From the NCBI RefSeq assembly GCF_002854065.1, contig NZ_CP024152.1: a stretch of DNA of 64,000 bases. One strand, 5' to 3'. Both the position numbers and the translations under genes were made by a program. How positions within the stretch are numbered: position 1 is the first letter of the stretch; the number at the start of each line of letters is the position of its first letter. This stretch comes from Escherichia coli (GTDB lineage Bacteria; Pseudomonadota; Gammaproteobacteria; Enterobacterales; Enterobacteriaceae). The notes beneath the pieces were generated by a model. That model did no database searches. It was not told the origin of the DNA and worked only from the letters and a program-made list of their open reading frames with translations. Positions 1-64,000 of this stretch are shown in pieces.

Positions 1-4
1 TACG

Positions 5-23
5 CCAGGTACCGGATTGGCAC
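5..23 (-). repeat. Shufflon sfx-type 19-bp recombination repeat, last repeat before rci
   Basis: Reverse complement of 5-23 reads GTGCCAATCCGGTACCTGG, matching the conserved GTGCCAATCCGG core of IncI1 shufflon repeats as I recall them; sits immediately upstream of rci. The rest of the shufflon is outside the window. Confidence 0.5.
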
Positions 24-73
24 GCTTGCAGAGAATGATTGTTGGCATTATTTTTTCCTCTTTTGAGGTTAGC

Positions 74-1228
74 ATGCCGTCTCCACGCATCCGTAAAATG
101 TCCCTGTCACGCGCACTGGATAAGTACCTGAAAACAGTTTCTGTTCACAAGAAAGGGCATCAACAGGAGTTTTACCGGAGCAATGTTATCAAGCGATATC
201 CCATTGCCCTTCGGAATATGGACGAAATAACAACCGTTGATATTGCTACATACAGAGACGTTCGTTTAGCAGAAATCAACCCCCGAACGGGTAAAGCCAT
301 TACAGGTAATACTGTACGTCTTGAACTCGCCCTTCTGTCATCTCTGTTCAATATTGCTCGTGTTGAATGGGGAACCTGTCGTACTAACCCGGTTGAACTG
401 GTTCGCAAGCCGAAAGTATCCTCCGGACGAGATCGTCGGCTAACGTCTTCAGAAGAACGTCGCCTTTCTCGCTATTTCCGCGAAAAAAATCTGATGTTGT
501 ATGTCATTTTCCATCTTGCCCTTGAAACAGCCATGCGGCAGGGCGAAATACTGGCCTTACGTTGGGAACACATTGATTTGCGCCACGGTGTGGCTCATTT
601 ACCTGAAACCAAAAACGGTCACTCACGGGATGTTCCTCTGTCCAGACGTGCCCGTAACTTTCTTCAGATGATGCCCGTTAATCTCCACGGCAATGTTTTT
701 GATTACACCGCATCCGGCTTTAAAAATGCCTGGAGAATAGCCACACAACGACTTCGCATCGAGGACCTGCATTTTCACGATCTACGGCATGAAGCAATAA
801 GCCGCTTCTTCGAACTGGGTAGCCTGAATGTAATGGAGATTGCTGCAATATCAGGACATCGTTCCATGAATATGCTGAAACGGTATACTCATCTTCGTGC
901 ATGGCAACTGGTCAGTAAGCTTGATGCCCGCCGGCGGCAGACACAAAAAGTGGCAGCATGGTTTGTGCCGTATCCTGCCCATATCACGACCATCGATGAA
1001 GAAAATGGGCAGAAAGCGCATCGTATTGAGATCGGTGATTTTGATAACCTTCACGTCACTGCCACAACGAAAGAGGAAGCAGTTCACCGCGCCAGTGAGG
1101 TTTTGTTGCGTACACTGGCCATTGCAGCACAGAAAGGCGAACGTGTCCCATCTCCCGGAGCGTTACCTGTTAACGACCCTGACTACATTATGATTTGCCC
1201 TCTGAACCCGGGCAGCACCCCGCTGTAA
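74..1228 (+). CDS. rci: Shufflon-specific tyrosine recombinase Rci (384 aa)
   Basis: ORF 17-1228; ATG at 74 preceded by GAGG. Tyrosine recombinase motifs ([16 protein letters not shown]) plus a ~110-aa C-terminal extension; position next to the sfx repeat. Confidence 0.8.
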
Positions 1229-1378
1229 ACATCATTCAAAACACATACAGAAAGGCGAGTTGCAACAACTCGCCAAACACATTCGATCTGCATGATCGAA
1301 ATTATTCGTTTCACCAGAAAAAACACCGAAGATACAATAACCACATGAGCTGAAAAGACTTTTTCAGTCGGAGGAACA

Positions 1379-2203
1379 ATGAGACTGAATACGACCGGTA
1401 TTGCGGCCCGAATGATGCTCTCGCTGGACAAAAAAGCAATCGGCGAAAAACTCATCAACGGTCGTCAGATAAACCCGACACCTCTGCAGGTCCGTTACCC
1501 ACAAGGGGTAAGAGAAGTTCTGGGGATAATGAGCGAACAATTAGCCATATCCACCGCTGATTTAACCCGAATCCTGCTTGAGGATGCTCTTCATAATATG
1601 TTTATGCCTGCGGATAACACCACAGGAAACATAATAAGCAGAATTGAATACATCATGCTGTCGCATGATATAAATGCGCCATTACTGGCAACATTGCTGT
1701 CGCCATGGAATATCCGCTCCACGGTTATACAGGACCCGGCCAGACTTGCAGACTATCTTTCAGCTGACGCTCTCGAACATCTTGCTGAATGTTTTAATCT
1801 CAATCCGGACTGGCTGAATGGCCATGAAAACTATCCGATAGCGTTGTCCGGTGAATGGCCAGATACTGCTGATAATTTCAGAATGCTTATTAATAATAGC
1901 AGCAACACTGAAGTTATTTTCTGGCATAGTTTCCCCTTCGCAGGAAACACGAAAAGAGAATATTGCGGGGTAATATTGAGACAGGAAAAAGAAATAAATG
2001 GCTCTGTAATATATCCGGCACTATCATTATCACCAACACTTCTGAACGATGAAAAAAGAAAATGGTTAACTGAATATACAACCAGGCAGAATACAACAAT
2101 GTCTTTGCGACGCGTCACGTTGAGACCTGGCCTTGCCGAGAACCTTATTACAGGGCAAATACTACCTGTTAGCTTATTTAATACGTCTTTATTACCCTGG
2201 TAA
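1379..2203 (+). CDS. traE: TraE-like protein (274 aa), first gene of the traE-traK block
   Basis: ORF with GGAGG RBS; size and position match R64 traE; contains an LxxLxExFxxNPDWLxxxENxP motif shared with ORF 28438-29424. Confidence 0.6.
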   Translation: MRLNTTGIAARMMLSLDKKAIGEKLINGRQINPTPLQVRYPQGVREVLGIMSEQLAISTADLTRILLEDALHNMFMPADNTTGNIISRIEYIMLSHDINAPLLATLLSPWNIRSTVIQDPARLADYLSADALEHLAECFNLNPDWLNGHENYPIALSGEWPDTADNFRMLINNSSNTEVIFWHSFPFAGNTKREYCGVILRQEKEINGSVIYPALSLSPTLLNDEKRKWLTEYTTRQNTTMSLRRVTLRPGLAENLITGQILPVSLFNTSLLPW

Positions 2204-2288
2204 ATACCAGATAGTACCAAAGTAAAAAATTACGGCACATCCGTGTCATAGCGTTGTTTTGTCTAAATTCTGATAAACAGGAAATTAA

Positions 2289-3491
2289 ATGATGAAGAAA
2301 AATCATATTACCCGCACCATCATTGCATCTGCTGTATTATTTTCCTTTAACGCTGCAGCAGCGACGTCATATTTTGAAGCGCGTAACGATGCAATGGGTG
2401 GCACCGGGGTAGCATCTTCCCATTATGGTGTGGCACCTCTGGCAAACCCGGCTTTACTGACAAAGCACAACAGCAATGATGATTTCAGCCTTCTTCTGCC
2501 GTCTGTTGGGGCACAAGTTGCTGATCCTAATGATGTATCAAATAAAGCTGATGATGTTAAAGATGACTGGGATTTGTTTGACAGTGCTGTAGATAACCAG
2601 CATGGCGTACAACAGGCAGCGGCAAATCTTAAACATCGTCTGCAGGAATTCCGCAATATCAATGCAGATGCTCAGGTAGGTGTATCAGCTGTAGCAGCCA
2701 TGGCAAATGACACTCTGCCGTTTGCCCTTATGGTCAAGTCTTACGGAACTGTCAGCGTAAACGGAAAAGTAAACGATGCAGACCTGGATTATCTGGACAA
2801 AGTTGCCAATGGAACAATTACCGACGTCGATAAGAATGCCCTGACCTCACGCGCATTCGGGCGTGCAGCTGTAATTACCGACGTCGGAATTTCATTTGCC
2901 AAAGAACTGGAAACGGCCGGACAAAAATGGTCTCTTGGCGTCACACCAAAATATCAGCGTGTGGACCTGTTTAACTACAACGTAACGGTTCGTGATTACG
3001 ACAAAGACGATTTTGACGGTGACAAGTACCACAACACGAAAAACGGATTCAACGCCGATATTGGTGCTTATACAGACCTGAATGACAACTGGACTGTCGG
3101 TCTTGTTGCCCAGAACATCATTCCACGCAGTATTGATACTAAAGTCGTCAATGGCTTTAAAGAAACCTTCAAAGTTCGTCCACAGGCAACCGCCGGTGTA
3201 TCCTGGCATAATGACCTGTTTACCACTGCTCTTGACGTTGATCTGACTCCTGCCAGTGGCTTCACTTCTGACAGCAAACGTCAGTTTGCAAGTGTTGGTG
3301 CTGAATTTAACGCATGGAAATGGGCGCAATTGCGTGCCGGTTATCGTCAGAACATGGCATCAAACTCCGGAAGCGCCTTCACCGCTGGCGTTGGTATCTC
3401 TCCATTTGACGTCGTACATATCGATGTTTCCGGCCTGGTAGGAACTGACCACGATTACGGTGCAATGGCACAACTTCAGTTCACTTTCTGA
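2289..3491 (+). CDS. traF: TraF-like outer-membrane protein (400 aa)
   Basis: N-terminal signal peptide (AAAATSYF cleavage region) and a C-terminal ...QLQFTF ending in Phe, typical of beta-barrel outer-membrane proteins. Confidence 0.6.
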   Translation: MMKKNHITRTIIASAVLFSFNAAAATSYFEARNDAMGGTGVASSHYGVAPLANPALLTKHNSNDDFSLLLPSVGAQVADPNDVSNKADDVKDDWDLFDSAVDNQHGVQQAAANLKHRLQEFRNINADAQVGVSAVAAMANDTLPFALMVKSYGTVSVNGKVNDADLDYLDKVANGTITDVDKNALTSRAFGRAAVITDVGISFAKELETAGQKWSLGVTPKYQRVDLFNYNVTVRDYDKDDFDGDKYHNTKNGFNADIGAYTDLNDNWTVGLVAQNIIPRSIDTKVVNGFKETFKVRPQATAGVSWHNDLFTTALDVDLTPASGFTSDSKRQFASVGAEFNAWKWAQLRAGYRQNMASNSGSAFTAGVGISPFDVVHIDVSGLVGTDHDYGAMAQLQFTF

Positions 3492-3550
3492 TTACTGTCC
3501 CCGCCCCCGGCACTAAACCCGGGGGTATTTTTATATTCATTTTAAATAAC

Positions 3551-4135
3551 ATGATGAAACCACGTTCTTCTTATTCAAAGACAGCATTCATTCTTTTATT
3601 TTCTGTTTTCCTGGTAGCTGCAGTGACAAAAGCAAAAAGCTCGCTTCCCGATATCACCCTAGAACAGGCAAAAGAAATTAATGCTGATAACACCGTTATT
3701 TTCCTTTTCCGCCATGGAGAACGTTGCGACCGTTCAGATATGCCATGCTATTCGGATAAAAGCGGAATCACTATTACCGGTACAGAGAAAGCACAGCAGG
3801 AAGGTATTAAGTTCGCAACAATCTTCAGTGAATATGATATTTACTCCAGCAATGCGGTAAGAACCATACAAACTGCAAAATTCTTCTCCGGTAAAGACCC
3901 CGTCGTTATGGACAGTTTATCAGACTGCAATAATGATCTTTATAAGACGCTTGAATCAATCGCAAGAGAATCTCATAAAAGGAACATAGTAATAATGACA
4001 CATAATCATTGTTTATCATTTCTGGCCAGAGATAGGCTCGGCAAGAAATTCAAACCGGCGTACCTTGATGCCCTGATCATGCATTACGATGGTACCCGGC
4101 TCATACTTGACGGAAAATACAACAAAGAGGCATAG
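3551..4135 (+). CDS. traG: TraG-like exported protein with histidine-phosphatase-type motifs (194 aa)
   Basis: Signal/TM segment, then FRHGER and later MTHNHC motifs resembling the RHG catalytic core of the histidine phosphatase fold. Confidence 0.55.
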   Translation: MMKPRSSYSKTAFILLFSVFLVAAVTKAKSSLPDITLEQAKEINADNTVIFLFRHGERCDRSDMPCYSDKSGITITGTEKAQQEGIKFATIFSEYDIYSSNAVRTIQTAKFFSGKDPVVMDSLSDCNNDLYKTLESIARESHKRNIVIMTHNHCLSFLARDRLGKKFKPAYLDALIMHYDGTRLILDGKYNKEA

Positions 4136-4529
4136 AGGATATTTGAATTTACATAAATTCTGATATACTCAGTAAGATACAAGAGTGTACGGGCACATGT
4201 GCCTGTCTGAATTGCAGGTCATCCGGACGAGGGCCGGGAACTGTTTCAGGGACAAGCGCCGGTACGTTCGATTCATAAATCGTCGAGTCATCCATCATGG
4301 ATCGATTCGGCGCGGAGCGTTAAAGATTACGCTCATATTCGTTTTATGTCTGACGACACATCAACCAGCCAGTATCAGGAATAATCACCTTCAGTAAACT
4401 ATGAGGCTATTTACCTGGCCACACTGGCATTTATTTCCGGTAACGCAAGTATAGCCGGAAACAAACATCATCCTGTCTGTACCGGAGCACCGGTATATCC
4501 CATTCTGATTTAACTGCTCAGGAATTATT

Positions 4530-4988
4530 ATGAACCGTATTATACCTGCGGGGTGTCTTGCCGCCCTTTTTCTGGCTGGCTGCAACTCCCCTTCTCAGCA
4601 TACTCCTGTTCCGCGTAACTACGGTGCTGCCTCTGATGTGGCGGTTACCCGGCACACTCAGTACACATTATGGGACAAAGGTGTGTTTTCCGGCCAACTT
4701 CCGGTTTCAACGGGGTCTCATCTTCTGACAGCTAACAGCGATCGCCTTTCCTTTGACTGGGAAGGTGATGCAATTGAATTACTGAACGAACTGGCCAGAG
4801 TCAGGGGGATGCAGTTTAACTACAATGGTGTCCGCCTGCCGTTACCAGTCAACCTTCACGTCCGGGATATGACGTTTTCCAATACGTTGAGACTTATTGA
4901 AGCCCAGACAGCCTGGAGAGCAACAATCCATCAATATCCGGGCTTGTTACAGGTCAGCTTCATGCAGCCGGAGAACCGGAAAAAATGA
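4530..4988 (+). CDS. traH: TraH lipoprotein (DotD-like), 152 aa
   Basis: Lipobox LAGC after a hydrophobic N-terminus; RBS present; gene order matches R64. Confidence 0.65.
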   Translation: MNRIIPAGCLAALFLAGCNSPSQHTPVPRNYGAASDVAVTRHTQYTLWDKGVFSGQLPVSTGSHLLTANSDRLSFDWEGDAIELLNELARVRGMQFNYNGVRLPLPVNLHVRDMTFSNTLRLIEAQTAWRATIHQYPGLLQVSFMQPENRKK

Positions 4989-5803
4989 AAGCACTCACCT
5001 CTCTCATTTTGCCAGTAATACTGCTTACTGGTTGTTCTTCTTCCCCTACCATCTCGCCAGGTGGTGTCAATACGCCACCACCTGACATTAATGCATGGCT
5101 TAAACCACGAAGTGAAAAGCCGGATAGTCTGTCAGAAACACGCTGGAAAATGCTGACCGACGCAGGTAAAACGCTTGGATTTCGTGGTGGCAAGGCTCAG
5201 CGTTCATGGGAGCTGATTCAGGCACTCAACTCCCGGGAAAGCACACTTAATGCCTTATACGATTTCCGGCCACTGATTAGCCCGGAAGGCTGGCTACCAC
5301 CGGTTATTGATGAAGCACAGGACGTAGCTCATATCACGCCAGATCAAATCCGGACCTCTTCCCGGGTCTGGACCATCATTCGCCCTGAACGCTTTGTCAG
5401 CAATCCACCGGGCTGGCGTGACTGGCTTCTCCGGGGGCTTTCAACAACAGCCACTCCGGGTACAGAAGGCAGCGTCGTTCCAGAAGACAGCGTGCAACGA
5501 AAAGTGTGGGAAACCGCATTACGGCAGGGATGGCAGGAAGGAAGACAAAACGCCGACCTGACGCTTGAAGCCAACCAGAAAACCCTCACCCGTGATTACC
5601 GGGGCATGATGCTGTACTCACTTCTCTGGCGTCAGGGCATGATCACCCGTCCGGATGTTTCTGATCAAATGCAAACCGTTACAGGTGACGGGAAAAAACT
5701 GGTCACTGGAGATCGTGTTCGTCGCCTTAAAAATCATGCGGAATTCAATCTTCAGAAATCTCACTGGCGTCCGCTTATAGGCACTGAAGGAGGCTCCCGA
5801 TGA
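4985..5803 (+). CDS. traI: TraI lipoprotein (DotC-like), 272 aa
   Basis: Lipobox LTGC; start overlaps the traH stop (translational coupling). Confidence 0.65.
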   Translation: MKALTSLILPVILLTGCSSSPTISPGGVNTPPPDINAWLKPRSEKPDSLSETRWKMLTDAGKTLGFRGGKAQRSWELIQALNSRESTLNALYDFRPLISPEGWLPPVIDEAQDVAHITPDQIRTSSRVWTIIRPERFVSNPPGWRDWLLRGLSTTATPGTEGSVVPEDSVQRKVWETALRQGWQEGRQNADLTLEANQKTLTRDYRGMMLYSLLWRQGMITRPDVSDQMQTVTGDGKKLVTGDRVRRLKNHAEFNLQKSHWRPLIGTEGGSR

Positions 5804-6948
5804 ATATTCCTGATGAGTTTGGTCTTTTTCCGTTTCAGCGTTTCACTGCAGATGAATTACGGCATTTCTTTGTCTGGTGTGCCGCACATAAAGTCAGTGA
5901 TGTGGATCTGACCGGTGGGTCACCTGTATCTGTCAGTCGCTTTGGCCGACGGGTGCGTTGTTCCAGTGCAACGTTACCAACCACACTCATGTCCTCCCTG
6001 ATTGATGAACTGTTCGGTCGGGAAGTCGTTCCCCGCGTTCTGGCAGGCAATCCGGTTGACAGGACGATACAGATTAACGGGGATGCATCCGGTCGCTATG
6101 GTCTTAAACGCGGAGAACGCATCCGGTTACGCTCCCACCTCATTCAGGGCACATCTGGTGCAGAGGAGAAAGCAGTCTCAATAACCATGCGTGTCATCCC
6201 GACAGAAATACCGGACATTCTCTCCATGAACATTGAACCAGACCTGCTTGAAGCAATGGTCTGCAAAAGCGGTCTGGGATTTGTATGTGGTGAAACCGGG
6301 TCAGGAAAATCAACGCTGTGTTCAGCACTGTACCGTTACATTATGGACAATTTCCCCGACGCCAAAATCGTGACATATGAAGACCCGGTGGAATATATCC
6401 TGGGAAATGAAAACGATCTGCTCCCACCGCATCAGGCAGAAATCGGGCGTGATGTGGTCAGTTTTGCTGCCGGACTGCGTTCTGCTGTACGACGTAATCC
6501 CGAAATTATCGGTGTTGGTGAGATCAGGGATAACGAAACCGCCGACGCAGCGGTACAGGCAGGCAACACCGGGCATTACTGCCTGAGCACCATGCATACG
6601 AAATCTCCTGGTGAAACGCTGGCACGTCTTCTTGGGCTGTTTCCCCCTGTCATCAGGGATTCGATGGCCTGGGCTGTCCTGTCACTGTTGCAGTTCATTC
6701 TGGTTCAGGTTCTGGTCAGAACAAATGACGGTGGTCGTAAAGCCGTCCGGGAATATATCGTCATTAACGATGAGCTTCGCGACAATCTTTCCGGAATGCC
6801 GCATGCAGAGTGGGGGCATCACATTGATGCCATAATCCGGCAGGAGAAGCGCCGTATCCGGGACCAGATTCTGGAAATGTATATCCGGAATGAAGTTGAC
6901 CGAAGAGAAGCGATTCTTTTTATCCCGCCAGGGGAGTTACGGTCATGA
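5800..6948 (+). CDS. traJ: TraJ secretion ATPase (DotB/PilT-like), 382 aa
   Basis: Walker A GETGSGKST and Asp/His boxes typical of PilT/VirB11-family ATPases. Confidence 0.8.
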   Translation: MNIPDEFGLFPFQRFTADELRHFFVWCAAHKVSDVDLTGGSPVSVSRFGRRVRCSSATLPTTLMSSLIDELFGREVVPRVLAGNPVDRTIQINGDASGRYGLKRGERIRLRSHLIQGTSGAEEKAVSITMRVIPTEIPDILSMNIEPDLLEAMVCKSGLGFVCGETGSGKSTLCSALYRYIMDNFPDAKIVTYEDPVEYILGNENDLLPPHQAEIGRDVVSFAAGLRSAVRRNPEIIGVGEIRDNETADAAVQAGNTGHYCLSTMHTKSPGETLARLLGLFPPVIRDSMAWAVLSLLQFILVQVLVRTNDGGRKAVREYIVINDELRDNLSGMPHAEWGHHIDAIIRQEKRRIRDQILEMYIRNEVDRREAILFIPPGELRS

Positions 6949-7235
6949 AAAGAGAAGGTTTCTGGCGATATGCAACACCGCCAGTCAACATCCAGGGCGT
7001 ACCTCTGCCGTTCACCATGATTTATCTGTTTATATGCCCCTTTCCCTCCAAAACAACCTTCTGGATTTGCACCGGCATCATTTTATTTTTCGTCATTCTC
7101 GACCGTTCAGGCTGGACTGTCAGGACGATCTGTACTCGCATTTTCAGCATTCTGAGAGGGGCCATCGCCTCCGGTCGTCCATGGTGGTATCGCCACCATA
7201 CGGAATCACCACGAGACTGGACTGGCCTCGATTAA
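6945..7235 (+). CDS. traK: TraK small inner-membrane protein (IcmT-like), 96 aa
   Basis: Small hydrophobic ORF translationally coupled to traJ; position matches R64 traK. Confidence 0.6.
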   Translation: MKREGFWRYATPPVNIQGVPLPFTMIYLFICPFPSKTTFWICTGIILFFVILDRSGWTVRTICTRIFSILRGAIASGRPWWYRHHTESPRDWTGLD

Positions 7236-7249
7236 ATTCTGGAGTCTTT

Positions 7250-7801
7250 ATGTCAGGTAAAAAAACTATCGTTACTCTGCTCCGGGTATCGCTACTGGCA
7301 TGCCCGTTACTGTTCACGACACCATCGTTTGCAATGATCGACACGCCATCCGTGAAGGTCGGCTTTTCTCCTGAAGGAAGCGCATCCGCTCTGGTGCTTG
7401 ACACAATCAACAGTGCGGAAAGCTCCATCAGGATGATGGCATATTCCTTCACCGACCCGGATGTAATGCATGCGCTGGCAAAAGCGAAAAAACGCGGAGT
7501 GGACGTCCGTATTGTTGTTGATGACAAGGGGAATACGAACCGGGCAAGTCAGGAAGCGATGAAATATATCAACCTGCTGGACATTCCTCTCCGGACTGTA
7601 GATGCCTTCCCCATCCATCACGACAAAGTCATCATTGTTGACGGAAACACGGTTGAAACTGGCTCCTATAACTTCTCTCGTGCTGCTGCACGCAAGAATT
7701 CAGAGAATGTCGTTGTGCTCAAGAATATGCCGGATGTAGCCGCACAATATCTTGAACACTGGCAGGATCGCTGGAATAAGGGTACAGACTGGAGACCCTG
7801 A
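7250..7801 (+). CDS. nuc: Nuc endonuclease, phospholipase D superfamily (183 aa)
   Basis: HxK(x)4D motif (HHDKVIIVDGNTVETGSYNFS), signal peptide, GGAG RBS before the ATG at 7250. Confidence 0.85.
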   Translation: MSGKKTIVTLLRVSLLACPLLFTTPSFAMIDTPSVKVGFSPEGSASALVLDTINSAESSIRMMAYSFTDPDVMHALAKAKKRGVDVRIVVDDKGNTNRASQEAMKYINLLDIPLRTVDAFPIHHDKVIIVDGNTVETGSYNFSRAAARKNSENVVVLKNMPDVAAQYLEHWQDRWNKGTDWRP

Positions 7802-7835
7802 CAAACATTTCTCCCCCGATTTTCTATCCCCCCAG

Positions 7836-7866
7836 CCACCCCCGGCTTTCGGCGGTGGTTTTTTTC
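7836..7866 (+). terminator. Rho-independent terminator after nuc
   Basis: GC-rich hairpin (CCACCCCCG...GGCGGTGG) followed by a T7-8 run. Confidence 0.55.
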
Positions 7867-7890
7867 CGTCTTTTTTCAGGAGAAGCACTC

Positions 7891-10800
7891 ATGCCGTCTG
7901 TATCCCGCTACCGCACCTGGCTTGCCGTGCCTGCAGATGAAATAGAAGATCTCAAAAAAGCACATCCCCCGATGAACGGGCACACGCCCGTCATCTGGGA
8001 CAAGGAGCACAAACTCTGGTTCGCCCGCCCGGGGGCGGACCTGTCCAGGCTGGACCGCTGGCTGCCCCGGCCACAGGACGTCTCCATGAACGGCAGTGAT
8101 CCGGTCACCGAGTTTGCCCAGGTTCTGGAGAATGCCGGACTGGTTCTGAAAGAACTGCCGGTCATGGACGGGAAAATCCACCGTGTCCCGACCGCCGATG
8201 ACAAAAAAGGACAAAAAAGTGGCGCATATCGCGGATTCCTGGACGGCAGACCTGCCGGCTGGTACAGGGATTATCGCAGCGCGGATAATTCGCCGATCAC
8301 CTGGACCTTCTCCGGCGGAGAACAGACAGATCCCCGCGCAAGACTCCACCTGAAAGCGCATTCAATGCAACGCAGGGAGGACGCGGAGCGGGAACTGAAA
8401 GCACAGTACAACCGACAGGCCGCGTATGCCCGCCGCTATATCAACAAATGGCCGCAGGCCACAGCACATGAATACCTGACCCGGAAAGGCATTCAGGCTG
8501 CACCGGGGGTGCGGGTAAACAACAAAAATGAACTGGTTATTCCCTTCAGTAACCGTAACGGCGCGATACGCTCTTACCAGCGTATTCCGGTCACCGGGGG
8601 GAAAGATGCCCGCATCCTGATAGATTCGGAGAAAACCGGTAACTGGTTTGCGCTGGGCACACCGCGCAACGGTCAGCCGGTACTGTTTGCCGAGGGCTAT
8701 GCCACTGCGGCCTCCCTGCACGAAGCCACGGGCCTTCCGGTACTGATGACGGTGGATGGAGGCAACATGATTGCCGTTGCCGAAAATGCCCGGCAAAAGT
8801 GGACGCAAAGCCCCTTTATCTTCTGTGCCGACAACGATCATGCAATCCGGGTTAACAAAGGTATCGTCAGTGCAACAAAAGCCGCAGAACTGACAGGAGG
8901 ATCGGTCATCTTTCCTGCGTTCACCGATGCCGAAAAAGCGCAGGGGCTGACCGATTTCAATGACCTGGACGCAAGCCGGGGACGGGCCGCTTTTCAGCAT
9001 GTCATCAACGCCCAGTTAGAACACATCGGGGTTTCCACCCCCAACAGTAACACCCCGGAAATGCGCGAGGCACTGGTGATAGGCAACCTCGTTTTTACAC
9101 CGGTCCACACTGAGGAAAAAACCATGACTCCGACAGAATATCCTGAAACATCACCCGATACAGGGCACAGCCATGACCAGGGACCTTCTCTGCCGTCCGC
9201 CACGCAGCAGGAACAACCAGCTGCTTCCAGCAGTAACATTGCTGATGAAACACAGTCATTTACCAGTCACGCCACTGAAAATAACGGCAAAGATGAGCGG
9301 CACGCTGATAACGTTCAGGCGCAAACGGAAAGCTCTGTAGTTCAGGACTCCCCTGCAGAATCACTGGCGTCCCCGGAAAGTACAACGGCGTCTGCCCCTG
9401 ATGAACCCGCTCATCCGGCGGAACCTCCGGAAAAAGTTGTCTCGGTGGCCACAGATAAAGACTGGCGTGAATTTGAAGCTGAACTGTCACAACCGGAAAA
9501 AAACGAGTCACAACAGGAATCCGGCACTTCACCTGAAATACCGGCCCCTGCTGCCACCACCGCATCCCCTGAAGACAGTCCCTCATCTGAAACCATGAAT
9601 GAATCAGCCGAGCCATCACCTTCCCCTGATGCAGTCAAAGAGGAAATGACCGCGATGACGGAGCCTGATGACAAACAAAGCACCGGAATATCCCCGGATA
9701 CTCCCCGGGAAGAGGCGGTCAACCATGTAACTGAAGACATTCCCCTTCAGCCAGAGCCGTTCCTTCCTGAGTCAGATGGTCCCGAAGAATACGAAAACTA
9801 CAGCGCATATCAGGAGCTGATGAACAATGAAAATCCTGAGCATCTGCAGGAAAACAGTGATATGCCGTCGCAACCGGACACAGGCCACGTTCAGGCTGAT
9901 GAGTCAGAACTTCAGGCCACAACAGATACAGTAGAACCGGCTGTCCGGGATGACCCCACTCCACAGCAACCTGTTCAGAGCACATCATCTTCTGATAATA
10001 CTTCATCGTTTCTCGACAAAGCGCGTGGCTTTTTTACGCGTAAAAAAACGGATTCACAGGCGCATGAGAACAGTGATCCCACACCCTCACCGGAAACCAC
10101 GACGACCACACCGGCACCTGACAGTATTGTCTACGCCCCGGAACGCCCTGATGCACCGATATCGCTCAATCTGGACGAAATCATTAAATCGCTGGAAGGT
10201 GAAGAACGAGCAGACAGAACCGTCCTGTACAAACTGGATGGCAAACCTGCCTTCATTGACCGGGTAAACCGGCTGGAAATGGTCAACGGTGCCAGCAATG
10301 ACGATCGCAGTGTTCTGGCTGCACTTGCTGTGGCCACTGATTTTTATGGTGGTGTCATTGAGCTGACGGGCAGTGATGCCTTTAAGCAAAAAGCGATGCA
10401 GTTGATCATCGAGCACAACATCAAAGTGCGCATGAAATTCCCGGATCAGCGAGCGGCGCTCGAAAAATTACGCAAGGAAATGGCTGTCGGTAAGGATACT
10501 GTTGTCACCCATAAGCCAACACCGGAACTTAACCGGAATACCCCTGAACAACCAGCAGTCCCAGACCCTGTTCAGGAAAAAGAAGCCACACAATCCCCGG
10601 CGTCCCCAGTAGCCCCTGAAGCATCAACCGTCAGCACCGTCCCTGCATCATCACCGGCTGAACCTGGCAAAACGGCAGATGCGGCACAAGGTGAAGAACC
10701 ACCAGGAAAACTTCGCCCGGGAGAGAGCGTGACTGCCGTACTGCACAATTTTGGTCGTGCTGAATATGCACCCGGCAAAGGAGAGAGTTTCTTTGTTGAG

Positions 10801-11658
10801 CTTAAAAACCGCAGTGGCAGCAAACTCTACTGGGGGGAACAACTGGAAAGTCTGGTCAAAAACCATCAGAAAGGTGACGTGGTGACACTGACACTTCAGA
10901 ACCGCGAACAATTCATCCTCCCGGGAGAGCAAAAAGCACGTTTCCGGAATAAGTGGTCCATGGAGTCAGTTACCAACGGGATCTCGGTATCACATGATAA
11001 TCCGGATAAAGGTCAGCGTATTCAGGCGATTCCGGTCGAAACCTTTATGAAAGTGGCTGCGCAAATCAGCCAGGGGTGGCCCGAAGAGATGAAAGCGTTA
11101 CGTATGCCAGAAAACGTCGGCTCACATCTGTTTATCGGTGAAGACCGACATCCGGTCTCCGCGCCACAGAACGCAAATCAGGTAACAGAAATAACCAGCG
11201 CAGCCCCTGACAAGCTGACACCTGTTCTGGGATCAGTGGATAAGGATACGCGTGAACTCAACCTGCTACTTGTCCAGAGTGCCGATGAACATCTGCAGGG
11301 TGTGGTCCGGCTGAACGGCACATTGTATCCGGCACTGGCCACCCCATCAGCCGACAACAGTCAGCTGGTTATCAATGCGCTGACCGACAAAGGTTTACGC
11401 TTTGCAGGTTATGGTGAAGCGGTAAACCACGATGCTGACAGCACGAATCGCCCTGCACCGGAGCTTATGCAGTTTCATCTGAAAACCCGGGAAGAACCGC
11501 TTTTTGCTGCTGTCTACACGCCGGAAAAACAACCTGATGCGTTGTACCGGAACCTGGGCTTCGAGCAGTCATGGCAGCAGTGGTCCAACAGCCAAAAGCC
11601 GGAGGACAGGCAGGAAAAAACTCTGCATCAGGATCTCTCCCACAGCCCCGGCCGATGA
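7891..11658 (+). CDS. sogL: Sog DNA primase, long form (1255 aa)
   Basis: 1255-codon ORF from the ATG at 7891 (GGAG RBS); N-terminal primase-like domain; long acidic Pro/Ser/Thr/Glu-rich linker; size and position match IncI1 sog. Confidence 0.8.
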   Translation: MPSVSRYRTWLAVPADEIEDLKKAHPPMNGHTPVIWDKEHKLWFARPGADLSRLDRWLPRPQDVSMNGSDPVTEFAQVLENAGLVLKELPVMDGKIHRVPTADDKKGQKSGAYRGFLDGRPAGWYRDYRSADNSPITWTFSGGEQTDPRARLHLKAHSMQRREDAERELKAQYNRQAAYARRYINKWPQATAHEYLTRKGIQAAPGVRVNNKNELVIPFSNRNGAIRSYQRIPVTGGKDARILIDSEKTGNWFALGTPRNGQPVLFAEGYATAASLHEATGLPVLMTVDGGNMIAVAENARQKWTQSPFIFCADNDHAIRVNKGIVSATKAAELTGGSVIFPAFTDAEKAQGLTDFNDLDASRGRAAFQHVINAQLEHIGVSTPNSNTPEMREALVIGNLVFTPVHTEEKTMTPTEYPETSPDTGHSHDQGPSLPSATQQEQPAASSSNIADETQSFTSHATENNGKDERHADNVQAQTESSVVQDSPAESLASPESTTASAPDEPAHPAEPPEKVVSVATDKDWREFEAELSQPEKNESQQESGTSPEIPAPAATTASPEDSPSSETMNESAEPSPSPDAVKEEMTAMTEPDDKQSTGISPDTPREEAVNHVTEDIPLQPEPFLPESDGPEEYENYSAYQELMNNENPEHLQENSDMPSQPDTGHVQADESELQATTDTVEPAVRDDPTPQQPVQSTSSSDNTSSFLDKARGFFTRKKTDSQAHENSDPTPSPETTTTTPAPDSIVYAPERPDAPISLNLDEIIKSLEGEERADRTVLYKLDGKPAFIDRVNRLEMVNGASNDDRSVLAALAVATDFYGGVIELTGSDAFKQKAMQLIIEHNIKVRMKFPDQRAALEKLRKEMAVGKDTVVTHKPTPELNRNTPEQPAVPDPVQEKEATQSPASPVAPEASTVSTVPASSPAEPGKTADAAQGEEPPGKLRPGESVTAVLHNFGRAEYAPGKGESFFVELKNRSGSKLYWGEQLESLVKNHQKGDVVTLTLQNREQFILPGEQKARFRNKWSMESVTNGISVSHDNPDKGQRIQAIPVETFMKVAAQISQGWPEEMKALRMPENVGSHLFIGEDRHPVSAPQNANQVTEITSAAPDKLTPVLGSVDKDTRELNLLLVQSADEHLQGVVRLNGTLYPALATPSADNSQLVINALTDKGLRFAGYGEAVNHDADSTNRPAPELMQFHLKTREEPLFAAVYTPEKQPDALYRNLGFEQSWQQWSNSQKPEDRQEKTLHQDLSHSPGR
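9124..11658 (+). CDS. sogS: Candidate in-frame internal initiation product of sog (SogS-like)
   Basis: In-frame ATG at 9124 preceded by GAGGAAAAAACC. IncI1 sog is known to give two products by in-frame reinitiation; the exact start is not verifiable here. Confidence 0.35.
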   Translation: MTPTEYPETSPDTGHSHDQGPSLPSATQQEQPAASSSNIADETQSFTSHATENNGKDERHADNVQAQTESSVVQDSPAESLASPESTTASAPDEPAHPAEPPEKVVSVATDKDWREFEAELSQPEKNESQQESGTSPEIPAPAATTASPEDSPSSETMNESAEPSPSPDAVKEEMTAMTEPDDKQSTGISPDTPREEAVNHVTEDIPLQPEPFLPESDGPEEYENYSAYQELMNNENPEHLQENSDMPSQPDTGHVQADESELQATTDTVEPAVRDDPTPQQPVQSTSSSDNTSSFLDKARGFFTRKKTDSQAHENSDPTPSPETTTTTPAPDSIVYAPERPDAPISLNLDEIIKSLEGEERADRTVLYKLDGKPAFIDRVNRLEMVNGASNDDRSVLAALAVATDFYGGVIELTGSDAFKQKAMQLIIEHNIKVRMKFPDQRAALEKLRKEMAVGKDTVVTHKPTPELNRNTPEQPAVPDPVQEKEATQSPASPVAPEASTVSTVPASSPAEPGKTADAAQGEEPPGKLRPGESVTAVLHNFGRAEYAPGKGESFFVELKNRSGSKLYWGEQLESLVKNHQKGDVVTLTLQNREQFILPGEQKARFRNKWSMESVTNGISVSHDNPDKGQRIQAIPVETFMKVAAQISQGWPEEMKALRMPENVGSHLFIGEDRHPVSAPQNANQVTEITSAAPDKLTPVLGSVDKDTRELNLLLVQSADEHLQGVVRLNGTLYPALATPSADNSQLVINALTDKGLRFAGYGEAVNHDADSTNRPAPELMQFHLKTREEPLFAAVYTPEKQPDALYRNLGFEQSWQQWSNSQKPEDRQEKTLHQDLSHSPGR

Positions 11659-11675
11659 GCCGGTAAGGAAGCCAT

Positions 11676-12023
11676 ATGAACATGCATAAGTCTCTGGTTG
11701 CCGTGCTCGGCCTTATCCTGATTTCATCCACGGCAAGTGCTGCAACCTGTCGTGCGGGTAGCGCGGCACAGGCCGGTAGTAATACAGGATATGAGCGAGC
11801 ACGTGCAGCTGCGGATGCATGGTCACAACGTGAAAACGATGTTTCCTCATCCCTGCAGTCCTGTCTGTCACGAATCAAAAAAATCAGCATAAACCTCCCC
11901 CAGTTCCCCAGCCTTGACGACATTCTGTCGCAGCTGGAAAACCAGGTCTGCGACGCGGTCGTGGACAAGGTGAATGAAAAGCTGCCGGGGAATATTGATC
12001 CCTGGAAGGACTACAACCTATGA
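11676..12023 (+). CDS. traL: TraL, exported small protein (115 aa)
   Basis: Signal peptide; RBS AAGGAAG; order matches R64. Confidence 0.6.
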   Translation: MNMHKSLVAVLGLILISSTASAATCRAGSAAQAGSNTGYERARAAADAWSQRENDVSSSLQSCLSRIKKISINLPQFPSLDDILSQLENQVCDAVVDKVNEKLPGNIDPWKDYNL

Positions 12024-12712
12024 CCGAAAATACCGAGCCATCCTCGCCATCACATCCGGCACCTGACCCGGAAATACTGAAGAGCACAATCAGGGCTATG
12101 AAGCAGTCAGAACAGCGGGCAAATAATGTCCCTGCGCTGATAAAAGCGCTTTTATGTACGGGCACATGTCTTCTTATCAGTATTACTGGTAACGCCATTC
12201 AGTACTGGCACTCAACGAATGTGGAGCGCGAATATTTCGCTACAGACAATGGTCGTCTGGTCAGGCTGGCACCAACAAGTCAGCCAGCATGGAGTCAGAA
12301 TGATGCAATGGCCTTTGGCAGCCAGGCACTGGCGACCGCATTCAACCTGGATTTTGTGCACTATCGTTCACAGATCTCCTCCCTGTCTCCGCGTTTTTCT
12401 GACGAAGGTTTTGTCGGATATGTGAATGCATTACAGGCATCTAACATTCTGGAGACGATCAAGAAAGAGAAGATGAATCTGACCGCCACGACAGGTGCTG
12501 GCGTTCTGGTACGACAGGGACAAATGTCCGACGGCGTATGGTTCTGGACATTCCAGTATCCTGTCCGTATGCGTCTGGTCGGCCAGACAACCAGCAAGCC
12601 AGAACAGTCTTTTGTTTTCGAAATCACCATCCAGCGTGTTGACCCCAGACTGAAACCATCCGGTATGGAAATCCGGCAGATGATCTCCCGTAACGCCGGA
12701 CCGAACTCCTGA
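12020..12712 (+). CDS. traM: TraM (230 aa)
   Basis: Start overlaps the traL stop; TM segment near the N-terminus. Confidence 0.6.
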   Translation: MTENTEPSSPSHPAPDPEILKSTIRAMKQSEQRANNVPALIKALLCTGTCLLISITGNAIQYWHSTNVEREYFATDNGRLVRLAPTSQPAWSQNDAMAFGSQALATAFNLDFVHYRSQISSLSPRFSDEGFVGYVNALQASNILETIKKEKMNLTATTGAGVLVRQGQMSDGVWFWTFQYPVRMRLVGQTTSKPEQSFVFEITIQRVDPRLKPSGMEIRQMISRNAGPNS

Positions 12713-12722
12713 GATAAGTAAT

Positions 12723-13706
12723 ATGCAATCACGTTATTTACTGAGCACACTGCTCCTGGTGTGCAGCGCCGCCACGTCTGCAGATAACGCAGGATGGCAG
12801 AACGCACGCACACCACAAACGACAAATTCTGCCAGCGATCACGTTCAGAACACCTCCCAAAACACCGGAGGTGTTCCGGCAACACTGGTAAAAGGTGAGC
12901 TGCCTGCCCCCGGGCAGGCCAGCCCGCTGGTACAGGATGCGGCAAGGCTTGATTCTGAGCTCTCCGCCGATGAGATTCGCTCACTACGCAGTCTCATGGC
13001 GGATAACGAGCGGGCCATCAATGCGCCCATCACCAGTGTTGTACCCCGTATCAGCTCTCTGACAGTTAATCTGTCCCCCGGTGCCAGCCTTCCTCTTGTT
13101 CGCACAGCCATGAACAACCTGAGCGTGGTGACATTTACCGATATCAACGGTTCACCATGGCCACAATCCGATCCTCCTTATAACGCGGCACCAAAACTCT
13201 TTGATGTGCAGTACAACGAGAACATGGTGACAATCACACCATTGCGGCCATGGGCATCCGGAAATATTTCTGTCTACCTGAAAGGTCTGTCGGTACCGGT
13301 CATCCTGAACGTAACCAGTGGCGAAACAGATACGCCGTCATCCAGTCAGGAAATGGACAGTCGTCTGGATCTGCGAATACCACGGCAGGGACCAACCAGC
13401 CCAGTTGTCTCCATCCCGACGGATAAGATCGCCCTGCATGATGCAACATTACAGGCATTTCTGGATGGTATTCCTCCCCGGGACCCTTCAGTTAAGAGGC
13501 TGAAATTCACAGGTAATGTCCCGGATACAACGATCTGGCAACACGGCGATGACCTTCTGGTTCGTTCCCGGGCGATGTTGCGCGATGAATTTGAACAGAC
13601 CTTGTCCTCTGCCGACGGAACTCATCTCTGGAAACTTCCCGTCACCCCACTACTGACTTTCTCTGTGAATGGCCAGTCCGTTCACGTGACACCAGAACTG
13701 GAGTAA
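12723..13706 (+). CDS. traN: TraN, exported protein (327 aa)
   Basis: Signal peptide MQSRYLLSTLLLVCSAATSA; order matches R64. Confidence 0.6.
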   Translation: MQSRYLLSTLLLVCSAATSADNAGWQNARTPQTTNSASDHVQNTSQNTGGVPATLVKGELPAPGQASPLVQDAARLDSELSADEIRSLRSLMADNERAINAPITSVVPRISSLTVNLSPGASLPLVRTAMNNLSVVTFTDINGSPWPQSDPPYNAAPKLFDVQYNENMVTITPLRPWASGNISVYLKGLSVPVILNVTSGETDTPSSSQEMDSRLDLRIPRQGPTSPVVSIPTDKIALHDATLQAFLDGIPPRDPSVKRLKFTGNVPDTTIWQHGDDLLVRSRAMLRDEFEQTLSSADGTHLWKLPVTPLLTFSVNGQSVHVTPELE

Positions 13707-13708
13707 TC

Positions 13709-14998
13709 ATGAGTGCTGAACAGGATGCCGGTAAATCCGGAAAGAAACTGGCTGCCCTGCTTGGACTGGGCAGCATCATCTTATTTGGCGGCGGCTATAT
13801 CGCGTTTTCCAAACTATCAGGGAGTAACAGCGATATGCAGTCAGCCGTGAACATTAACAGTGCAGCAAGCGGCGGAACGCGCAGCGTTACCGAAACGCCT
13901 CACTATCGTGAACTGTTAAGAGCGGATAATGAACGAGGGGCCGCAGCTGCAGCCCGCAATAATCAGACGTTCATTGCCAGTCTTCCACAGGGGCTTGATA
14001 TTCCGGACACTCCGGAAAAGCAACAACAGCCTGCAGCAAAACCGGAAAACTATGCTCATCGCCAGGCTTCCGGCACACCACAGGAGGATCGAGCAGCCAG
14101 TGAAAAACGTATGGAGCGGCTGCAAACGCTGATTGTAAGAATAAAAGATCAGCATCCTGCCGGTAGTACACCAACCATAGCAACGACTATGTGGAATAAA
14201 TCTCCGGCAGAAACAACAGGGCAGAATGGTACGCAGCAATTCGCATTACAGAATGCCAGCCTGTCCACGCCTGTAGCAGAAAAAGGGATACAACTGATAC
14301 CTGCTCTGACCCGTATACCGGCATATATTGATACTGCAGTGGATTCTGATAACCCGTCATCCAAGGTTATCGCAACCATTCCCGCTGGCCCCTGGGCAGG
14401 GGCAACGCTGTTCAGTCCGGGAGTCAAACTGGTGGGTAACGGCGTGGAGATCCATTTCGACCGGATGAGCTGGAACGGCATGGACCTTAAGGTCAATGCA
14501 TATGCTCAACGGGAAGACAACCTGATGTCATCCGTGGCCAGCAATGTGAATACACGCTGGTTTAAACATATCATTCTGCCGTCAGTGTTAGGAGGTGTGG
14601 GCAGTATTGGCACACTTTATAAAGATGCCAACACGCAGGTTATTCAGGGTAACTATGGCACGGTTACCGGACGCGTGGGAATGCCCAGTGGTGAAGCTGT
14701 TGCGGGCGTTATTGCCGGTGGTATGGCGGAAAGAGGAAGTCAGATATTAACCCGCCAGGCAGAAAGTGAGCCCTATAAACAGGTAGAAGTGTATCAGCAT
14801 GAAGTCGTATCAATTCTGTTTGTTGACCCGGTAATGACAAACGACGCCAGGTCATCTTCCCTTTCCAGTGGCATTTCCCCTTCAGTTAATCGTACATCAC
14901 AGGCGGAACAACGCTCGCAGGCACGAATGCAGACAGCCATGGAGCAAAGAAAAGCTGTGATGCAACGTCGGTATGATGAACAACCGGAGACACCATAA
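13709..14998 (+). CDS. traO: TraO (DotG/VirB10-like core component), 429 aa
   Basis: N-terminal TM helix, Pro/Gln-rich linker and conserved C-terminal domain; GGAG RBS. Confidence 0.6.
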   Translation: MSAEQDAGKSGKKLAALLGLGSIILFGGGYIAFSKLSGSNSDMQSAVNINSAASGGTRSVTETPHYRELLRADNERGAAAAARNNQTFIASLPQGLDIPDTPEKQQQPAAKPENYAHRQASGTPQEDRAASEKRMERLQTLIVRIKDQHPAGSTPTIATTMWNKSPAETTGQNGTQQFALQNASLSTPVAEKGIQLIPALTRIPAYIDTAVDSDNPSSKVIATIPAGPWAGATLFSPGVKLVGNGVEIHFDRMSWNGMDLKVNAYAQREDNLMSSVASNVNTRWFKHIILPSVLGGVGSIGTLYKDANTQVIQGNYGTVTGRVGMPSGEAVAGVIAGGMAERGSQILTRQAESEPYKQVEVYQHEVVSILFVDPVMTNDARSSSLSSGISPSVNRTSQAEQRSQARMQTAMEQRKAVMQRRYDEQPETP

Positions 14999-15702
14999 TG
15001 AAACCTGAAACAGAAATAGATGAAACCGGCAGCTTCGGTGAACCCGAAGAGAAACCCGCCCCCTTCTGGAAACGTTCCGTCTGGGGGATATCTGTAGCAA
15101 CATGGGGGTTATGTGCAATCGTGTTGCTCGCAGCCATATGGTATCTGTTCCTGAGAGCGCCATCGGAAACAGGCATGCCTCCGTTTAATGATGCGGATGC
15201 TGGCGTACAGACCTGGCAAACCACACAAGAATCATCACCTTCCGTTCAGTCCACTGAGACTATGACTGTCCGGACAGGAGAAGATATGAGCCAGCTTGCC
15301 CGGGATGTAAAAACAGAGCTGGATAACCGCGATGAAAAAATTCAGGCAACACTGAATATGCTTCACGACAGCATTAACAAGCTGGGCGAAGCTATAAAAA
15401 AGGATGAAGAATACGCACAGGAAACACGCCGTCAGCTGGATGATATCCGGAGCCGCCTGAACGGAATAATGACACAGAAAAGCGTCACTGAATCCTCTTC
15501 CACACCGCATCCAGCAAAGAAAAAAACGTCGTCTGTACTTAACGGAATGAAAATCATGTCGATGGAAACTGGTATGGCCTGGATTCGCTGGCAGGGTAGT
15601 ACCTGGGCTGTCAGAGAAGGTCAGACGCTGGGCAATGTGGTGATCCAGCGGATTGATCCGACTACCCGGACCATCATCACCAGTGCAGGGACGTTACGCT
15701 GA
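14998..15702 (+). CDS. traP: TraP (234 aa)
   Basis: TAATG overlap with traO; single TM segment then a coiled-coil region. Confidence 0.6.
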   Translation: MKPETEIDETGSFGEPEEKPAPFWKRSVWGISVATWGLCAIVLLAAIWYLFLRAPSETGMPPFNDADAGVQTWQTTQESSPSVQSTETMTVRTGEDMSQLARDVKTELDNRDEKIQATLNMLHDSINKLGEAIKKDEEYAQETRRQLDDIRSRLNGIMTQKSVTESSSTPHPAKKKTSSVLNGMKIMSMETGMAWIRWQGSTWAVREGQTLGNVVIQRIDPTTRTIITSAGTLR

Positions 15703-16229
15703 TGAACATGGATGCCCTGACCGCCATTGAGAACTTTGCCAGCAGTATTTTCAGTGCCGGAATGGATTTCCTGTTTACCTGGGGAGAATTCATCGGGGTG
15801 ATCAGCATGATTACCCTGTTTGCCCGCGCCCGTTCAGCCGGTCCGGTAAAAATGTCTCCCGGAAAATTTATTGCGGGGATGTTAACCAGCTGCATGCTCG
15901 TATCACTCCCGGCAATGATTAACGCCGGAGGCGTACAAATGGGATTCAGGGCTGACTCATTTGGCCCGATTGCATATGTACAACCTCAGACGTTTGGCGC
16001 TGCTGCTGGCGCAGCAAATGCAGTTCTGTCGCTGGCCAAGCTGGCCGGTGTTGGATTTGTAATGAACGGGATATCCATCTGGCGCAAGGCCGGACTCGAT
16101 GGACATACCGCACTGAGTGCCAGTGAATCCGTCAGTAAGGGAAACGTCAAATTTATTGCCGGCGTCCTGCTGGTCTTTATCGATCGTGTCCTCAATGCCC
16201 TGCTGGCAAGCATTGGAATCGTCTTCTGA
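15702..16229 (+). CDS. traQ: TraQ membrane protein (175 aa)
   Basis: Overlapping start; several hydrophobic segments. Confidence 0.6.
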   Translation: MNMDALTAIENFASSIFSAGMDFLFTWGEFIGVISMITLFARARSAGPVKMSPGKFIAGMLTSCMLVSLPAMINAGGVQMGFRADSFGPIAYVQPQTFGAAAGAANAVLSLAKLAGVGFVMNGISIWRKAGLDGHTALSASESVSKGNVKFIAGVLLVFIDRVLNALLASIGIVF

Positions 16230-16279
16230 TTTTTTTCACCTTCATATAAACCACTGATATATCCATTTAAGGAGAAACT

Positions 16280-16684
16280 ATGTCACGTATTCGTGTCGTA
16301 GCGGCCCGTCTGTACGCCGCATTTATCCACGCACAACTGTTTGTAATGTCATGCCGGAGCAAACTGACTAAGTTCCTGCTGCTCATTCCCATGATGTTGC
16401 TGCCCAAAGCCGTTCTTGCCGATGGAGATCTTGCCGATATGGTTCGCAATGTCGAACAAGGTGCCAAAACAGCACAGTCATCATCACTGACTATTGCGCA
16501 GTTCATCGGCGTAATTCTGTTTCTCGGGGGCCTGATTGGCCTGAAAAAAGTTGGGAAACAAGGGGGGATGGGACTGGCTAGTTGCATTGTATCTATCGTC
16601 ATTGGGGCGGTACTTGTCGCCGGACCTGAAATGATGAGTCGCAGCCAGAAACAGTTGGGGATTTCCTCAATTTCCATTGGCTAA
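16280..16684 (+). CDS. traR: TraR membrane protein (134 aa)
   Basis: AAGGAG RBS; hydrophobic helices. Confidence 0.6.
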   Translation: MSRIRVVAARLYAAFIHAQLFVMSCRSKLTKFLLLIPMMLLPKAVLADGDLADMVRNVEQGAKTAQSSSLTIAQFIGVILFLGGLIGLKKVGKQGGMGLASCIVSIVIGAVLVAGPEMMSRSQKQLGISSISIG

Positions 16685-16747
16685 TCTTGTCCAGGGCACT
16701 GGCATTTATCCGGTGCCCTTCCTGTTCGGCAATACAAGGAGGCACAT

Positions 16748-16936
16748 ATGTCTGCCTGGAGCCCGGAGCACATAACGTTACGACGAACAGAAAACGGCAA
16801 TGTGATTGCCCACGACAGTCGGGACGATCAGGAATTCATTTTTGCAGAATGCTGTTCCGATGAAATCGCAAACATCATTCTGGAAGCCGTGAAACGTTAC
16901 ACCAGTACGGAGCCTGCTCATGCAACACAGCATTAA
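16748..16936 (+). CDS. traS: TraS small protein (62 aa)
   Basis: AAGGAGG RBS 7 nt upstream; position matches R64. Confidence 0.5.
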   Translation: MSAWSPEHITLRRTENGNVIAHDSRDDQEFIFAECCSDEIANIILEAVKRYTSTEPAHATQH

Positions 16937-17720
16937 AAACTTGTGGTTGTATCCCTTTCCAGAAATTGATGTGGTTCATACACAGGAGCCACTGTTACCG
17001 GAACCGGAATTAACAACGCCCGGTCGATGTATCTGCTGCCGGCAAAACGTCAGGCACCGTTTCAGACTGGATGACTCATGGCCACTCAGACAGCTTACCG
17101 ACACAATCAGTGACACACGAGTTCGTCTTAATAAGGCCACAGAACATCTGGTTAAGTTAATCAGGCGTGGTGAACCAGTCGCAACCGGCGAAAAGGAAAA
17201 GTACAACACGGCAGTAAAAGCCGCTGAACGGGCGCTTGAGCAGGCCCGTCTGTCTGCCAGACGTCTTTCACTCCGCCATGTACAGAAAGCTGAAATCACC
17301 AGTACAGAGCCGTTGTCAGAGAAAGAGCAGGAACTGTTTCATGAAGACGGCCCGCCTTACAGCTTATGTGCTTTCTGCCACGCCTGGCATTCACTGAATG
17401 GTTATGCCGCAGCACAGGGCGTTATGGTGTGGCTACCCGACCTTCATCCATCCACAGTCGTGGCCCTTAACCGCCGTTCATTACAGGAAGTTTTCAGTAA
17501 TGATAAGTTCCGGGTCCGGCGGGGACGGGAAGCGCTCTCTGCACTGATGCAAAACAGACTGGCGGTTGAGGATAAATTCCGCAGTTTCCGCCCGGCCGAT
17601 TTCGCTGACGTTTTTCGTCGCTATCCACCTTCCGGTCGTTCGCCCCTGCGTGAAAAAATGAACGGGATTGCCCTGATTCTGACACCAGATTCATTCATCA
17701 AAAAAGAATACGTTGATTGA
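16920..17720 (+). CDS. traT: TraT (266 aa)
   Basis: ORF overlapping the traS end; Cys-rich N-terminal region. Confidence 0.55.
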   Translation: MQHSIKNLWLYPFPEIDVVHTQEPLLPEPELTTPGRCICCRQNVRHRFRLDDSWPLRQLTDTISDTRVRLNKATEHLVKLIRRGEPVATGEKEKYNTAVKAAERALEQARLSARRLSLRHVQKAEITSTEPLSEKEQELFHEDGPPYSLCAFCHAWHSLNGYAAAQGVMVWLPDLHPSTVVALNRRSLQEVFSNDKFRVRRGREALSALMQNRLAVEDKFRSFRPADFADVFRRYPPSGRSPLREKMNGIALILTPDSFIKKEYVD

Positions 17721-17809
17721 TTTTTCTTCATGCCACTCCAGCGCGGGGTGGCATTAAAAAAATCAAACTGCACAAACCTCCCTCCTGTAAGTCCGGAGTT
17801 CCCTCACCT

Positions 17810-20800
17810 ATGAACATAAACCGTTTAATCTTCACTATCGAAGACTGTCTGAACACGCTATCCCGTTTCTCTGTCGCAAGCAGTTTTGTTGAATATTGCG
17901 ATTTACGTACTGTAATTGGTCTGGACAGACAGGATCGTGAACGCCGCCCATGGCTGAATTCGCCCTATATTGCAGCCACAAAGCGTGGAGAATATCTCTC
18001 TGTCTTTGAAGTCAGCGGTGCTTTCAGGGAAATGGATGAAGCATCCGACCAGACTGGCCCAGGTTCACTGGAATCGCTGATCACCAGCATGAGTGACAGC
18101 CTGAATACGGCATATAAAAACAGCGGTCATAAAATCAGCTTCGTTTTTGAGCGTGATCCTGACATGGGGAAAGAAGAAATCGAAGACATGGTCGCCCCAC
18201 AAAAGCGCTCACTGGCTAATACAGGTATCCAGTTACAGGATGTGGTCGATGAGAAAGTCACAACACTGTCCCCATGGCTGGTCCGGGAGCGTTGCTGGCT
18301 GGCGATCTGGAGTGGACCCGACCTTATCAGCAACAGCGATCGCACCGCCCATGATGAGCTTGTCAGAAGACTGGCTGAACGGGTACCGAAAGCACGCTTT
18401 GCCCAGTCCCCCTGGCAGTGGGCCTTATCTGCACTGAAAATCCGCCACGAAGCTTTTCTTGATAATGTGGAACAGGCACTGAGACATTCATCTGATGGCC
18501 TGATTCTCCGGCTACTGGATATACACGAGGTCGGGCGTGAAATACGTCGTCAGACAGAACGGCACAGCACACCGCGTAACTGGCAACCCCACCTGCCTGA
18601 AGATGCCCAGCCAGCGGGATATCGCTGGACTGACGATGAATCCGTACTACATGCTCCTTCATTGCATTTGCAGTTATTCAACACTCAGGTGACCACACAG
18701 GGCAACCTGGTTCAGGCGGGCGGACTCTGGCACGGAATGGTATCGATTACTTTACCTCCGCAAAATCTGCAGACGTTTAACGAACTGGTCCGTGCCGTCC
18801 CCCGCGCAGTCCCCTGGCGCATCAGAATGGATCTGATGCCCGGCGGGATGAAGGCTCTTAATCTGAAGAAAACGCTTCTGACTTACAGCAGCTTCATTTC
18901 TGCCGTTCGTCCAATGTATGAATCCGTTATGACCCTGGCTGCAACGGATGAAAAAGAACCTGTCTGCATAATGACCATCATGGCCTCCACGTGGGGAAAA
19001 ACACGTGAAATATGCACACGAAACCAGGCCATTCTGAAATCGGCCATTGAAGGCTGGGGCGTATGTGGCACCACGACAACATTTGGCGATCCCCGACGCG
19101 CCTGGGTGAATACCATTCTCGCGGCATCCGGAGGCTCCGGCCCGGTTCCCCTGTATCCCCCGTTGTCACATGCCATCTCGCTTTTCCCGCTTAACAGGGC
19201 AGGCTCTGTCTGGCGAGGCAAAGGGAATCTGATGTTACATACAGAAGACGGTTCCGCATTTGAGGTTGGTCTGGCGTCATCCCAACAAAATAAACATACA
19301 GAACTGGCACCAGGCGATCCGGGACTGGGTAAATCAGTTCTGATTAATACGTTGTCGGAAATACAGATATCATCTGCTCAGAAAAACCTGCCCTTCATTG
19401 CCTATATCGATAAGGGATACAGTGCTCAGGGACTGGTTCAGCTTATTCGCGACAGTCTTCCTCCGGAAAGAAAAGACGAAGCTGTCGGTATTATTCTGAG
19501 CAATGATCCGGAATACACCCGTAACCTTTTTGACGTGATGTACGGCGCTAAAAAGCCTATTACGCCGGAAAAGAATTTCATGTCATCTGTGCTGTGTGCT
19601 CTCTGTGTCGATACCGGTACCGGTCAACCCTGTAACCCCGGAGACACCCGACAAATTATCAACCAGCTTATCGAGCTGGCTTTTAAAGAGTACGGTGAAA
19701 ATAATCCGCGACTTTATCGCGCCTCAACGGAAGAACTGGTGGATTCAGCACTGCAGGACTCGGGACTGTATGAAAAACATGATGCAGCCTGGTGGGCCAG
19801 ATCAACCTGGTTCGAAGTCCGGGATATGCTCCACAATGCCGGGTATATCATGGCGGCTCAGCGGGCACATTATCAGGCAATGCCCCAGCTTCCCGAAGTG
19901 TCCTCGATGCTGGGCCATACCAGTCTCAGGGATGTTTTCGGTACTGTTCAGCGTGATGGTTCAAACGAACTTCTGCTGGACTACATCCGCCGCGCTCTCG
20001 AGCAGGGACATAACGACTACCCCATGATATCCGGGTATACCCGGTTTATGATCAACCCGGAAACCCGGGTCATCGCTGTCGATCTGAATAATGTTGCCGG
20101 TGACAAAACGCCTGCAGGCAGGCTTAAAACCGGCATCATGTACCTGCTTGCAGGTCAGATCGCCGGTGGTGACTTCACCCTGCCACAATACAGGGATGAA
20201 GTGTTAAAGCAGCTTCCACGGGAATACCATGAAATCGCTCTTAAACGTATTAACCAACTTGATCAGGAGGTTAAGACAAAAGTTTATGATGAACTGCATA
20301 ACGCCCGGGGCATTGACTTCATCTGGGAAAATCTGGATACCCAGGAGCGTGAGCAACGCAAGTTTGCTATCCGCACGGTTCTGAGTACGCAGTATCTGAG
20401 GGACTACCCGGAAAGCGTTCTTAAGTCAGCAAATACTCTCTGGTTACTGCGCTACAAACCCGAAGATATCCCCGTACTGAGGGATAACTTCAACGTGCCT
20501 GAATTTATGCTGAAACGCTTCCTGAAAATGCCGGAAGGCCCGGCACCAGATGGTAGTGGTGTTCCTGTTCTGGGAGTATTCAGGGTAAAAAGTGGCACGC
20601 TTGCGAGAATACTCAAATTTACCGTCGGTCCACTGGAGCTATGGGCGCTGAACTCATCGCCAAAAGACAGTGCCCTGCGTAAAACACTGACAAATAAGTT
20701 AGGTTCAGTTCGGGCACGTAAGATTCTGGCCGAAAACTTCCCCAGAGGTTCTGCAACGTCATTAATTGAGCACCGGGCGGGCCAACATAACAGTGACAAT

Positions 20801-20854
20801 GTTATTGAAGAACTGGCCTCGGAGCTCATCCGAAAACAGGGATACAATCTCTGA
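17810..20854 (+). CDS. traU: TraU, VirB4/DotO-like ATPase (1014 aa from the ATG at 17810)
   Basis: Walker A GDPGLGKS; the ORF track opens at a TTG at 17717, but the ATG at 17810 gives 1014 aa, the size I recall for R64 TraU. Confidence 0.75.
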   Translation: MNINRLIFTIEDCLNTLSRFSVASSFVEYCDLRTVIGLDRQDRERRPWLNSPYIAATKRGEYLSVFEVSGAFREMDEASDQTGPGSLESLITSMSDSLNTAYKNSGHKISFVFERDPDMGKEEIEDMVAPQKRSLANTGIQLQDVVDEKVTTLSPWLVRERCWLAIWSGPDLISNSDRTAHDELVRRLAERVPKARFAQSPWQWALSALKIRHEAFLDNVEQALRHSSDGLILRLLDIHEVGREIRRQTERHSTPRNWQPHLPEDAQPAGYRWTDDESVLHAPSLHLQLFNTQVTTQGNLVQAGGLWHGMVSITLPPQNLQTFNELVRAVPRAVPWRIRMDLMPGGMKALNLKKTLLTYSSFISAVRPMYESVMTLAATDEKEPVCIMTIMASTWGKTREICTRNQAILKSAIEGWGVCGTTTTFGDPRRAWVNTILAASGGSGPVPLYPPLSHAISLFPLNRAGSVWRGKGNLMLHTEDGSAFEVGLASSQQNKHTELAPGDPGLGKSVLINTLSEIQISSAQKNLPFIAYIDKGYSAQGLVQLIRDSLPPERKDEAVGIILSNDPEYTRNLFDVMYGAKKPITPEKNFMSSVLCALCVDTGTGQPCNPGDTRQIINQLIELAFKEYGENNPRLYRASTEELVDSALQDSGLYEKHDAAWWARSTWFEVRDMLHNAGYIMAAQRAHYQAMPQLPEVSSMLGHTSLRDVFGTVQRDGSNELLLDYIRRALEQGHNDYPMISGYTRFMINPETRVIAVDLNNVAGDKTPAGRLKTGIMYLLAGQIAGGDFTLPQYRDEVLKQLPREYHEIALKRINQLDQEVKTKVYDELHNARGIDFIWENLDTQEREQRKFAIRTVLSTQYLRDYPESVLKSANTLWLLRYKPEDIPVLRDNFNVPEFMLKRFLKMPEGPAPDGSGVPVLGVFRVKSGTLARILKFTVGPLELWALNSSPKDSALRKTLTNKLGSVRARKILAENFPRGSATSLIEHRAGQHNSDNVIEELASELIRKQGYNL

Positions 20855-21468
20855 TGTGTACAATTCATATCACCCCACGCTGCCGGAGACCTGCCAGAGG
20901 GCAGGTATTTCTTAAAAAACTTGAGGTAAAAGGTGACAGTTTCTCATTCACTCTGCCGTCACGTGTCTTCAGGTTACATCCGGCCCCCAATCCCAGAGTG
21001 ATATACGCCTCGGATGCCAGAACACAGGGAAAGGTTACAGGCATGCGGCTGTTGTTGCCGTCCAGCACAGATGAGCTGATAACAACGGCAATATGGCAGG
21101 TTTCTGTCCCGGATGAAGCACCATTCGACGTTCAGCATGTCATCCAGTGGATACTCCCTTCACCGCTGGCTTCGCTGATGTCCGATGATACCTGGTTATG
21201 GCCATCCGTTCCCGGAACGCCGGCACTGAGTGCCGGTGACTGGCCTGTAATGGATACTGACCCTTCCACCTTACGGCGCGTCAGACGTCGTTCTTTCAGC
21301 ATCATCGATAACCGGAACAGGAAAGGTTATATCACCAGGCGATATCAGTGTTTCCCACTGGCCCCACTACCTGAAGACAGAAAATACGACAGCCTTCCTG
21401 ACCTTGTGCTCCACCCCGAGCAGGAGACAATAAAATGCAAAGAAAAACATTACTCGCAGCCCTTATAG
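20854..21468 (+). CDS. traV: TraV (204 aa)
   Basis: ORF coupled to the traU stop; order matches R64. Confidence 0.5.
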   Translation: MCTIHITPRCRRPARGQVFLKKLEVKGDSFSFTLPSRVFRLHPAPNPRVIYASDARTQGKVTGMRLLLPSSTDELITTAIWQVSVPDEAPFDVQHVIQWILPSPLASLMSDDTWLWPSVPGTPALSAGDWPVMDTDPSTLRRVRRRSFSIIDNRNRKGYITRRYQCFPLAPLPEDRKYDSLPDLVLHPEQETIKCKEKHYSQPL

Positions 21469-22637
21469 CTATCCTGAATGGAACGGCATACCAGGCTCAT
21501 GCTTATTCAGTCACCGTCGTCGCCAGCCGTCCCGTTGAACAGCAGGTCGTCCCCAGAATGGAGGCCATCAAAGGTGTGCTGAGTGACATACTGAGTACCC
21601 AGACAGCCACGGGTACCGCTATCAATCAGAACTCTGAAAAGCTGGCAAGTGTCATTGCCCAGAACGGACAGGCGACACGTCAGCAGATGATTTTCAGTAA
21701 TGAAACTCAGCGCCTCGAGGAGGCACGGAAAAGCTTCACCGTGCCAGACTCCATCTGCAGTGAATCCGCATCAGGGATTGCAACAGAAAGCAAAAGTGCC
21801 TCAGCATCCGCAGCCTCAAAACTCAGTAAAGGTGGCGGTGTGAGCAACCGTAGCATCCGCGACCGTCTGGCCAGCGCAGCAAACTCTCCCGTGCGGGAAG
21901 CTTATGATGGCGCGGCCATACACGCCAGTTACTGTACAGAAGCAGAATATGCACGTTTTGGAGGAACCGCCGTTTGTCCTTCTGTGGGCGAAATACCAGG
22001 TGGAGACAGTCAGGTACGCTCGATTTACCACGGCGCAGGTACAGCGGACACACCTGCGGCACTGACATGGGATCAGAAGCAAATAGATGCAGCGACGGCT
22101 TACATGAAAAACACTTCCCGCCCCTCTGCCGGTCGTGCTCTGGGTAAAGGAGAAGTGAATACCCAGAGTGGGCGAACCTACGTCGGACTCCAGAACGAAT
22201 ACAACGGCATCATTGATTCTGCGTCGAATCCCCAACTGACGTTGATTGCTGACAGCACGCCTAATGAAAGCACACGTAAAGCACTGGCTGAAACACTGCA
22301 GTCAGACTCAGCGGCCGCTTACTTCGACCAGGTGGCTTCACCAGAAGCAAAAGCACGGGGATATATGAGTACCCGTGAGTTTGAAGCTTTTGAGGCTGGC
22401 CGGCGCTACGCCAACACAGCATACCTGGTGGATTTACAGGAAATGCAGGGGGATAACCTGCTCCGTGAACTGGTAAGAATCACTGCGCAAATGAACTGGC
22501 AGCTGAACGATCTGAAAGAACAGATCCGCCAGGGTAATGTTATCTCTGGCCAGCAACTGGCTCTGACTGCCCGCCAGTATTATGAAAAACAACTCGGTAG
22601 CCTTGAGAAAACAATCAATCAGGCAAACGCACGTTGA
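21435..22637 (+). CDS. traW: TraW, exported protein (400 aa)
   Basis: Signal peptide MQRKTLLAALIAILNGTAYQAHA. Confidence 0.6.
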   Translation: MQRKTLLAALIAILNGTAYQAHAYSVTVVASRPVEQQVVPRMEAIKGVLSDILSTQTATGTAINQNSEKLASVIAQNGQATRQQMIFSNETQRLEEARKSFTVPDSICSESASGIATESKSASASAASKLSKGGGVSNRSIRDRLASAANSPVREAYDGAAIHASYCTEAEYARFGGTAVCPSVGEIPGGDSQVRSIYHGAGTADTPAALTWDQKQIDAATAYMKNTSRPSAGRALGKGEVNTQSGRTYVGLQNEYNGIIDSASNPQLTLIADSTPNESTRKALAETLQSDSAAAYFDQVASPEAKARGYMSTREFEAFEAGRRYANTAYLVDLQEMQGDNLLRELVRITAQMNWQLNDLKEQIRQGNVISGQQLALTARQYYEKQLGSLEKTINQANAR

Positions 22638-22665
22638 AAGCTGACGTCAGAACAGGACTGAAAAA

Positions 22666-23250
22666 ATGAATAAGTTACCGGAAAATTCAGACCAGACGAA
22701 AAACGTCAAAAAATCACCATCCATAACCCGCATAGCCACCCGGAGGATTATTAACATTTTTGTTCCGCTGATGGAGACTCGCCTGATAACGAATTCTGTA
22801 CAGCATATGCTGGAACAACAAAAACGCAGGCTGGACAGATTTCGTCAGGTAAATAATAAAAAGGCGCAACTCCACCTCACGTGGGAAGAAGCTCTGCAGG
22901 CCAGCCATATGTCAGTAGACGATCTGGATCGTCGTTTCCGCCGGCGCAGAACAGTATGGCGATTCTGTTGCTGGAGTCTGCTGGCCATCGCTTTGTTTCT
23001 CAGTGGTATGCTCTTTGCCGCCTCTTCATTACCTCTTACGACTCTGGTACGCGCCATCAGCACTCTTGTGTTGATACTGTCAGGCGTCGCTCTTTGTGCT
23101 TCCAGAGCACTGATTGTTACATACCGCCTCTGGCAGTTGCATGAACGAAAAGTCAGCGAACCCGAGCAGGGGACTTTCCGTGATTTTCTGAACGACCGCA
23201 ATGGCTGGCGCAATGCCACATTAATTGCCGTAACCAGTAAACAATACTGA
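22666..23250 (+). CDS. traX: TraX membrane protein (194 aa)
   Basis: Two TM helices in the C-terminal half; RBS present. Confidence 0.55.
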   Translation: MNKLPENSDQTKNVKKSPSITRIATRRIINIFVPLMETRLITNSVQHMLEQQKRRLDRFRQVNNKKAQLHLTWEEALQASHMSVDDLDRRFRRRRTVWRFCCWSLLAIALFLSGMLFAASSLPLTTLVRAISTLVLILSGVALCASRALIVTYRLWQLHERKVSEPEQGTFRDFLNDRNGWRNATLIAVTSKQY

Positions 23251-23277
23251 TCACGTCCAGATGCCAGTACCAGTGGC

Positions 23278-25515
23278 ATGTCGCCATCCCCCTTAATTAA
23301 ATCCTGTGTGGCCTTTGCCCATACGCAATTCTATTCCGGAGTTACTGTGAAAATTTTACTTCGCGCACTCTGTGCAGGCCTTGCTATATCCTCACTGCCG
23401 GCAATGGCTTCAGTGACCTATCAGGATATTGTGTCTGCCGCCACCAATCCTGACGATCTGTCCCGCCAGGCGCTGGTCACGATATTCGGTGATGTGGTCA
23501 CCAATCCACTGTCAACCAGCGACCCCACCCTGATCGGAAGCATGTTCTGGGTGTTCAACAATATCATTGCCGTACTTGCTATCGTCTGGTGTATCTTCAT
23601 TAGTATCCGCCATGTTGTGCGTTCGGGGCATCAGGGACAGGTATTCAGCGTCGGGCGCGATATTGTCGGCATACTGAGTTTCGTCGCAGGTTTTCTGATG
23701 ATCGTTCCTACCGGAAATGGCTGGAGTCTCGCTCAGCTCATTATGTTATGGGGCGCATCGATAATGGGGGTTGGGTCCGCCAATGTGATGGTGCAAGTTG
23801 CCGCTGATAATATCGCAAATGGTTATTCAATGACTGTACAGCCAGTTCAGGCATCCACACGAACAGCAGCGCGTGGCATTTTTGAAATGGAACTGTGTAA
23901 GTATGCGGTTAACGCAGGGCTAAATGATTTTAATCAGACGGCCAAATCCTCGACTTCACTGATGACAGAATCAGCTAAAACCGCCAGTGGTAATTACACT
24001 GTCACAGTATCCAATGGCAGCGGTATCTGTGGTACTGCCAGCCTGTCAGTAGAAGGGAACGGAACAACAGATCAGTCGACGATTGGAAAATTCTTTAATC
24101 CCTTCAGTAAAAACGAATACAGCGGTGTTATCTCAGCACAACGTGCAGCCATGGATAATATGATTAGCGACATGGACAACGCTGCCAGTGAGTTTGTGAC
24201 AACATTTCTGGAAAAAAGAAATTCTGGCAACGGAACACTGCCGGATATCGAGACACGAATTCAGAAAGCAGCCGACGAATACGAACGTGCTGTGCAAAAA
24301 TCGCTACCCACTGATAACGGAGAGCAATCCAGAAAAGAGGCTCTTAAATCTTATCTCACAACCTACGGGTGGGTAACGCTTGGCGCGTGGTATCAGACCT
24401 TTGCGACAGCTAACCAACGTCTGGCAGAGCTGGCTGACAGAGCTCCAGCTGTAACCTCAATGTCATCACTGGGAGAAGTTGGTGATACTGACTTATTCAG
24501 TGCAGTCATGAGTGCCTACAAGACTCAATTACAGAACACCACCTATACACCACCTCTGGGCACTGTTACATCAGCCAATGAGCAACGAATGGCCAATGCG
24601 CAAGATCCTAAGTCTGCCTTATCTGAAATGATGAGCTTCTTTGTCTATCGAACCAACTGGATAGCAACAGAGATAAGTGGCACAGGAACAACAAGCGATC
24701 AGGTCAATCCATTGATAAAGATGAAAAATATTGGTGATTATACATTAGGAACAACAGAGATTCTCTGGAGTGGATATACAACAGTTAGAGTTCTCGCGAC
24801 AGTAGGTGATAACTCTATTTTCGGAAAGGTTGCCAATTTATTCTCTGGATTACCTAAAGGATTAGTTGCTCTGCTGGATGCTGCAGCTCCCCCAATATAT
24901 TTCTTGTTGTTCCTGTTGTTTTGTGCGGGTTTTTCCTTATCAATTTACCTACCATTTATACCATTCATTTTCTGGATGACAGGCATTGGGAACTGGATAG
25001 TCAGTGTATTAATAGGATGTACCGCCGGACCTCTGTGGGCTGCAACACATCTCGGAACATCAGAAGACAGAGGAAGTCGGGCAGCCTACGGTTATATATA
25101 CTTAATTGATAGTATGATAAGGCCGCCCATCATGGTCTTTGGTTTTTTCTTTGCTTCTGTTGCCATCATCGCCGTAGGCACAATACTGAATGCATTATTT
25201 GGCGCTGCCCTGGTTAACGTACAGTTCAATTCGCTGACCGGTATTTTCAGTCTTGCTGGTTTCTTGCTGATATACGCCAGAATTTGTACAACCACTGTGG
25301 CTGCCATATTTGCCCTTCAGGCCTACCTACCTGATCATGTTATTAATTTCCTTGGTGGGCGTGAGGGAGCCAACACTCTTGGCAGCATGGCAAATTCTGT
25401 TAAAGAAATATTTATTGGAGGAAGTCGCAATATCCGACATACTCCTGGAATGAAAACAGATCGTCTTAAAAATAATACAAATGGAAGTGACGACAAGGAC
25501 GGAATAAAAGGATAA
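23278..25515 (+). CDS. traY: TraY polytopic inner-membrane protein (DotA-like), 745 aa
   Basis: Large ORF with many TM segments directly upstream of excA; exact start uncertain. Confidence 0.7.
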   Translation: MSPSPLIKSCVAFAHTQFYSGVTVKILLRALCAGLAISSLPAMASVTYQDIVSAATNPDDLSRQALVTIFGDVVTNPLSTSDPTLIGSMFWVFNNIIAVLAIVWCIFISIRHVVRSGHQGQVFSVGRDIVGILSFVAGFLMIVPTGNGWSLAQLIMLWGASIMGVGSANVMVQVAADNIANGYSMTVQPVQASTRTAARGIFEMELCKYAVNAGLNDFNQTAKSSTSLMTESAKTASGNYTVTVSNGSGICGTASLSVEGNGTTDQSTIGKFFNPFSKNEYSGVISAQRAAMDNMISDMDNAASEFVTTFLEKRNSGNGTLPDIETRIQKAADEYERAVQKSLPTDNGEQSRKEALKSYLTTYGWVTLGAWYQTFATANQRLAELADRAPAVTSMSSLGEVGDTDLFSAVMSAYKTQLQNTTYTPPLGTVTSANEQRMANAQDPKSALSEMMSFFVYRTNWIATEISGTGTTSDQVNPLIKMKNIGDYTLGTTEILWSGYTTVRVLATVGDNSIFGKVANLFSGLPKGLVALLDAAAPPIYFLLFLLFCAGFSLSIYLPFIPFIFWMTGIGNWIVSVLIGCTAGPLWAATHLGTSEDRGSRAAYGYIYLIDSMIRPPIMVFGFFFASVAIIAVGTILNALFGAALVNVQFNSLTGIFSLAGFLLIYARICTTTVAAIFALQAYLPDHVINFLGGREGANTLGSMANSVKEIFIGGSRNIRHTPGMKTDRLKNNTNGSDDKDGIKG

Positions 25516-25579
25516 TATAAATATTGCACAACCTCCCCATCGGCATTAAAATAATAGATAGTACGAGGGGAGGCATTGT

Positions 25580-26242
25580 ATGAAAGCTAAAAAAGAGACA
25601 CCTGACAGATTTCCAACTTGGTGGTTGTTATATTATGTATTAAGGAAGGCTTACTTCTTTTTAGGAATACCTTTCTTTTTATTTTGCGCACTGACATCTA
25701 CACTGATGTTATTTAGTTCTCGTTATTATGGTGACAACATTGAAGATTATGTTGTCACTTTTGGTAGTTGGTTCTTATTACTTGCACCAGGTATATGGAT
25801 GTATTCACGTGCAAAAACAAGGAGAGAAAAGATAAGAAAAGTTGTACAAACAATAAAAGAGTCAGGCTTCTACTCTCCAGAGAAGGGGTATGAAGGATTA
25901 TCTTTAACTCAGGGAGCTTATTTTGGTATTGACCTTAAAAATGGCACAATGTTGTATGTCCGTATCTATCCAGGCAACATTATGGATGTTATCGGTTTTG
26001 ACATTCATAATTTCACTCGTACTGTAACAGACGACAAAACACTGGAAATTCATACGAAATACATCAATCTGCCAATGGTTCCTATTCCATCATGGTGTAC
26101 TCATCCAGAAACCGCATCAAACACCATGCACGCTATGGCAAGTCGAGGATATGATTACCCTGTCGACTTTCCTCGTCTGATTCAGGAAAAGCGTAAGGAG
26201 TGGGAGCAGATTGCAGGCGTGCCTGTAGCCGAAGTATTTTAA
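25580..26242 (+). CDS. excA: Entry exclusion protein ExcA (220 aa)
   Basis: 220-aa AT-rich ORF with N-terminal TM segments immediately after traY; RBS GAGGGGAGG. Confidence 0.7.
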
Positions 26243-26261
26243 GATAAGCTCCCCCCATAAC

Positions 26262-26288
26262 AGCCGGTTCAAATGAGCCGGCTTTTGT
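26262..26288 (+). terminator. Rho-independent terminator after excA
   Basis: Hairpin AGCCGG...CCGGCT followed by TTTT. Confidence 0.5.
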
Positions 26289-26313
26289 TCATTACAACAG
26301 ATAACTTATGCCG

Positions 26314-26523
26314 TTACCGATAAATTCGACCAAGTGCTTTAATCGCAGCAATTTTTATTTCCATATCATCACTTTGACTCAATCTCTCTAATTCACGAAT
26401 GATGTTATCCGCCTGGCATCGACCTTCACCTAATGCATAGATCGCAGCAAGCGTAATGTCTTTTGATTTACTCTTCATCATTTCAAACAAGAAAGTATTA
26501 GCTATCGCAGGAGGCATGCTCAT
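26314..26523 (-). CDS. Small hypothetical protein with HEAT-like repeat signature (about 69 aa)
   Basis: Minus-strand ORF with AGGA RBS; repeated AA(I)xALG motifs; AT-rich context. Possibly a gene remnant. Confidence 0.3.
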   Translation of the reverse strand: MSMPPAIANTFLFEMMKSKSKDITLAAIYALGEGRCQADNIIRELERLSQSDDMEIKIAAIKALGRIYR

Positions 26524-26854
26524 AATCAATCCTCTTCATGAAATAAACAATGGCACTCACTTACAAACAGGAGTCCACTATCGCAAGCGACTCAACTTAG
26601 TAATATCTCTCAATTTGAATGAAAAAACCAGATGGCATGTGACAGGGAACCGTCCGCATGATGTCCGTGACCATTTAACCCCATAAACTGATAAAAAATG
26701 AATACCGGTATCTCAATGCGAAGAAATAATCTCCGTAGAATCCCCCATGAGAAAAATATCATATGGGAGAAAATCGCAATTATCACAGCCAGCGCATTCA
26801 TTATTTTCGCTGTCTTCTGGCATTAATTATTTTCAACACAAAAAGGAAAAAACA

Positions 26855-27031
26855 ATGAATCTGGTAGACGCCTTTGTCAAAAAAGTAATATCCGGTCCAT
26901 ATGAAGAATATGGAAAATGGTGGATAGATGTTGAATACATTTCATGGGGTGTTCCCGGGAAAACAAGACTGATGTTTGAGTCAAAGGAGCAGGCACTGGA
27001 AGTTAAAGAAGGGTACAAATTTTTAACGTGA
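26855..27031 (+). CDS. Hypothetical small protein (58 aa)
   Basis: ATG at 26855 preceded by AAAAGGAAAA; followed by a hairpin at 27047-27077. Confidence 0.35.
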   Translation: MNLVDAFVKKVISGPYEEYGKWWIDVEYISWGVPGKTRLMFESKEQALEVKEGYKFLT

Positions 27032-27095
27032 GATCTCTTTTTGTTAAAGGGCAGGAAGCGGTAACTCCCTGCCCTTAGTTACGTTTCCAGGCTTA

Positions 27096-27203
27096 TCAGT
27101 CGACAAGTTCCCGGATCAGTTCCAGAACAGCAATCAGCGCGTTTGCAACGGCAACTACTGCCCTGAGAACGATGATTAACAGATTAATCATCCGCTTCTC
27201 CAT
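27096..27203 (-). CDS. Candidate type I toxin, DinQ/TisB-like hydrophobic peptide (35 aa, or 31 aa from the ATG at 27191)
   Basis: Manual translation of the minus strand gives MEKRMINLLIIVLRAVVAVANALIAVLELIRELVD; GGAG sits 6 nt before the internal ATG; single predicted TM helix with a charged C-terminus; not in the 60-aa ORF track. Confidence 0.4.
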   Translation of the reverse strand: MEKRMINLLIIVLRAVVAVANALIAVLELIRELVD

Positions 27204-27449
27204 CACTGGAGGAAATCACCGTTGCTTACTCTTACATTGCCTGTCACAACGGCACTTTCAGTGTTAGTTGAAAAGAGACTTCCTCCTGCCAGAGCACTGA
27301 ACACAGCACCACCTGTTTGTTCAGCCAGGACTTAAAATCTTGCATCCATAGTCCCGATGGATATCACGGCAGAAGTGTCGCCAGACAGAGCTAACCTGCG
27401 GATTATAAGGATGGTTGCTATCAAATGAACAGCTCGCTATTATAAGAAC

Positions 27450-27537
27450 GTTAGTTGAAAAGAGATTTCCTCCGGTCAGGGCCACCCACTCTGTAACGGA
27501 ACAGTAAAAAAACCGACCTCACCAGTCGGTTTTTTTA
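27450..27537 (+). ncRNA. Candidate antisense sRNA (putative antitoxin) for the 27096-27203 peptide gene
   Basis: Sigma70-like -35 TTGCTA (27415-27420) and -10 TATTAT (27438-27443); intrinsic terminator hairpin plus T7 at 27511-27536. The transcript carries GTTAGTTGAAAAGAGATTTCCTCC, a near-exact copy of 27262-27285, so it would be complementary to the opposite-strand mRNA leader. Confidence 0.3.
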
Positions 27538-27689
27538 CATCTGTTGTTTCTCAAAATCCGCCCAACATGCCCGTCACACCGGGGAAACTCATGCTCTGAA
27601 TCAGAACCAACCATCTCAACTTTGCCGTCTCCTGAAAAAACTGGCACATTCAGTTCGATAACTACCCATAAATACAGAGAGAAAATCCG

Positions 27690-27941
27690 ATGTCAGAAAA
27701 GTGGAGTAAAGAATTCGACTCTTGCTTTCAGGTGGGGAGCATAGAAGAAATTGCAGATGCTCTCGAGAAACGCAGCGGAAGCGAGGAAAATGCGTTAGCC
27801 ATGCTGGCAATGACAGCCTTCACACTCATGACCCGACGTGGTATCTGCGAAATGCAGAACGTGGCCCCCGATGGCAAAGGCATTCGGCTGGAGCTAATCG
27901 GCTTCAGGGAAAATGAAACAATACCGGATACGCTTCATTGA
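27690..27941 (+). CDS. Hypothetical protein (83 aa)
   Basis: ORF with a weak RBS; ends just before the bidirectional terminator at 27981-28003. Confidence 0.35.
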   Translation: MSEKWSKEFDSCFQVGSIEEIADALEKRSGSEENALAMLAMTAFTLMTRRGICEMQNVAPDGKGIRLELIGFRENETIPDTLH

Positions 27942-27980
27942 AGAAGAAAGGGCGCAATGAGGTCAGCCTTCGCAACAAAG

Positions 27981-28003
27981 CGGCGGCAGAAAACCTGCCG
28001 CCG
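27981..28003. terminator. Bidirectional hairpin terminator shared by pndA and the 27690-27941 gene
   Basis: CGGCGGCAG-AAAAC-CTGCCGCCG perfect stem with T-rich flanks on both strands. Confidence 0.55.
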
Positions 28004-28012
28004 TGTTGCCCG

Positions 28013-28165
28013 TTAACGTTTAACTTCGTAGGCTAACGTTGCCACAAGCACTGTGTTTCCCTGCTGGAGCCGGAGTCCGCAAAGCGAATCCCTCACCATC
28101 CAGACAAAACACAGAATCGTCACACAGATGACGATTAACATCATTAAAAACGTTCGCTGTGGCAT
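28013..28165 (-). CDS. pndA: PndA, Hok-family type I toxin (50 aa)
   Basis: Manual translation: MPQRTFLMMLIVICVTILCFVWMVRDSLCGLRLQQGNTVLVATLAYEVKR, with the Hok-family pattern of a TM helix followed by SLC and AYE. Below the ORF-track size cutoff. Confidence 0.8.
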   Translation of the reverse strand: MPQRTFLMMLIVICVTILCFVWMVRDSLCGLRLQQGNTVLVATLAYEVKR

Positions 28166-28223
28166 CATAGCCCCTCCATTGCCTTACGGCGGTTATCGGG
28201 CTACTATAATGTTGTCTAGGCAT
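28020..28223 (-). CDS. pndC: PndC, Mok-like overlapping reading frame enabling pndA translation
   Basis: Overlapping frame (ORF 28020-28358) with an ATG at 28223; hok/mok/sok architecture. Confidence 0.5.
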   Translation of the reverse strand: MPRQHYSSPITAVRQWRGYDATANVFNDVNRHLCDDSVFCLDGEGFALRTPAPAGKHSACGNVSLRS

Positions 28224-28280
28224 TACAGTAGAGCCCTTGGTTGATTGATAAAAAAATCTCCAGGGGCTTTCTGCTGTATA
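28217..28280 (+). ncRNA. pndB: PndB, Sok-like antisense RNA (approximate)
   Basis: Plus-strand -10 TATAAT at 28205-28210; the transcript would be antisense to the pndC start region; imperfect hairpin plus U-rich tail near 28230-28280. Confidence 0.4.
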
Positions 28281-28437
28281 TGGTTTAGTTAACAAAGAGA
28301 GCCAGTGTTCCACTGAGCAAAACCAGTAGCTATTCATGCTTACAATTATCTTCTCCATATCTGAAATAACTCAAACAGCCCAATAGAAACATATTGTTAC
28401 ATCTAAGATCTTGAAAAGACCTCTTTGAGAAATCAAT

Positions 28438-29424
28438 ATGAGATCACGGTATGTTGATAGGATAATATATATGAAGAAACTATTGATTCGATTAATACCT
28501 GATGCAATATATGAGGCTCTGGAAAAGACAGCTCTGCATTCTGAACGCTCCCTGGAAGCACAGGCCAGATATATCCTTAGTTGCTCCGTAGATAATGAAA
28601 AACAATTAACTGGTGGTGAACGCTATCAAAGAGAAATAACCGCGCGTCTTAATCAAGCGTTATCAGAAGCTAATGAGGTCATAACAGCCATTAATCTTGT
28701 TCCCGCAAGAATTGCAGAACAATTAGGCCATCATGACGCCATAGAATCCGAAAATTGGTTCACCGGAAATGCTGTTCCTAGCTTTACAGAGCTTGACGAA
28801 TTAAGCGATATCTTTGGATGCTCTCCAGATTGGTTAAAGTTTGGCGAAAATGTACCTTATCCAAAGAGTTCTAAAGGAAGGATAAACTGGAATCGTGGCG
28901 GAGAAAAAGATATCGATGCACTTTTAGAGCCTGACAACAAAGGTCGTAAAGTCTCATCTATTCATATTTTCAGGGTAAATGAATCTGGCAATATACTAAT
29001 ACTGAGAGAATTTGAAAACAGCATAACTACAGATTTTTTCTCAACAAACCTTTACTTATCAGACAAAGAAAAAATAGGACAGGGCGGATTCCACGACCTG
29101 GTCGATTTCCTTGTAATTTTACAATCCCTTTATTTAAAATATATAAATAGCAATCTGTTAGTGAAAAGCTATAACATTAGCCAATATGTACTGGATTCCT
29201 GTTATAAGAGCGGAGAAAAGCACCCCATAACTATATGTAGTGCAGGTGAGACAAGTACCTGGTGGGAAGACATATGGCATGAAGACATGATAGCTCAATC
29301 GAGGAATAATGAGTCCTACTTCTGGGATGGTGACAAACCTCTTATTGATAGCCTTCATAAAGAACTTCAAAAAAATAACAGATTAAAGCCAAACAGTGAG
29401 TTAGATATGCCACTAATTGGTTAA
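28438..29424 (+). CDS. Low-GC hypothetical protein with N-terminal ribbon-helix-helix-like region, paralogous to TraE (328 aa)
   Basis: About 38% GC; Arc/MetJ-like N-terminus (LIPDAIYEALEKTALHSERSLEAQARYIL); shares the SPDWLKFGENVPYP motif with TraE (NPDWLNGHENYPIA). Confidence 0.5.
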   Translation: MRSRYVDRIIYMKKLLIRLIPDAIYEALEKTALHSERSLEAQARYILSCSVDNEKQLTGGERYQREITARLNQALSEANEVITAINLVPARIAEQLGHHDAIESENWFTGNAVPSFTELDELSDIFGCSPDWLKFGENVPYPKSSKGRINWNRGGEKDIDALLEPDNKGRKVSSIHIFRVNESGNILILREFENSITTDFFSTNLYLSDKEKIGQGGFHDLVDFLVILQSLYLKYINSNLLVKSYNISQYVLDSCYKSGEKHPITICSAGETSTWWEDIWHEDMIAQSRNNESYFWDGDKPLIDSLHKELQKNNRLKPNSELDMPLIG

Positions 29425-29641
29425 ACACCAATTAAAGATTATCTAGCTAAAACAACATCGTACACGCATACTGCAAAGCCCTTGGTGAGTTAATAGAAGA
29501 ATTACTAAGGGCTTATAAAAAATATATACCCCCACATTGGTGACACATTAAAATATTTTTTGTTGATGTGTTACCAGCCTGACCCAAAAACAATTTTTAA
29601 TCTTTCCGTTCGATTTAAATTCCAGAAATGGAGACTTTGTC

Positions 29642-30850
29642 ATGTCTTACAATCGACAGCCTGTCGCAGAAGATCCTATGCAGATATGGGGCGCTGTTGG
29701 TGTCCTTCTTATCCTGCTGCTGTTCGTCATATGGTTATTCTTGCCGGAAGTGGTTTACACCAGCTGCCTGATTCTTCATACCTTATGGGGACTGGTCGAC
29801 TGGGGACCATTTCATAACTATGCAGCACCACGATACAACCTGCTTGCCATGACCGGTAACAACGCCGCCAACATAAGCTATAGCCAGTGGGTTAACGTCA
29901 TGGAACAGACCATAGGTATTCTGTGGATGTACCTCTTACCTGTGACACTCTGGTGTTTGTGGGAATGGTATCAACATCCGGGACAAAGCCGTTTCACCCG
30001 CAGACCAGTAGATATTACCCGACTGCCACACATCTTTGCTTCGTTATCCCCTGCTATCGCCCCTGTACTGGCAGATGGTGATCCGAAAAAACTCTTTCAT
30101 GGTGGTAAACGACCTGAACGGCGGGTTGCTCTCACCCCGGAAGCATTTGTCGAACAGCATACTCTCATCACCAATATGCAGCTCGATGTTGCAGCTGCAA
30201 GACGATGTTTCATGGCCCAGTTGGGTAAACCTTTAACGTCCTGGAAAGACATGGCACCACATGAAAAAGCGCTCTTTGCCATATTTGGCCTTCAGTATTT
30301 CCTGGATGATCGGAAGGCAGCATTAAAGCTCATGGATACACTGAACCTCTCATGCAGAATTAAAAGCAAACGGGACAGCGGGAAATTCTGTACCCCTGTT
30401 TATTCACTGGCCAAATCAGCTTTCCAGAGAGTGATTAAAAGCAACGGAGCACAGCAATGGCTGAAACAACATCGCTACGTCCGCAGTGGGCTGGTCTGGC
30501 TGTATGCACATGACCTGCGGCTTACGCCACCCAACTGGATTTGGCTGAAAGGCGTGGACAGAACGCTGTTTTATGCATTACACCGCGCCAATACCACGAA
30601 AGGATTTATTGAAGGCGCTGGCGTGGTGGCCGTTGCACGTGCAGAGGCCGAAGCCATGCGTTTTGGTCTTCCCTGCCCTGAACCCTGTGTTGATGAAGCG
30701 GTGGAAGGCTTACGGCGGGATATGCTCAGTCTCGGTCTTATCTGGGATGAACCACAACCAGATCGCGACCGGAAACGCCGCATCCTGACCAACTGGTCCC
30801 TCACCGACGACATCCTGCCCCGCACACCTGCTACAGACAACGAATTCTGA
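29642..30850 (+). CDS. trbA: TrbA membrane protein (402 aa)
   Basis: GGAG RBS; N-terminal TM helices; size and position match R64 trbA. Confidence 0.65.
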   Translation: MSYNRQPVAEDPMQIWGAVGVLLILLLFVIWLFLPEVVYTSCLILHTLWGLVDWGPFHNYAAPRYNLLAMTGNNAANISYSQWVNVMEQTIGILWMYLLPVTLWCLWEWYQHPGQSRFTRRPVDITRLPHIFASLSPAIAPVLADGDPKKLFHGGKRPERRVALTPEAFVEQHTLITNMQLDVAAARRCFMAQLGKPLTSWKDMAPHEKALFAIFGLQYFLDDRKAALKLMDTLNLSCRIKSKRDSGKFCTPVYSLAKSAFQRVIKSNGAQQWLKQHRYVRSGLVWLYAHDLRLTPPNWIWLKGVDRTLFYALHRANTTKGFIEGAGVVAVARAEAEAMRFGLPCPEPCVDEAVEGLRRDMLSLGLIWDEPQPDRDRKRRILTNWSLTDDILPRTPATDNEF

Positions 30851-30868
30851 TTATCCGGAGAACTGAAA

Positions 30869-31939
30869 ATGACAATCGAGTACTTTGCAACACGCATTGC
30901 AAAACATATTTCCGTGCAGGCAATCTGGCCGGATGGCAGGACAGAAATTATTGCTGTCCTTCCACGGGATGCCCTGTCAGGGCTGGTAACACGAAATAAT
31001 CAACTGATTCATATAGCCTTTGACGCCATGGGCACCCGTAACAGAGAAACCGTCCTGATTGATAAACAGGAGCATAACGCTGACCAGATACTTACAGCTA
31101 TTGATTCCTGCCTGCGCCTTGAATATCTGATGGAACGCCGCTTCAGCAGAACACCTTTGTTCCGTGGCATAATCGCCAGCGTTGTGCTGTTCGTAATGGC
31201 AACGATTGGCTTCTCTCTGTTCCGCTATGTTGATCGTGTATTCTGGGATGATACAACGCCTGAAGCAGTACAGACAGCAGGTGAGCCACGACTGCTACCC
31301 CCTCACCTGAATCACACTGTGCCATTAAATGAAGGCATTCAACTCCCGGTTCCCCCGAAAAAAGACGTCCAGGTCCCGGAGAAAACAATCACAAGCAAAA
31401 ATCCGGAAGCCGCAGCTGCGCGACATAATCTGGCTACTGTTCTGAAGCGGAACGCCGATCGGGGCATGTTTACCATCAACCTGTCATCCGGTCATGAACG
31501 AACCCTGTTCGCATTTCTCGATCCTGCCTGTCCTAACTGCAGACTTCTGGAGCCGGCCTTAAAACGCCTGGCCAGCGACTTCAATGTCGTTATCTACCCG
31601 GTTTCAGTTATTGGTGGAGAGGAATCCACCGACCGTGTGGCACCACTGCTGTGTGAAAAAGATGCTCAGAAACGTGCTGCCGGCTGGCACCGACTGTATT
31701 CCGCAGATAACGGAATGATGACGCCATCAGAAGAAACAACGCCTGCAGATGAAACATGCCTGAAAGCAGCCAGAGCTGCGATTGATGTTAACAATGTCGC
31801 CTTCCGTAAGTTCGGATTTGCCGGTACCCCATGGGTGCTGTCCGACACCGGCTGGCATCTGCCTACAGGAATTCTGCAGGAAACTGGCACGCTTAATTTA
31901 TTCCTGAAAACCACCGACAGCGAGTCTGGCCATGAGTGA
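30869..31939 (+). CDS. trbB: TrbB, thioredoxin-fold disulfide isomerase-like protein (356 aa)
   Basis: CPNC active-site motif (FLDPACPNCRLLEP) in the C-terminal domain; TM anchor. Confidence 0.7.
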   Translation: MTIEYFATRIAKHISVQAIWPDGRTEIIAVLPRDALSGLVTRNNQLIHIAFDAMGTRNRETVLIDKQEHNADQILTAIDSCLRLEYLMERRFSRTPLFRGIIASVVLFVMATIGFSLFRYVDRVFWDDTTPEAVQTAGEPRLLPPHLNHTVPLNEGIQLPVPPKKDVQVPEKTITSKNPEAAAARHNLATVLKRNADRGMFTINLSSGHERTLFAFLDPACPNCRLLEPALKRLASDFNVVIYPVSVIGGEESTDRVAPLLCEKDAQKRAAGWHRLYSADNGMMTPSEETTPADETCLKAARAAIDVNNVAFRKFGFAGTPWVLSDTGWHLPTGILQETGTLNLFLKTTDSESGHE

Positions 31940-34223
31940 ACATCGCGTTAACCCCGAGCTTTTACACCGTACAGCCTGGGGAAATCCTGTCTGGAATGCA
32001 CTCCAGAGTCTCAATATCTATGGCTTTTGCCTGGTGGCAAGTCTTGTGGCCAGTTTTATCTGGCCACTTGCATTACCGGCATGTCTGTTGTTCACACTGA
32101 TAACAATGCTGGTATTTAGTCTGCAGCGATGGCGCTGCCCTCTTCGTATGCCCATGACGCTGGAATGTGCTGACCCGTCACAGGACAGAATGATTAAAAG
32201 AAGTCTTTTCAGCTTCTGGCCAACCCTGTTCCAGTATGAGGTCATTCTGGAATCACCGGCCAGCGGCATATTCTATGTTGGTTATCAACGCGTCAGGGAT
32301 ATTGGCAGGGAGTTATGGCTGAGTATGGACGATCTGACCCGCCATATAATGTTTTTCGCCACCACCGGTGGCGGTAAAACGGAAACCATCTTTGCCTGGG
32401 CGATTAACCCACTTTGCTGGGCAAGAGGATTCACCCTTGTCGATGGCAAGGCACAGAATGATACGGCAAGAACGATCTGGTATCTGGCCAGACGCTTTGG
32501 ACGTGAAGACGATGTGGAAGTCATTAACTTCATGAACGGAGGAAAATCCCGCAGTGAAATCATTCTGAGTGGTGAAAAAACGCGTCCTCAGTCAAATACC
32601 TGGAATCCCTTCTGTTACAGCACTGAGGCATTCACAGCGGAGACAATGCAGTCAATGCTGCCCCAGAACGTCCAGGGGGGCGAGTGGCAGTCCCGGGCCA
32701 TTGCCATGAATAAGGCACTGGTATTTGGTACTAAATTCTGGTGTGTGCGCGAAGGCAAAACAATGTCGCTGCAGATGCTCCGTGAACATATGACTCTCGA
32801 AGGGATGGCCAAACTTTACTGTCGTGGCCTCGATGATCAGTGGCCGGAAGAAGCTATCGCACCGTTACGTAACTACCTTCAGGACGTTCCCGGTTTCGAC
32901 CTGTCGCTGGTCAGGACACCATCAGCCTGGACGGAAGAACCCAGAAAACAACATGCTTATCTCTCCGGGCAGTTTTCTGAAACTTTCAGCACATTCACGG
33001 AAGCATTCGGGGATATTTTTGCTGAAGATTCCGGTGATATCGATATCCGTGACAGCATTCACAGCGACAGGATTCTGATGGTAATGATCCCCGCTCTGGA
33101 TACATCAGCGCATACAACGTCTGCTCTTGGACGAATGTTTATCACCCAGAAAAGTATGATTCTCGCCCGTGATTTGGGCTACCGCCTCGAAGGAACTGAT
33201 TCCGATGCACTGGAAGTCAAAAAATATAAGGGGCGTTTCCCTTATCTGTGTTTCCTTGATGAAGTGGGGGCATACTATACGGACCGTATTGCTGTGGAAG
33301 CCACTCAGGTGCGTTCACTGGATTTTGCTCTGATTTTGATGGCACAGGACCAGGAACGTATAGAAGGACAGACAACAGCCACGAATACGGCAACACTGAT
33401 GCAGAACACGGGGACAAAATTTGCCGGCAGGATTGTCAGCGAGGGCAGTACGGCCAGAACGCTGAAAAGCGCCGCCGGTGAAGAAGCCAGGGCGAGGATG
33501 AACAACCTGCAGCGTCAGGACGGCATATTTGGTGAATCATGGATTGACAGCCCACAAATCAGCATCCTGATGGAAAGTAAGATAGATGTTCAGGAGTTGA
33601 TTGAACTTCATCCTGGCGAGTTCTTTTCTATTTTCCGGGGAGAAACCGTACCATCAGCATCATTCTTCATCCCTGACGATGAGAAAAGCTGCAGCAGCGA
33701 TCCCGTTGTTATAAACAGGTATATCAGCGTGGATGCGCCACGCCTGGACCGTCTCCGCCGTCTTGTTCCCCGTACTACTCAACGTCGAATACCGTCACCG
33801 GAAAATGTCAGTGCCATCATTGGCGTCCTGACTGCAAAACCCTCCAGAAAAAGACGAAAAATTCGCACAGAGCCGCACACGATCGTGGATACATTCCAGC
33901 AACGCATTGCAGGACGTCAGGCGGCTATGGCAATGCTGGAAGAGTACGACACAGATATCAACGCACGTGAAAGTGCCTTGTGGGAAACAGCGGTGAATAC
34001 GCTTAAAACGACCACACGGGAAGAGCGACGAATTCGCTATATCACGCTGAACAGACCAGAACTACCTGAAACAAAAGAGGAAAATCAGATATCAGTGAGA
34101 GCAGAAAGAGCAGGTATAAACCTGTTAACGCTTCCACAGGACAATAACCACCCGACAGGGCGTCCTGTAAACGGGTTTCATCATAAAAAAAACAACCGTC
34201 CGGACTGGGACGGAATGTACTGA
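31932..34223 (+). CDS. trbC: TrbC, P-loop NTPase, probable coupling-type ATPase (763 aa)
   Basis: N-terminal TM helices; Walker A-like TTGGGKT; start overlaps the trbB stop. Confidence 0.65.
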   Translation: MSEHRVNPELLHRTAWGNPVWNALQSLNIYGFCLVASLVASFIWPLALPACLLFTLITMLVFSLQRWRCPLRMPMTLECADPSQDRMIKRSLFSFWPTLFQYEVILESPASGIFYVGYQRVRDIGRELWLSMDDLTRHIMFFATTGGGKTETIFAWAINPLCWARGFTLVDGKAQNDTARTIWYLARRFGREDDVEVINFMNGGKSRSEIILSGEKTRPQSNTWNPFCYSTEAFTAETMQSMLPQNVQGGEWQSRAIAMNKALVFGTKFWCVREGKTMSLQMLREHMTLEGMAKLYCRGLDDQWPEEAIAPLRNYLQDVPGFDLSLVRTPSAWTEEPRKQHAYLSGQFSETFSTFTEAFGDIFAEDSGDIDIRDSIHSDRILMVMIPALDTSAHTTSALGRMFITQKSMILARDLGYRLEGTDSDALEVKKYKGRFPYLCFLDEVGAYYTDRIAVEATQVRSLDFALILMAQDQERIEGQTTATNTATLMQNTGTKFAGRIVSEGSTARTLKSAAGEEARARMNNLQRQDGIFGESWIDSPQISILMESKIDVQELIELHPGEFFSIFRGETVPSASFFIPDDEKSCSSDPVVINRYISVDAPRLDRLRRLVPRTTQRRIPSPENVSAIIGVLTAKPSRKRRKIRTEPHTIVDTFQQRIAGRQAAMAMLEEYDTDINARESALWETAVNTLKTTTREERRIRYITLNRPELPETKEENQISVRAERAGINLLTLPQDNNHPTGRPVNGFHHKKNNRPDWDGMY

Positions 34224-34228
34224 ACAGT

Positions 34229-34261
34229 GGCCGCGCCGGATTCTGGCGCGGCCTTTTTTTT
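34229..34261 (+). terminator. Rho-independent terminator between convergent trbC and nikB
   Basis: GGCCGCGCC...GGCGCGGCC stem followed by T8. Confidence 0.6.
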
Positions 34262-36959
34262 AACCTGGAGAAGGCGGTTCCCAGCGTTTATCCTGCTCCG
34301 GCGGAGGCAGTGATGCGTCATCGTTGCTGTTCGCCGCGATATAATCGCGGTAGTAGCGTTCACTTCCTTCACGGTGATGATCCACGTCCGGTCGCGTAAT
34401 CCTGTAGTCTTCGTGACCGGTACGGCCTGTCACATTATGCCAGGCAACCATTTCAGCAAAGACCTGGTTAAATTGTTTGTCGTTTCCTTCTGGTTCAAAA
34501 CCCATGCGTGGATCACGCCCGAATAATACCGGTGCAATCAAATCCAGTTTATCTGCCAGCGCATTGCGGTCATGGTGATTACGGAAAACAACCCTGTCAC
34601 CATAATCCGTACAGACAAACTCTCCCGTCCGACGGTCACGGAAACGAACACTCCCGTTCTTCTGCAGACGGGCCTCGAGATCACCGGTATTACCGTATAC
34701 CGGCGTTCCGCCCGGTTCACAAAGCACGACACAGCGGTCTGTCGTCGTTGTGCGTGACCTGTCTTTACGGCGATCGCGATAATCCCAGCCTCTCAACTGC
34801 GATACAGCAGCCCTGTCTCCCTGAGCAGCCTGAATTTCGACCCACTGACGGTAAGAGGGTGGATACCACTTCCCGTCAGCAATAAGTTTCTGTCGCTCAT
34901 CCCTGATGTCTTCTTTCAGCCTGATCAATGCCTGCATTCGCTGAACTTCTGCAATGTGATAATGCAGCTTACGTAATGCCGGATCATCGTACTGCGCACG
35001 AATGTGTGACTTCCGCAGACGGCATGCCTGATGAATTTCCCGACAACGTTCCCCATAACGCAGATCTGGTTTACGCCATTGTTCACGCCATGCCAGATAG
35101 CGGGCACGCAGGTCAGCACGGGCCTCAGCTCTGGCTTCACGTCGCTGCCGGCGCAGCATTGGGTCACGTTTACTGCTGACCCCGTACCTGTCACTGACAG
35201 CCAGCTCCGGGTTATAGCGACTTTCAGGTTGCACCCTGTCAAACAAATCTGCTGGGGCACTCACAAAAGGTCCGGCCTGTGGCTCTGCACGCCCCAGTGT
35301 CAGATCAGGATGAATGCTGCTGGCCTTCACCGGCGTTTGCTCATGATTAAAGGCATCAACGACAACAAGCCCGTGATGTTGTTTCTGTAGCATCAGTCCC
35401 TGTTGTGCAAACAGCTCATGACAACGCTGCCAGGTAAACTCACCCTGTGTGATCATTTCTTCAATCTGAGGGCTACAATGGCTGATGCTGTATCCCCACA
35501 GACTTTCTTTGTCAGAAAACAGTTCGCGTTTGATAGCCCCCTGCGGCCCCGTGCCTGTACGCATACGGTGCCATTCTTTATCGGTCGCAGGACAGCTCTC
35601 CATACGACGACCACGGAAGCGTTCTGTTGGCGTAACCTGGCGGAAAATATCTGTTGGTACAGGCTGCCAGCCACCATCGAGTTGATTCACATTGTCGAGC
35701 GTCAGCAGCGACCATACGCTGTCAGCACGAACGGGAGTCTGGTTATGATCATAACCGTCACAGATAACCAGGTGACCATGCTGAACACGCATCCATAATC
35801 CCGCTTCAGCCAGTGTGCGGTGAATAGCCTGGCAGTTTTCCAGCCGTCCTTCCCGTGCCATTTCCGGCAGACGTTCTCCAAGGTGACGACAGGCATACTG
35901 CTGCAGACTTTCTGTTTCAGCGATTTTTTCCGGGCGAACATCAGCGGCAATGAAGTCCGGATTATAGCGTCCTGGTGCTTCCACCTGGCTGAAAATGTCT
36001 TTTGGTACTGGCGTGTAGTCACCCATTTTTTTCATGAGTTTTTCTGCACACCAGGAGGGACCAAACGAGTCAAGCTGTACACCTTCCCTGTTGCGATCCC
36101 AGCCATCCATCACCAGAAATTTTCCTTCCATCTGAGACAGGTACAGACCATCTTCCGCAAGACGACGATGCAGGGATAACCAGTCATTTACAGGTTCACT
36201 GCGTAAACCAGCGACCGCTGTCTGCGCGACATACTCGCGAAAAGTTTGTTTTTTTCCGCGTGTCCACGCGTTCTGGCGATCACGTTCAACGGCAGTTTTG
36301 CGAACGATACGATTTCCCGGCGCATGGACCCAGCAACCGTTATCCGGAGCAAAACCATGCTTCAGTTCAAGTTCACGGCAGGCACGGCTGAGTTTTTCCT
36401 GACTCCATGAAAGGCAATTCAGATAACCTGTAACCGGATGTACCCGGTTGACCGCAACGTGAACATGCAGGTTATCAGTATCGGTATGTACGGCAGAAAC
36501 ATACTGATGTTCACCCAGCCCGAGGGATTTCAGGGTATGGCGTACACTGTCATAAATCTGTTCCGGACGCGGGCTTTCATGGGCCTGCCAGGAAAGAATG
36601 TAGTGAAAAACAGGATCAGTATTATCTTTCGCATAGTGTGCCTGCTGTGCAATGTACTCCATATCTGCAGCAGCAGTTTCAAGCGATGTACAGTTGTGAA
36701 AACAGGTCACACCGTAAAAGTTAACCCATTCGCAGCCGTCCTTCATGACATCAACCAGCGCCACGAATGACTCATTTCGAAGGCGTGTCGCATAATCAAC
36801 AAGGCGACTGAAACGGCTCCGGTGCGGTTGTTCAGCCTGCGAAGAAGAAGATAAATTCAGTTCCTCATCGGTCATGTCATCCCGGACCGAGACGTAGGAC
36901 ACCAGGTCTTCGAACGAAGACTTGCCGTCCCTTCTCTTTTTCGGAATGACTGCATTCAC
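34260..36959 (-). CDS. nikB: NikB relaxase (899 aa)
   Basis: Relaxase His-triad motif HTDTDNLHVHVAVN; large ORF adjacent to nikA and oriT; GTG start with GAGGA RBS. Confidence 0.85.
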   Translation of the reverse strand: MNAVIPKKRRDGKSSFEDLVSYVSVRDDMTDEELNLSSSSQAEQPHRSRFSRLVDYATRLRNESFVALVDVMKDGCEWVNFYGVTCFHNCTSLETAAADMEYIAQQAHYAKDNTDPVFHYILSWQAHESPRPEQIYDSVRHTLKSLGLGEHQYVSAVHTDTDNLHVHVAVNRVHPVTGYLNCLSWSQEKLSRACRELELKHGFAPDNGCWVHAPGNRIVRKTAVERDRQNAWTRGKKQTFREYVAQTAVAGLRSEPVNDWLSLHRRLAEDGLYLSQMEGKFLVMDGWDRNREGVQLDSFGPSWCAEKLMKKMGDYTPVPKDIFSQVEAPGRYNPDFIAADVRPEKIAETESLQQYACRHLGERLPEMAREGRLENCQAIHRTLAEAGLWMRVQHGHLVICDGYDHNQTPVRADSVWSLLTLDNVNQLDGGWQPVPTDIFRQVTPTERFRGRRMESCPATDKEWHRMRTGTGPQGAIKRELFSDKESLWGYSISHCSPQIEEMITQGEFTWQRCHELFAQQGLMLQKQHHGLVVVDAFNHEQTPVKASSIHPDLTLGRAEPQAGPFVSAPADLFDRVQPESRYNPELAVSDRYGVSSKRDPMLRRQRREARAEARADLRARYLAWREQWRKPDLRYGERCREIHQACRLRKSHIRAQYDDPALRKLHYHIAEVQRMQALIRLKEDIRDERQKLIADGKWYPPSYRQWVEIQAAQGDRAAVSQLRGWDYRDRRKDRSRTTTTDRCVVLCEPGGTPVYGNTGDLEARLQKNGSVRFRDRRTGEFVCTDYGDRVVFRNHHDRNALADKLDLIAPVLFGRDPRMGFEPEGNDKQFNQVFAEMVAWHNVTGRTGHEDYRITRPDVDHHREGSERYYRDYIAANSNDDASLPPPEQDKRWEPPSPG

Positions 36960-36969
36960 CGGAGAATCC

Positions 36970-37302
36970 TCAACCTTCCATTAACTGTTTACGCAATGTA
37001 TTTGTAAGTTCGGTTATGGCAACAAGCACTTCTGCGTATTCCTTGTCACCGGTTCTTTTTCCCTGAACAAACAGATGCTTCTGCATCCTTCCCAGTCTCA
37101 TTAACTCCTTCAGAAAAGCATCATCTGTACGGGAGTTAATTCGCTTATTCAGTGCTGCATTTCGGATGTAAGCAGATACAGTAAGTCCGGAATCTTCAGC
37201 TTTTTTCCTGATGGTTTCATCCTCAACAGGAGAGAATCTGAGTGTCCTGACAACTGTCTTTTGCCGTACCTCACTTTTCTTTCTTACCGCACTATCACTC
37301 AC
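36970..37302 (-). CDS. nikA: NikA, oriT-binding relaxosome accessory protein (110 aa)
   Basis: Small basic ORF immediately upstream of nikB and next to the oriT inverted repeats. Confidence 0.8.
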   Translation of the reverse strand: MSDSAVRKKSEVRQKTVVRTLRFSPVEDETIRKKAEDSGLTVSAYIRNAALNKRINSRTDDAFLKELMRLGRMQKHLFVQGKRTGDKEYAEVLVAITELTNTLRKQLMEG

Positions 37303-37420
37303 TTCAGGCTCCTTACGGGGTGTCGGGGCGAAGCCCTGACCAGATGGTAATTGTAATAGCGTCGCGTGTGACGGTATTACAATTACACATCCTGTCCCGT
37401 TTTTCAGGCCATTATAGCCT
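37303..37420. other. Origin of transfer (oriT) region with inverted repeats
   Basis: Inverted repeat GTCGGGGC...GCCCTGAC (37331-37349) and AATTGTAATA-N16-TATTACAATT (37358-37393), directly upstream of nikA; a nick site is expected at the 3-prime side of the right arm. Confidence 0.6.
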
Positions 37421-37529
37421 GTTATTTTTGTGCATCATAGTCTTATGCAGACGGCAGAAGCAGGGCGCAGCCCTGCCAGGAGTCAGTTTTTGATGATAAA
37501 ATCAGACTTCAACATGAAACGGAGAGAAA

Positions 37530-37871
37530 GTGCCAATGGCTTCTAAAAAATTTTACTCAGATGATGACATCCAGCTGGCAAAAGCTGCCTTATCGGAATT
37601 GCCGGACCTCACCGCTCAACGGAAAACATTGCGTGATTTTCTTGATGCCATTCGTGATGACATCATTGTCCTGGTAAGGACAAAGGGTTATACACTGGCA
37701 GATGTTCGTGACACGCTTAAAAATGCAGGGTATGAAGTAGGAGAGAAGGCACTTCGTGACATTATTCGGGAAGCAGAATCGAAAAAACCATCCCGCCGTT
37801 CTTCCTCTAAAACAGCACCTAAAAAGACAGATTCAGGCAGGAAAGATGGCATCGATATGAACAACAATTGA
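37530..37871 (+). CDS. Hypothetical protein with basic C-terminal tail (113 aa), first gene right of oriT
   Basis: ORF with a perfect palindrome GATGTGACAATGTCACATC immediately after the stop; no recognisable catalytic motif. Confidence 0.45.
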   Translation: MPMASKKFYSDDDIQLAKAALSELPDLTAQRKTLRDFLDAIRDDIIVLVRTKGYTLADVRDTLKNAGYEVGEKALRDIIREAESKKPSRRSSSKTAPKKTDSGRKDGIDMNNN

Positions 37872-37956
37872 TGTGACAATGTCACATCGTGTTCTGAGAT
37901 TATGATGGTTACAGAAAAAAAAGCCCCGGCATAAATACCAGGGCTTTTCTGTTTAA

Positions 37957-38808
37957 TCAGACTCGTGGCGGCAATGCACCAGGATAATGCCGTGCAATAA
38001 TATCATTCAGTTTTTCAACAAGGTCAGGACGCTTAAAGACAATGTGTACGGTCCCTTTCTGGTAGCCACGCACCGTAAAATATTCCCCTTCTAACAGCTT
38101 ACCGACGTTGTCGCCGTTCCCGAGAAATTCACCATACTGCGCCCCGATGCTGCTCCGGAAGTCAGGAACGTTGCGCCCCTCCAGCAGATAAAAAGGACGT
38201 ACCAGGTCATCCAGTGCCTCCCGTCCGCTGCAGTCCAGCGTCACACGCCCGTTACTCCAGCGGTACAGCATGTTTTCAATAATGATTCTCTTGCCCAGAC
38301 GGCAGGGATTATTGGTTCTGTAATCCCATGACAATTTCCGGTAGACATCAATCAGTCCCTGTTCAAACGTCTGCATCTTGCTGGTATTAAGATGGCGGAA
38401 TGTTGCCAGTACATTGTCCAGGGTGATTTCAGGACAGGTGTCGCTCATCAGCTGGCTGTTCCACTCATCACGCTGGCATGAACTCATGAAGGTGTACATG
38501 CCCGTATCTGTCATCAGGCGGTCCCAGATTTTCCGGTCGGCAAGACGGGTGATATTCCTTTTCGCTTCTTCCGGCTTATCCATGCGACGAACGGAATCAG
38601 TCACGCAGTCTTCAAACCCGTAAAGAAAAATATCACCTGACGCATCGAGCAGAATCCTGCGCGCTGTCGCCAGGCATTCCATCGCCTGCATGAATAGTGC
38701 AATACCTTCGTTACGCTGCGCGATGATGCGGTCGATAGCCACAGACGGAATAACATCTGTCGTGCCGGCAGTATTCAGGTCAGCAGTGGGTAAAGTCTGA
38801 TTCATCAC
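37957..38808 (-). CDS. Hypothetical leading-region protein (283 aa)
   Basis: Minus-strand ORF directly downstream (in transcription sense) of structured repeat copy 1; function not recognisable from sequence. Confidence 0.5.
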   Translation of the reverse strand: MMNQTLPTADLNTAGTTDVIPSVAIDRIIAQRNEGIALFMQAMECLATARRILLDASGDIFLYGFEDCVTDSVRRMDKPEEAKRNITRLADRKIWDRLMTDTGMYTFMSSCQRDEWNSQLMSDTCPEITLDNVLATFRHLNTSKMQTFEQGLIDVYRKLSWDYRTNNPCRLGKRIIIENMLYRWSNGRVTLDCSGREALDDLVRPFYLLEGRNVPDFRSSIGAQYGEFLGNGDNVGKLLEGEYFTVRGYQKGTVHIVFKRPDLVEKLNDIIARHYPGALPPRV

Positions 38809-38853
38809 ATTGTCTCCTCATCGTCACGACTGCCGGGTCAGCCAGGTCATTTC

Positions 38854-39180
38854 CCGGAGGAGCGAAGCTCCTTCTGCCGTCCGGGTCTTAGGGTATTTCC
38901 CCGCAGTGGACCTTTCCGACGGGGGACGCTCACCACGTCACGGGGCAGTTGTCCGGGGGCAGACGCAAAAGTTTTTGACGCCAGCGGCAAAAAGTTTTGT
39001 GGCTGGTACATCTCTCCCCTGGACGACTGAAACGGGATGTGGTCGTGTATGTACCCCCGGAAAGTCCGTCTGCGGAGAACAGGCCGCAGTGCGGCGGCAG
39101 ACAGGCAAGAGACAGCTGCGCCATCAGGCGCAGTGGCCTTACACACCGTAAGGTGTGCAGGGAGCGCCGCATCCGGCGCG
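38854..39180. promoter_or_regulatory. Structured repeat family 1, copy 1 (ssi/Frpo-like single-strand promoter candidate)
   Basis: About 330 bp, highly similar to 41711-42207 and 48054-48551; contains internal palindromes (GCGCCATCAGGCGC, ACACACCGT-AGGTGTG). Confidence 0.55.
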
Positions 39181-39281
39181 TCTGAAGAAAAACGACGGCA
39201 CAACAATGGCATGTGGTGGTCACTGGCACACCACTCCCGCACAGGTGAAAACAGAGAAAACCGCACGACATTTACAAACAA

Positions 39282-39378
39282 AAAAAGTGAAATTTCTTCA
39301 CTTTTTTACACTTATTTATCGCGCTGATTTGGCAATTGTGATGATAAAATAAAGTGAAGTTTTTTCACTTTTTCAAAG
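39282..39378. promoter_or_regulatory. Two palindromic operator-like sites flanking the putative promoter of the HTH gene
   Basis: AAAAAGTGAA-ATTTC-TTCACTTTTT (39282-39307) and AAAGTGAA-GTTTTT-TCACTTT (about 39350-39375), sharing the half-site AGTGAA. Confidence 0.45.
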
Positions 39379-39385
39379 GTGTTTT

Positions 39386-39637
39386 ATGACCGGCTGGGAA
39401 CTGCGAATCTGGCGAAAAAGCATGCTATGGTCACGCGAAAAAGCGGCCAGAGAATTTGGCGTGACGCAGAGAACATGGCACGCCTGGGAAAATGCGGAAC
39501 AGGTGGACGTCACCGTCTGGAGGACCACTCAGGCACTTTCAGTCCGTGACCTGCTGCCTCACATGCAGGGGATGCGCAAGGCAGATATCATCAGGCGTCT
39601 GGAAAATGAACTGGGGGAAACGGCAGGGAATGTGTGA
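39386..39637 (+). CDS. Helix-turn-helix (XRE-like) DNA-binding protein (83 aa)
   Basis: HTH signature SREKAAREFGVTQRTWHAWE; AGGTG RBS; palindromic sites upstream. Confidence 0.55.
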   Translation: MTGWELRIWRKSMLWSREKAAREFGVTQRTWHAWENAEQVDVTVWRTTQALSVRDLLPHMQGMRKADIIRRLENELGETAGNV

Positions 39638-39667
39638 GCGTGATTCACAGCCTGGCAGAATGTCAGG

Positions 39668-39838
39668 CTACTGCTCATCAGGAAACAGCTTTTTCAGTTC
39701 TTCACCGGAAAGTCCGGTCGCCTCCTGAATCCGTTCCGGCGTCCAGCCCATATCCCGCAGCCGGCAGGCTATTTCCCGCGCCACTTCAAGAGCACCTTTT
39801 TCAAAACCTTTCTGTATAAGACGTTCTGCAATCGTCAT
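39668..39838 (-). CDS. Standalone small protein homologous to the Rpn C-terminal tail (56 aa; RpnS-like)
   Basis: MTIAERLIQKGFEKGALEVAREIACRLRDMGWTPERIQEATGLSGEELKKLF aligns residue by residue with the last 57 aa of the upstream Rpn protein; separated from rpn by an intrinsic terminator. Confidence 0.5.
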   Translation of the reverse strand: MTIAERLIQKGFEKGALEVAREIACRLRDMGWTPERIQEATGLSGEELKKLFPDEQ

Positions 39839-39862
39839 GCTGTTTGCTCTGCTCCTGCTGAC

Positions 39863-39887
39863 AAAAAAGCCCGGCATTTTGCCGGGC
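39863..39887 (-). terminator. Rho-independent terminator after the rpn-like gene
   Basis: On the minus strand, GCCCGGC-AAAAT-GCCGGGC hairpin followed by T6. Confidence 0.55.
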
Positions 39888-39900
39888 TGTGAGGTTCTCA

Positions 39901-40860
39901 TCAGTGAATGATTTTCTTCAGTTCGTCATCGGAAAGTCCGGTAGCCTGCTTAATCTGCTCCGGCGTCATCCCCATTTTCTGAAGCTGGCACGCAATAGCC
40001 AGGGCTTTTTCAAGCGCACCTTCCATCCTGCCCTCCTGGCGACCTTTTTGCTCAAGACGTTCTGCGATAGTCATCAGTTTATCCTCATGCTGCGGCAGAC
40101 GCTCAGCCAGCGCCCGCATAAATTCCGGTGATACAGAGTCCCCTGCGTTAACGATGTAATGAATCAGAACACGCACCTGCTCGTCTGAAATTTCCACCAT
40201 GACCTGCGGGAGTTTGTCCAGCAGCTCCATCATGTCACGATGGCGGATATGCTTCATCAGCAGCGTCAGTGCGGCCATCCGGCGATGGTTCATGATTTCA
40301 TTGTCATCAACGACAGTGATATCAACCAGCGGAAACGGCTTTGTGTATATTTTAGCCGCAAGTGCCGGATTCTCAAAACAGTCCAGCCAGTTCATGCTGT
40401 ACGGGTACGGGCTGCGCTCACCATGATAGAACAGCACAGGAATCACCAGTGGCAACGTTTTGTGCTGCTCCAGATGTCTCTGCATCGCCGCCACACTGTA
40501 ACGTAACATGCGGAAAGGCATGTACAGATTTTCGGTGCTCTGGTGCTCGATGAGCGTATAAACATAGCCGTCTTCACCCCCGGTGGTTTTCACACTCCAG
40601 AGGATATCGCTGGCGTACTGATGCAGGTCCGGCTCAACAAAGGTGGCGGGTTCCAGCTTCAGCGTGGACAGGTCGCACAACTGCCGGTACTCCGCCGGAA
40701 GATGCAGTTCCAGAAAATCTCTGGCGACGTCGGGATTCGCCAGGAACGACCGGAACGCGGCATCATGCGGCGTGGGCGTCGTGGTGGTTTTCTTCTTACT
40801 CACGGTTCCTCCTGGTGAGATGTCTGAACGTATCCTGCCGCCTGCACAGGCAGACGGCAA
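39901..40860 (-). CDS. Rpn-family (YhgA-like, PD-(D/E)xK) recombination-promoting nuclease (319 aa)
   Basis: Rpn/YhgA-type N-terminal nuclease-domain signature and the characteristic C-terminal tail; internal in-frame ATG at 40074 with a GAGGA SD could produce the C-terminal small protein. Confidence 0.6.
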   Translation of the reverse strand: MPSACAGGRIRSDISPGGTVSKKKTTTTPTPHDAAFRSFLANPDVARDFLELHLPAEYRQLCDLSTLKLEPATFVEPDLHQYASDILWSVKTTGGEDGYVYTLIEHQSTENLYMPFRMLRYSVAAMQRHLEQHKTLPLVIPVLFYHGERSPYPYSMNWLDCFENPALAAKIYTKPFPLVDITVVDDNEIMNHRRMAALTLLMKHIRHRDMMELLDKLPQVMVEISDEQVRVLIHYIVNAGDSVSPEFMRALAERLPQHEDKLMTIAERLEQKGRQEGRMEGALEKALAIACQLQKMGMTPEQIKQATGLSDDELKKIIH

Positions 40861-40867
40861 GGGTTAA

Positions 40868-41134
40868 TCAGTGGCAGACCCGCTCAATTTCAAGCGCGCG
40901 GAGCAGGTGGCCCCATTCGCTGACTTTCATAGCGGGGATACGCACCCGCTTCTGCTCACTGCAGCGTCTGGCGATATGGCCGCTCATCGCCAGGACGTCC
41001 GGGTTAATCTCATCCTGTGCCAGCTCCTGACGTCTGAAGCGGGTATGGCGGTGCAGGGGTTTATTCTCCCGCAGGCACTCTTCACGCAGACGCTTTACAT
41101 ACTCGGCGGTTGCGAAGATAATTGATGGTCTCAC
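40868..41134 (-). CDS. Hypothetical leading-region protein (88 aa)
   Basis: ORF downstream of structured repeat copy 2. Confidence 0.4.
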   Translation of the reverse strand: MRPSIIFATAEYVKRLREECLRENKPLHRHTRFRRQELAQDEINPDVLAMSGHIARRCSEQKRVRIPAMKVSEWGHLLRALEIERVCH

Positions 41135-41225
41135 AAATATTTCTCCTTATGTTGTTGATGACTGCCGCTCTTCCTGGCGGGGAAGTAACGGCGGAGAGAG
41201 GCAGGGTTTATCGCCCTGCCTTTTT

Positions 41226-41660
41226 TCATTTCGGACAGCGACGCAGTGCCAGCGCGAGCGCTTTCATCTTCCAGCCTTCCGGCGTGCGGTACATCACCTT
41301 CCAGTAGCCGTCGATGAACACATAATGGAAGCGCACCTCTTCAGTGCTTTCAGTGGCAATAGCCTCCATGAAAGAACGGTACTCACGCGCCTCACTGTCC
41401 ATCCGGAAACCACTGTCACGTCCGTAATAAGCCGTCACACCGTCCACCGGGTTCTGAAGCGTATGCCCGGCGGGTTTGTCGCAACGGGGACCGAGGCAAC
41501 GGATATCACCGTGTTCAACCAGGGCTTCGGCCTGCTGACCGGTGGCATAGTGGGTATGCAGGATGCGACCGTTCCAGGTCGGCTCACCGTGCAGGTGGCA
41601 GTAAACGGTACGGAACACCCCGTCGCGGCAAAAAACGGAAATCGTGCTGCTGACTGTCAT
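41226..41660 (-). CDS. Hypothetical leading-region protein (144 aa)
   Basis: First ORF downstream of structured repeat copy 2; Cys/His-containing N-terminus. Confidence 0.45.
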   Translation of the reverse strand: MTVSSTISVFCRDGVFRTVYCHLHGEPTWNGRILHTHYATGQQAEALVEHGDIRCLGPRCDKPAGHTLQNPVDGVTAYYGRDSGFRMDSEAREYRSFMEAIATESTEEVRFHYVFIDGYWKVMYRTPEGWKMKALALALRRCPK

Positions 41661-41710
41661 GAAAACGTCTCCTTCTGCTGAATCAGGTCGCCGGGCCGAC
41701 CGGTTGCTCC

Positions 41711-42207
41711 CCGGAGGGGCGAAAGCCCCTTCTGCCGTCCACTTCTTCGGGGTTTCTCCCCGCAGTGGACCTTTCCGATGGGGCGTCCGTCACCACGTCA
41801 CGGGGCAGCTGTCCGGGGGCGGACGCAAAATTTTTTGCCGGGTTTATGGCTAAAAATTTTGTGGACGGTATATCTTCCCCTGGACTGCTGAAACGGGATG
41901 TGGTTACTCCAGCCCCCGGAAAGTCCACAGCGGGAAACAGGCCGCAGGGGTGGCGGCGGAAGGGTTGACTGCGCCATCAGGCGCAGTGGCCTTACACACC
42001 GTCAGGTGTGCAGGGAGCGCCGTTTCCGGCGCGACAGGGGCGGCGCGACCGGAACGGTCGCTGCAAGCCTGGTTTTTCAGACATCGGACCGTAGCGGCAG
42101 CCCGAAACCGCGCCAGCGGGTTCGGCGGAGACTGGCGGGTGCGCCAGCAGCTGCCTGTCGGAGTCGGGCCTGACGACCGGATGCCGCCAGGCAGCCGGGA
42201 GCCGAAG
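41711..42207. promoter_or_regulatory. Structured repeat family 1, copy 2 (ssi/Frpo-like)
   Basis: About 500 bp, near-identical over most of its length to 48054-48551 and over about 330 bp to 38854-39180. Confidence 0.6.
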
Positions 42208-42388
42208 GTGTCCCCGCCTCCGGAAATCAGAACAACAGAAACGACATAACAGAAAAATGCCTCACACCATGACGGGCAGGAAGGGCAGCGCCGCAGGCGC
42301 GGCCCTCCTGCATTTCAGGCAGGCGTAAGCCTGCCAGGGTTTTCCGGCGGCCTGGCAGGCCATACCCCCGCCGGAGCGGGGGAGTAAA

Positions 42389-42889
42389 TCACCGACGGAA
42401 CACATGACCGTCAATAAAGGTGAAGGAGTCCAGGAATAAATCCCGCGCATACGCCTCATAGTCAAAATAGAGCGCCACCGTCTCCGGCACGTCAGCCAGC
42501 AGGCCGGTATCACTGGCGAACTCAACCGCAAAAGCCTCCTCACTGTCAGCCTCGCCCCACCAGGCATCGCGGAAGGTGTCAAAATCCGTCTCACCGGTAT
42601 CCTCCACCCAGAGACGATAAGCCTCTTCGCAGCCTTCATCCCGTGCCTGGCGGAAGCCTTCAACCCAGGCCCAGTTGATATGGCATTCAGAGGCCATATT
42701 CCCCGGGAATCCCTCATAATCCTGAAACATCAGTTCAGGATCGGCTTCATCCTGGTGAAGAGCACGGCAGGCGGCGAAAAAGTCGCGCTCATCATCAAAC
42801 GTGGTCAGGTCAAACCAGCGTCCGGCGATGCTTCCACAGTTGTATTTGTGCCAGGTTCCAACGTATACAGCAGGTGCAACAACAGACAT
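42389..42889 (-). CDS. ardA: Antirestriction protein ArdA (166 aa)
   Basis: Starts [27 protein letters not shown] and has the acidic DNA-mimic composition; GGAGGA RBS. The ORF-track 301-aa reading is an upstream extension through the repeat. Confidence 0.85.
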
Positions 42890-42921
42890 TCCCGAATCCT
42901 CCATAGTCACATGTTCTGCGG

Positions 42922-43248
42922 CACCGGGCGGTGCCGTGCCTCCATAAAAGCCGGGCGATAAGGCGGGGATGCATAGGGCGCAAGGGAAGCCGCAGCCTGA
43001 CGCACACGGCTGGCGGGAGTTGGAGGGTGAGACCGCGAAATCTGAGCGGGTGAACGACCGGAAAATCACGGCAGACGGGAAGGAGGGACCGGGTGACCGC
43101 AGCGGCGAAGCGTACCCTTGCATCCCTGCCAGCCCGGCTAAGATGGAGGCACGGCACAGCCCGCACACGACGCTGAGGCCACAGAGCTGAAAACCCACAA
43201 GGCCATGCCCCGCATGGCCGGGTAAAAGCGGAGCCGCCGGCGACTTCC
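42922..43248. promoter_or_regulatory. Structured repeat family 2, copy A (ssDNA promoter candidate upstream of ardA)
   Basis: Perfect 15-bp inverted repeat GTGCCGTGCCTCCAT (42931-42945) / ATGGAGGCACGGCAC (43143-43157) about 200 bp apart, plus further paired arms; second copy at 49870-50192. Confidence 0.55.
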
Positions 43249-43351
43249 TTATTCCGGCGAGTGCAGAGGACACGCCGCATGACCTCCAGACCACCCCTGA
43301 TATGAAACGATCATGATCGGCGTGTCCCTGCGTAAAATATACATGTCTGGT

Positions 43352-43948
43352 TCACCGGAGAATATCTGTGATATCCACAAGTTTTCTGTCGCACAGCCAG
43401 TCCTGCGCTTCACGCACCACGCTACTGTCGGGTTTCACCGCTTTCAGCGATGATGCCAGTCGCTTGATCAACATAACCAGTTCCCGTGTCTGTATGTCCG
43501 GCATTGTCTCCGGCGGAGCAGAGGGACTCTCATTTCCGACGCCCATCCCATGCGCTTCCAGTGTGGCACGGACAAACCAGGCGGCATCGACCAGTTGCTG
43601 GCGAATCCAGGTCAGATCGGCATTTCTGTCACGGGCTGCCATTCGCTCACCCGACAGCGCCTTGCTGATATGGCTGCGCACCAGATTATCCAGGAGTTCC
43701 TGCGCTTCTTCCGGTGAAAAGCCACCTGGTATCTCTGTGCGCAACAGTCCTTTCCTGTACAGTAGCTGCAGCAGATCAATCTGCGACCGCACTGCAACTA
43801 TCAGTACATAACGGACAATATTCGCACTGGCGGTGGTTTCTGTATCATTCAGCAGTTCCTCCGGATCATTACCACCGGTATTGCAGAGCAACGGCAACAG
43901 AGGTCGCATCCACACGGGAACCTGATATTGTTCGTCTGATTTCATCAT
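43352..43948 (-). CDS. Hypothetical protein (198 aa), coupled to psiA
   Basis: ATGA overlap with the psiA stop at 43945-43948. Confidence 0.45.
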   Translation of the reverse strand: MMKSDEQYQVPVWMRPLLPLLCNTGGNDPEELLNDTETTASANIVRYVLIVAVRSQIDLLQLLYRKGLLRTEIPGGFSPEEAQELLDNLVRSHISKALSGERMAARDRNADLTWIRQQLVDAAWFVRATLEAHGMGVGNESPSAPPETMPDIQTRELVMLIKRLASSLKAVKPDSSVVREAQDWLCDRKLVDITDILR

Positions 43949-44664
43949 ATTGCGTTCTCCAGCTTGTTCGGGATCATCCACTGCTCAAGTGCACGTACCT
44001 GTACCGGTGCACCACGACCGGCCTCACCGGCTTCAAAAATCAGCCGCCAGAGTGGTTCCTCCTGCCAGAAAAACCGGTCAAATGATGACAGTGATGGAAA
44101 ACGCCCGCACCACCCCCAGAAAATCGTTTCCAGATCATGCTCCTCAACAACACCAGACCAGCGGGACAACCAGCTTCCGACCGTGGCGGGAGTATGAAAC
44201 GCAAGGTCAATCTGCGCCTGAGCAAAACATGTCTGGTATTCCAGTTCCCGTCGTTCTGCCTCACGTTCCCGCTGGCGGCTGTATTTCTGCTCTGTCAGCG
44301 TGGTTTTCTGACGACGACGCTCACCTTCACGAAAAGGCACGGACGGGAACAGACGGTGCCCCGCATCGGATGGCAGGGGAAGAACACAGACTTCCCCAAA
44401 ACTTTCAATCAGTTTATCCACGGCAGCCAGCCACAGGAGACGGTTGCCATGAAATTCCTCCTTCGTCAGCGCAGGGGCAAAAAAGCGGAGATCGGTCAGC
44501 GAAATCCGGCGACTGCCATTCAGGCAGCGAAAGAAAGCGGTGGCATAAGGCCATGCTGGAAGTGTGCGTCCCTGACGACGACGTTGTTCTGTGACAGCCA
44601 CCGCCTGCATGGCGGCCTGTTGTTCTGCGCTGAGGGGGATCAGTGCCCGTGAACGTGCGCTCAT
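43945..44664 (-). CDS. psiA: PsiA (239 aa)
   Basis: 239-aa ORF immediately downstream of psiB, overlapping its stop; recognised PsiA sequence. Confidence 0.8.
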
Positions 44665-45098
44665 GCCTGACCTCCTTCTGCCATCAGGATATGGATGATG
44701 TCGTTAACACTGTATCCCTGCGCATCAAGTGTCGCGGCAAGCGCCAGCGTGTGACTGATCGCGACAGGCGTGAAGATATGTTGCACCTGAACGACGGCGA
44801 AAGGCTGTCCACCACCATTCACCAGAACCAGCATCCAGAGCTGAGAGACGTCTCCCGGCGAACATAATGCCAGGTGGAAACGTTCGTGGGCTGGCGTGAA
44901 ACGAACCTGGACGGGGAAAAAGCCCCCGAACTCGCTGCCATACTCTCCGTTCATCATCCAGTTAGCCGGTGCGTCCACTTCACGCATCACCTCGTGAGTG
45001 AGATTACGGCGCATATCGCTTCCCGCAGCACGGATTTCTTCATATTCCTGGGCATTCATGGACTGCAGGGCATTCAGTGTCAGTTCGGTATTCATCAT
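44661..45098 (-). CDS. psiB: PsiB, plasmid SOS inhibition protein (145 aa)
   Basis: Sequence [25 protein letters not shown]...[12 protein letters not shown] is recognisable as PsiB. Confidence 0.85.
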
Positions 45099-45149
45099 CG
45101 TATTTCTCCCTCTGCCGCCCCGTCTCCGGCGGGGCGGTGTGGTTGTTCA

Positions 45150-47114
45150 TCAGGCGGCATCAGCCAGGTTATCGGCGCGTTCAGTGGCATCCGTCTGTGG
45201 ACGTGGTGAACACATCCAGCCAGGCACCCAGCGGTTGTCTTTCATATGGAACTCTGCATGTTCAGCGGCATCGCCTTTCTTCATCTTCTCTGCGTCCCGT
45301 GCGGCACCGGACAGTCCGGCATCATTCAGGGCTGCGATAATCTGCGGCTTTTTCAGGTGTCCGAAGAAGTTTGCTTTCGTCGGCTGCCACCAGTCGCGCA
45401 TGTGAAAACCGATGGCGCTCTCCAGTGAGTCAAGCGGACTGCGTGACGTGCGACCACACTCGCGGGTCTGGACACCGTTAAGGCTGCATGCGGTGCAGAA
45501 ACTGAGCAGGGATAACAGCACCTCCTGACTGAGTGACAGGAACGTCGTCATGTCCCGTGACCATCCCTCCGGTAACAGGGCCGCAAGACGGGCTTTTTCT
45601 GCCATCAGCGCCAGGAATGCGGCACCTTCCTTCCCTGACGGCGCATCGCTGGTCAGCGAATAATGTTTACATTCCAGGCTGATTTGTGCTGGTTTACTGT
45701 ACGCTCCGCTGTCAAACACATTCAGGCAGAGCGTCCATGCCAACAGTGCCAGAGATTTGTCCGGTTGCTGCATCAGTGCTGCCTGGACTGCCAGCGTGCG
45801 TTCGGAAGACATTTTCGTCAGCAGTGGCAGACTGATTTCCTCCACTGACGCTTTTTCCTGCACCTGTTCCGTGCGGTCAGCGTCGTCAGCCGCATCATCC
45901 TCACTGCGTAACTGCACACCACGCTGGACACATACGTTTCCATAACGCCAGGACACCACCACTCCACCTTCGGCACGCATCTCCGGCGTCCACGCTCTGA
46001 CCTTCGCCATGCAGCGCATCAGCTTCATTTCTGCTTCCAGCAGGTCAGATTCCTCACACTGGTTTTCCAGCGCGTCGTAACGTGCCATCAGTTCGTTCAG
46101 ACGTTCTTCTTCCGCCTCGGTCAGCACCGCTTCCGGCTCCGGCAGACAGCGGTATGTTCCGGCATCCTCACGGCACTCACCGACAGGCTCCATGCGTCCG
46201 GCGCACCATTCCCAGCCTTCGGCTTCCCGAAGGAACTCTGCGACAGCCTGGAGTTTTTCCAGCAGGGCGGCATCGAGCGCCACGCAGTCCACATAGCCAC
46301 CCTCGTCGTCGCTGAACAAATCGGTGCGCAGTTCGTCTGGCGAGAAGGCATCAGCCCCCACGAAGCGGAATTTACTGTTCCCCGCCACCGCCACTTCACT
46401 TTCCGTAATCAGATTGCGGATAACCCGCACATCCGGTTTACCGCCCCATCCCGACTGACAGGCAGCTTCAAACACCTGCACCTGACGCGCGGTGTCGTTC
46501 TCCAGCGCCAGCGCCTGACAGTGTTCGGTGGTGATGCGGTCTTCTGCCAGCGCATCGAGGATGACAGGCGCAAGGTCAGCCAGTTTCAGCATTCGCTGAA
46601 CGTGGCGGGGTGAATAGCCCAGCAAATCACCGATTTGTGCAGGTGTTTTGCCTTCCTGCGCCATTGCGCGGAATCCGGCAATCTGTTCAGCAGGGTGCAT
46701 ATCCCGACGATGACCGTTTTCAGTCATTGATGCCGCCGTCGCCAGCTCCTGCGGAATGACCTTCACACGGACAGGCCAGTCAGCCGGAATGATGCCACGC
46801 TCTGCCAGCATGTTGAGTGCAGCCAGTCGGCGACCACCTGCGGCGACACCGTAACGGTCACCAGGCAGGGTATGCACGACCAGATTCTGCAACAGGCCAA
46901 CGCCCTTAATGGACTCCGCCAGTTCGCTGACGGACTCCGCAGAATACGGCACCGTGCGCACATTCAGCGGTGATTTAATCAGCGAGGCCAGCGGCACGCT
47001 CACTTCCTCCGTCTGCGCCAGCAGGGCAGACAGGACAGTTTCCTGCGTTTTTGCAGATTTACGGCTTGCTTTGCGGGTGGTTTCTGGTTCACACTTCGTT
47101 ACAGGCATAATCAT
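45150..47114 (-). CDS. ParB-like nuclease-domain protein (654 aa)
   Basis: N-terminal ParB/Srx-type motifs (GLLQNLVVH, AGGRRLAAL); no adjacent ParA partner. Confidence 0.65.
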   Translation of the reverse strand: MIMPVTKCEPETTRKASRKSAKTQETVLSALLAQTEEVSVPLASLIKSPLNVRTVPYSAESVSELAESIKGVGLLQNLVVHTLPGDRYGVAAGGRRLAALNMLAERGIIPADWPVRVKVIPQELATAASMTENGHRRDMHPAEQIAGFRAMAQEGKTPAQIGDLLGYSPRHVQRMLKLADLAPVILDALAEDRITTEHCQALALENDTARQVQVFEAACQSGWGGKPDVRVIRNLITESEVAVAGNSKFRFVGADAFSPDELRTDLFSDDEGGYVDCVALDAALLEKLQAVAEFLREAEGWEWCAGRMEPVGECREDAGTYRCLPEPEAVLTEAEEERLNELMARYDALENQCEESDLLEAEMKLMRCMAKVRAWTPEMRAEGGVVVSWRYGNVCVQRGVQLRSEDDAADDADRTEQVQEKASVEEISLPLLTKMSSERTLAVQAALMQQPDKSLALLAWTLCLNVFDSGAYSKPAQISLECKHYSLTSDAPSGKEGAAFLALMAEKARLAALLPEGWSRDMTTFLSLSQEVLLSLLSFCTACSLNGVQTRECGRTSRSPLDSLESAIGFHMRDWWQPTKANFFGHLKKPQIIAALNDAGLSGAARDAEKMKKGDAAEHAEFHMKDNRWVPGWMCSPRPQTDATERADNLADAA

Positions 47115-47166
47115 CCCCTTATAATTGCTTATGTCCTGCCGGACGTTCGCGCGTCCGGCACCTCTC

Positions 47167-47400
47167 TTACTTAAGAATCCCGAAATCCCTGATGTACTGG
47201 TTCATCCAGTACCCGGCACAGTCCTCAAAATTCCAGGAGCGCCAGATCAACGTGCCATCCTGACGGACAACCAGGCGAAAATGCGTTCCCTGATCATCCT
47301 CGATAAAGACGTTCTGGTACTGTGCGGCAACGGCTTCCGCCTGTTCGCGGGTAAAGGAGCCGTCCGGCAGTCCCTGAAGTATTCTGAAATATTCGCTCAT
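47167..47400 (-). CDS. Hypothetical small protein (77 aa)
   Basis: ATG at 47400 with GGAG RBS; lies between ssb and the parB-like gene. Confidence 0.4.
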
Positions 47401-47457
47401 CCTCATATCTCCGGTGATGCCCCGCACAGGGCGGGGCGGTTGTCACAGTCAGCCCGA

Positions 47458-47985
47458 TCAGAACGGGATGTCGTCTGAAAACCCGTAATCCTCCCCCTCC
47501 GGCGGTTGCGGCTGAGGCTCTGGCTGCGCGGCCTTACGTCCACGGCCTTTCGTTTTCGCGCCACCTTTTTTCGTCGCGTCAGCACTCTGTGGCTGCCCAT
47601 TCTGCTGAGGCTTCGGTTGCGCCTGAGCGTTCTGCTGTGGTGCACGTCCCAGCATCTGCACGGTGCCCGTGGTCTTAACAAGAATTTCAGTGACGTAACG
47701 GGTGATACCGTTATCTTCCCAGCTACGGGTGCGAAGCTGACCTTCGATGTAGACCTGCGCACCCTTGCGCAGATATTCACCTGCCACTTCCGCGAGCTTG
47801 CCGAACAGCACCACGCGGTGCCATTCCGTCTGCTCCCGCATCTCCCCCGTCTGTTTGTCACGCCAGCTTTCTGATGTGGCCACCTGCAGGTTTGCCACTG
47901 CGCCCCCGTTGGGGATGTAACGGACTTCCGGATCATTGCCCAGACGCCCGACGAGGATGACCTTGTTGATACCACGTGCACTCAT
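47458..47985 (-). CDS. ssb: Plasmid single-stranded DNA-binding protein (175 aa)
   Basis: OB-fold N-terminus ([15 protein letters not shown]), Gly/Pro/Gln-rich linker and acidic C-terminal tail DDIPF. Confidence 0.9.
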
Positions 47986-48053
47986 AAGAACCTCCTGACT
48001 GAAAGATGTGAGATAAACCGGATACCGGCGACGGGACGTTCATGTGCCCCTTC

Positions 48054-48551
48054 AGAGGAGCGAAAGCTCCTCCTGCCGTCCACTTCACAGGGGTTTCTCC
48101 CCGCAGTGGACCTTTCCGATGGGGGCCCGTTTACCGCCTCACGGGACAGCTGTCCGGGGGCGGACGCAAAATTTTTAGCCGGGTTCATGGCTAAAAATTT
48201 TGTGGCCGGTGCATCTCACCCTGGACAGATGGAACGGGAGGGGGTTACGTCTGCCCCCCGGAAAGTCCACAGCGGGAAACAGGCCGCAGGGGTGGCGGCA
48301 GGAGGGAGGACTGCTGCGCCATCAGGCGCAGTTTCCTCACACACCGTCAGGTGTGCAGGGAGCGCAGGTCACGGCGCGACAGGGGCGGCGCGACCGGAAC
48401 GGTCGCTGCAAGCCGGGTTTTCACGCATCGGACCGTAGCGGCAGCCCGAAACCGCGCCAGCGGGTTCGGCGGAGACTGGCGGGTGCGCCAGCAGCTGCCT
48501 GTCGGAGTCGGGCCTGACGACCGGATGCCGCCAGGCAGCCGGGAGCCGAAG
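48054..48551. promoter_or_regulatory. Structured repeat family 1, copy 3 (ssi/Frpo-like), upstream of ssb
   Basis: About 500-bp near-duplicate of 41711-42207, positioned immediately upstream (minus sense) of ssb. Confidence 0.6.
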
Positions 48552-48753
48552 TGGGCGCAATAAAAGACAGCCAGAAACGGTGACAGTGTCACGGAATATC
48601 ACACCTGTTCCCTGCATACAGCCATACACTACCTTCTGACCGGAAAGCCGGGCCGGCAGCGCCGCAGGCGCTGCACCCCGCATTTCCGGCAGGCGTCAGC
48701 CTGCCAGGGGTTTTCGCGCGGGCTGACAGGCGGCCTCCACCGCCTGCCCTGTA

Positions 48754-48945
48754 TCACCTGTTTCTGCTGCCCTGAAGGATATAGTGACCACCGAGGAAAA
48801 CCGCCTGCTGATTCGCCACAAAATCGCAGATTTCATCAACAATCTGCGCAGTGGTGAGCGGTTTCTGCCCCATTTCACGACGCCGCGCATTAATCACGGC
48901 TTTGTAATTGCGCAGAATTTCGCGGGTTTCTGTGCTGATATTCAT
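48754..48945 (-). CDS. Hypothetical small protein (63 aa)
   Basis: ORF coupled to the upstream 140-aa gene. Confidence 0.35.
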   Translation of the reverse strand: MNISTETREILRNYKAVINARRREMGQKPLTTAQIVDEICDFVANQQAVFLGGHYILQGSRNR

Positions 48946-49364
48946 GACATGTGCTCCCCGTCCAGCGCCTGTAACACAACGTCCATTGCTTCGCGTTCTT
49001 CCCTGACGAACGCATCACCGTCGCCCCCGTTCTCACTCCCGACGGCATACAGGCGCTTCATTTCACTGCCTGCCAGCGCCAACACTTTTTCCAGCATCAC
49101 CGCCGGGACTGTCACCTGACGGCTGGCGCGCTTTTCTTCCATCAGTTCACGAACAACGTCGTGAACAACGCTGACATCCGCACCATGCTCAAAGGCATCG
49201 TCCAGCCGCTGCATGACGGTTTCCAGCTCATCGTCTGTCAGACTCCAGTCCTGGGCTATGTGACGCACATCCCCACGGGTCAGCACCACGGCAAAAACGC
49301 ATTCACTGTCCGGCACGTCTGTATCCAGCACTTCGCGGATAATTTCTTTAACAGTACAGTACAT
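48942..49364 (-). CDS. Hypothetical acidic leading-region protein (140 aa), paralog of 51063-51497
   Basis: Shares N-terminal architecture and the RQVTVPA motif with the protein at 51063-51497. Confidence 0.5.
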   Translation of the reverse strand: MYCTVKEIIREVLDTDVPDSECVFAVVLTRGDVRHIAQDWSLTDDELETVMQRLDDAFEHGADVSVVHDVVRELMEEKRASRQVTVPAVMLEKVLALAGSEMKRLYAVGSENGGDGDAFVREEREAMDVVLQALDGEHMS

Positions 49365-49410
49365 GTTCTCGTCTCCTTTACAGGGGCGGCATTGCCGCCC
49401 CGTCCGTTAA

Positions 49411-49836
49411 TCAGTCCAGAGCCGCGTAAATCGCGTTGCATTCGGGGTGAAATTCGATGTGACGCCACAACTGCGCATCGCGCATCCGGTAAAGCTGGGT
49501 CAGTCCTGCATCCCCGCTGTCGTGGTACAGCCACAACTGGCGGTTAATCACAAGGGAGGTCAGGATGATGCCTGCGGCATCAGCACTCACGGTACGGTCA
49601 AACCAGTTTGCACCGTTCACCATGTGGAAACGGTCGCCATCCGGCATCATGTAACCGCCACCGTCCGGCAGGCGGATGAAGTGCCAGAAGCCTCCCTGAT
49701 ATTCCGGCATCATTTTTTGCGCCAGCGCGTACACATACGCCTCGGCATACAGAAAATCGTTGCCAAACAGATACGGCAGAAAGGAGAGACGGTCGCACTC
49801 TTCAACATTCAGAGTGACAGGTTTCGCATATTGCAT
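49411..49836 (-). CDS. KlcA/ArdB-family antirestriction-like protein (141 aa)
   Basis: Family-typical motifs EYQGGFWHF and [10 protein letters not shown]; located directly downstream of a structured repeat, like ardA. Confidence 0.65.
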
Positions 49837-49869
49837 GATGTTTTCCTCCGTTGTTCACATATTCCGCGA

Positions 49870-50192
49870 CACCGGGCGGTGCCGTGCCTCCATAAAAGCC
49901 GGGCGAACAGGCGGGGATGCAGGGGCGCAAGGGAAGCCGCAGCCTGACGCACACGGCTGACGGGAGTTGCAGGGTGAGACCGCGAAATCTGAGCGGGTGA
50001 ACGACCGGAAAATCACGGCAGACGGGAAGGAGGGACCGGGTGACCGCCGCGTTCATTTTACCCTTGCATCCCCGCCAGCCCGGCTAAGATGGAGGCACGG
50101 CACAGCCCGCACACGACACGGCGGCCACATAACTGAAAACCCACAAGGCCATGCCCCGCATGGCCGGGTAAAGCGGAGCCGGCGGCGACTTC
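49870..50192. promoter_or_regulatory. Structured repeat family 2, copy B (ssDNA promoter candidate)
   Basis: Near-duplicate of 42922-43248 including the 15-bp inverted repeat arms. Confidence 0.55.
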
Positions 50193-50247
50193 CTTTGTGC
50201 TCTGTCCGGGACCGGCAGGAAAAAGGCGGGGATTTTCCCCGCCATCA

Positions 50248-51018
50248 TCAGCCCCTGATTTTTGCCAGGGCATCCGCCACGCTACGGATTTCGGCCCGGG
50301 CTTCCCGGACAACTTCCCGCAGAACACAACGGTCAAACCACCGGCGGGGCGGTTCATCCGGTATACGCAGCACATCGCAGGCCAGCCCACTGGACAGGAT
50401 ATGCTCAATACAATCGCTGACCAGATACATTTCCACCGCCGAAAAACGTGCGCCCCGGTTCAGGATGGCATCGAGCACCACGGGCAGGTTTTCGTCATCT
50501 TCATCAAGCCAGCAGGGGTAATCGCTTTCCTTCACGACCAGGCGAAAGCGGCGCGTCTGGCGGGTCAGTAACGTCTGACCGGTTGTGGTCAGCGCCGCCC
50601 GGATACGCCGCGTATCTTCTGCCACCTGGTAACTGACACAGCGTACTGCATCGCGTACCGCATCAAGAACTGCCCTGATTTCGTCCTCTGCCAGCCACTC
50701 ACCGGCATACGGAAAAGACACCTGTGTTCCGTCTGCCGGAAGTACCGGCAGCGACTGCCACTGACTGCCGGACAGTACCAGTTCCGCCCCGGTTCCGGTC
50801 AGTTTCTGAATGGCGGAGGCCAGGTGCGGCGGCAGCACGCCATCGTGGCGGTTAACGAGTAACGTCGCCAGCCGGGGCGCATCCAGCCGCACGTAAATGC
50901 TGATCCAGCCCGGATAGTTCGGATTTCGCTGGTCAACATCCGTCTCTTCCGGCCAGCCCTGCGCCAGCAGCAGGTTACGGGCGTGGCGACAAATCAGTGC
51001 ATTCAGCGTTTCGTTCAT
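50248..51018 (-). CDS. Hypothetical leading-region protein (256 aa)
   Basis: ORF with no recognisable motif; reads toward repeat family 2 copy B. Confidence 0.45.
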
Positions 51019-51062
51019 GATTCATGGTCTCCCTGAATCGCCGCCCGGAGGCGGCGATAACA

Positions 51063-51497
51063 TCAGTCGGTTTCGCGTGTGTTGTTTTTCAGCAGGGCGC
51101 GGGCCTGATTAACCACCGCCTGTCGGCGGGTGACGCATTCCGGGACGGCGAGGTCGTTATCACGGGCGGCCCACTCACGTTTCCACAGTGCCTGTTCAGC
51201 GGTCTGAATCAGGGACGCCAGCAGTTCAGCAGGGACGGTCACCTGGCGGTTTTCTCTCACGTTATTGATGATCTCCATCGCCACGCCGGAAGAAATACCG
51301 GACTCAATCCGCTGGTCTTCCGGGATGTCCTCCAGGCGCGCCAGGACGGTCCTGATTTCATGATCGGACAGGGAAATATCCATTCCGTCAGCGAGGGCCT
51401 GAATCTCTTCAGGGGACCAGACAACCAGCATCAGCGGCGTGTCTCCCTGATACTTTGCTGCCAGCTCCCGGCAGAGTATTTCGCATGTTCCGTACAT
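51063..51497 (-). CDS. Hypothetical acidic leading-region protein (144 aa), paralog of 48942-49364
   Basis: ATG at 51497 with GGGGAG RBS; RQVTVPAELL motif shared with the paralog. Confidence 0.5.
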   Translation of the reverse strand: MYGTCEILCRELAAKYQGDTPLMLVVWSPEEIQALADGMDISLSDHEIRTVLARLEDIPEDQRIESGISSGVAMEIINNVRENRQVTVPAELLASLIQTAEQALWKREWAARDNDLAVPECVTRRQAVVNQARALLKNNTRETD

Positions 51498-51508
51498 ACT
51501 CTCTCCCC

Positions 51509-51730
51509 TCAATCTTTGAAGCAGGAATCCAGTTCCAGAATTTCGGTATATGCCTCCATCAGGAGGCGGTTTGCGCGAAACAACGTCTGACGCACCAGAC
51601 GTTCCGGCAGGGTGTCAGCATTAAAGCTGTACCGCCGCTCCATCTCATTCATGGTTGTACGCAGGTCGCACATGGCATTGGCCACCTCCGCCACTTCGGC
51701 GCGAAGTTTTTCATGTCCGGCATAGTTCAT
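51509..51730 (-). CDS. Hypothetical small protein (73 aa)
   Basis: ORF immediately downstream of the methyltransferase gene. Confidence 0.35.
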   Translation of the reverse strand: MNYAGHEKLRAEVAEVANAMCDLRTTMNEMERRYSFNADTLPERLVRQTLFRANRLLMEAYTEILELDSCFKD

Positions 51731-52414
51731 TTACGCAGCCTCCGGCATAAACCAGTCATCATTCGCGGCCCCCTGCTGCATGGCCCGCTGTACGGCAGCC
51801 AGACGTTGCTGTCCGGCACGGTGATACTGCTCAAGCAGCTCGATACCGATATACCGGCGTCCGGACTGGAGGGCGGCGACGCAGGTTGAGCCGCTGCCTG
51901 CAAACGGGTCCAGCACAATCGCGTTCGGGTGTGTGAAGCTCTCAATCAGCGGTTGCAGGCTGGTAACGGGCTTTTCCGTCGGGTGATGACGGTTGCCCGA
52001 ATATTTCCAGCCCAGCACGTCCGGCAGCGGGTTTTGTGGCAGACGTGGACGGCCTTTTGCCAGGATGTAGGCGCATTCGTGGCGATAGCCCACATATGCG
52101 GCCTTCGATGTGTAGTTTTTGGTAAACACCAGGTGTCCGACCACGCTGAATCCCGCATTTTTCCAGGCGGCCATAAAGCGATCGACGCGGTTCCAGCCGT
52201 AGAAGCTCACCATCAGCGCGTCTTTTTTGAGTACGCGGTACATTTCATTACAGGCCGGTTGCAGCCATTCATCGGTTTTATCGCCGGCGATGGTGCGCCC
52301 GGAACGGTCACGAAAACCGACGAGATATGGCGGGTCAGTTAATATGAAATCAATGGCGTTATCAGGGATACGCGTCATAACATCGATGCAGTTACCAAGG
52401 ACAAAACGGGACAT
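51731..52414 (-). CDS. Orphan DNA methyltransferase, N6-adenine/N4-cytosine beta-class (227 aa)
   Basis: Motif IV DPPY precedes the AdoMet motif I FAGSGST; no adjacent restriction endonuclease. Confidence 0.75.
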   Translation of the reverse strand: MSRFVLGNCIDVMTRIPDNAIDFILTDPPYLVGFRDRSGRTIAGDKTDEWLQPACNEMYRVLKKDALMVSFYGWNRVDRFMAAWKNAGFSVVGHLVFTKNYTSKAAYVGYRHECAYILAKGRPRLPQNPLPDVLGWKYSGNRHHPTEKPVTSLQPLIESFTHPNAIVLDPFAGSGSTCVAALQSGRRYIGIELLEQYHRAGQQRLAAVQRAMQQGAANDDWFMPEAA

Positions 52415-52797
52415 ACGAAACTCCTTCTCTTACAGAGGGCACCGGGAGGGCACCCCTGTGGTGCCCGTTCCCCGCTGCCTGTGGGCTGTTCACCGCGTCC
52501 GGTAACGGGTCAGGCCGACCGTGGAATATCGCAGCCGTCGTCTTTTTGACGGCGAGAATATGCCGCGAAAGCGGCTTGAAGGGCGTTCATCAGAAAAGGG
52601 CGACAGGCTGGCGTACACTGTCATCGACGCCAGCCGGGAGCGGTAAAAGCGCCCGTCCCGTGCCCGCCGGACGCGGGACACTGACCACAGGCAGCGTTTA
52701 TGCCGCGCCGCGTCAGCCGGCGCAGTAAAAAGAGGAGCACGGCGACATCCTTTGTCGGAAAAGAAGCGGGCGGTTTCCCGCCCGTCTCCGTCATACT

Positions 52798-53553
52798 TCA
52801 TCCGCCATAATGCGCCACATTGTCGACTATCCACGCAGGTCCGGTGACTTCCGGCAGCTCATCGTCATCTGTCGGGGAAGACCATTCCAGTTCCCCCCAC
52901 AGCACATCAACAAGCTCTCCGCGCTCATACAACTGCCAGCCACAGAAATCACAGCCCTGTTCGGCGTACCAGTGCTCCAGCGTGCAGCCGAAAAGGCGGC
53001 TTAATTCTGCAACAACGTCGCTCTCCGGCTGACACCACGGCGTGTCGAAATCTACCTGAATGAAGTTTTCCCCCTGACTGCTGATATTCAGGTCATACCC
53101 ACAAGGCCACTTCACGCCATACCGTTCTGTATACCAGTGATATGCAGAAGGAACACCGTTCAGAACACCGCCGTTAAAGCCATTCACTTCAATATCCAGG
53201 CGGGTCGGCAAAACCGTCAGCAGGTCAAACGGCATGGTTTTTTCCGGCAGTACGTTGTCACACAGACGGTTCCACCACACCGATACATCCTCGTTACTCC
53301 AGAAGCCACACCAGTCACCTCTCTTTGCGGTGAAAAGTGCGGTGATGGTATCCCTGACATCGTCCGGTAATCCTTCCCAGCGACGCTGTTCAGTACCGCT
53401 CTGCAGCCAGAGTTCATGCAGCATCAGGCAGTTTTGTTCATCCAGTAGCACACCGTTCTGCAGGTGTGTCAGCCAGCGTGTGAACGCGATATTCTCCGGC
53501 GATACAACACCACGTCCGGCAGCCGTCAGTCCGGGGCACGGTTCAAACTGCAC
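52798..53553 (-). CDS. Hypothetical Trp-rich leading-region protein (251 aa)
   Basis: ORF with GTG start; no recognisable catalytic motif. Confidence 0.4.
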   Translation of the reverse strand: MQFEPCPGLTAAGRGVVSPENIAFTRWLTHLQNGVLLDEQNCLMLHELWLQSGTEQRRWEGLPDDVRDTITALFTAKRGDWCGFWSNEDVSVWWNRLCDNVLPEKTMPFDLLTVLPTRLDIEVNGFNGGVLNGVPSAYHWYTERYGVKWPCGYDLNISSQGENFIQVDFDTPWCQPESDVVAELSRLFGCTLEHWYAEQGCDFCGWQLYERGELVDVLWGELEWSSPTDDDELPEVTGPAWIVDNVAHYGG

Positions 53554-54077
53554 ATCTTCGTGGTCTGCAGAAGTCCGGCACTTCCGGCCAGAAACAGCTG
53601 AATACCTTCATTTGTGGCGCGGCGATAAAACGGTGTGACTGCGCCGCTGGCCAGTCGTTTAATCTCAGCGATCTGTGCCGGTTCACCAGAAAAATACATA
53701 CGATTCGAGCACCAGTTTGGCATGGGAATTCTCCTCTCACATGCGGCCTCCATCAGGCCGTGCCGCACCTGTAACCGGGCGACCGCATACGAATGCAGGT
53801 GCGGCCCCGAAGCCGCAGCGCGTGGAGGAGGAACGACGAAACGTGACCGGGTGAGGAGGCCGGCGACAGCGACACACTTGCATCGGATGCAGCCCGGTTA
53901 ACGTGCCGGCACGGCCTGGGTAACCAGGTATTTTATTCACAGAACCGTGCGCAAAATGCTGTGGATAAGCTGAACACAGCAGTCCACAGCAGGCATACAG
54001 CCACACTCTCAGAGAATTGAGCGCTTTTTAGTCACAATAATGACATTTGACTGTGTGTGGATTCAGTTATTAGAATA

Positions 54078-54093
54078 CTGTATATGCATACAG
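54078..54093 (+). promoter_or_regulatory. LexA (SOS) box at the impCAB promoter
   Basis: CTGTATATGCATACAG matches CTGT-N8-ACAG exactly and sits about 24 nt upstream of the impC start. Confidence 0.75.
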
Positions 54094-54116
54094 CAACAGA
54101 AAAGGGAGATGAGAAC

Positions 54117-54365
54117 ATGATCCGCATTGAAATTCTTTTCGACCGCCAGAGCACAAAAAACCTCAAATCAGGCACACTTCAGGCGCTACAGAATGAAATC
54201 GAACAACGTCTGAAACCACACTACCCGGAAATCTGGCTGCGTATAGACCAGGGCAGCGCCCCGTCTGTATCTGTCACAGGAGCCCGCAACGACAAGGATA
54301 AAGAACGTATCCTGTCTCTGCTGGAAGAAATCTGGCAGGACGACAGCTGGCTGCCTGCAGCATGA
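54117..54365 (+). CDS. impC: ImpC, DinI-like small SOS protein (82 aa)
   Basis: ATG at 54117 with GGGAGATGAG RBS; DinI-like size; first gene of the imp operon. Confidence 0.7.
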   Translation: MIRIEILFDRQSTKNLKSGTLQALQNEIEQRLKPHYPEIWLRIDQGSAPSVSVTGARNDKDKERILSLLEEIWQDDSWLPAA

Positions 54366-54800
54366 GTACCGTTTATCACCGTCCGGCTGACCCTTCAGGC
54401 GATGACAGTTACGTGCGCCCGTTGTTTGCCGATCGTTGCCAGGCCGGTTTTCCTTTCGCCTGCCACTGATTATGCTGAGCAGGAACTGGATCTGAACAGC
54501 TATTGCATCAGCAGACCTGCAGCCACCTTCTTTCTGCGCGCCAGCGGTGAATCGATGAACCAGGCTGGCGTGCAGAATGGTGATCTGCTGGTAGTGGACA
54601 GGGCCGAAAAACCACAACACGGGGACATCGTTATCGCTGAGATCGACGGTGAGTTCACCGTCAAACGACTGCTGTTGCGCCCACGCCCGGCACTGGAGCC
54701 GGTTTCAGACAGCCCGGAGTTCCGCACACTGTATCCGGAAAACATCTGTATTTTTGGTGTTGTCACTCACGTGATACACAGGACGCGGGAGTTACGCTGA
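54362..54800 (+). pseudogene. impA: impA (UmuD-like) interrupted by a +1 frameshift in a T run near 54454-54456
   Basis: The N-terminal 34 codons (MSTVYHRPADPSGDDSYVRPLFADRCQAGFP) are in one frame from the ATGA-coupled start and hit TGA at 54464; the rest (SPATDYAEQ...SGESM...KRL) is in another frame (ORF 54402-54800). The UmuD-type GFPSPA motif is restored by removing one T. Confidence 0.6.
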
Positions 54801-56073
54801 TGTTTGCACTGGCTGATATCAACAGTTTCTACGCCTCATGTGAAAAAGTTTTCCGCCCGGACCTTCGCAACGAACCGGTCATCGTACTCAGCAATAACGA
54901 TGGCTGTGTGATCGCGCGCAGCCCGGAGGCAAAAGCCCTTGGCATCAGAATGGGGCAGCCCTGGTTTCAGGTGAGACAAATGCGCCTGGAGAAGAAAATA
55001 CATGTATTTTCCAGCAATTATGCGCTGTACCACAGCATGAGCCAACGGGTTATGGCTGTTCTGGAGTCGCTTTCTCCCGCAGTTGAGCCCTACTCAATTG
55101 ATGAAATGTTCATTGATTTGCGGGGGGTGAACCGTTGCATCTCTCCGGAGGTTTTGGTCATCAGCTCAGGGAACAGGTAAAGAGCTGGACAGGACTCACC
55201 ATGGGGGTGGGCATTGCGCCTACAAAAACGCTGGCTAAAAGTGCACAGTGGGCAACAAAGCAATGGCCACAGTTTTCCGGTGTGGTCGCGCTGACGGCAG
55301 AAAACCGTAATCGGATCTTGAAGCTACTGGGGCTGCAGCCAGTTGGTGAGGTCTGGGGAGTAGGACGCAGACTGACGGAAAAGCTGAATGCACTGGGTAT
55401 TAACACAGCACTGCAGCTGGCGCAGGCTAACACGGCATTCATCCGGAAAAACTTCAGCGTCATTCTTGAGCGTACGGTACGCGAACTCAACGGCGAGTCC
55501 TGCATATCCCTGGAAGAAGCACCACCGGCAAAACAGCAGATTGTCTGTAGTCGCAGTTTTGGTGAACGAATCACAGACAAAGATGCCATGCACCAGGCTG
55601 TTGTTCAGTATGCAGAGCGGGCCGCAGAGAAACTACGTGGGGAGCTTCAGTATTGCCGGCAGGTGACGACATTTGTACGGACATCCCCCTTTGCAGTAAA
55701 AGAACCCTGTTACAGCAATGCCGCTGTGGAAAAGCTTCCATTGCCCACACAGGACAGCCGGGACATTATTGCCGCCGCATGCAGAGCCTTAAACCATGTC
55801 TGGCGTGAAGGGTACCGCTATATGAAGGCAGGAGTCATGCTGGCTGATTTCACACCATCGGGTATAGCGCAGCCGGGATTATTTGATGAAATCCAGCCCC
55901 GTAAAAACAGTGAAAAGTTAATGAAAACACTCGATGAACTGAACCAGTCGGGAAAAGGGAAAGTGTGGTTTGCGGGGCGAGGAACCGCCCCTGAATGGCA
56001 AATGAAACGGGAAATGTTGAGTCAGTGTTATACAACTAAATGGCGAGATATTCCCCTGGCCAGGCTGGGTTAG
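54800..56073 (+). pseudogene. impB: impB (UmuC-like Y-family polymerase) interrupted by a -1 frameshift in a T run near 55152-55155
   Basis: ORF 54800-55180 (MFALADINSFYASCEKVFRPD...DEMFIDLRGVNRC) and ORF 55135-56073 (FGHQLREQV...) are consecutive parts of a UmuC-like protein in different frames; adding one T to GTTTTG restores continuity. Confidence 0.6.
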
Positions 56074-56074
56074 T

Positions 56075-56491
56075 TCAGTCATCTCCGAACATATTTTCAG
56101 CGTTTCTTCTGGTCTGGTCTTCACCGTCATTTCTCGACAGACTCTGCTCTGTAAGAGGAGTACTGCAATCCACAGACGTATGGAGACCAGATTGTTTTTC
56201 CAGTAATTCAAGCAATTTCTTTTCAACCGAAAAAGCACCTGGTATCACGCTGGAAATCACCTTATTAATATCATCCAGAGTCGTATTTTCTGTCAGTAAC
56301 TCCGATATCAGCAAAGGAAGACGTTTATCTATAGCTGCAAACGCCGCACCAGTAACTAACATCGCGCGCATGAAACGTCCCCGCTCCTTCAGTTTTTCAT
56401 TTGCAATGAGCTCATCTGCTATCTTATCTCCTGTCCGTTCATCCGGGAAAAGTTCAAATGAGCAGCGTCTGGATTTATTTTCATCACTCAT
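56075..56491 (-). CDS. parR: ParR/StbB-like partition adaptor protein (138 aa)
   Basis: Small gene immediately downstream of, and overlapping, the ParM-like gene. Confidence 0.5.
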   Translation of the reverse strand: MSDENKSRRCSFELFPDERTGDKIADELIANEKLKERGRFMRAMLVTGAAFAAIDKRLPLLISELLTENTTLDDINKVISSVIPGAFSVEKKLLELLEKQSGLHTSVDCSTPLTEQSLSRNDGEDQTRRNAENMFGDD

Positions 56492-57464
56492 TAGTCACAC
56501 CACCTTTCATTTTTATCATTCCCATGACTAAATCAAACTGCGGGGATGAGCTCAGATAAAAGCGCTCATCAGGAACCTTAGTCAGGTTCTTCACAGCCTC
56601 GGCCACAATTTCAGCCCCACCACCAACACACATTACATGTGTATAGTCGGTGAAACGGCTGATGACATCATTAACTCGTTTAATAAGCAACTTCTGCCGT
56701 TCATTGATAACATTAATGATAGACTCACGCTGTTCAGCATTATAAATGCGACGGGAAAGGTAGTCAGGTTCATTACGGTGCACAATGATATTGTCAGCCT
56801 GGAATGAGCTCACTCTTGTATTAGCATGTACAGCCATCTGTTCCTTAACCCCGGATGTAATCAGGGACACGCCGATATTTGGATCACACCAGGTTTTTGT
56901 AATCCCTGTCATTTTGCTACGAACATGCGACACATCAAGAGTTGTACCACCGAGATCTACGATCAAAAGGGATTCATCATCCTCAAGCCCCGCAAGAACA
57001 CTGAAACCAGCGGGAATACTTTCAGGAAGAACGGAAACACTGCGAATAACAAATGCATCACTCCCCTGCACCCGTACTTCACGCATCACATTTTTTTTCT
57101 TTCTTTCAATGTTTTGCTTATTTTTCTGATTGTTGGCGTCAAGGTATTCAGAGATCGGCAATGTGACGATGACATCAACAGGCTGCGCTTTCAGGCCGGT
57201 CTGCTGTAGCGCATGCTGAATGGCCACAACATTCACATCACTGTACTGATAGCGTGTTTCAGTCGTTACGACAGCATCAGCACTTAATGGATCAAATGAA
57301 AACTTCTCGCCGTCGATCTCGTAATTAGCCGGGGCAGCATCATCCAGTAAACTAAAAGACCATTCCGGTTTAAAGCTGTTAGGGCTGATTAACGTTTTCA
57401 CGTCACCATCCTCCAACCAGGCAAGTTTAATGTTGGTAGAACCATCATCAATAAAGATTTTCAT
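56484..57464 (-). CDS. parM: ParM/StbA-like actin-type segregation ATPase (326 aa)
   Basis: Actin-fold phosphate motifs (KIFIDDGSTNIKLAW, VDLGGTTLD, CVGGGA); ATG at 57464. Confidence 0.7.
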   Translation of the reverse strand: MKIFIDDGSTNIKLAWLEDGDVKTLISPNSFKPEWSFSLLDDAAPANYEIDGEKFSFDPLSADAVVTTETRYQYSDVNVVAIQHALQQTGLKAQPVDVIVTLPISEYLDANNQKNKQNIERKKKNVMREVRVQGSDAFVIRSVSVLPESIPAGFSVLAGLEDDESLLIVDLGGTTLDVSHVRSKMTGITKTWCDPNIGVSLITSGVKEQMAVHANTRVSSFQADNIIVHRNEPDYLSRRIYNAEQRESIINVINERQKLLIKRVNDVISRFTDYTHVMCVGGGAEIVAEAVKNLTKVPDERFYLSSSPQFDLVMGMIKMKGGVTNE

Positions 57465-57720
57465 AACCAGTCTCCGTTGCTCATAAACAAATAGAAAAAA
57501 CAAACATGCTTCATACATGCAATGTATATTCAATTATAATGAAAAAACGGTCTTTCTGAAAGGACAAATGCAACATAAAAACACGATAAATTGCATGTAC
57601 ATTGTACACACAACTTTAAGACCAGAGGAAATCATAGATACAAAAACATTATGAAGGTTATATGTGATACATAAATGCAATATAAAAACATCGTGGACAT
57701 CATGGTTCAGGTTAGGGGAA
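57465..57720. promoter_or_regulatory. AT-rich centromere/promoter-like region upstream of parM with repeated TGCA-containing motifs
   Basis: Repeated ACATGCAATGTA / AAATGCAACATA / AATTGCATGTACATTGTACA / AAATGCAATATA elements in an AT-rich leader. Confidence 0.35.
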
Positions 57721-57877
57721 AAGGAATGAAATGGTGAAACTGAGAGGAAAGGAAAGCGGTGACGAATCATGTCACCATAAACAGAAAGATGTCTAATGGG
57801 GACTCTTTAGGTACGTGAAGAATCCCCATAACGCATTTAAAAGACACACATCAGATACCTTTAAGGTATCCGATAGT

Positions 57878-58186
57878 TTATTGACCTATTGCACCATCAC
57901 GTTCAAGCTTCTCTCTTATAGCCTCAATAATATATGAGCTAAAATCCAGAGATGTTTTACTGGTCGCTTTAAGTTCCGCATGAGCTTCAAAATACGACAG
58001 CGGTATGGCCTTAAGATTCTTAGCCTTCGTCCTGGCAGCCACGGGACGACCTGAAACTTCCTCTGCACCTTCATTTGGCTGAGACGGGGCTGTTGCTGTT
58101 ACGGCAGAAGAAGAAGTTTGTAATCTGGCAGAATCCACCAGGTTTTTCAGTTTTTCAGCCTGTGCACTAAATTTCGCTTTGCTCAT
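57878..58186 (-). CDS. ParG-like small centromere-binding protein (102 aa)
   Basis: Small ORF directly downstream of parA; flexible N-terminus and C-terminal helices consistent with ParG/RHH partition proteins. Confidence 0.5.
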   Translation of the reverse strand: MSKAKFSAQAEKLKNLVDSARLQTSSSAVTATAPSQPNEGAEEVSGRPVAARTKAKNLKAIPLSYFEAHAELKATSKTSLDFSSYIIEAIREKLERDGAIGQ

Positions 58187-58272
58187 GAGATAACCCAGGA
58201 TGTTTGTTAGATACTTAAAAGATATCCATTAAAAGCCCAAAGGATACTATATGGATACCCAATAGACACACC
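58187..58272. repeat. GATATCC / GGATAC iteron cluster between parA and parG-like genes
   Basis: GATATCC (58221-58227), GGATACT (58242-58248) and GGATACC (58253-58259); related motifs at 57853-57874 and 58973-59077. Confidence 0.4.
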
Positions 58273-58917
58273 TTACTGTTTGTTATTTTCAATCAGATGA
58301 TTGATTTCTTCGATCAGGGCAATAACTTCCTTACCTCCTGCCGAATAGCGCCCATGAACAGACTCTGTGATTCCCATCCCAGTCTCAATGACATCCTCAA
58401 ATTCTGCACGAGCAGAAATGCGGCTCTTCATCAGCTTCAGATGTTTGAACGATGGCAGGATTGCATCAAGCTTAGGGAATTTCTTCTTGTTAGGATTAAC
58501 TTTACAGAGATACAGGTGAGCAGTTATATCGGTCCCCATGATAGAGCTGATTTCGTCCAGTACTCCATCAAAATGCATCAGACCAATACGTTCAGTCAGG
58601 GAGTCTTTTGAAGGAACAATAACGCAGTCTGCAAAGGCAATCGCAGTACGGGTAAGATCTGAGTCAAATCCCCCACAGTCAATAAGTAACGTCTTATCGC
58701 TGTTCTTGTAGGGAGTCATAATTTCGATTAACTCATCCACTGTTTTGGGTACTTTCACGGAAATTTCTTTTCCTTCAGGTCTCAGCCCCAGAATGATAGA
58801 AAGCCCGGTATGAGTATCCAGATCAACTGTATCAGACTTCATTTCACCAACAATGTTTACGGATGAAGTTGTCTTACCCACACCACCTTTGGGATGCGTA
58901 TTAGCAATAACAGGCAT
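58273..58917 (-). CDS. parA: ParA-family Walker-type partition ATPase (214 aa)
   Basis: Deviant Walker A KGGVGKTT; ATG at 58917 with GGAGA RBS. Confidence 0.75.
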   Translation of the reverse strand: MPVIANTHPKGGVGKTTSSVNIVGEMKSDTVDLDTHTGLSIILGLRPEGKEISVKVPKTVDELIEIMTPYKNSDKTLLIDCGGFDSDLTRTAIAFADCVIVPSKDSLTERIGLMHFDGVLDEISSIMGTDITAHLYLCKVNPNKKKFPKLDAILPSFKHLKLMKSRISARAEFEDVIETGMGITESVHGRYSAGGKEVIALIEEINHLIENNKQ

Positions 58918-58959
58918 AGTGTATCTCCAGAATCCACATGTAATACCCATAAAGACCCC

Positions 58960-59096
58960 ATAAGACACCTTTCGGATATCCAAGAGGTACTCAATAGATG
59001 TTTTTTTACTCTATACCGGTCCTGCATGTCAACAGAATATGAAATACCGATAATATATCCATGAGATATCCGAAAGGGATTTAAAAAAGTCAGAGC
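58960..59096. repeat. Iteron cluster upstream of parA (putative centromere/operator)
   Basis: CGGATATCC (58973-58981), ATATATCC (59053-59060) and GAGATATCCGAAAGG (59063-59077). Confidence 0.4.
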
Positions 59097-59876
59097 TTAT
59101 GGAATTCTTTTGAGCATAGACACCGCATCGGACTCAGGCATCGAAAACTGCACCCGGTGCCGTGCAGCCACATCCAGTGCAAACACCTTCGTGTAGACCT
59201 CCGTTGAGCTGATGGACTTATGCCCCATCAGACTCTGCAGGACCTTCAGCGGTATACCGGCATACAGCATATGCATCGCATAGGAATGGCGGAACGTATG
59301 TGGCGTGACCGGGACAGAGAACGTCACACCATCAGCGGCAGCGGCGGCAACCGCCTCCCCAATCCAGGTCCTGACCGTTCTGTCCGTCACTTCCCAGATC
59401 CGCGCTTTCTCTGTCCTGCCTGTTCGTTTATTACGCCGTTCCATGGGGATTTTCAGTGTGGCCACCATCGTCTGCAGCTGGCTGACGTACCAGGCGTCGG
59501 AGAGCGGAACCAGACGGTGAGTCTGCTGACCGGCGGGCATCCTTCCTGCCGTCCTGGCGGCTTTTTCTGTCCGCTGCTTCAGAGTGGCCAGTTGCACAAA
59601 CGGATACGGAGACGTGAGCGAAAAATCCCCCCGCGTCAGCGCCAGTGCTTCATTAATGCGCGCACCGGTGTTCCACAGTGTGGCCAGCAGCATTTTGCGG
59701 CGCAGATCCGGCACGTAATGGAGCAGGGCGCTCACTTCAGGGGCCAGCAGGTATTTTGGCAGTTCATCATGAACCATCGACATCTGGCGGAGTGCCAGCG
59801 CTGCCGGATAATCGATGGCAACAGGAAGCTGAGCGGCATCCCGGGCATGGTGGATCGGTGACGGCAGGTGCTGCAT
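59097..59876 (-). CDS. Tyrosine site-specific recombinase, probable multimer resolvase (259 aa)
   Basis: Catalytic motifs HTFRHSYA and LGHKSISSTEVYT (R...H-x-x-R...Y); ATG at 59876. Confidence 0.75.
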   Translation of the reverse strand: MQHLPSPIHHARDAAQLPVAIDYPAALALRQMSMVHDELPKYLLAPEVSALLHYVPDLRRKMLLATLWNTGARINEALALTRGDFSLTSPYPFVQLATLKQRTEKAARTAGRMPAGQQTHRLVPLSDAWYVSQLQTMVATLKIPMERRNKRTGRTEKARIWEVTDRTVRTWIGEAVAAAAADGVTFSVPVTPHTFRHSYAMHMLYAGIPLKVLQSLMGHKSISSTEVYTKVFALDVAARHRVQFSMPESDAVSMLKRIP

Positions 59877-59877
59877 A

Positions 59878-60291
59878 TCAGTGTTCACTCCACGGGGAAA
59901 CGTCGGGCAGTTTTTCCACAACACGGTACTTTCCCGGATAACGGAGCTGGTTACCGCCACGCGTCCAGACGGTGACAACAAAACCCCCTCCCTGGTTGTT
60001 TTCGGGGAGCAGGCGATCGCACTGCTCACTCAGCATGTGGATCACAAACGGCGCATCGCTGCCGTCTTCAAATACCAGTTCCAGCGCATCGCGGCCATTC
60101 AGCGTTCCCTTACTGATGATGACGTACTCAGCCCCCCGCATCTCCCTGAGTAAATGTTTTGCCGCATCCGGGACAAGCAGCCTGGCTGCGCCGGCATTCC
60201 AGCTGAGGTAGACATATCCGGCCTGCGCCTGTACAGACTGCCAGTAATCCGTTCTGGCGACAGCCTGACCTTCATTCTCAATAAAAAACAT
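59878..60291 (-). CDS. Hypothetical protein coupled to the resolvase gene (137 aa)
   Basis: AAGGAG RBS before the ATG at 60291; its stop overlaps the resolvase start (TGATATG). Confidence 0.45.
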   Translation of the reverse strand: MFFIENEGQAVARTDYWQSVQAQAGYVYLSWNAGAARLLVPDAAKHLLREMRGAEYVIISKGTLNGRDALELVFEDGSDAPFVIHMLSEQCDRLLPENNQGGGFVVTVWTRGGNQLRYPGKYRVVEKLPDVSPWSEH

Positions 60292-60859
60292 GGGTGACTC
60301 CTTTTTTCTTTTCCGGGCAGGGACGGTCATGCGATAACGTCATCCATCATCACTGCCCTTACCGTCACGCCGTCAGATAACATCATGCCGTTATCATCAT
60401 CACCATGATAACAAGCATCCATATAACCACGCCGTTAAATTACCGGAGAGCCGTTTCCGTCAGATCCGACTTTCCGAAATATCACAACTTTCCGGAAGTG
60501 TACCACGCTGAGAAAATCATCATATCGCTGTTTTCCGCCCCTGCGCGGCGCATCACAGGTCAGGGAGATGACACAACATATAGTGTCATCAGCAGCTGAA
60601 TTCAGCACTACATGTTGTGCTGACAGGAGGTGGCGTTATGTGGGGGAAGAGGAAGATCCGTCTCCGCCGGAAACCGGATCTGCGCGACGGGAAACGGGCA
60701 AGTGATATGATAATTGAGCAATACACACAAAATCATATCAGATATGATTTTCATCATTGATGATAAAACCATATATGATATTATCAGAAATCAGGAGCAC
60801 ACAAATCATGCGGGATATTATTTTTACCTGTCAGAACATTATCAGATGGAGCGTGCAGG

Positions 60860-61114
60860 ATGGATGAAGAAAGGGTGTTTTCACTCAGCTATGAGCAACT
60901 AACCCGAATAGCGGAAAAAAATATCCGTGAATGTGGGCTGGACAACCAGAGCGCCAGGTGTATCAGTGAACTGAAGGCCTCAGCTCTGCTGTGGTTGTGG
61001 TATGAACTGGCCATTCATGGTGCGCCACAGAACAATCACGCACAGGCCCGGGAACGCATCGATACCGATTATCAGCGCCTCAAAAAACTCATCTGGTCGG
61101 AGGGTGACAGTTAA
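60860..61114 (+). CDS. Hypothetical protein (84 aa)
   Basis: ORF translationally coupled (TAATG) to the downstream 196-aa gene. Confidence 0.35.
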   Translation: MDEERVFSLSYEQLTRIAEKNIRECGLDNQSARCISELKASALLWLWYELAIHGAPQNNHAQARERIDTDYQRLKKLIWSEGDS

Positions 61115-61704
61115 TGACTCAGAGCCGCCGACCGTCGCCACTGCAGCGGAGAGTGCTGATTGTGCTGGCTGCGCTTGATGAAAAACGGCCGGGCCCCGTG
61201 CTGACGCGGGACCTGGAACGGGTGCTGGAGCGAAGCGGGGAAGCCCCGGTCTACGGGCCAAACCTGCGCGCCTCCTGCCGTCGTCTGGAGGATGCCGGCT
61301 GGCTGCGTACCCTGCGCGCCCCGAACCTGCAGCTGGCAGTGGAGCTGACGGACGCCGGCCGGGCCGTGGCACAGCCTCTGCTGCTGGCAGAACAGGACCG
61401 CCTCCGGGCAGAACAGCGTGCGGCAGAAGTCGTCGTACTGCCGCTGGTCCCGGCAGCAGGTCTGCCCGCAGACGGCACTTCTGCCACTGATCTGGCGGTG
61501 GAGCTGAACGGCATAACGTATCAGGCCTGCCGCGGGGATTTTGTGGTGCGTCTCGACGGCAGCACCTGTCTGCAGTTATGGAATAAAGAAGGCAGGGTGG
61601 TACGCCGGGAGGGCGATCCGCTGGAAGTGGCGCAGTGGCTGCAGGCCTGTCATGACGCAGGAATAGAGGTTCGCGTACAGATAAATGAAAGTGCCGCTCC
61701 GTAA
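61114..61704 (+). CDS. GC-rich hypothetical protein with winged-helix-like N-terminus (196 aa)
   Basis: GGAGGG RBS; N-terminal RRVLIVLAALDEKRPGPVLTRDLERVLERSG resembles a wHTH; about 65% GC versus neighbours. Confidence 0.45.
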   Translation: MTQSRRPSPLQRRVLIVLAALDEKRPGPVLTRDLERVLERSGEAPVYGPNLRASCRRLEDAGWLRTLRAPNLQLAVELTDAGRAVAQPLLLAEQDRLRAEQRAAEVVVLPLVPAAGLPADGTSATDLAVELNGITYQACRGDFVVRLDGSTCLQLWNKEGRVVRREGDPLEVAQWLQACHDAGIEVRVQINESAAP

Positions 61705-61723
61705 GAACACGCCTGTGCACGGT

Positions 61724-62071
61724 TTACACATCATCCCATGGTGGCAGCCGGTTAACTTTCCTGCGCCACCAGTGGAAAGAGGCCATGCACAGTCCGAACA
61801 AAAAACCACCCGTGATACTTATAATAATGGCCTCACCTGCCACCATTCCTGACGGCCCCCAGTAGGTAAACCACATTACACATCCCCAGGAAATGCCCCA
61901 TAAGCCCCCCGTCAGCACCGTGACCTGCCAGAACGGCATAAAGGGTAATGGCGGAAGCCGGATACCCAGCCGCCATAGAATACGCAGAAGAGGAGGGGCA
62001 TAATTGCTCCGCCACATCTTTTTGCTGTCCATCAGGGCAATGGCCCGGGCTTTTTTCTGCTCAAAGGTCAC
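61724..62071 (-). CDS. Hypothetical integral membrane protein (115 aa)
   Basis: Three predicted TM helices, Trp-rich; adjacent to the colicin immunity gene. Confidence 0.4.
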   Translation of the reverse strand: MTFEQKKARAIALMDSKKMWRSNYAPPLLRILWRLGIRLPPLPFMPFWQVTVLTGGLWGISWGCVMWFTYWGPSGMVAGEAIIISITGGFLFGLCMASFHWWRRKVNRLPPWDDV

Positions 62072-62199
62072 AGGAGCACCTCCGTTCCATGATGTAAACG
62101 TGACACAGCTTATTGTTATTGATTATTATTATCATGCTGTGGTTATGTTGTCATGCATCAGTACACTGACAAAAGTGCAAAAGAAAGGAAAACTGGCAG

Positions 62200-62535
62200 A
62201 TGAACAGAAAATATTATTTTAATAATATGTGGTGGGGATGGGTGACGGGGGGATATATGCTGTATATGTCATGGGATTATGAGTTTAAATACAGATTACT
62301 GTTCTGGTGTATTTCTCTCTGCGGAATGGTTTTGTATCCGGTTGCAAAATGGTATATTGAAGATACAGCTCTGAAATTTACCCGGCCTGATTTCTGGAAC
62401 AGCGGTTTTTTTGCTGATACACCTGGAAAAATGGGGTTGCTTGCGGTTTATACGGGTACTGTTTTCATATTATCTCTTCCGTTAAGTATGATATATATTC
62501 TTTCTGTTATTATAAAAAGGCTGTCTGTAAGATAG
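62200..62535 (+). CDS. Colicin Ia/Ib-type immunity protein (111 aa)
   Basis: Starts MNRKYYFNNMWWGW; polytopic membrane protein convergent with the colicin gene; 111 aa fits colicin Ia immunity better than Ib. Confidence 0.7.
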   Translation: MNRKYYFNNMWWGWVTGGYMLYMSWDYEFKYRLLFWCISLCGMVLYPVAKWYIEDTALKFTRPDFWNSGFFADTPGKMGLLAVYTGTVFILSLPLSMIYILSVIIKRLSVR

Positions 62536-62556
62536 ACAGCCTGTCTTATATTTTAT
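62519..62556. terminator. Bidirectional terminator between the immunity and colicin genes
   Basis: GGCTGTCTG-TAAGATA-GACAGCC hairpin with T-rich flanks. Confidence 0.5.
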
Positions 62557-64000
62557 TTAAATACCCCAGAACTTATTCGCTTTTTCCACAAGCGATTCAT
62601 CAATCAGCGCACCGGTGACAGCCATCAGTAAACCATACCCGATAATGCCTAAAGCGCTTCCGGTAAGAATACTGAAGACCAGTGCCACAAGAGCCGTTGC
62701 GGCATTGCCTGCTATGATGGTTTCTGTTTTAACAAAAAGAGGACGCCAGTTCTCTGTCCGGACAGCCTTACCAAACTCAGTGATCCAGTCAGCAAGACTT
62801 GTAAATTTTCCTGCATATCCCAGTCCCCGACTGAATCTGTTCAGATTAGACGATATATCAGACAGCTTCACAGACTCAAGGGCTGCGGCAATCGCTGCAC
62901 GATCTTTTGCATTAATTTTTTTGTTAATGTCAGCCCGGTACTTTTCATACGTTTTTAATGCCTCTTCAACATTACGTATTTTCTTCCCTTTAGCCTGCCC
63001 GGCCATCTCTCTGGCTAACTGCTCAGCTTTTGCACCATATTTTTCTGAAACTGATTTCAGGAACTCTGTTGTGAAATTAATTGCGTCTTTCGTTGCCTTC
63101 AGTTCATCCTGTTTTCTTTTCTCTTCCGCTATCTTCTGATTGATGCCGGAAAGCTGGTTACGGATATTCTCTTTTTCCTTCAACAGGGCATTAAGAGCGT
63201 CATTTGCATGCTTTTGCTCATTTGTTCTGGCACTGAGGTTATTTCTCGCCGAATTTACCGCAGATTCAGCAGAGGTGATTTTATTTCTGGCATCAAGCAA
63301 TCTTTGCCGTAACTTATCCCATTCAGCAACTTCAGCATTATAAATTTTCTTGTCACCTTCCACATCCTCTGTCACCACCGGATTCCGGTCATTCAGAATA
63401 TTGCGTTTATAGTCCAGACCGGAATGGCTCAGAAGATAATTCAGGTTTGCACGGTTATCGATGACTGCGCTGGTTGTGATTTTTATCGTACCGGCAAATC
63501 TCGGATCACCGCTCACAACAATAGAATGATTTGTTGATGAACGCCCCGGGAATTTTTCAGGGGAAACTATCGTTTTGCCGTCAGGCGTGTTTTTCTGTTG
63601 CGTCAGCTGTTGTTCAGCTCTGGTTAATGCATTACGGGCCGTGTTAAGCGATTCCGTCACTGAACTGAGTTTATTCCGGGCCTCTGAAATGGCCCTGTCA
63701 TTCCGTGTCTGCTGCCCGAGCAGACGGGCCTGTTGTGCATCAAGAACGGCAAGGGCTGCCCCGCCATTTTTTTCCAGCTCTGACAACCGGGTGTCCAGAA
63801 TACCTTTTCTGCGCTCGTATTCAGCAAGCATATCAGCGGCCTTCTTGTCTGCGTTCTGCGCATCCTTCTGCCGTTTTTCAGCCTGTTCGATTAACGACCT
63901 GGCCTCCCGGGGAGATATACGAAGAGAATCAGCATCAGCAAACAGCATCCGGCTCTCTGTATGCAGCCGGAGGGCGTCATATCCGGCGATTTCAGTACGG
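62557..64000 (-). CDS. cia: Pore-forming colicin Ia/Ib, C-terminal ~480 aa (5-prime end beyond the window)
   Basis: Ends ...ALVALVFSILTGSALGIIGYGLLMAVTGALIDESLVEKANKFWGI (channel-forming hairpin); the reading frame stays open to the window edge. Ia versus Ib not resolved. Confidence 0.7.
   Translation of the reverse strand, partial: RTEIAGYDALRLHTESRMLFADADSLRISPREARSLIEQAEKRQKDAQNADKKAADMLAEYERRKGILDTRLSELEKNGGAALAVLDAQQARLLGQQTRNDRAISEARNKLSSVTESLNTARNALTRAEQQLTQQKNTPDGKTIVSPEKFPGRSSTNHSIVVSGDPRFAGTIKITTSAVIDNRANLNYLLSHSGLDYKRNILNDRNPVVTEDVEGDKKIYNAEVAEWDKLRQRLLDARNKITSAESAVNSARNNLSARTNEQKHANDALNALLKEKENIRNQLSGINQKIAEEKRKQDELKATKDAINFTTEFLKSVSEKYGAKAEQLAREMAGQAKGKKIRNVEEALKTYEKYRADINKKINAKDRAAIAAALESVKLSDISSNLNRFSRGLGYAGKFTSLADWITEFGKAVRTENWRPLFVKTETIIAGNAATALVALVFSILTGSALGIIGYGLLMAVTGALIDESLVEKANKFWGI

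Follow-up and report, generated by a model that had tools for sequence, protein, structure and literature searches.

A terminal sfx site and the recombinase gene rci at the edge of an R64-type shufflon on an Escherichia coli plasmid

Anatomy of the terminal sfx site and rci

The window, by which we mean the whole stretch of 64,000 nucleotides (64 kb) analysed here, opens with a recombination site followed by a recombinase gene (Table 1). Read directly, its first 80 bases run tacg-ccaggtaccggattggcac-gcttgcagagaa-tgattgttggcattattttttcctcttttgaggttagc-ATGccg. The second of these blocks, ccaggtaccggattggcac, occupies positions 5-23 and its reverse complement is exactly GTGCCAATCCGGTACCTGG, a 19-bp repeat made up of core and right arm; the first-pass annotation had placed a reverse-complemented 19-bp sfx repeat here, and its coordinates are exact, with GTGCCAATCCGGTACCTGG on the minus strand. 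Published sfx sites consist of a variable 12-bp left arm, a 7-bp core or spacer in which crossover takes place and a conserved 12-bp right arm (PMC11852207, PMC5350095). The core reads 5'-GTGCCAA-3' and the site sfx109 has the sequence ttctctgcaagc-gtgccaa-tccggtacgtgg (PMC4176322). Reverse-complemented, positions 24-35 of the window give ttctctgcaagc, which the table of PMC4176322 lists as the left arm of sfx109. The site thus carries the core GTGCCAA, a 12-bp right arm fitting the consensus TCCGGTNNNTGG and the rci-proximal left arm ttctctgcaagc, three of the features by which R64-type sfx sites are recognized.

Searches of the 64-kb window with the 19-mer GTGCCAATCCGGTACCTGG at up to 3 mismatches returned this copy only, compared with 0.02 copies expected from shuffled sequence (2 of 100 shuffles yielded any match). 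The 12-mer GTGCCAATCCGG has no further exact copy in the window, and the five other matches that appear when 2 mismatches are allowed are no more than chance would give (6 found, 6.9 expected). A second sfx site is accordingly absent from the window by both the 19-mer and the 12-mer search.

The open reading frame that begins with the ATG at 74-76 encodes a protein identical to database entries named Rci, and the earlier placement of rci at position 74 holds. Its product matches the Pfam family Phage_integrase (PF00589) over residues 122-275 (6e-24). The catalytic residues are R155, H235, R238, H262 and Y271 (Y271 codon at 884-886), and in an alignment with HP1 integrase (1aih) R155, H235/R238 and Y271 fall on the conserved catalytic boxes. 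The exact protein sequence is found on at least 1000 contigs in a public protein collection, and an index lists it in 33,026 blocks. Its names in the collection include 'Rci ... C7SA68_ECOLX' (UniRef), members of the same cluster are also called 'shufflon-specific DNA recombinase' and related plasmids annotate the gene product as site-specific integrase WP_001139955.1. NCBIfam returned only sub-threshold XerA/XerC matches and holds no Rci-specific model. Peikon et al. cloned functional Rci from pEK204 with primers that match both ends of the open reading frame, at positions 74-94 and 1212-1228, apart from one synonymous difference (PMC4176322), and the ATG at 74 is accordingly the working start codon. 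A longer frame starting from TTG (17..1228) was rejected as the gene, since both annotation and the cloning experiment begin it at the ATG at 74. The leader between site and gene is kept in near-identical relatives. Another rci allele lineage, seen in records L008, L009 and OU349843.1, carries a 1-nt G insertion in the T-run of the leader at window positions 51-57 (ttttttGcctc versus ttttttcctc).

Beyond the region of the catalytic tyrosine, Rci extends by an extra C-terminal domain of about 108 residues (residues ~277-384, window ~902-1225). Cre, XerC/D and lambda Int are without this domain, whereas Rci requires it (PMC11852207). A single-sequence AlphaFold2 model predicts a compact beta-beta-beta-alpha-beta arrangement with a mean pLDDT of 74.9. 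The C-terminus also gives a sub-threshold match to the Pfam family HicB_lk_antitox (E = 0.0012, 19.5 bits against a cut-off of 27 bits) and a weak precomputed match to PF15970 (HicB-like_2), and one source name for the exact Rci sequence mentions the HicB family. The predicted fold would therefore resemble that of HicB antitoxins, which we treat as a lead rather than a result because the model was built without an alignment. No paper in the searched literature library mentions Rci together with HicB. Such a fold may interest engineers of inversion-only recombinases.

To the right of rci, the window carries an IncI1 backbone comprising traE-traY, excA, trbABC, nikAB and the leading region, together with a umuDC-like operon, parM, the colicin Ia immunity gene and part of the colicin Ia gene. 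The assignment to an IncI1/IncI-gamma backbone is based on the annotation of 100%-identical relatives and on PLSDB typing (MOBP, MPF_I), the replicon itself lying outside the window. Two RNA genes score above their Rfam gathering thresholds (Table 1), and at the corresponding positions a near-identical plasmid has annotated Hok/Gef and DinQ-like DqlB toxin genes.

Table 1. Positions of the features discussed in the text, in window coordinates
Feature	Position	Strand	Basis or remark
D' cassette start, CGTA on minus strand	1-4	minus	first 4 nt of invertible DNA past the right arm
Complete 31-bp sfx	5-35	minus	published sfx architecture; whole site uncut by the window edge
sfx right arm TCCGGTACCTGG, variable triplet ACC	5-16	minus	conserved 12 bp; invertible side, moves with cassette
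sfx 7-bp core/spacer GTGCCAA	17-23	minus	published crossover region; right-hand shufflon boundary
sfx left arm TTCTCTGCAAGC	24-35	minus	site-specific; fixed DNA on rci side
rci leader	36-73	plus	Shine-Dalgarno GAGG at 65-68
rci, shufflon-specific tyrosine recombinase, 384 aa	74-1228	plus	open reading frame, domain, identity to Rci
GC-rich hairpin, 9-bp stem	1254-1274		directly after rci stop
Sigma-70-like site, 9 of 12	1310-1338		ahead of traE (1379)
AgrB antisense RNA	27451-27538	plus	Rfam, 55.3 bits
sok antitoxin RNA	28163-28380	minus	Rfam, 74.9 bits
Colicin Ia immunity gene	~62200-62535		mapped from NZ_AP021916.1 annotation
Colicin Ia gene, cut by right window end	~62557-64000	minus	mapped from NZ_AP021916.1 annotation

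Shufflon layout in related plasmids and the cassette next to rci

Positions 1-3000 of the window match 1,693 plasmids in PLSDB, 1,323 of them at 99% identity or above. Escherichia, Salmonella and Shigella account for most of these plasmids, which are typed as IncI-gamma/K1, MOBP and MPF_I. NZ_CP055111.1 has 100% identity to the window over 1-3000 and carries pilQ...pilU, pilV, a 1.9-kb region, rci and traE-traJ one after another on one strand. Seven copies of the 19-mer, where none is expected by chance, are distributed over this region at 4087+, 4642-, 4669+, 5143-, 5170+, 5676- and 6005-; the last is identical to window positions 5-23, and the arm TCCGGTACCTGG occurs at four of the seven sites. 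Four segments and seven repeats are also the arrangement described for R64 (PMC5430464, PMC5350095). Where the complete relatives examined have kept a shufflon, pilV and the invertible segments adjoin the site on its left and share a strand with rci. In each of the 16 relatives in which the terminal site is present and its junction readable, pilV and additional sfx sites lie upstream, and the left arm at 24-35 is identical in 17 of 17 relatives that retain the site. By comparison with these relatives, we infer that in the source plasmid pilV and the remainder of the shufflon lie just to the left of the window.

Across the 16 records with a readable rci-proximal junction, a constant left arm and core are joined to six different cassette ends with three right-arm triplets (ACC, ACG and CGG). 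The most frequent end is CGG followed by TCAGGGGG (5 of 16 records); ACC is followed by AAATCATC or GGCGCTCC in three records each and by CGTAAAAG or AGAAAGGT in two records each, and ACG followed by AAGACTTC occurs once. Since the triplet varies together with the cassette, the point of exchange maps to window positions 11-23, which agrees with the published crossover in the core. The variety of cassette ends on a fixed arm and core reads as the footprint of Rci inversions in this plasmid lineage.

The four bases to the left of the repeat identify the cassette that probably abuts the terminal site. Among the seven cassette ends of related shufflons, CGTA after an ACC right arm is unique to D'. 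In NZ_CP055111.1 the D' cassette, read in the pilV frame, translates to CQSGTWRKSNSG...ACQN* / CQSGTWRKSNSGSTV...ACQN*, the same sequence as the coding sequence annotated 'shufflon protein D'' in NZ_OR506644.1. Window bases 1-23 on the minus strand encode C-Q-S-G-T-W-R of D' (...CQSGTW|RK...), in a direction that leads away from rci and past the left end of the window. Because ACC and CGTA together match only D', the D' end would abut the terminal site in the isomer represented by the window, and the minus-strand DNA of this cassette, CGTAAAAGCAATTCTGG..., would be expected to the left of position 1. In that isomer D' would point away from pilV, unjoined to it and hence silent. The call uses four bases and the right-arm triplet, and a random 4-mer would fit one of the seven ends in about 3% of cases. 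According to the first-pass annotation, segment order and orientation could not be assessed in the window; this stands for everything beyond the rci-proximal end but not for that end itself, where ACC and CGTA point to D' in the silent orientation. In small spread samples of near-identical records from the plasmid database, a junction of D' with rci was present in about 10-13% (4 of 40 and 3 of 23 rows). These samples replaced a count at 80% coverage or more, which does not discriminate because the D segment and the repeat alone cover 81% of the query. The D' right arm is ACT rather than ACC in four records (L014, L017, L018 and L020).

The closest relative over the whole window among PLSDB and RefSeq E. 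coli sequences is NZ_AP021916.1, the 87,852-bp plasmid pWP2-W18-CRE-03_2. The two sequences agree at every base over 5-3067, BLAST gives 100.0% identity for 39001-64000, and a few SNPs and two small indels set them apart overall. Positions 1, 2 and 4, right at the edge of the repeat, also differ, because the shufflon of NZ_AP021916.1 is in another isomer. SNPs lie at 14127, 19788, 26814, 28381, 29722, 39181 and 39273. The comparison is out of register from ~39385 to ~54150 (the end estimated from the mismatch count) with the total length unchanged, which points to two compensating small indels.

Some relatives have altered shufflons. CP052799.1 and JAHSRX010000001.1 (2340-3450) carry reduced versions with four sfx sites and two segments between pilV and rci. 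CP029842.1 has no shufflon: at 2981-3010 a fusion leaves 8 bp between its pilV-proximal sfx, GGCAATACTTTC-GTGCCAATCCGGTACGTGG, and the rci ATG, and the deletion took all segments as well as the terminal sfx. The block of pil genes, shufflon, rci and tra genes is also found inside records of 4.7-5.4 Mb (L013, L019, L020 and JAHSRX010000001.1), which points to integration of IncI1 plasmids or else to joins made during assembly.

Known systems and rival readings of the left edge

The shufflon of R64 (IncI1), which has seven sfx sites and Rci, was reportedly described by Komano, Gyohda and co-workers. The core GTGCCAA, the right-arm consensus TCCGGTNNNTGG and the rci-proximal left arm ttctctgcaagc (sfx109) of R64 and pEK204 are all the same as in the window, and R64 likewise shares with the relatives a layout of four segments and seven sites with pilV upstream and traE-traJ downstream. 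Compared through the literature and near-identical plasmids, R64 differs in nothing substantive. The 384-residue Rci of the window shares ATG and stop with the cloned functional gene of pEK204 used for barcoding (PMC4176322). The engineered, published sfx109 has the 'a' right arm with the triplet ACG whereas the isomer in the window has ACC, as would follow from the D' end currently abutting the site.

The shufflons of IncK2/Z plasmids (pL2-87) and IncI2 plasmids (R721-type, mcr-1 plasmids) share the core and right-arm consensus with the window. Their terminal sfx is also inverted relative to rci, with the left arm on the rci side. In contrast, their rci is only ~72% identical to that of the window at the DNA level, the distance from the terminal sfx to the rci start codon is 61-62 bp instead of 50 bp, and their left arms, TGCAATACTTTC and TGCAATATCACC, are unlike that of the window; leader, right-arm triplets and cassette sets differ too. 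The serine invertases Hin, Gin, Cin and Min resemble the shufflon in that site-specific inversion switches C-terminal or surface-protein variants. Unlike Rci, they are serine recombinases that need Fis and an enhancer, act on symmetric sites and usually invert one segment.

Taken together, positions 5-35 on the minus strand are almost certainly the rci-proximal terminal sfx of an R64-type shufflon on an IncI1/IncI-gamma plasmid, with Rci encoded at 74-1228. We exclude the opposite reading, in which the 19-mer merely matches by chance beside an unrelated integrase: the neighboring protein is identical to Rci, the adjoining 12 bp also equal a published left arm (PMC4176322) and just 0.02 matches would be expected even with 3 mismatches. 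A partnerless relic, left as an orphan after the segments, pilV or both had been deleted or interrupted by an IS element or a cointegrate junction, is very improbable. The missing partner site in the 64-kb window fits such a relic, and natural variants occur, CP029842.1 having lost the whole shufflon and CP052799.1 and JAHSRX010000001.1 keeping four sfx sites. The deletion variant seen (CP029842.1), however, lost the terminal sfx too, the window has the D' start CGTA as intact relatives do, and the upstream sfx sites and pilV in all 16 informative relatives argue against it as well.

A different question is why the window begins where it does. The shufflon itself might have broken the assembly or scaffold at this edge, since mixed isomers stop short-read assemblers; this reading is compatible with a genuine terminal sfx, and we regard it as rather unlikely though well short of negligible. 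The window starts a mere 4 bases outside the repeat, and in OU349843.1 a run of 100 N (3331-3430) ends where the terminal 19-mer (3431-3449) has its left edge. The passage on assembly in PMC5430464, citing Brouwer 2015 ('IncI shufflons: assembly issues'), counts shufflons among the hardest regions to assemble. A mild argument to the contrary is that a branch point would predict a start at position 5, as in OU349843.1, and not 4 bases into a specific cassette. In OU349843.1 unrelated chromosomal genes lie beyond the 100-N gap, a direct example of an assembly breaking at this site.

Proposed mechanism and significance

If the preferred reading of positions 5-35 as the rci-proximal terminal sfx is correct, Rci would exchange strands within the GTGCCAA of this site with any oppositely oriented sfx. 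Rci binds the core and right arm specifically, while a second monomer occupies the left arm non-specifically, and the asymmetry of sfx together with the extra C-terminal domain limits the reaction to inversion of opposed sites (PMC11852207, PMC4176322). The terminal site would accordingly give inversions only, because sfx sites are asymmetric, and could pair with the plus-oriented sites (4087, 4669 and 5170 in NZ_CP055111.1), turning between one and all four segments. Everything to the left of 17-23 would be invertible, while the left arm, the leader and rci to the right would stay fixed. PilV is the tip adhesin of the thin pilus and recognizes recipient lipopolysaccharide, and each inversion alters its C-terminus (PMC5430464). 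Each inversion would thus change the cassette fused to the constant part of pilV and, through the tip adhesin, the recipient specificity in liquid matings. Judged from sequence, both inversion by Rci between inverted sfx sites and activity of the system in the source plasmid are probable.

The closeness of the terminal sfx to rci could itself be functional. Promoter-like hexamers, TTGCAG (26-31) and TATTTT (49-54) with a 17-nt spacer, overlap the left arm; they match about 6-7 of 12 positions, below the scan threshold, and a sigma-70 consensus scan between sfx and rci found no site at threshold. IncK2/Z and IncI2 plasmids have TTGCAT, 17 nt and TACCTT in the equivalent place. Rci bound at the site might repress its own transcription and in this way set the rate of shuffling, an idea that we consider a long shot. 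One source describes rci as a member of the pil operon (PMC11852207). At the other end of the gene, the hairpin at 1254-1274 and the promoter-like site at 1310-1338 suggest that rci closes one transcription unit and traE opens another.

Characterization of the R64-type shufflon, with its sfx sites and Rci, dates back to the 1980s. The terminus and rci described here belong to this fully known system and add little to its biology. The same rci allele is carried by more than 1000 sequenced plasmids, and assemblies containing it number in the tens of thousands. For annotation, the terminal sfx gives the fixed boundary of a region that is often broken or wrongly ordered during assembly, and the bases just to the left of the repeat show which PilV cassette currently lies against rci. 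Since that cassette varies by isomer, comparisons between plasmids should mask everything to the left of 17-23.

Follow-up and report, generated by a model that had tools for sequence, protein, structure and literature searches.

What does a small protein with the motifs of a histidine phosphatase do among the transfer genes of an Escherichia coli plasmid? IncI1 plasmids are among the main vehicles of ESBL and AmpC genes in E. coli and Salmonella, and their thin pili select recipients through binding to the LPS core. The gene considered here lies in a window (the whole stretch of DNA that was analyzed) of 64,000 nucleotides from E. coli contig NZ_CP024152.1. The original prediction described its product as an exported, TraG-like transfer protein and its histidine phosphatase motifs as an unusual enzymatic signature inside a type IV secretion operon.

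Identity and setting of the gene

The ORF list of the window contains a 585-nt reading frame at 3551-4135 (+) that encodes 194 aa, with both motifs that the original prediction had named, FRHGER and, downstream of it, THNHC. Its product is identical to TraG of R64 at 193 of 194 positions, has the same length and occupies the same position, and the gene order rci-traE-traF-traG-traH-traI-traJ is shared with R64. The gene is traG, and its surroundings are the transfer region of a conjugative IncI1 plasmid (R64-type). That name is used in the GenBank records that keep gene names and in the revised pESBL annotation (PMC4288162), and some records bear the label "traG: histidine phosphatase domain protein." The gene and its neighbors in the window are:

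17-1228: rci, the shufflon recombinase
1379..2203, + strand: traE; no Pfam match; named from R64 and pPWD4_103; lies between rci and the traH-trbC cluster
2289..3491, + strand: traF, a 400-aa outer-membrane beta-barrel and the upstream neighbor of traG; Pfam TraF_2 (PF13729), 244.5 bits
3503..3536, + strand: GC-rich stem-loop in the gap from the traF stop to the traG start, GCCCCCGG-loop-CCGGGGGT with a T-run after it; terminator-like in a terminator scan
3551..4135, + strand: traG coding sequence, 194 aa plus stop; R64-type TraG, a branch-1 histidine phosphatase of the Ais/PmrG subfamily by Pfam, NCBIfam, identity to R64, and AlphaFold2 (AF2) fold
4530-4988, + strand: traH (DotD-like); Pfam DotD
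4985-5803, + strand: traI (DotC-like); Pfam T4SS_TraI
5800-6948, + strand: traJ (DotB/PilT-like ATPase, plasmid transfer ATPase TraJ); Pfam T2SSE, NCBIfam

Downstream of traG, traH-traI-traJ (4530..6948, +) form the start of the core type IVB secretion genes, and beyond traJ lie traK, a PLD-type nuclease gene, and the gene for a large primase-like Sog protein. On the other side, TraF has weak matches to PorP/SprF and to the NCBIfam PorV_fam model (PorV/PorP-like) and also matches phage orthologous group phrog_38290 (function unassigned; E 2.6e-80). The traE-traF-traG trio may form an envelope-related accessory module.

The terminator-like stem-loop between traF and traG (3503-3526) stands 25 nt before the start codon. 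The GCCCCCGG/CCGGGGGT stem is kept in three I-type contexts, including those of the 87% and 73% identical alleles described below, while the loops differ and the T-run is absent in one of them (L002). Terminator, attenuator, and mRNA-end stabilizer are candidate roles for this element. No promoter-like site was detected between traF and traG at the scan threshold, and no obvious Shine-Dalgarno sequence precedes traG. With a hairpin upstream, no promoter-like site, and no clear Shine-Dalgarno sequence, expression of traG appears uncertain, which counts against the explanation that we favor below.

Family, fold, and catalytic residues

Pfam His_Phos_1 (PF00300) matches TraG at 34.7 bits (E 1.9e-8; gathering score 21.7 bits), and NCBIfam NF011945 / PRK15416 ("LPS core heptose(II)-phosphate phosphatase") matches aa 1-192 at 294.5 bits (E 3.4e-88; curated cut-off 142 bits), K-12 Ais reaching 391.9 bits on the same model. 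On the PmrG equivalog model NF052369, TraG scores 123.7 bits and K-12 Ais 145.8 against a cut-off of 170; because K-12 Ais (L014 5022-5621) also falls short, the shortfall of TraG is uninformative, and by these scores it cannot be a ground to exclude an Ais/PmrG-type function. His_Phos_1 was the only Pfam family above its gathering score, and none of the T4SS structural, ATPase, or coupling-protein families was matched. Homology to coupling proteins or to F-type TraG was ruled out, since Pfam gives no such domain. PADLOC and PHROG yielded no match of TraG to an anti-phage defense or phage protein family. Within traG, the elements that bear on function are:

3551..3634, + strand: N-terminal export signal, aa 1-28; basic n-region, hydrophobic core at aa 11-25, putative T-K-A|K cleavage site
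3707..3724, + strand: FRHGER motif, aa 53-58; RHG signature with R54 and the nucleophile H55, also E57 and R58
3860..3862, + strand: codon of R104, within SSNAVRTIQT; second phosphate-pocket arginine, invariant in the family, pairs with SixA R55
3998..4012, + strand: THNHC motif, aa 150-154; H151 is the second catalytic histidine and C154 one of four conserved cysteines

The family is small: an exhaustive HMMER search of 1.84 billion representatives returned 131 cluster representatives at E<=0.001. Across 75 aligned full-length members, H55 and R104 never vary, and at least 90% conservation was found for R54, E57, R58, C59, D60, and C66 as well as for G72, T74, Q107, T108, C126, T150, H151, C154, and Y171. 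TraG has exactly four cysteines (59, 66, 126, and 154), all at family-conserved positions. A chance occurrence of FRHGER and THNHC was ruled out by the profile scores together with this family conservation.

Structure prediction, proposed as a check alongside the original prediction, yielded a phosphatase fold: the AlphaFold2 model, computed with the family alignment as input, has a pLDDT of 94.7 and a pTM of 0.86, and its top 50 Foldseek matches in the PDB are all histidine phosphatases (best E 2e-8, probability 1.00). The branch-1 matches include RosC, phosphoserine phosphatases, SixA, PGAM5, PhoE, and CobC-like proteins. Searched by sequence at E<=1, the PDB held no solved structure of a close TraG relative. 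A profile alignment with E. coli SixA (hhalign probability 81%) pairs R54-H55-G56 with R7-H8-G9, R104 with R55, and H151 with H108, and it is from these positions that FRHGER and THNHC can be said to hold the nucleophile and the second catalytic histidine. Judging from the superfamily, catalysis would proceed via a phospho-histidine on H55, with R54, R58, R104, and H151 holding the phosphate. Profiles, predicted fold, and the residue alignment with SixA all support the initial reading of TraG as a histidine phosphatase. That reading was right about the enzyme but missed its specific family, the LPS-core heptose(II)-phosphate phosphatases of the Ais/PmrG type (K-12 Ais is 43% identical).

Export and compartment

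As had been predicted, TraG looks exported by its sequence, with a single N-terminal hydrophobic segment. In a hydropathy scan, aa 11-25 are the sole strongly hydrophobic stretch (mean Kyte-Doolittle 2.72); they are preceded by K3, R5, and K10 and followed by T-K-A|K, a plausible signal-peptidase I site. AF2 models aa 7-28 as a helix, and a hydrophobic N-terminus is found in all aligned family members. A Sec-type signal would take TraG to the periplasm, with cleavage near A28, although the same segment could alternatively be an uncleaved anchor. Mature TraG would then be a minimal, SixA-sized branch-1 histidine phosphatase of the periplasm, probably stabilized by disulfides among its cysteines; the conservation of all four fits disulfides in an oxidizing compartment. 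Taken together, sequence and model indicate that TraG is very probably an active periplasmic histidine phosphatase.

Relationship to Ais/PmrG and the likely substrate

Over 164 aa, TraG and E. coli K-12 Ais share 43% identity (E 5e-51). The K-12 ais gene adjoins arnB and bears the annotation "putative LPS core heptose(II)-phosphate phosphatase," and Salmonella PmrG, the orthologue of Ais, is reported to take the phosphate off heptose II in the LPS core (Nishino et al. 2006). TraG presumably has the same chemistry and works in the same compartment as Ais/PmrG. By homology to these proteins, its most likely substrate would be the phosphate that heptose II bears in the LPS inner core, an assignment that we consider to have somewhat better than even chances. 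If it holds, a plasmid-carrying cell would display a less anionic LPS core. Two points count against this explanation: the substrate is assigned through approximately 43% identity to Ais, itself only "putative" in K-12, and E. coli and Salmonella hosts already have a chromosomal ais/pmrG, so that a second copy has no evident benefit.

The PmrA box follows the pattern YTTAAK-N5-YTTAAK. This consensus found the box in the K-12 ais-arnB intergenic region with 1 mismatch, which served as the positive control; it found none within ~250 nt upstream of traG, and its window-wide counts were at chance level. Regulation of traG by an ais-like PmrA box was rejected, since no box lies upstream while the positive control worked. 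Because traG has no PmrA box and sits in the tra region, the plasmid would probably supply its LPS edit independently of the host PmrAB signal.

Distribution and selective constraint

The traG region (900 nt) matches 1386 PLSDB plasmids, 1292 of them at 99% or more, and 1352 of the matched plasmids are typed as conjugative; their hosts are Escherichia, Salmonella, Shigella, and Klebsiella. The DNA of traI-traJ occurs in 1361 PLSDB records, and with counts this close traG is in effect part of the IncI1 backbone. Among the matches listed, nearly all traG-bearing PLSDB records (>1,300) carry the annotation "histidine phosphatase family protein." What had been taken for an unusual signature belongs to a constant backbone gene, already annotated as a histidine phosphatase in those records.

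Of 1354 plasmids, 1226 contain an exact copy of the 57-mer that encodes FLFRHGERC. R54H, carried by P0001, the representative of the largest 90% cluster, is found in only 1 of the 1354. The P0002 cluster (365 member sequences) is without six residues, MPCYSD, including the conserved C66, and this 18-nt (6-aa) deletion variant is essentially absent from complete PLSDB plasmids. Loss of the active site in IncI1 was discarded on the strength of these two counts. P0001 and P0002 also illustrate that cluster representatives can mislead about the typical TraG sequence. Because the catalytic residues are conserved and dN/dS between alleles is 0.16, the sequences argue that TraG has been kept functional.

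A divergent allele and mobile relatives

A protein 73% identical to TraG (P0013) occupies the same place in a rare I-type plasmid lineage (L002). The traG gene of that lineage is only 76.4% identical to the window at the nucleotide level (dS 1.03, dN 0.16, dN/dS 0.157), against 99.5-99.6% for the traE/traF flank and 99.2-99.6% for traI/traJ/traK/nuc. The divergent block (window 3491-4850 versus L002 5945-7370) begins just past the traF stop and fades within traH, and the traG-traH spacer is poorly alignable between the two. Judged from these comparisons, traG is a divergence island under purifying selection, probably imported by recombination. The P0013 allele is not in PLSDB, where tblastn gave no matches in the 60-80% identity band. 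In the single lineage that carries it, rci and most of the shufflon are gone as well (L002 3067-3589 versus L001 1262-3736), and the PilV adhesin is fixed as a result.

Other relatives of TraG lie outside the IncI1 transfer region. One that is 87% identical (P0004; L012 5817-6587) has type II secretion genes (GspC/GspH-like) and a ricin-lectin/metallophosphatase gene as neighbors on an E. coli contig of 91.6 kb. A 125-nt remnant of the traF 3' end accompanies it, and the copy is, by its sequence, an I-type tra fragment relocated to a different setting. A 59% relative (P0020; L005 732-1307) is found among AraC-type and GrlA/CaiF-type regulators and an autotransporter. A 44% relative (P0033; L007/L008/L009 6001-6582) occurs on contigs of ~45-116 kb, with a Peptidase_S6 (SPATE, serine-protease) autotransporter and an EAL-domain gene as neighbors; these contigs are probably virulence plasmids. 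In PLSDB, ~68 plasmids carry paralogues less than 60% identical to TraG, and Ais-like paralogues recur on other mobile elements without a T4SS. In these settings, Ais-like phosphatases behave as portable envelope-modifying cargo, one of which has been fixed in the IncI1 tra region.

Role in conjugation

In Table 2 of the TnSeq study of the IncI1 plasmid pESBL, TraG is given probabilities of 0.79 for non-essential, 0.21 for maintenance, and 0.00 for required for transfer (PMC4288162). The same source scores TraE and TraF likewise as non-essential for transfer, describes a general conjugation cluster, essential in pESBL, that runs from traH to trbC, and reports a screen with one K-12 recipient on solid medium (PMC4288162). 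Full-text searches of the literature found no discussion of TraG function besides this Table 2 entry. The term "transfer protein" in the original prediction is a historical label only, given the required-for-transfer value and an essential cluster that begins at traH. A required role in conjugation, for which transfer by catalytic-residue mutants had been suggested as the test, finds no support in this screen under laboratory conditions. The best reading is that traG is an accessory gene whose product is neither a structural nor an essential element of the type IVB secretion machine.

Alternative explanations and the preferred reading

We favor, with moderate confidence, the reading that TraG is a periplasmic Ais/PmrG-like enzyme editing the host LPS core, encoded by an accessory envelope-remodeling gene that is kept by selection and is not part of the T4SS. 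Alternatively, TraG may be an active periplasmic histidine phosphatase with a substrate other than LPS-core heptose II phosphate, such as heptose I phosphate or pyrophosphoethanolamine, lipid A phosphates, a periplasmic phospho-sugar or nucleotide, or a phosphoprotein. TraG and Ais are no more than 43% identical, the PDB matches of the same fold act on substrates as different as flavin phosphate, phosphoserine, phospho-histidine, and ribazole phosphate, and TraG stands in a clade apart, with its closest relatives (59% and 51%) carried by mobile elements and likewise uncharacterized. We nevertheless regard another substrate as rather unlikely, since TraG clears the cut-off of the Ais/PmrG subfamily model by a wide margin along its whole length (aa 1-192), shares with Ais the RCDRS...C loop, the four cysteines, and THNHC, and belongs to a family so small and narrow (131 representatives at E<=0.001 among 1.84 billion) as to argue against a wide functional radiation. 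That traG might be a decaying passenger or pseudo-enzyme, retained by linkage to essential tra genes, would agree with its dispensability for transfer (PMC4288162), with possibly poor expression behind a terminator-like hairpin and without a clear promoter or Shine-Dalgarno sequence, and with the existence of the R54H variant and of the 6-aa deletion that removes C66. We find this highly improbable: the catalytic and structural residues are all intact, the two variants are confined to 1 of 1354 plasmids and to sequences essentially absent from complete plasmids, dN/dS is 0.157 at a dS of ~1, and traG is present in practically every plasmid that carries traI-traJ.

A conjugation-specific role might also be hidden in standard matings. 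Removal of core phosphate could alter how LPS-binding PilV adhesins or other donors see the donor cell, with less donor-donor pairing (a soft surface exclusion) or easier assembly of the pilus and T4SS in the outer membrane as proposed effects, and these might be confined to liquid, to the gut, or to certain recipients. Such a role is consistent with the fixed site that traG occupies in essentially every IncI1 plasmid, next to both the T4BSS genes and the pil/shufflon/rci module, and with the published TP114 study, in which I-type PilV adhesins bind defined LPS core structures that include a heptose-heptose-4-phosphate epitope. Furthermore, the pESBL screen was limited to one K-12 recipient and solid medium (PMC4288162), and the local hyper-divergence of traG in an otherwise 99% identical backbone could reflect selection on surface interactions. 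However, that divergence is equally explicable as a simple recombination import, the required-for-transfer probability in the same screen is 0.00 (PMC4288162), and close paralogues sit on elements without conjugation genes. The WaaY-added heptose II phosphate is unimportant for recognition by PilVA' of IncI2 TP114, and the link to thin-pilus receptor recognition is weakened because this adhesin is indifferent to it. IncI2 R721 has pil genes and a shufflon and no annotated histidine phosphatase in 50 kb around them, and it rules out TraG as a general partner of the shufflon/type IV pilus module. A conjugation-specific role is, on balance, unlikely. Its fuller version, in which TraG is a PmrAB-independent LPS editor that tunes PilV recognition or insertion of the pilus and T4BSS into the outer membrane and in which the divergent alleles reflect selection on this surface trait, is slightly less likely again. 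If true, conjugation-linked LPS editing would keep unproductive pairing between donors in check or change mating specificity.

The traG gene, its family, and its dispensability for transfer are already on record, and current annotation gains nothing from our analysis; traG is an ordinary accessory gene, neither unusual nor new. A gene for an LPS-core-phosphatase-like protein that is found in almost every IncI1 plasmid, is under purifying selection, and is unneeded in laboratory matings suggests an envelope-remodeling function. Effects on envelope charge, on tolerance of metals or peptides, or on recognition by phages or adhesins are possible outcomes that this suggests for TraG.

Comparison with known systems

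The closest counterparts of the window's TraG are those of R64 and ColIb-P9: the motif-encoding DNA of the window is identical in both plasmids, and the R64 protein differs by one conservative substitution, D116E. With the VirD4-type coupling proteins of RP4/Ti and with the TraG of the F plasmid (mating-pair stabilization), IncI1 TraG has the name alone in common; those proteins are large membrane ATPases or polytopic, whereas IncI1 TraG is a soluble protein of 194 aa. IncI2 R721, for its part, resembles the IncI1 plasmids in its pil genes and shufflon but has a VirB-type T4SS, and no histidine phosphatase is annotated in the 50 kb examined.

SixA and other minimal branch-1 histidine phosphatases share the fold of TraG (Foldseek 1ujb and 2rfl, probability 1.00), and the small catalytic domain of SixA is of similar size, with equivalent RH, R, and H positions. 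In sequence, these matches are nevertheless just 13-19% identical to TraG, and SixA is cytoplasmic, lacks the signal sequence and the four cysteines, and acts on a phosphoprotein. The likeness to Ais/PmrG takes in the N-terminal export segment, the RH(G/A)ERCDRS...C loop, SSN.VRTIQ(T/S)A, THNHC, and the four conserved cysteines. The differences concern setting and descent: Ais/PmrG are chromosomal and lie beside the arn operon, with a PmrA box upstream of ais in K-12, whereas TraG is plasmid-borne in the tra region between traF and traH, has no such box upstream, and falls in a different clade, with its nearest relatives carried by other mobile elements.

Follow-up and report, generated by a model that had tools for sequence, protein, structure and literature searches.

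[quoted passage not shown] The published annotation assigns 1255 aa to SogL and 844 aa to SogS (PMC6112013), and a re-annotation of pESBL has the same 411-codon offset between the two forms (PMC4288162). Sog is exported in hundreds of copies and independently of DNA (PMC8406263), and its coating of the transferred strand has been a matter of speculation (PMC6112013). In a TnSeq study of pESBL, 100% of the SogS part was classed as 'required for transfer' and 26% of SogL as non-essential (PMC4288162); a 'limited segment' of sog is needed for conjugation, according to secondary citations.

The primase Pri of the IncL/M plasmid pCTX-M3 (1070 aa, with a putative short form of 689 aa) likewise combines a Toprim primase, a variable segment and a Sog-like C-terminal module. 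Like sog, its gene lies in an MPF_I transfer cluster, and its authors noted a potential second in-frame product (PMC6112013). Nevertheless, Pri and Sog share only about 30% identity, the linker of Pri is shorter, and its short product is putative only; moreover, deletion of pri abolishes transfer, whereas deletion of the whole of sog from R64 is reported to lower it only about 10-fold (PMC6112013). More distant Pri-like homologs share with Sog a Met at the primase/linker boundary and an acidic linker. TraC of the IncP plasmid RP4 is also made as two in-frame products. TraC1 and TraC2 resemble Sog as conjugative plasmid primases that are transferred to recipients (PMC5512222; PMC7213743), but the architecture is reversed, with a C-terminal Toprim and an N-terminal ArdC-N/DUF1738 domain; LPD7 is absent and secretion is of type IVA.

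The sog locus and its products

We analyzed a 64-kb stretch of DNA, hereafter the window, the whole of which is IncI1 plasmid transfer region. Its gene order, traI-traJ-traK-nuc-sog-traL-traM-traN-traO, is the same as in the annotated loci of R64, ColIb-P9, and pS124. The sog gene shows 100% DNA identity to NZ_CP075376; megablast returned 1317 plasmid records covering at least 80% of the query, and identity was 100-95% to more than 1300 IncI1/I-gamma plasmids. Homolog P0001, which represents 10386 member sequences, is 98% identical to the window Sog. The proteins of the window, R64, and ColIb-P9 all have 1255 aa, and codon alignments gave a dN of 0-0.005 in each segment against ColIb-P9 and of 0-0.06 per segment against R64. 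Judged by its sequence, the window gene is the known Sog, in an allele nearest that of ColIb-P9 and with no substantive difference: gene, products, and synteny are those of R64 and ColIb-P9, and the start codon of SogS and its Shine-Dalgarno (SD) sequence (ctgaggaaaaaaccATG) are identical in both. We hold with high confidence that the account given here of the identity and anatomy of the sog region is the best explanation overall. The gene, its two products, and its internal start are long-established knowledge on IncI1 plasmids, and nothing in the locus is categorically new.

The open reading frame found mechanically opens at GTG 7855, upstream of the annotated ATG. The Pfam scan was run on this GTG-started frame, so its residue coordinates equal the SogL numbering used in Table 1 plus 12. 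In the primase half, Toprim_3 scored 23.9 bits, slightly below the Pfam cutoff of 27.2, and the EGYATA motif can be read straight from the translation, inside FAEGYATAASL. According to the title of Strack et al. (1992), this motif reportedly defines the family. Residues 1-411 have a calculated mass of 45.6 kDa, and the primase is basic (pI 9.1). Downstream of the acidic region, the LPD7 block has an invariant length of 115 aa in all aligned homologs and is followed by a second disordered segment of 52-95 aa among homologs. For the C-terminal module the best Foldseek matches are OB-fold ssDNA binders; the assignment of the predicted model to this fold is weak and tentative.

Table 1. Features of the sog locus (residues in SogL numbering, positions in the window)
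Feature	SogL residues	Positions	Strand	Remarks
sogL CDS		7891..11658	+	1255 aa + stop; annotated ATG 7891, AGGAG at 7878-7882
DUF5710 domain	8-59	7912..8067	+	Pfam PF18974, E 1.3e-8
Toprim primase core	266-365	8686..8985	+	Pfam Toprim_3; EGYATA motif in LFAEGYATAASL
SD-like GAGG		9112..9115	+	8 nt before ATG 9124; anti-SD duplex -6.1 kcal/mol
SogS start codon ATG		9124..9126	+	in frame; codon 412 from ATG 7891, 424 from GTG 7855
sogS CDS		9124..11658	+	844 aa + stop, nested in frame inside sogL
Acidic region, predicted intrinsically disordered	412-757	9124..10161	+	composition, net charge, pLDDT
Aromatic-acidic island DKDWREFEAEL	522-532	9454..9486	+	AlphaFold2 helix at SogS 114-119
Aromatic-acidic island EEYENYSAYQELM	632-644	9784..9822	+	AlphaFold2 helix at SogS 226-234
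Basic patch SSFLDKARGFFTRKK, sole one in linker	705-719	10003..10047	+	predicted amphipathic helix
LPD7 domain, folded	758-868	10162..10494	+	Pfam PF18821, E 4.4e-14; pLDDT 86-93
Second disordered segment, Pro/Ser/Thr/Ala-rich	869-936	10495..10698	+	pLDDT <50
Beta-rich C-terminal module	937-1245	10699..11625	+	predicted small beta-barrels

The internal start of SogS

As the published lengths differ by 411 codons (1255-844), SogS starts at codon 412, which is position 9124 of the window; this start is already known from the published annotation. The initial annotation had proposed an in-frame internal start at this ATG, an SD-like sequence upstream of it, and the production of a shorter Sog by internal initiation. 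All three points hold: the codon lies in the frame of sog, a GAGG precedes it (Table 1), and the published lengths of the two forms agree with internal initiation, as does the pESBL offset. The GAGG consists of the Glu codon GAG at -4 and the G of the next codon, and it opens GAGGAAAAAACC, which covers 9112-9123 directly ahead of the ATG. A candidate -1 frameshift heptamer in the A-run of GAGGAAAAAACC was rejected after inspection by eye, its phase being wrong. A search of 7600-11800 found no sigma70-like promoter for sogS inside sog.

An SD-like core is not unique to this position, as 7 of the 23 in-frame ATGs have one. Of the 39 in-frame ATG, GTG, and TTG codons, however, only three, at 7891, 9124, and 9655, have both weakly structured mRNA around them and an anti-SD duplex at least as strong as -5 kcal/mol. 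In five alleles the mRNA around 9124 is among the least structured 1-6% of the gene's windows, with MFE z-scores of +1.5 to +2.2. An ATG is kept at the aligned position in IncI1, IncI-gamma, IncB/O, IncK2/Z, and in the lineages of P0006 and P0009, and the I-complex lineage with Val at this position uses GTG there. SD-like purines lie upstream of the start in all the I-complex lineages examined and in four of the six distant homologs read as DNA, and of 10 lineages examined at the DNA level, 8 have GAG as codon -4. Moreover, a Met falls inside the 38-aa window at the primase/linker boundary in 33 of the 36 distant homologs (52% expected, p = 4e-7), and 22 of these 33 have a Glu at -4 or -3 of it, compared with 11% of the other Mets of the same proteins (p = 6e-13); both p-values overstate the evidence, because the 36 homologs share phylogeny and are not independent. 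The two-product design, with a start exactly at the primase/linker boundary, appears to be conserved across the Sog/Pri family of MPF_I plasmids.

We consider it extremely unlikely that SogS begins at another in-frame codon, such as 9655 (Met589), or is released from SogL by proteolysis in its exposed linker. Codon 9655 likewise pairs an SD-like GAGG with weak local structure, and long disordered linkers are generally protease-sensitive; however, Met589 is unconserved even in the 77%-identical P0006, the conservation statistics favor the boundary Met, and the published 844 aa is exactly the distance from 9124 to the stop. The two Sog polypeptides reportedly had sizes of 210 and 160 kDa in the work of Merryweather et al. 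in 1986, a difference of about 50 kDa that agrees with the 45.6 kDa computed for the first 411 residues.

We are nearly certain that the region under study is the 5' part of sogS, with its own GAGG/ATG start at 9124, encoding a predicted disordered polyanionic arm that is a linker in SogL. Ribosomes would start independently at this ATG, using the GAGG in unusually unstructured mRNA, and the 844-aa SogS would be made alongside the 1255-aa SogL. The primase domain ends exactly where SogS begins, so the ~346 N-terminal residues of the short form would be the disordered arm; in SogL the same residues would connect the primase to LPD7 and the beta-barrel module. Because the internal start invariably falls at the linker's N-terminal edge, the short, transfer-essential product never lacks the linker.

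Composition and evolution of the acidic region

SogL 412-757 (~346 residues) is thus a linker in the long form and an N-terminal arm in the short one. The initial annotation had described here a stretch of ~350 residues, ending at 10170, enriched in Pro, Ser, Thr, Glu, Asp, and Gln and with little predicted structure between the primase and the C-terminal domain. The enrichment was confirmed, these six residues making up 59-66% of 100-aa windows of SogL ~400-770 against a mean of 34% +/- 5% (maximum 53%) in the other ORFs of at least 200 aa in the 64 kb; 37 of the 40 most extreme windows across the 64 kb fall in sog. The core of the region (SogL 412-745, 334 aa) has 70 D+E versus 15 K+R, a net charge of -55 and a pI of 4.05, and the linker contains 21% D+E (NCPR, -0.165), 43% P/S/T/Q, and 12.9% ILVMFWYC. 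Its TOP-IDP index is 0.21-0.41, as opposed to 0.0-0.2 in the folded parts. In agreement with the earlier description, the AlphaFold2 model of SogS, built on a 20-sequence alignment, gives a pLDDT of about 29-48 over SogS 1-346, with just three short helices, and the end given there lies at most three codons from the disorder-to-fold boundary that we found. With no stable predicted fold, low hydrophobicity, high charge, and abundant proline, SogL 412-757 has the predicted properties of an intrinsically disordered region. Its nucleotide composition shows only C>G and A>T skews, as expected from the codon content. A literature search for a disordered Sog linker found nothing relevant, and no experiment on the linker itself was found in the accessible literature.

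The three helices fall in two aromatic-acidic islands and a basic patch (Table 1). The island DKDWREFEAEL resembles DDWSAFAEDL of IncB/O/K/Z linkers, and the motif [DEN]x[WY]xA[FY]xE of the second island, EEYENYSAYQELM, occurs in most lineages but is missing from the shortest (IncB/O/K/Z) linkers. The helix predicted in the basic patch (SogS 296-305) is the only part of the linker with a pLDDT of at least 50, and the patch can be aligned in IncI1, P0006, P0009, and IncB/O/K/Z.

Alignment of the window Sog with 26 homologs (n = 27) located all length variation in the two segments of low complexity. The folded blocks measure 398-405, 115, and 315 aa throughout, the exception being one variant without 50 aa of the primase block. 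The linker measures 166-462 aa in close homologs (60 distinct linkers) and 43-727 aa in distant ones. All 60 distinct close linkers are net negative, with an NCPR of -0.12 to -0.17 and just 4-7% K+R. The linkers of the distant full-length homologs (108-727 aa) exceed both flanks in negative charge in all 36 cases, the mean NCPR being -0.127 against -0.009 and -0.012. Some of the longest linkers (>460 aa), which have an NCPR of -0.04 to -0.12 and less P/S/T/Q, probably contain extra folded domains. We estimated a dN/dS of 0.30-0.43 for the linker, 0.12-0.14 for the primase (divergent pairs), 0.19-0.20 for LPD7, and 0-0.16 for the C-terminal module.

Between IncI1 and IncB/O/K/Z no linker sequence is alignable beyond small islands. 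The IncB/O/K/Z linker consists of one to four copies of a ~50-aa module that is found in that lineage only, and a search of the IncI1 linker found no noteworthy DNA repeats, tandem or direct, that could have given rise to differences in length. The linker evolves by indels and repeats, with composition rather than sequence kept. Among IncI1-type plasmids, 1326 of 1339 (99%) retain it at full length; in rare natural in-frame deletions (P0003, P0004), 112-168 aa are missing, and all three helical islands with them. Given these deletions and the absence of the motif from the shortest linkers, no specific element of the linker appears indispensable.

Possible roles of the arm

An arm that is always negative between neutral flanks, free to vary in length and sequence, and set off by a start at its very edge points to selection on charge and disorder. 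It is probable that bulk negative charge and disorder, and not sequence or length, are what is selected, and that in function the arm is part of the C-terminal (SogS) transfer unit and not of the primase. What the arm does is a more tentative matter. By analogy, our preferred explanation, plausible although we would not call it likely, is that it acts as a flexible polyanionic cis-competitor and solubilizer, like the acidic tails of SSB, T4 gp32, and T7 gp2.5. Acidic tails of the SSB type compete for the binding cleft with ssDNA and also serve to recruit partner proteins. The likeness is functional only: these tails and the Sog arm are disordered, acidic, and aromatic and are attached to OB-type domains (predicted, in Sog), but the tails are C-terminal, of 10-60 aa and with a conserved tip, whereas the arm, with its ~340 aa, is N-terminal in SogS and internal in SogL and lacks a conserved tip.

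As a cis-competitor, the arm would cover the surfaces with which the C-terminal module and, in SogL, the basic primase bind nucleic acids. Sog would thereby stay soluble, free of DNA, and largely unfolded in the donor, ready for mass type IVB export. In SogL the arm could in addition join the primase, like a long leash, to the DNA-binding module on the incoming strand, and the three short helical islands may be motifs for protein contacts. The role of flexible tether suggested in the initial annotation is possible for SogL only, because in SogS the arm is N-terminal and has nothing upstream to hold. The small effect reported for deletion of the whole of sog from R64 (only about 10-fold), the range of linker lengths (43-727 aa), and the rare natural deletions count against our explanation of the region as a whole.

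Among the carriers of ESBL and carbapenemase genes, plasmids of the IncI complex and of IncL/M are prominent. Since the TnSeq data make the SogS part necessary for the transfer of such resistance plasmids, the role of its arm would illuminate the selection of protein cargo by type IVB systems. Whether the arm is an export signal, a regulator of DNA binding, or a mere spacer is a question of specialist interest, and settling it would be a modest advance.

It is rather unlikely that the linker serves as a passive spacer, without any property under selection, which drifts in length and sequence by slippage and module duplication and is tolerated between independently folding domains. Its extreme length range among close and distant homologs, the lack of alignable sequence between IncI1 and IncB/O/K/Z apart from the small islands, the modular build of the latter, a dN/dS two to three times that of the folded domains, and the natural in-frame deletions would all suit such a spacer. 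However, drift does not readily account for a negative charge in every close (60/60) and distant (36/36) linker next to neutral flanks, for the scarcity of K+R in the close ones, or for a dN/dS still well under 1; moreover, the full-length linker is retained in 99% of IncI1-type plasmids and the internal start always leaves the whole segment in the short product. A second alternative, which we regard as unlikely, is that the type IVB coupling complex recruits Sog by its acidic arm, which would be a much enlarged, internal equivalent of the E-block and would be bound by TrbA, the DotM homolog. Such a signal would explain why the two Sog forms, each of which contains the arm, are exported abundantly and independently of DNA (PMC8406263). 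The IncI1 transfer system is of the MPF_I, Dot/Icm-like type, TrbA (window 29642-30850) matches solved DotM structures (E 2e-8 to 5e-7), and its cytoplasmic part is basic (39 K+R versus 28 D+E, pI 9.6). DotM binds low-pI, acidic, Glu-rich peptides (PMC5802825), and with its pI of 4.05 and 21% D+E the arm is of this kind; like the Glu-rich/E-block signals of Legionella Dot/Icm, it is an acidic, Ser/Glu-rich disordered peptide in a type IVB substrate. Nevertheless, known E-block signals are C-terminal and of about 25 aa, lying in the last ~30 residues of the substrate, whereas the arm occupies SogS 1-346 of 844 and is more than 10 times larger. Peptide binding by DotM requires R196, R197, R217, R314, and R315 (PMC5802825); in TrbA the positions of R196, R197, R217, and R315 are D, V, D, and T, and only the equivalent of R314 is kept, and with four of the five arginines not conserved we keep TrbA as receptor at a low probability. 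A more specific proposal, which seems to us improbable, is that the basic cytoplasmic domain of TrbA, within a TrbA-TrbC coupling complex, reads the arm as an acidic recruitment element that is internal and can expand. If true, the arm would represent, on conjugative plasmids, the ancestor or counterpart of the E-block signal of Legionella, and the family-wide internal start would exist for a bulk export unit (arm, LPD7, and beta-barrels) without the primase.

The initial annotation had also raised the possibility of a DNA mimic. Ocr and ArdA are folded proteins with carboxylates fixed in DNA-like geometry. They and the Sog arm are strongly negative and are delivered to, or act early in, the recipient, but the predicted disorder of the arm (pLDDT 29-48) contradicts a mimic in this folded, rigid sense. 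We regard it as very unlikely that the arm is a polyanionic decoy in the recipient that titrates restriction enzymes, nucleases, or other DNA-binding defense proteins. Its dense negative charge would suit a decoy, many copies of Sog are delivered to recipients (PMC8406263), and Sog-type primases have been grouped with the early-acting 'polyvalent proteins' of conjugative elements (PMC5512222). On the other hand, the segment is predicted to be fully disordered, with neither sequence nor length conserved and no folded scaffold, ardA and ardB are already present as dedicated genes on I-complex plasmids (PMC10286972), and no anti-restriction phenotype of sog was found in the literature examined. 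A looser role as polyanion or ssDNA competitor would fit the strict conservation of negative charge.

Finally, the homolog searches raised two candidates for a Sog without the primase. P0124, a putative 'SogS-only' homolog, was rejected as a truncation at a contig edge. P0141 is a genuine primase-less Sog homolog, with conserved synteny.

The sog gene and its internal start

The 64 kb of the window make up the transfer region of a conjugative plasmid of the IncI1 type. Its genes traI, traJ, traK, nuc, a large ORF, traL, traM, traN and traO follow the order annotated in R64, ColIb-P9 and pS124; the large ORF is called sogL there. This 3.8-kb ORF is 100% identical to one PLSDB plasmid, and over at least 80% of its length it had matches in 1317 plasmid records, the majority of them conjugative MPF_I plasmids from Escherichia, Salmonella and Shigella. 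A mechanical ORF list begins it at GTG 7855 and the annotation at ATG 7891, which is preceded by AGGAG and gives 1255 aa. Pfam assigned DUF5710, a borderline Toprim_3 and LPD7 to the product, and we read the EGYATA primase motif in its translation.

In a study of the IncM system, sog is described as encoding SogL (1255 aa) and SogS (844 aa), the latter through translational reinitiation within the reading frame (PMC6112013). The difference of 411 codons places the SogS start at codon 412, that is, at 9124, and a sogS feature was added at the same offset, after R64, in the TnSeq study of pESBL (PMC4288162). The internal start at 9124 is thus the already known SogS start. The initial annotation, whose coordinates were accurate, had proposed internal initiation at an in-frame ATG at this position, which is borne out by the frame, by a GAGG at 9112-9115, 8 nt upstream, and by the published length. 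An SD followed by an ATG is by itself no distinguishing mark, as some SD-like core was present at 7 of the 23 in-frame ATGs of sog. When SD pairing energy and local mRNA structure were considered, three of 39 in-frame start-type codons stood out: the sogL start, 9124 and 9655. Apart from the starts of sogL and sogS, both filters were passed by the ATG at 9655-9657 (SogL Met589) alone, which has an SD-like GAGG (duplex −6.0 kcal/mol) and little mRNA structure around it (MFE −7.8); its use is improbable, since Met589 is not kept in P0006, a 77%-identical homolog. No sigma70-like promoter was found inside sog, which fits the translation of both products from one mRNA. The calculated masses of SogL and SogS are 137.7 and 92.1 kDa (difference, 45.6 kDa), while the apparent sizes of the two forms are reportedly ~210 and ~160 kDa in the older literature. 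The ~50 kDa gap fits residues 1-411, and the large excess of apparent mass common to both forms would be expected from an acidic disordered segment on SDS gels.

Of the 120 database sequences closest to Sog (1087-1405 aa), most have Met at the position aligned to Met412, and one IncB/O/K-like group has Val; a representative of that group (locus L008) carries GTG, likewise a start codon. The upstream sequences were all purine-rich and SD-like: ctGAGGaaaaaaccATG in IncI1, R64 and ColIb-P9, GAGGaaaaaaatATG in P0006, tctGAGGAGcaaatcATG in the homolog P0009, and gatGAGaagccacaaATG in IncB/O and IncK2/Z. In five diverged alleles, the 60 nt centred on the SogS start were within the 1-6% least structured of the gene (z +1.5 to +2.2). 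The C-terminal module was searched against 1.8 billion cluster representatives, which yielded 36 distant full-length homologs with both a Sog-like primase and this module (28-66% identity, mostly 30-37%). A Met was present in the 38 residues around the primase end in 33 of them, against 52% expected (p = 4e-7), and 22 of these 33 boundary Mets had Glu at −4 or −3, compared to 11% of the remaining Mets of these proteins (p = 6e-13), although both p-values are only indicative, as the homologs are not independent. Six distant homologs were read as DNA, all in traJ/icmT-pri-x-dotI clusters; four had GAGGA, GGAG or AGGAG at 7-9 nt and the remaining two weak purine runs. A GAG codon at −4 was found in eight of ten lineages read as DNA. 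The boundary Met, the Glu/GAG signature and the SD-like DNA of the distant homologs suggest that the two-product design is a feature of the whole family; a second product had previously been raised merely as a possibility, for IncM Pri (PMC6112013).

Composition and evolution of the acidic linker

The initial annotation had described ~350 residues rich in Pro, Ser, Thr, Glu, Asp and Gln, and this was strongly confirmed: these residues make up 59-66% of 100-aa windows over SogL ~400-770, against a mean of 34% ± 5% (maximum 53%) in the other long ORFs, and 37 of the 40 most extreme composition windows of the 64 kb fall in sog. SogL 412-745 holds 70 acidic versus 15 basic residues (net −55, pI 4.05), between a basic primase part (pI 9.1) and a near-neutral C-terminal half. 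An AlphaFold2 model of SogS, obtained from a 20-sequence alignment, bore out the predicted disorder (Table). Within the long disordered region, just three short helices were predicted, and they coincide with the only semi-conserved islands of the alignment. Far from being conserved as a folded domain, this region has low pLDDT and is essentially unalignable between lineages. The acidic disordered linker is a genuine feature of a well-known protein.

Table. Predicted segments of Sog and other-frame ORFs over the linker
Feature	Window (strand)	SogL	SogS	pLDDT
Disordered linker		412-757	1-346	29-48
Helix island DKDWREFEAEL		522-532		
Helix island EEYENYSAYQELM		632-644		
Helix island SSFLDKARGFFTRKK, the linker's single basic patch		705-719		
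LPD7 domain, folded		758-868	347-457	~90
Second disordered stretch, Pro/Ser/Thr/Ala-rich, between LPD7 and beta-rich module	10495-10698	869-936	458-525	<50
Beta-rich module		937-1245	526-834	78-94
Other-frame ORF	9260-9619 (−)			
Other-frame ORF	9411-9740 (−)			
Other-frame ORF	9719-10006 (−)			
Other-frame ORF	9950-10267 (+, other frame)			

When the window Sog was aligned with 26 homologs, differences in length lay almost entirely in the linker segment (187-483 aa) and the second stretch (52-95 aa), both of low complexity. The other blocks kept their size: 398-405 aa in the primase (except for one variant lacking 50 aa), 115 aa in LPD7 and 315 aa at the C-terminus. In IncB/O/K/Z plasmids (loci L004-L008; homologs P0015, P0014, P0057 and P0048) the linker consists of one to four diverged copies of a ~50-aa module, NADATV..TAETxSPSEPAExQPVxQATxEPTAEDKPQEE, whose copy number gives rise to size classes of 1154, 1266, 1343 and 1405 aa. 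Repeats were also looked for in the IncI1 linker, and none were found. All 60 distinct linkers (166-462 aa) contain 18-21% D+E and 4-7% K+R, and their net charge per residue lies between −0.12 and −0.17. Every one of the 36 distant homologs has a linker (108-727 aa) whose charge is more negative than that of either flank (means −0.127 vs −0.009 and −0.012). Among IncI1 alleles, dN/dS was 0.30-0.43 for the linker, 0.19-0.20 for LPD7 and 0-0.16 for the C-terminal module, and 0.12-0.14 for the primase of divergent pairs, so that constraint on the linker is relaxed but still purifying. The linker is full-length in 1326 of 1339 IncI1-type plasmids. The rare IncI1 variants P0003 (1143 aa) and P0004 (1087 aa), each represented by one database sequence on only one or two contigs of 68-80 kb, have clean in-frame linker deletions of 112 and 168 aa, respectively, with all three helical islands gone. 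Such a pattern is typical of disordered regions that are functional and under selection for bulk properties.

Possible roles of the acidic arm

In essentially every lineage the SogS start lies at the N-terminal edge of the acidic region, so the short product always has the whole arm. A pure tether from primase to C-terminus would serve no purpose in SogS, so the arm makes more sense as a component of the SogS unit. Conjugation depends on this unit: by TnSeq of pESBL, the SogS portion was 100% 'required for transfer', while 26% of SogL, its N-terminal share, was non-essential (PMC4288162), and an IncB/O plasmid likewise needs sogLS (PMC10286972). A primase-less homolog is found at the same locus of one metagenomic plasmid (P0141, 857 aa; L024:3001-5574). 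In P0141 the N-terminus is acidic and LPD7 and the C-terminal module are preceded by an unrelated segment. Its gene lies between icmT and traL in the order traJ, PLD nuclease, icmT, P0141, traL, dotI, and with this shared synteny the plasmid looks like a natural SogS-only case. P0124 was considered as a second primase-less homolog and rejected as a contig-edge truncation. The comparative results are useful refinements rather than a discovery, namely a family-wide boundary start with a Glu/GAG footprint, a linker conserved in charge but free in length, and the assignment of that linker to the short product.

We tentatively prefer a putative role of the arm as a polyanionic, flexible cis-competitor and solubiliser, which would keep DNA-binding surfaces free and Sog export-competent in the donor, and which in SogL could double as a leash. 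The conservation of charge contradicts a passive spacer, a reading we consider doubtful. The initial annotation had also raised DNA mimicry, but a putative decoy of this kind in the recipient is very improbable, as the characterised DNA mimics are, to our knowledge, folded proteins. Moreover, I-complex plasmids already carry ardA and ardB (PMC10286972). The arm might instead be a putative recruitment element for the TrbA/DotM coupling protein: TrbA (29642-30850, +) matches the solved Legionella DotM (IcmP) structures (E 2e-8 to 5e-7) and has a basic cytoplasmic part (residues 150-402, pI 9.6), and DotM binds acidic Glu-rich peptides (PMC5802825). However, only one of the five DotM arginines that bind Glu-rich effector peptides is conserved in TrbA, the other four are not, and the arm is in the wrong position for a classical signal, which makes recruitment unlikely.

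Allele mosaicism and minor features of the locus

Synonymous divergence was compared along sog between the window (7891-11658) and R64 (L002), L001 and L012-L016. Against R64, dS was highest in LPD7 (0.32), followed by the second low-complexity stretch (0.18), the linker (0.04), the C-terminal module (0.03) and the primase (0.01), a mosaic that indicates recombination between the sog alleles of IncI1/I-gamma plasmids. When L004-L008 were set against window 7300-7801, these IncB/O and IncK2/Z loci proved to lack nuc, the phospholipase-D family nuclease gene that IncI1 has between traK and sog; sog there directly follows traK/icmT. The linker DNA is stop-poor and biased, with C over G and A over T, and the other-frame ORFs of 95-119 aa (Table) are probably by-products of this composition rather than genes. 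Between 7600 and 11800 we counted 13 terminator-like matches (hairpin plus T-run), 11 of them on the minus strand, against 5.4 ± 2.2 in shuffled sequences, an excess that may be a composition effect.

Follow-up and report, generated by a model that had tools for sequence, protein, structure and literature searches.

Three small genes interleaved with two toxin-antitoxin modules in the excA-pnd interval of an IncI1-type plasmid

Results

The interval between excA and pnd

The analysed window, a 64,000-nucleotide stretch of an IncI1-type plasmid from Escherichia coli (contig NZ_CP024152.1), contains a 1.77-kb interval between excA and pnd in which three small genes are interleaved with two toxin-antitoxin modules (Table 1). 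Many sequenced IncI1/I-gamma plasmids match the stretch at 100% identity, and the 69-, 58-, and 83-aa ORFs named in the original prediction coincide exactly in their coordinates with RefSeq CDSs, as given by the gene calls in the identical plasmids. The flanks are likewise those predicted, with the exclusion gene excA matching the NCBIfam model surf_exc_IncI1 on the left and the Hok-family toxin gene pndA, accompanied by a sok match, on the right. The interval had been described as AT-rich, which holds on average (44.1% GC vs. 51.2% for the whole window), but the clearly AT-rich part is limited to the left half (26243-27100, 39.6% GC), while the right half reaches 48.4% and the 83-aa ORF 49.6%. 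Two mini-ORFs between the HEAT and 58-aa genes, of 42 aa (26698-26826) and 31 aa (26763-26858), lack RefSeq annotation and differ in length between plasmids, and were rejected as genes. The 31-aa ORF is the counterpart of 'Hp28' in pESBL.

Table 1 Features of the excA-pnd interval and its borders (positions in the window).
Feature	Coordinates	Strand	Evidence or remark
excA	25580-26242		Left border of the interval; NCBIfam surf_exc_IncI1, 296 bits
Hairpin, excA(+)/HEAT(-), convergent	26262-26283	.	excA intrinsic terminator: 9-bp stem then TTTTGTT
HEAT repeat domain-containing protein, WP_000062602	26314-26523	-	69 aa; RefSeq CDS
Divergent intergenic region, HEAT gene/58-aa gene	26524-26854	.	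AT-rich, 37.8% GC
58-aa protein, WP_001054900	26855-27031	+	RefSeq CDS; phage family phrog_8110
Hairpin, 58-aa gene(+)/dqlB(-), convergent	27047-27076	.	More stable as minus-strand RNA
dqlB, DinQ-like type I membrane toxin	27096-27206	-	RefSeq annotation dqlB; RefSeq start 27191, 31 aa
AgrB-complementary site in dqlB 5′ UTR	27263-27295	-	Direct repeat (33 nt, 88% identical) of the 5′ part of AgrB when read on the plus strand
AgrB-like antitoxin sRNA	27451-27538	+	Rfam RF02891, 55.3 bits vs. gathering score 40, full length
83-aa protein, WP_001291964	27690-27941	+	RefSeq CDS; small Enterobacterales-only family
GC-rich hairpin, 83-aa gene(+)/pnd mRNA 3′ end(-)	27981-28003	.	Minus-strand terminator score
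pndA, Hok-family toxin	28013-28168	-	HOK_GEF, E 1.4e-12; right border of the interval
sok	28163-28380		Rfam match, 74.9 bits, at pndA

Toxin-antitoxin modules and shared hairpins

The toxin-antitoxin candidate that had been set apart from the three ORFs is dqlB with AgrB. The toxin scores 66.3 bits against NCBIfam DinQ_rel (cutoff 35), and the AgrB-like sRNA has its own intrinsic terminator (27504-27538); with a hydrophobic toxin and a complementary AgrB sRNA, the pair belongs, by these sequence features, to the DinQ-like type I systems. As in known dinQ/agrB and dqlB/agrB loci, the part of the interval outside the ORFs consists of a canonical dqlB toxin, its AgrB sRNA, and a 5′ UTR site complementary to that sRNA, and the complementarity suggests that the dqlB 5′ UTR pairs with AgrB here. 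On pOXA-48, dqlB/agrB has been validated as an addiction module, with its pairing mechanism and toxicity demonstrated (PMC12365149). The right border likewise has the pndA/sok arrangement of a hok/sok system. Both dqlB/AgrB and pnd count as type I toxin-antitoxin modules, of the kind that kills plasmid-free segregants. They account for the earlier candidate but not for the three ORFs, which occur independently of them.

Each ORF had also been credited with its own terminator-like hairpin. A stable hairpin does lie 3′ of each, but all three are common to a convergent neighbour (excA, dqlB, or pndA) and carry the better terminator signature on the neighbour's strand. Between excA and the HEAT gene, the terminator call is on the plus strand only (z -4.3 vs. 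-0.8 on the minus strand, which has no U-tract). The hairpin between the 58-aa gene and dqlB reaches -22.4 kcal/mol (z -3.5) on the minus strand compared with -17.6 kcal/mol (z -1.2) on the plus strand, and that between the 83-aa gene and pnd has a z of about -3 to -3.6 on both. Shared in this way, the hairpins may insulate convergent units and prevent antisense read-through into the toxin genes.

Conservation of the ORFs and their cassettes

ORF length in the interval is at chance level, as many further ORFs of 50-76 aa occur within the same 1.77 kb. The three ORFs stand above this background because they are conserved, with dN/dS of 0.04-0.24 (HEAT gene, 0.07-0.24; 58-aa gene, 0.044; 83-aa gene, 0.13-0.18), substitutions that fall mainly at third positions (5/5 and 2/2 in the comparison with pESBL), and full-length homologs elsewhere that share 36-60% identity and conserved length and termini. 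Judged by these patterns of substitution, the comparison shows the three to be genuine protein-coding genes under purifying selection. Since the sequence is coding, it is not the invariant non-coding sequence that the original prediction had named as the outcome that would speak against it.

Each ORF sits on its own cassette of 260-340 bp, made up of the ORF and 50-100 bp upstream, that recurs in unrelated contexts. Window positions 26314-26572 match a Citrobacter prophage locus (75% identity), 26752-27059 a metagenome contig (74.5%), and 27609-27945 an E. coli contig (80%), with no other match in any of these loci; the last ~100 bp of the HEAT/58-aa intergenic region (26752-26854) move with the 58-aa cassette. 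Pfam scans of every alignment member returned sub-threshold noise only, and searches against PADLOC and anti-defence families gave no significant match, only partial matches of the E 0.03 type to large HEAT-ARM and CARF proteins. Literature searches with the RefSeq protein accessions found no papers.

Predicted properties of the three proteins

The HEAT gene has a good Shine-Dalgarno sequence (GAGGA, 7 nt upstream of the ATG), and the HEAT-repeat-like nature claimed for its product is borne out by matches to Pfam PF13646 HEAT_2 (29.2 bits, cutoff 27.7) and PF02985 HEAT (24.9, cutoff 23.5). HEAT repeats are tandem helix-turn-helix units of ~31-33 residues, and the sequence is predicted to contain such units: a DNA repeat inside the gene is spaced 99 nt (33 codons), and an alignment with alphaRep proteins (E 4e-6) places two consecutive repeats over residues 12-67. 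On this evidence, the protein is a complete stand-alone two-repeat protein of the PBS-lyase/alphaRep type. Its homologs are all 68-71 aa in length, including those of Yersinia at 42% identity, and a search of 5.8 billion sequences turned up no longer parent; the earlier suggestion that the ORF is a remnant of a larger gene was therefore rejected. Relatives in lambdoid prophages are single reverse-oriented inserts near lysis and terminase genes. A family search with the 145-156-aa gene upstream of these prophage HEAT genes gave no significant match, and no literature was found on HEAT repeats together with prophages and morons. A two-repeat protein of this kind could act as a small protein-binding adaptor or inhibitor.

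The 58-aa gene, with the Shine-Dalgarno sequence AAGGA 7 nt upstream of its ATG, encodes a full-length member of PHROG family phrog_8110 (E 1.9e-19, with residues 1-57 aligned to positions 1-58 of the 59-position profile) with phage homologs at 36-59% identity and no Pfam family. Its predicted fold is a five-stranded closed beta-barrel with a short helix between strands 3/4 and 5, an arrangement that would qualify as an OB-fold, although the protein has no sequence similarity to small OB-fold proteins (eS28, IF1A, PAN N-domain, SSB/PriB; 6-17% identity) and, at 58 aa, stands at their lower size limit. A barrel of this type would have nucleic acid or an oligomeric ligand as its binding partner. 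Members of the family are widespread in diverse phages, where they lie among small genes that lack annotation and, in temperate phages, also near integrases. Clustering of its neighbours at 75 IMG/VR loci revealed no cluster in more than 15 loci and no conserved partner gene, and the annotated neighbour clusters are PHROGs of unknown function. On an IncK2 plasmid, the cassette lies downstream of a thermonuclease gene in the order SNase, 58-aa gene, dqlB; a thermonuclease remnant was looked for upstream of the 58-aa gene studied here and was not found.

The 83-aa protein also belongs to no Pfam family. Its model, of moderate confidence (pLDDT 74), predicts three helices and a three-stranded sheet and matched no known fold; the protein may act as a small binder of mixed helical/beta structure. 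The 83-aa cassette is found in about 16% of complete E. coli genomes, nearly always on a plasmid, and also in chromosomal islands. In one genome, a homolog of the 83-aa protein lies directly 3′ of an hha gene, and the 140-aa gene that follows this pair gave only a sub-threshold DUF5338 match.

Comparison with other plasmids of the group

Variability of the ORFs among IncI1 plasmids, for which the original prediction had proposed a comparative alignment, was not what the comparison returned. In the IncI1 prototype R64 (NC_005014 / AP005147), all three recur, and the gene order excA, HEAT, 58-aa, dqlB, 83-aa, pndA and the orientations are unchanged, at 94-99% identity, with the counterparts WP_000062603 (HEAT), WP_001054897 (58-aa), and the identical WP_001291964 (83-aa). 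It differs in having 60 additional bp at window junction 26689/26690 and in lacking the 1.3-kb cassette found just past pndA in the studied plasmid (28281-29591). The lineage of the studied plasmid has in turn lost the pnd promoter and 5′ end of the R64 type. In PLSDB, trbA is present in 1441 records and the 58-aa ORF in 1423 at at least 95% identity, while at at least 90% identity the 83-aa ORF is present in 1396 records and HEAT in 1121; an alternative hha cassette occurs in 310. Among plasmids with a close trbA, about 97-99% have the 58-aa and 83-aa genes; these two are close to fixation in IncI1, and the HEAT gene and the hha cassette alternate.

The hha gene fills the HEAT slot beside excA in pESBL, and the same interval of IncK2 plasmids and pESBL holds other cargo (hha, TacAT-like, extra hok, thermonuclease, and finQ). 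The 83-aa gene is absent from IncK2 plasmids with the same transfer system, and the excA-trbA interval has been termed 'a very variable region' (PMC8004404). The hha of pESBL-type IncI1 plasmids without HEAT has the same gene length (210 bp, 69 aa), and both Hha/YmoA and the HEAT protein are small and all-helical; however, HEAT repeats belong to a different fold class, and the pESBL hha is codirectional with excA whereas the studied HEAT gene is opposite. None of the three proteins matches Pfam PF05321 HHA, and neither HEAT nor the 83-aa protein was accepted as a member of Hha/YmoA. Genuine hha genes, those of L015 and pESBL, match HHA or are annotated hha.

Published TnSeq data from the sister plasmid pESBL cover the 58-aa and 83-aa genes; HEAT falls outside them, pESBL having hha in the slot. 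Hp25, which is identical to the 83-aa protein, was scored as non-essential at 1.00 and for transfer at 0.00, and Hp27, the 58-aa protein, as non-essential at 0.57, for maintenance at 0.42, and for transfer at 0.01 (PMC4288162, Table 2), compared with transfer requirements of 0.84-1.00 for TraY, TraX, and TrbA (PMC4288162). Both protein identities were checked. These data show that the sister plasmid needs neither the 58-aa nor the 83-aa gene for conjugation, and that it does not need the 83-aa gene for maintenance either. The claim that the ORFs are accessory rather than transfer machinery is right because the two genes are unneeded for transfer in pESBL, which places them outside the IncI1 transfer backbone, and recurring cassettes agree with it; the cargo is not, however, variable within IncI1 proper.

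Discussion

We consider it likely that the excA-pnd interval is a normal R64-type maintenance and accessory island inside the IncI1 transfer region, and that the ORF proteins are trans-acting, moron-like modulators. The interval would be a row of five small independently transcribed modules in which convergent pairs share hairpins: excA facing HEAT, the 58-aa gene facing dqlB with its trans-acting AgrB sRNA, and the 83-aa gene facing pndA. The three proteins would then act in trans as modulators and not as parts of the secretion machine. Like phage morons, which the HEAT relatives resemble as single reverse-oriented genes close to lysis and terminase genes in lambdoid prophages, the cassettes consist of an ORF and a short upstream region, are bounded by hairpins, and would be dispensable for the core functions of their carrier. 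They differ in residing on a conjugative plasmid and in sharing their hairpins with neighbouring genes, and while cassette boundaries and hairpins were found, promoter scans of the interval returned no more sites than shuffled sequence. Two points count against this reading. The almost universal presence of the 58-aa and 83-aa genes among IncI1 plasmids suits a backbone-linked role better than free cargo, and the 42% of the Hp27 signal classed as 'essential for maintenance' may point to a maintenance role or a cis-acting DNA role for the 58-aa gene.

An alternative that we judge unlikely is that the three small proteins are counter-defence or phage/plasmid-competition factors, such as anti-restriction-like inhibitors or agents of superinfection or phage exclusion, whose binding targets would be proteins or nucleic acids of the host or of an invader. 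The classic moron positions of the HEAT relatives and the phage distribution of the 58-aa family, including its proximity to integrases, point in this direction. IncI1 plasmids do alter phage sensitivity, but the phage-type conversion was ascribed to ibfA and another gene elsewhere on the plasmid, outside the interval (PMC8004404). The searches of PADLOC and anti-defence families and the 75 viral loci of the 58-aa family, with no match and no conserved partner gene, respectively, also argue against such a role. From IncI1 transfer polarity, we take the interval to be on the trailing side of oriT, outside the leading region, in which plasmid anti-defence genes cluster. It is very improbable that the ORFs are accessory parts or regulators of the adjacent type I modules, the 58-aa gene serving dqlB and the 83-aa gene pndA. 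Each is convergent with the toxin gene and has a 3′ hairpin in common with it, the 58-aa gene and dqlB are co-inherited in an IncK2 plasmid at about 77% identity, and Hp27 insertions were partly classed as maintenance-essential (PMC4288162). Yet dqlB/AgrB functions alone on pOXA-48 and is found in many groups of plasmids that lack the 58-aa gene (PMC12365149), where database matches cover the dqlB part only. Phages carry the 58-aa family without dqlB, the 83-aa cassette occurs without an adjacent hok sequence, IncK2 has hok without the 83-aa gene, and Hp25 is fully dispensable (PMC4288162).

Embedding within the transfer region, together with the prevalence of the 58-aa and 83-aa genes among close-trbA plasmids, would fit components of the transfer or exclusion backbone, for example helpers of ExcA/TraY entry exclusion or of TrbABC. 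This explanation is largely refuted, its probability reduced to a sliver, by the pESBL transfer scores, by the replacement of HEAT with hha in about 310 plasmids, by the IncK2 plasmids that lack the 83-aa gene, and by homologs that phages and chromosomes carry away from any transfer genes. Least credible, with next to no probability, is that the ORFs are chance frames or gene remnants in a non-coding spacer, with the HEAT ORF as a fragment. The proteins are indeed short, two belong to no Pfam family, and the interval holds many other ORFs of similar length, but this is set against strong purifying selection, full-length homologs with conserved termini, structure models predicted with good or moderate confidence, and the uniform length of the HEAT relatives.

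Beyond the moron-like reading, HEAT and Hha, unrelated 69-aa helical proteins in the post-excA slot of nearly all IncI1 plasmids, might be functional alternatives. HEAT, and perhaps the hha-associated 83-aa protein, would then represent a new class of plasmid/prophage modulators acting on host nucleoid or silencing factors or on another host hub protein. In a similar vein, the 58-aa OB-fold protein, which diverse phages share, could be a small inhibitor of a new kind that targets a nuclease or a defence sensor of the host. We regard these proposals as speculative and rather improbable.

As a sequence finding, nothing here is new: annotation exists for the genes, R64 has the same layout, earlier work had called the interval variable, and for two of the genes it had shown that transfer does not need them. 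IncI1 plasmids rank among the major vehicles of ESBL and AmpC resistance genes in E. coli and Salmonella. Functional studies of plasmid fitness, of host modulation, and of the interplay between phages and plasmids have legitimate targets in three small conserved proteins of so common a backbone.

Small genes and toxin-antitoxin modules of the excA-pndA interval

The 1770-bp interval between excA and pndA of this plasmid contains three small ORFs, whose coordinates agree exactly with those of the original prediction. RefSeq annotates them as WP_000062602 (HEAT repeat domain-containing protein, 69 aa), WP_001054900 (hypothetical protein, 58 aa), and WP_001291964 (hypothetical protein, 83 aa), with dqlB among them. 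Gene content and gene order are shared with the IncI1 prototype plasmid R64 (94-99% identity), and megablast recovered the region at 100% identity from numerous sequenced plasmids of the IncI1/I-gamma group in E. coli, Salmonella, Shigella, and Citrobacter. The gap content, already annotated and matching R64, is thus already known, and the R64-type layout is the ancestral, ordinary one. GC content is 44.1% in the gap vs. 51.2% in the whole window; the description of the gap as AT-rich clearly applies to its left half only (39.6%), and the 83-aa ORF has 49.6%. A stable hairpin lies 3′ of each of the three ORFs, always between convergent genes; the proposed terminators are therefore present but shared with the convergent neighbor rather than owned by each ORF.

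Features of the excA-pndA interval and its flanks
Feature	Position	Strand	Description
traY	23278-25515		
excA	25580-26242		
excA terminator hairpin	26262-26283		U-tract on plus strand only
HEAT gene	26314-26523	-	69 aa
HEAT cassette	26314-26713		
58-aa gene	26855-27031	+	
Hairpin between 58-aa gene and dqlB	27047-27076		more stable as minus-strand RNA
83-aa cassette	27609-27945		80% DNA identity to a copy elsewhere
83-aa gene	27690-27941	+	
pnd mRNA hairpin	27981-28003	-	flagged terminator
pndA	28013-28168	-	right border of gap, with sok
1.3-kb cassette	28281-29591		
328-aa ORF	28438-29424	+	
Imperfect 46-nt direct repeat	28224-28269 / 29469-29514		flanks 1.3-kb cassette

Coding status and relatives of the small proteins

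Length is no proof that these ORFs are genes rather than spurious, because the gap has many other ORFs of 50-76 aa. Conservation decides the matter: given the dN/dS values against diverged copies and the enrichment of substitutions at codon third positions (5/5 in the 58-aa ORF and 2/2 in the 83-aa ORF relative to the IncI1 plasmid pESBL), the three ORFs originally noticed are evidently real genes. An acceptable Shine-Dalgarno sequence can be read at all three.

Conservation, distribution, and pESBL TnSeq values (PMC4288162 Table 2); PLSDB counts are from one search per sequence, and the sets were never intersected
Gene	dN/dS	PLSDB records	By identity	Non-essential	Maintenance	Transfer
HEAT	0.07-0.24	1214	1121 at least 90%			
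hha cassette, same slot (pESBL type)		310	308 at least 90%	0.40	0.59	0.02
58-aa (Hp27)	0.044	1801	1423 at least 95%; 378 at 60-80%	0.57	0.42	0.01
83-aa (Hp25, identical protein)	0.13-0.18	1396	all at least 90%	1.00	0.00	0.00
trbA (backbone control)		2036	1441 at least 95%			

The 69-aa protein exceeds both the Pfam HEAT_2 and HEAT thresholds and can be aligned with two adjacent repeats in designed alphaRep proteins, and its gene contains an internal repeat spaced by 33 codons. All relatives found in a search of 5.8 billion sequences, including those 42% identical in Yersinia, are 68-71 aa. HEAT is a miniature protein complete in itself and not, as had been suggested, a remnant of a larger gene. 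Chromosomal copies, 74% identical in Citrobacter koseri, are single-gene, reverse-oriented inserts in lambdoid prophages, located between the lysis cassette and terminase genes in Citrobacter and between both terminase genes in Yersinia. These are classic positions of morons, independently transcribed accessory genes inserted between conserved phage genes. Plasmid and prophage loci have in common only the ORF and ~50 bp upstream.

The 58-aa protein has a full-length match to phrog_8110 (E 1.9e-19). Relatives of 56-63 aa, always with the N-terminus MN(L/I/V)(V/L/I)(D/E), occur in Aeromonas, Pseudomonas, crAss-like, and Bacteroides phages and on 75 IMG/VR contigs, with no conserved neighbor across the viral loci examined. 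In IncK2 plasmid p1095_scFOS (2485-3279) and a metagenome contig (359-1136), the gene lies directly downstream of a secreted-type SNase-family thermonuclease gene encoding a signal-peptide-like N-terminus, which suggests an ancestral two-gene unit; a search beside the 58-aa gene of this plasmid found no thermonuclease remnant.

The 83-aa family is restricted to Enterobacterales. An exhaustive search returned only three distant relatives (46-60% identity), two of 83-85 aa and one N-terminally short call of 64 aa, all ending in His. The 46%-identical homolog directly follows hha and precedes a 140-aa gene of no assigned function (contig positions 5680-6683), while a 74%-identical copy lies at the distal end of a CdiA orphan toxin/immunity array (contact-dependent inhibition), beside IS3 elements. 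The predicted structure comprises three helices and a three-stranded sheet, and this moderate-confidence model (pLDDT 74) yielded no fold match.

Distribution across the I-complex and interpretation

Among IncI1/I-gamma plasmids in the strict sense, the genes for the 58-aa and 83-aa proteins are close to fixation. A single slot seems to be taken by either HEAT or hha, the separate, non-intersected searches giving 1121 + 308 against approximately 1441 trbA records. Comparison with other IncI1 plasmids, proposed for finding variable ORFs, points to alternation in this slot and near-fixation of the other two genes. The HEAT cassette and the pESBL hha cassette (4453-4754) both follow directly after excA and carry 210-bp genes in opposite orientation. 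More broadly in the I-complex, the contents of the interval change from plasmid to plasmid: an IncK2 plasmid carries a DUF1778/GNAT pair, hok, a DNA-binding protein, a thermonuclease, the 58-aa gene, and dqlB, and another carries HEAT and two hok genes. The trbA-traY segment has been called "a very variable region" (PMC8004404).

Lying within the transfer region, the small genes might be parts of the transfer backbone. The pESBL transfer values of the 58-aa and 83-aa genes and of Hha, the occupant of the HEAT slot there, are 0.00-0.02 vs. 0.84-1.00 for TraY, TraX, and TrbA (PMC4288162), and they are therefore not transfer machinery. Further, less likely rivals cast them as counter-defence factors or as toxin-antitoxin accessories. 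The evidence best fits a conserved island for maintenance and accessory functions within the transfer region. The accessory label proposed earlier is half correct. Dispensability, modularity, and occurrence on phages agree with it; the genes are also near-fixed in IncI1, and HEAT is intact. The island would combine two type I addiction modules with three moron-like small-protein cassettes of independent origins. Going by fold class only, HEAT could be a protein-binding mini-adaptor, the 58-aa protein an OB-fold binder of ligand or nucleic acid, and the 83-aa protein an orphan alpha/beta protein.

Between the HEAT and 58-aa genes, R64 and several other IncI1 plasmids have 60 extra bp at 26689/26690, where identity to R64 changes from 94% (left) to 99% (right), which suggests a recombination junction.

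Toxin-antitoxin modules

The gap also encodes dqlB (NCBIfam, 66 bits) and the AgrB sRNA (Rfam, 55 bits), and the dqlB 5′ UTR repeats a 33-nt stretch of AgrB; by these matches the pair constitutes a predicted DinQ-like type I toxin-antitoxin module. A recent study confirmed on pOXA-48 that this family is an addiction module and reports its presence in 67% of IncI1 plasmids (PMC12365149). Divergence from pESBL is centered on the dqlB 5′ UTR (27207-27450, 37%) and AgrB (13.6%) vs. 1-3% in flanking genes. The segment 27207-27538 looks as if the toxin-antitoxin pairing region had been exchanged for another allele, which might avoid cross-talk between co-resident plasmids. In I-gamma/K1 plasmid NZ_CP150017 (2360-3052), window 27043-27362, with the dqlB toxin gene, has no counterpart; two copies of an AgrB-family sRNA and one additional partial copy of sok are retained as orphan antitoxin RNAs.

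Between pndA and trbA, a 1.3-kb cassette found in 103 PLSDB plasmids stands in for 126 bp of R64, in a slot occupied by finQ in pESBL and empty in R64. Its 328-aa ORF has an N-terminal FitA-like ribbon-helix-helix domain and a weak HTH match. In hok-family systems, an mRNA 5′ element pairs with the mRNA 3′ end. The R64 segment replaced here (window 28281-28380, minus strand) includes the pnd promoter and first ~40 nt of pnd mRNA, which are this 5′ element; the 3′ partner sequence is unchanged in this plasmid. Rfam sok scores 74.9 bits in the window, with an 84-nt insertion, vs. 131.7 bits in R64 and pESBL. In this lineage of the plasmid, pnd may be regulated differently, or its very activity may have changed.
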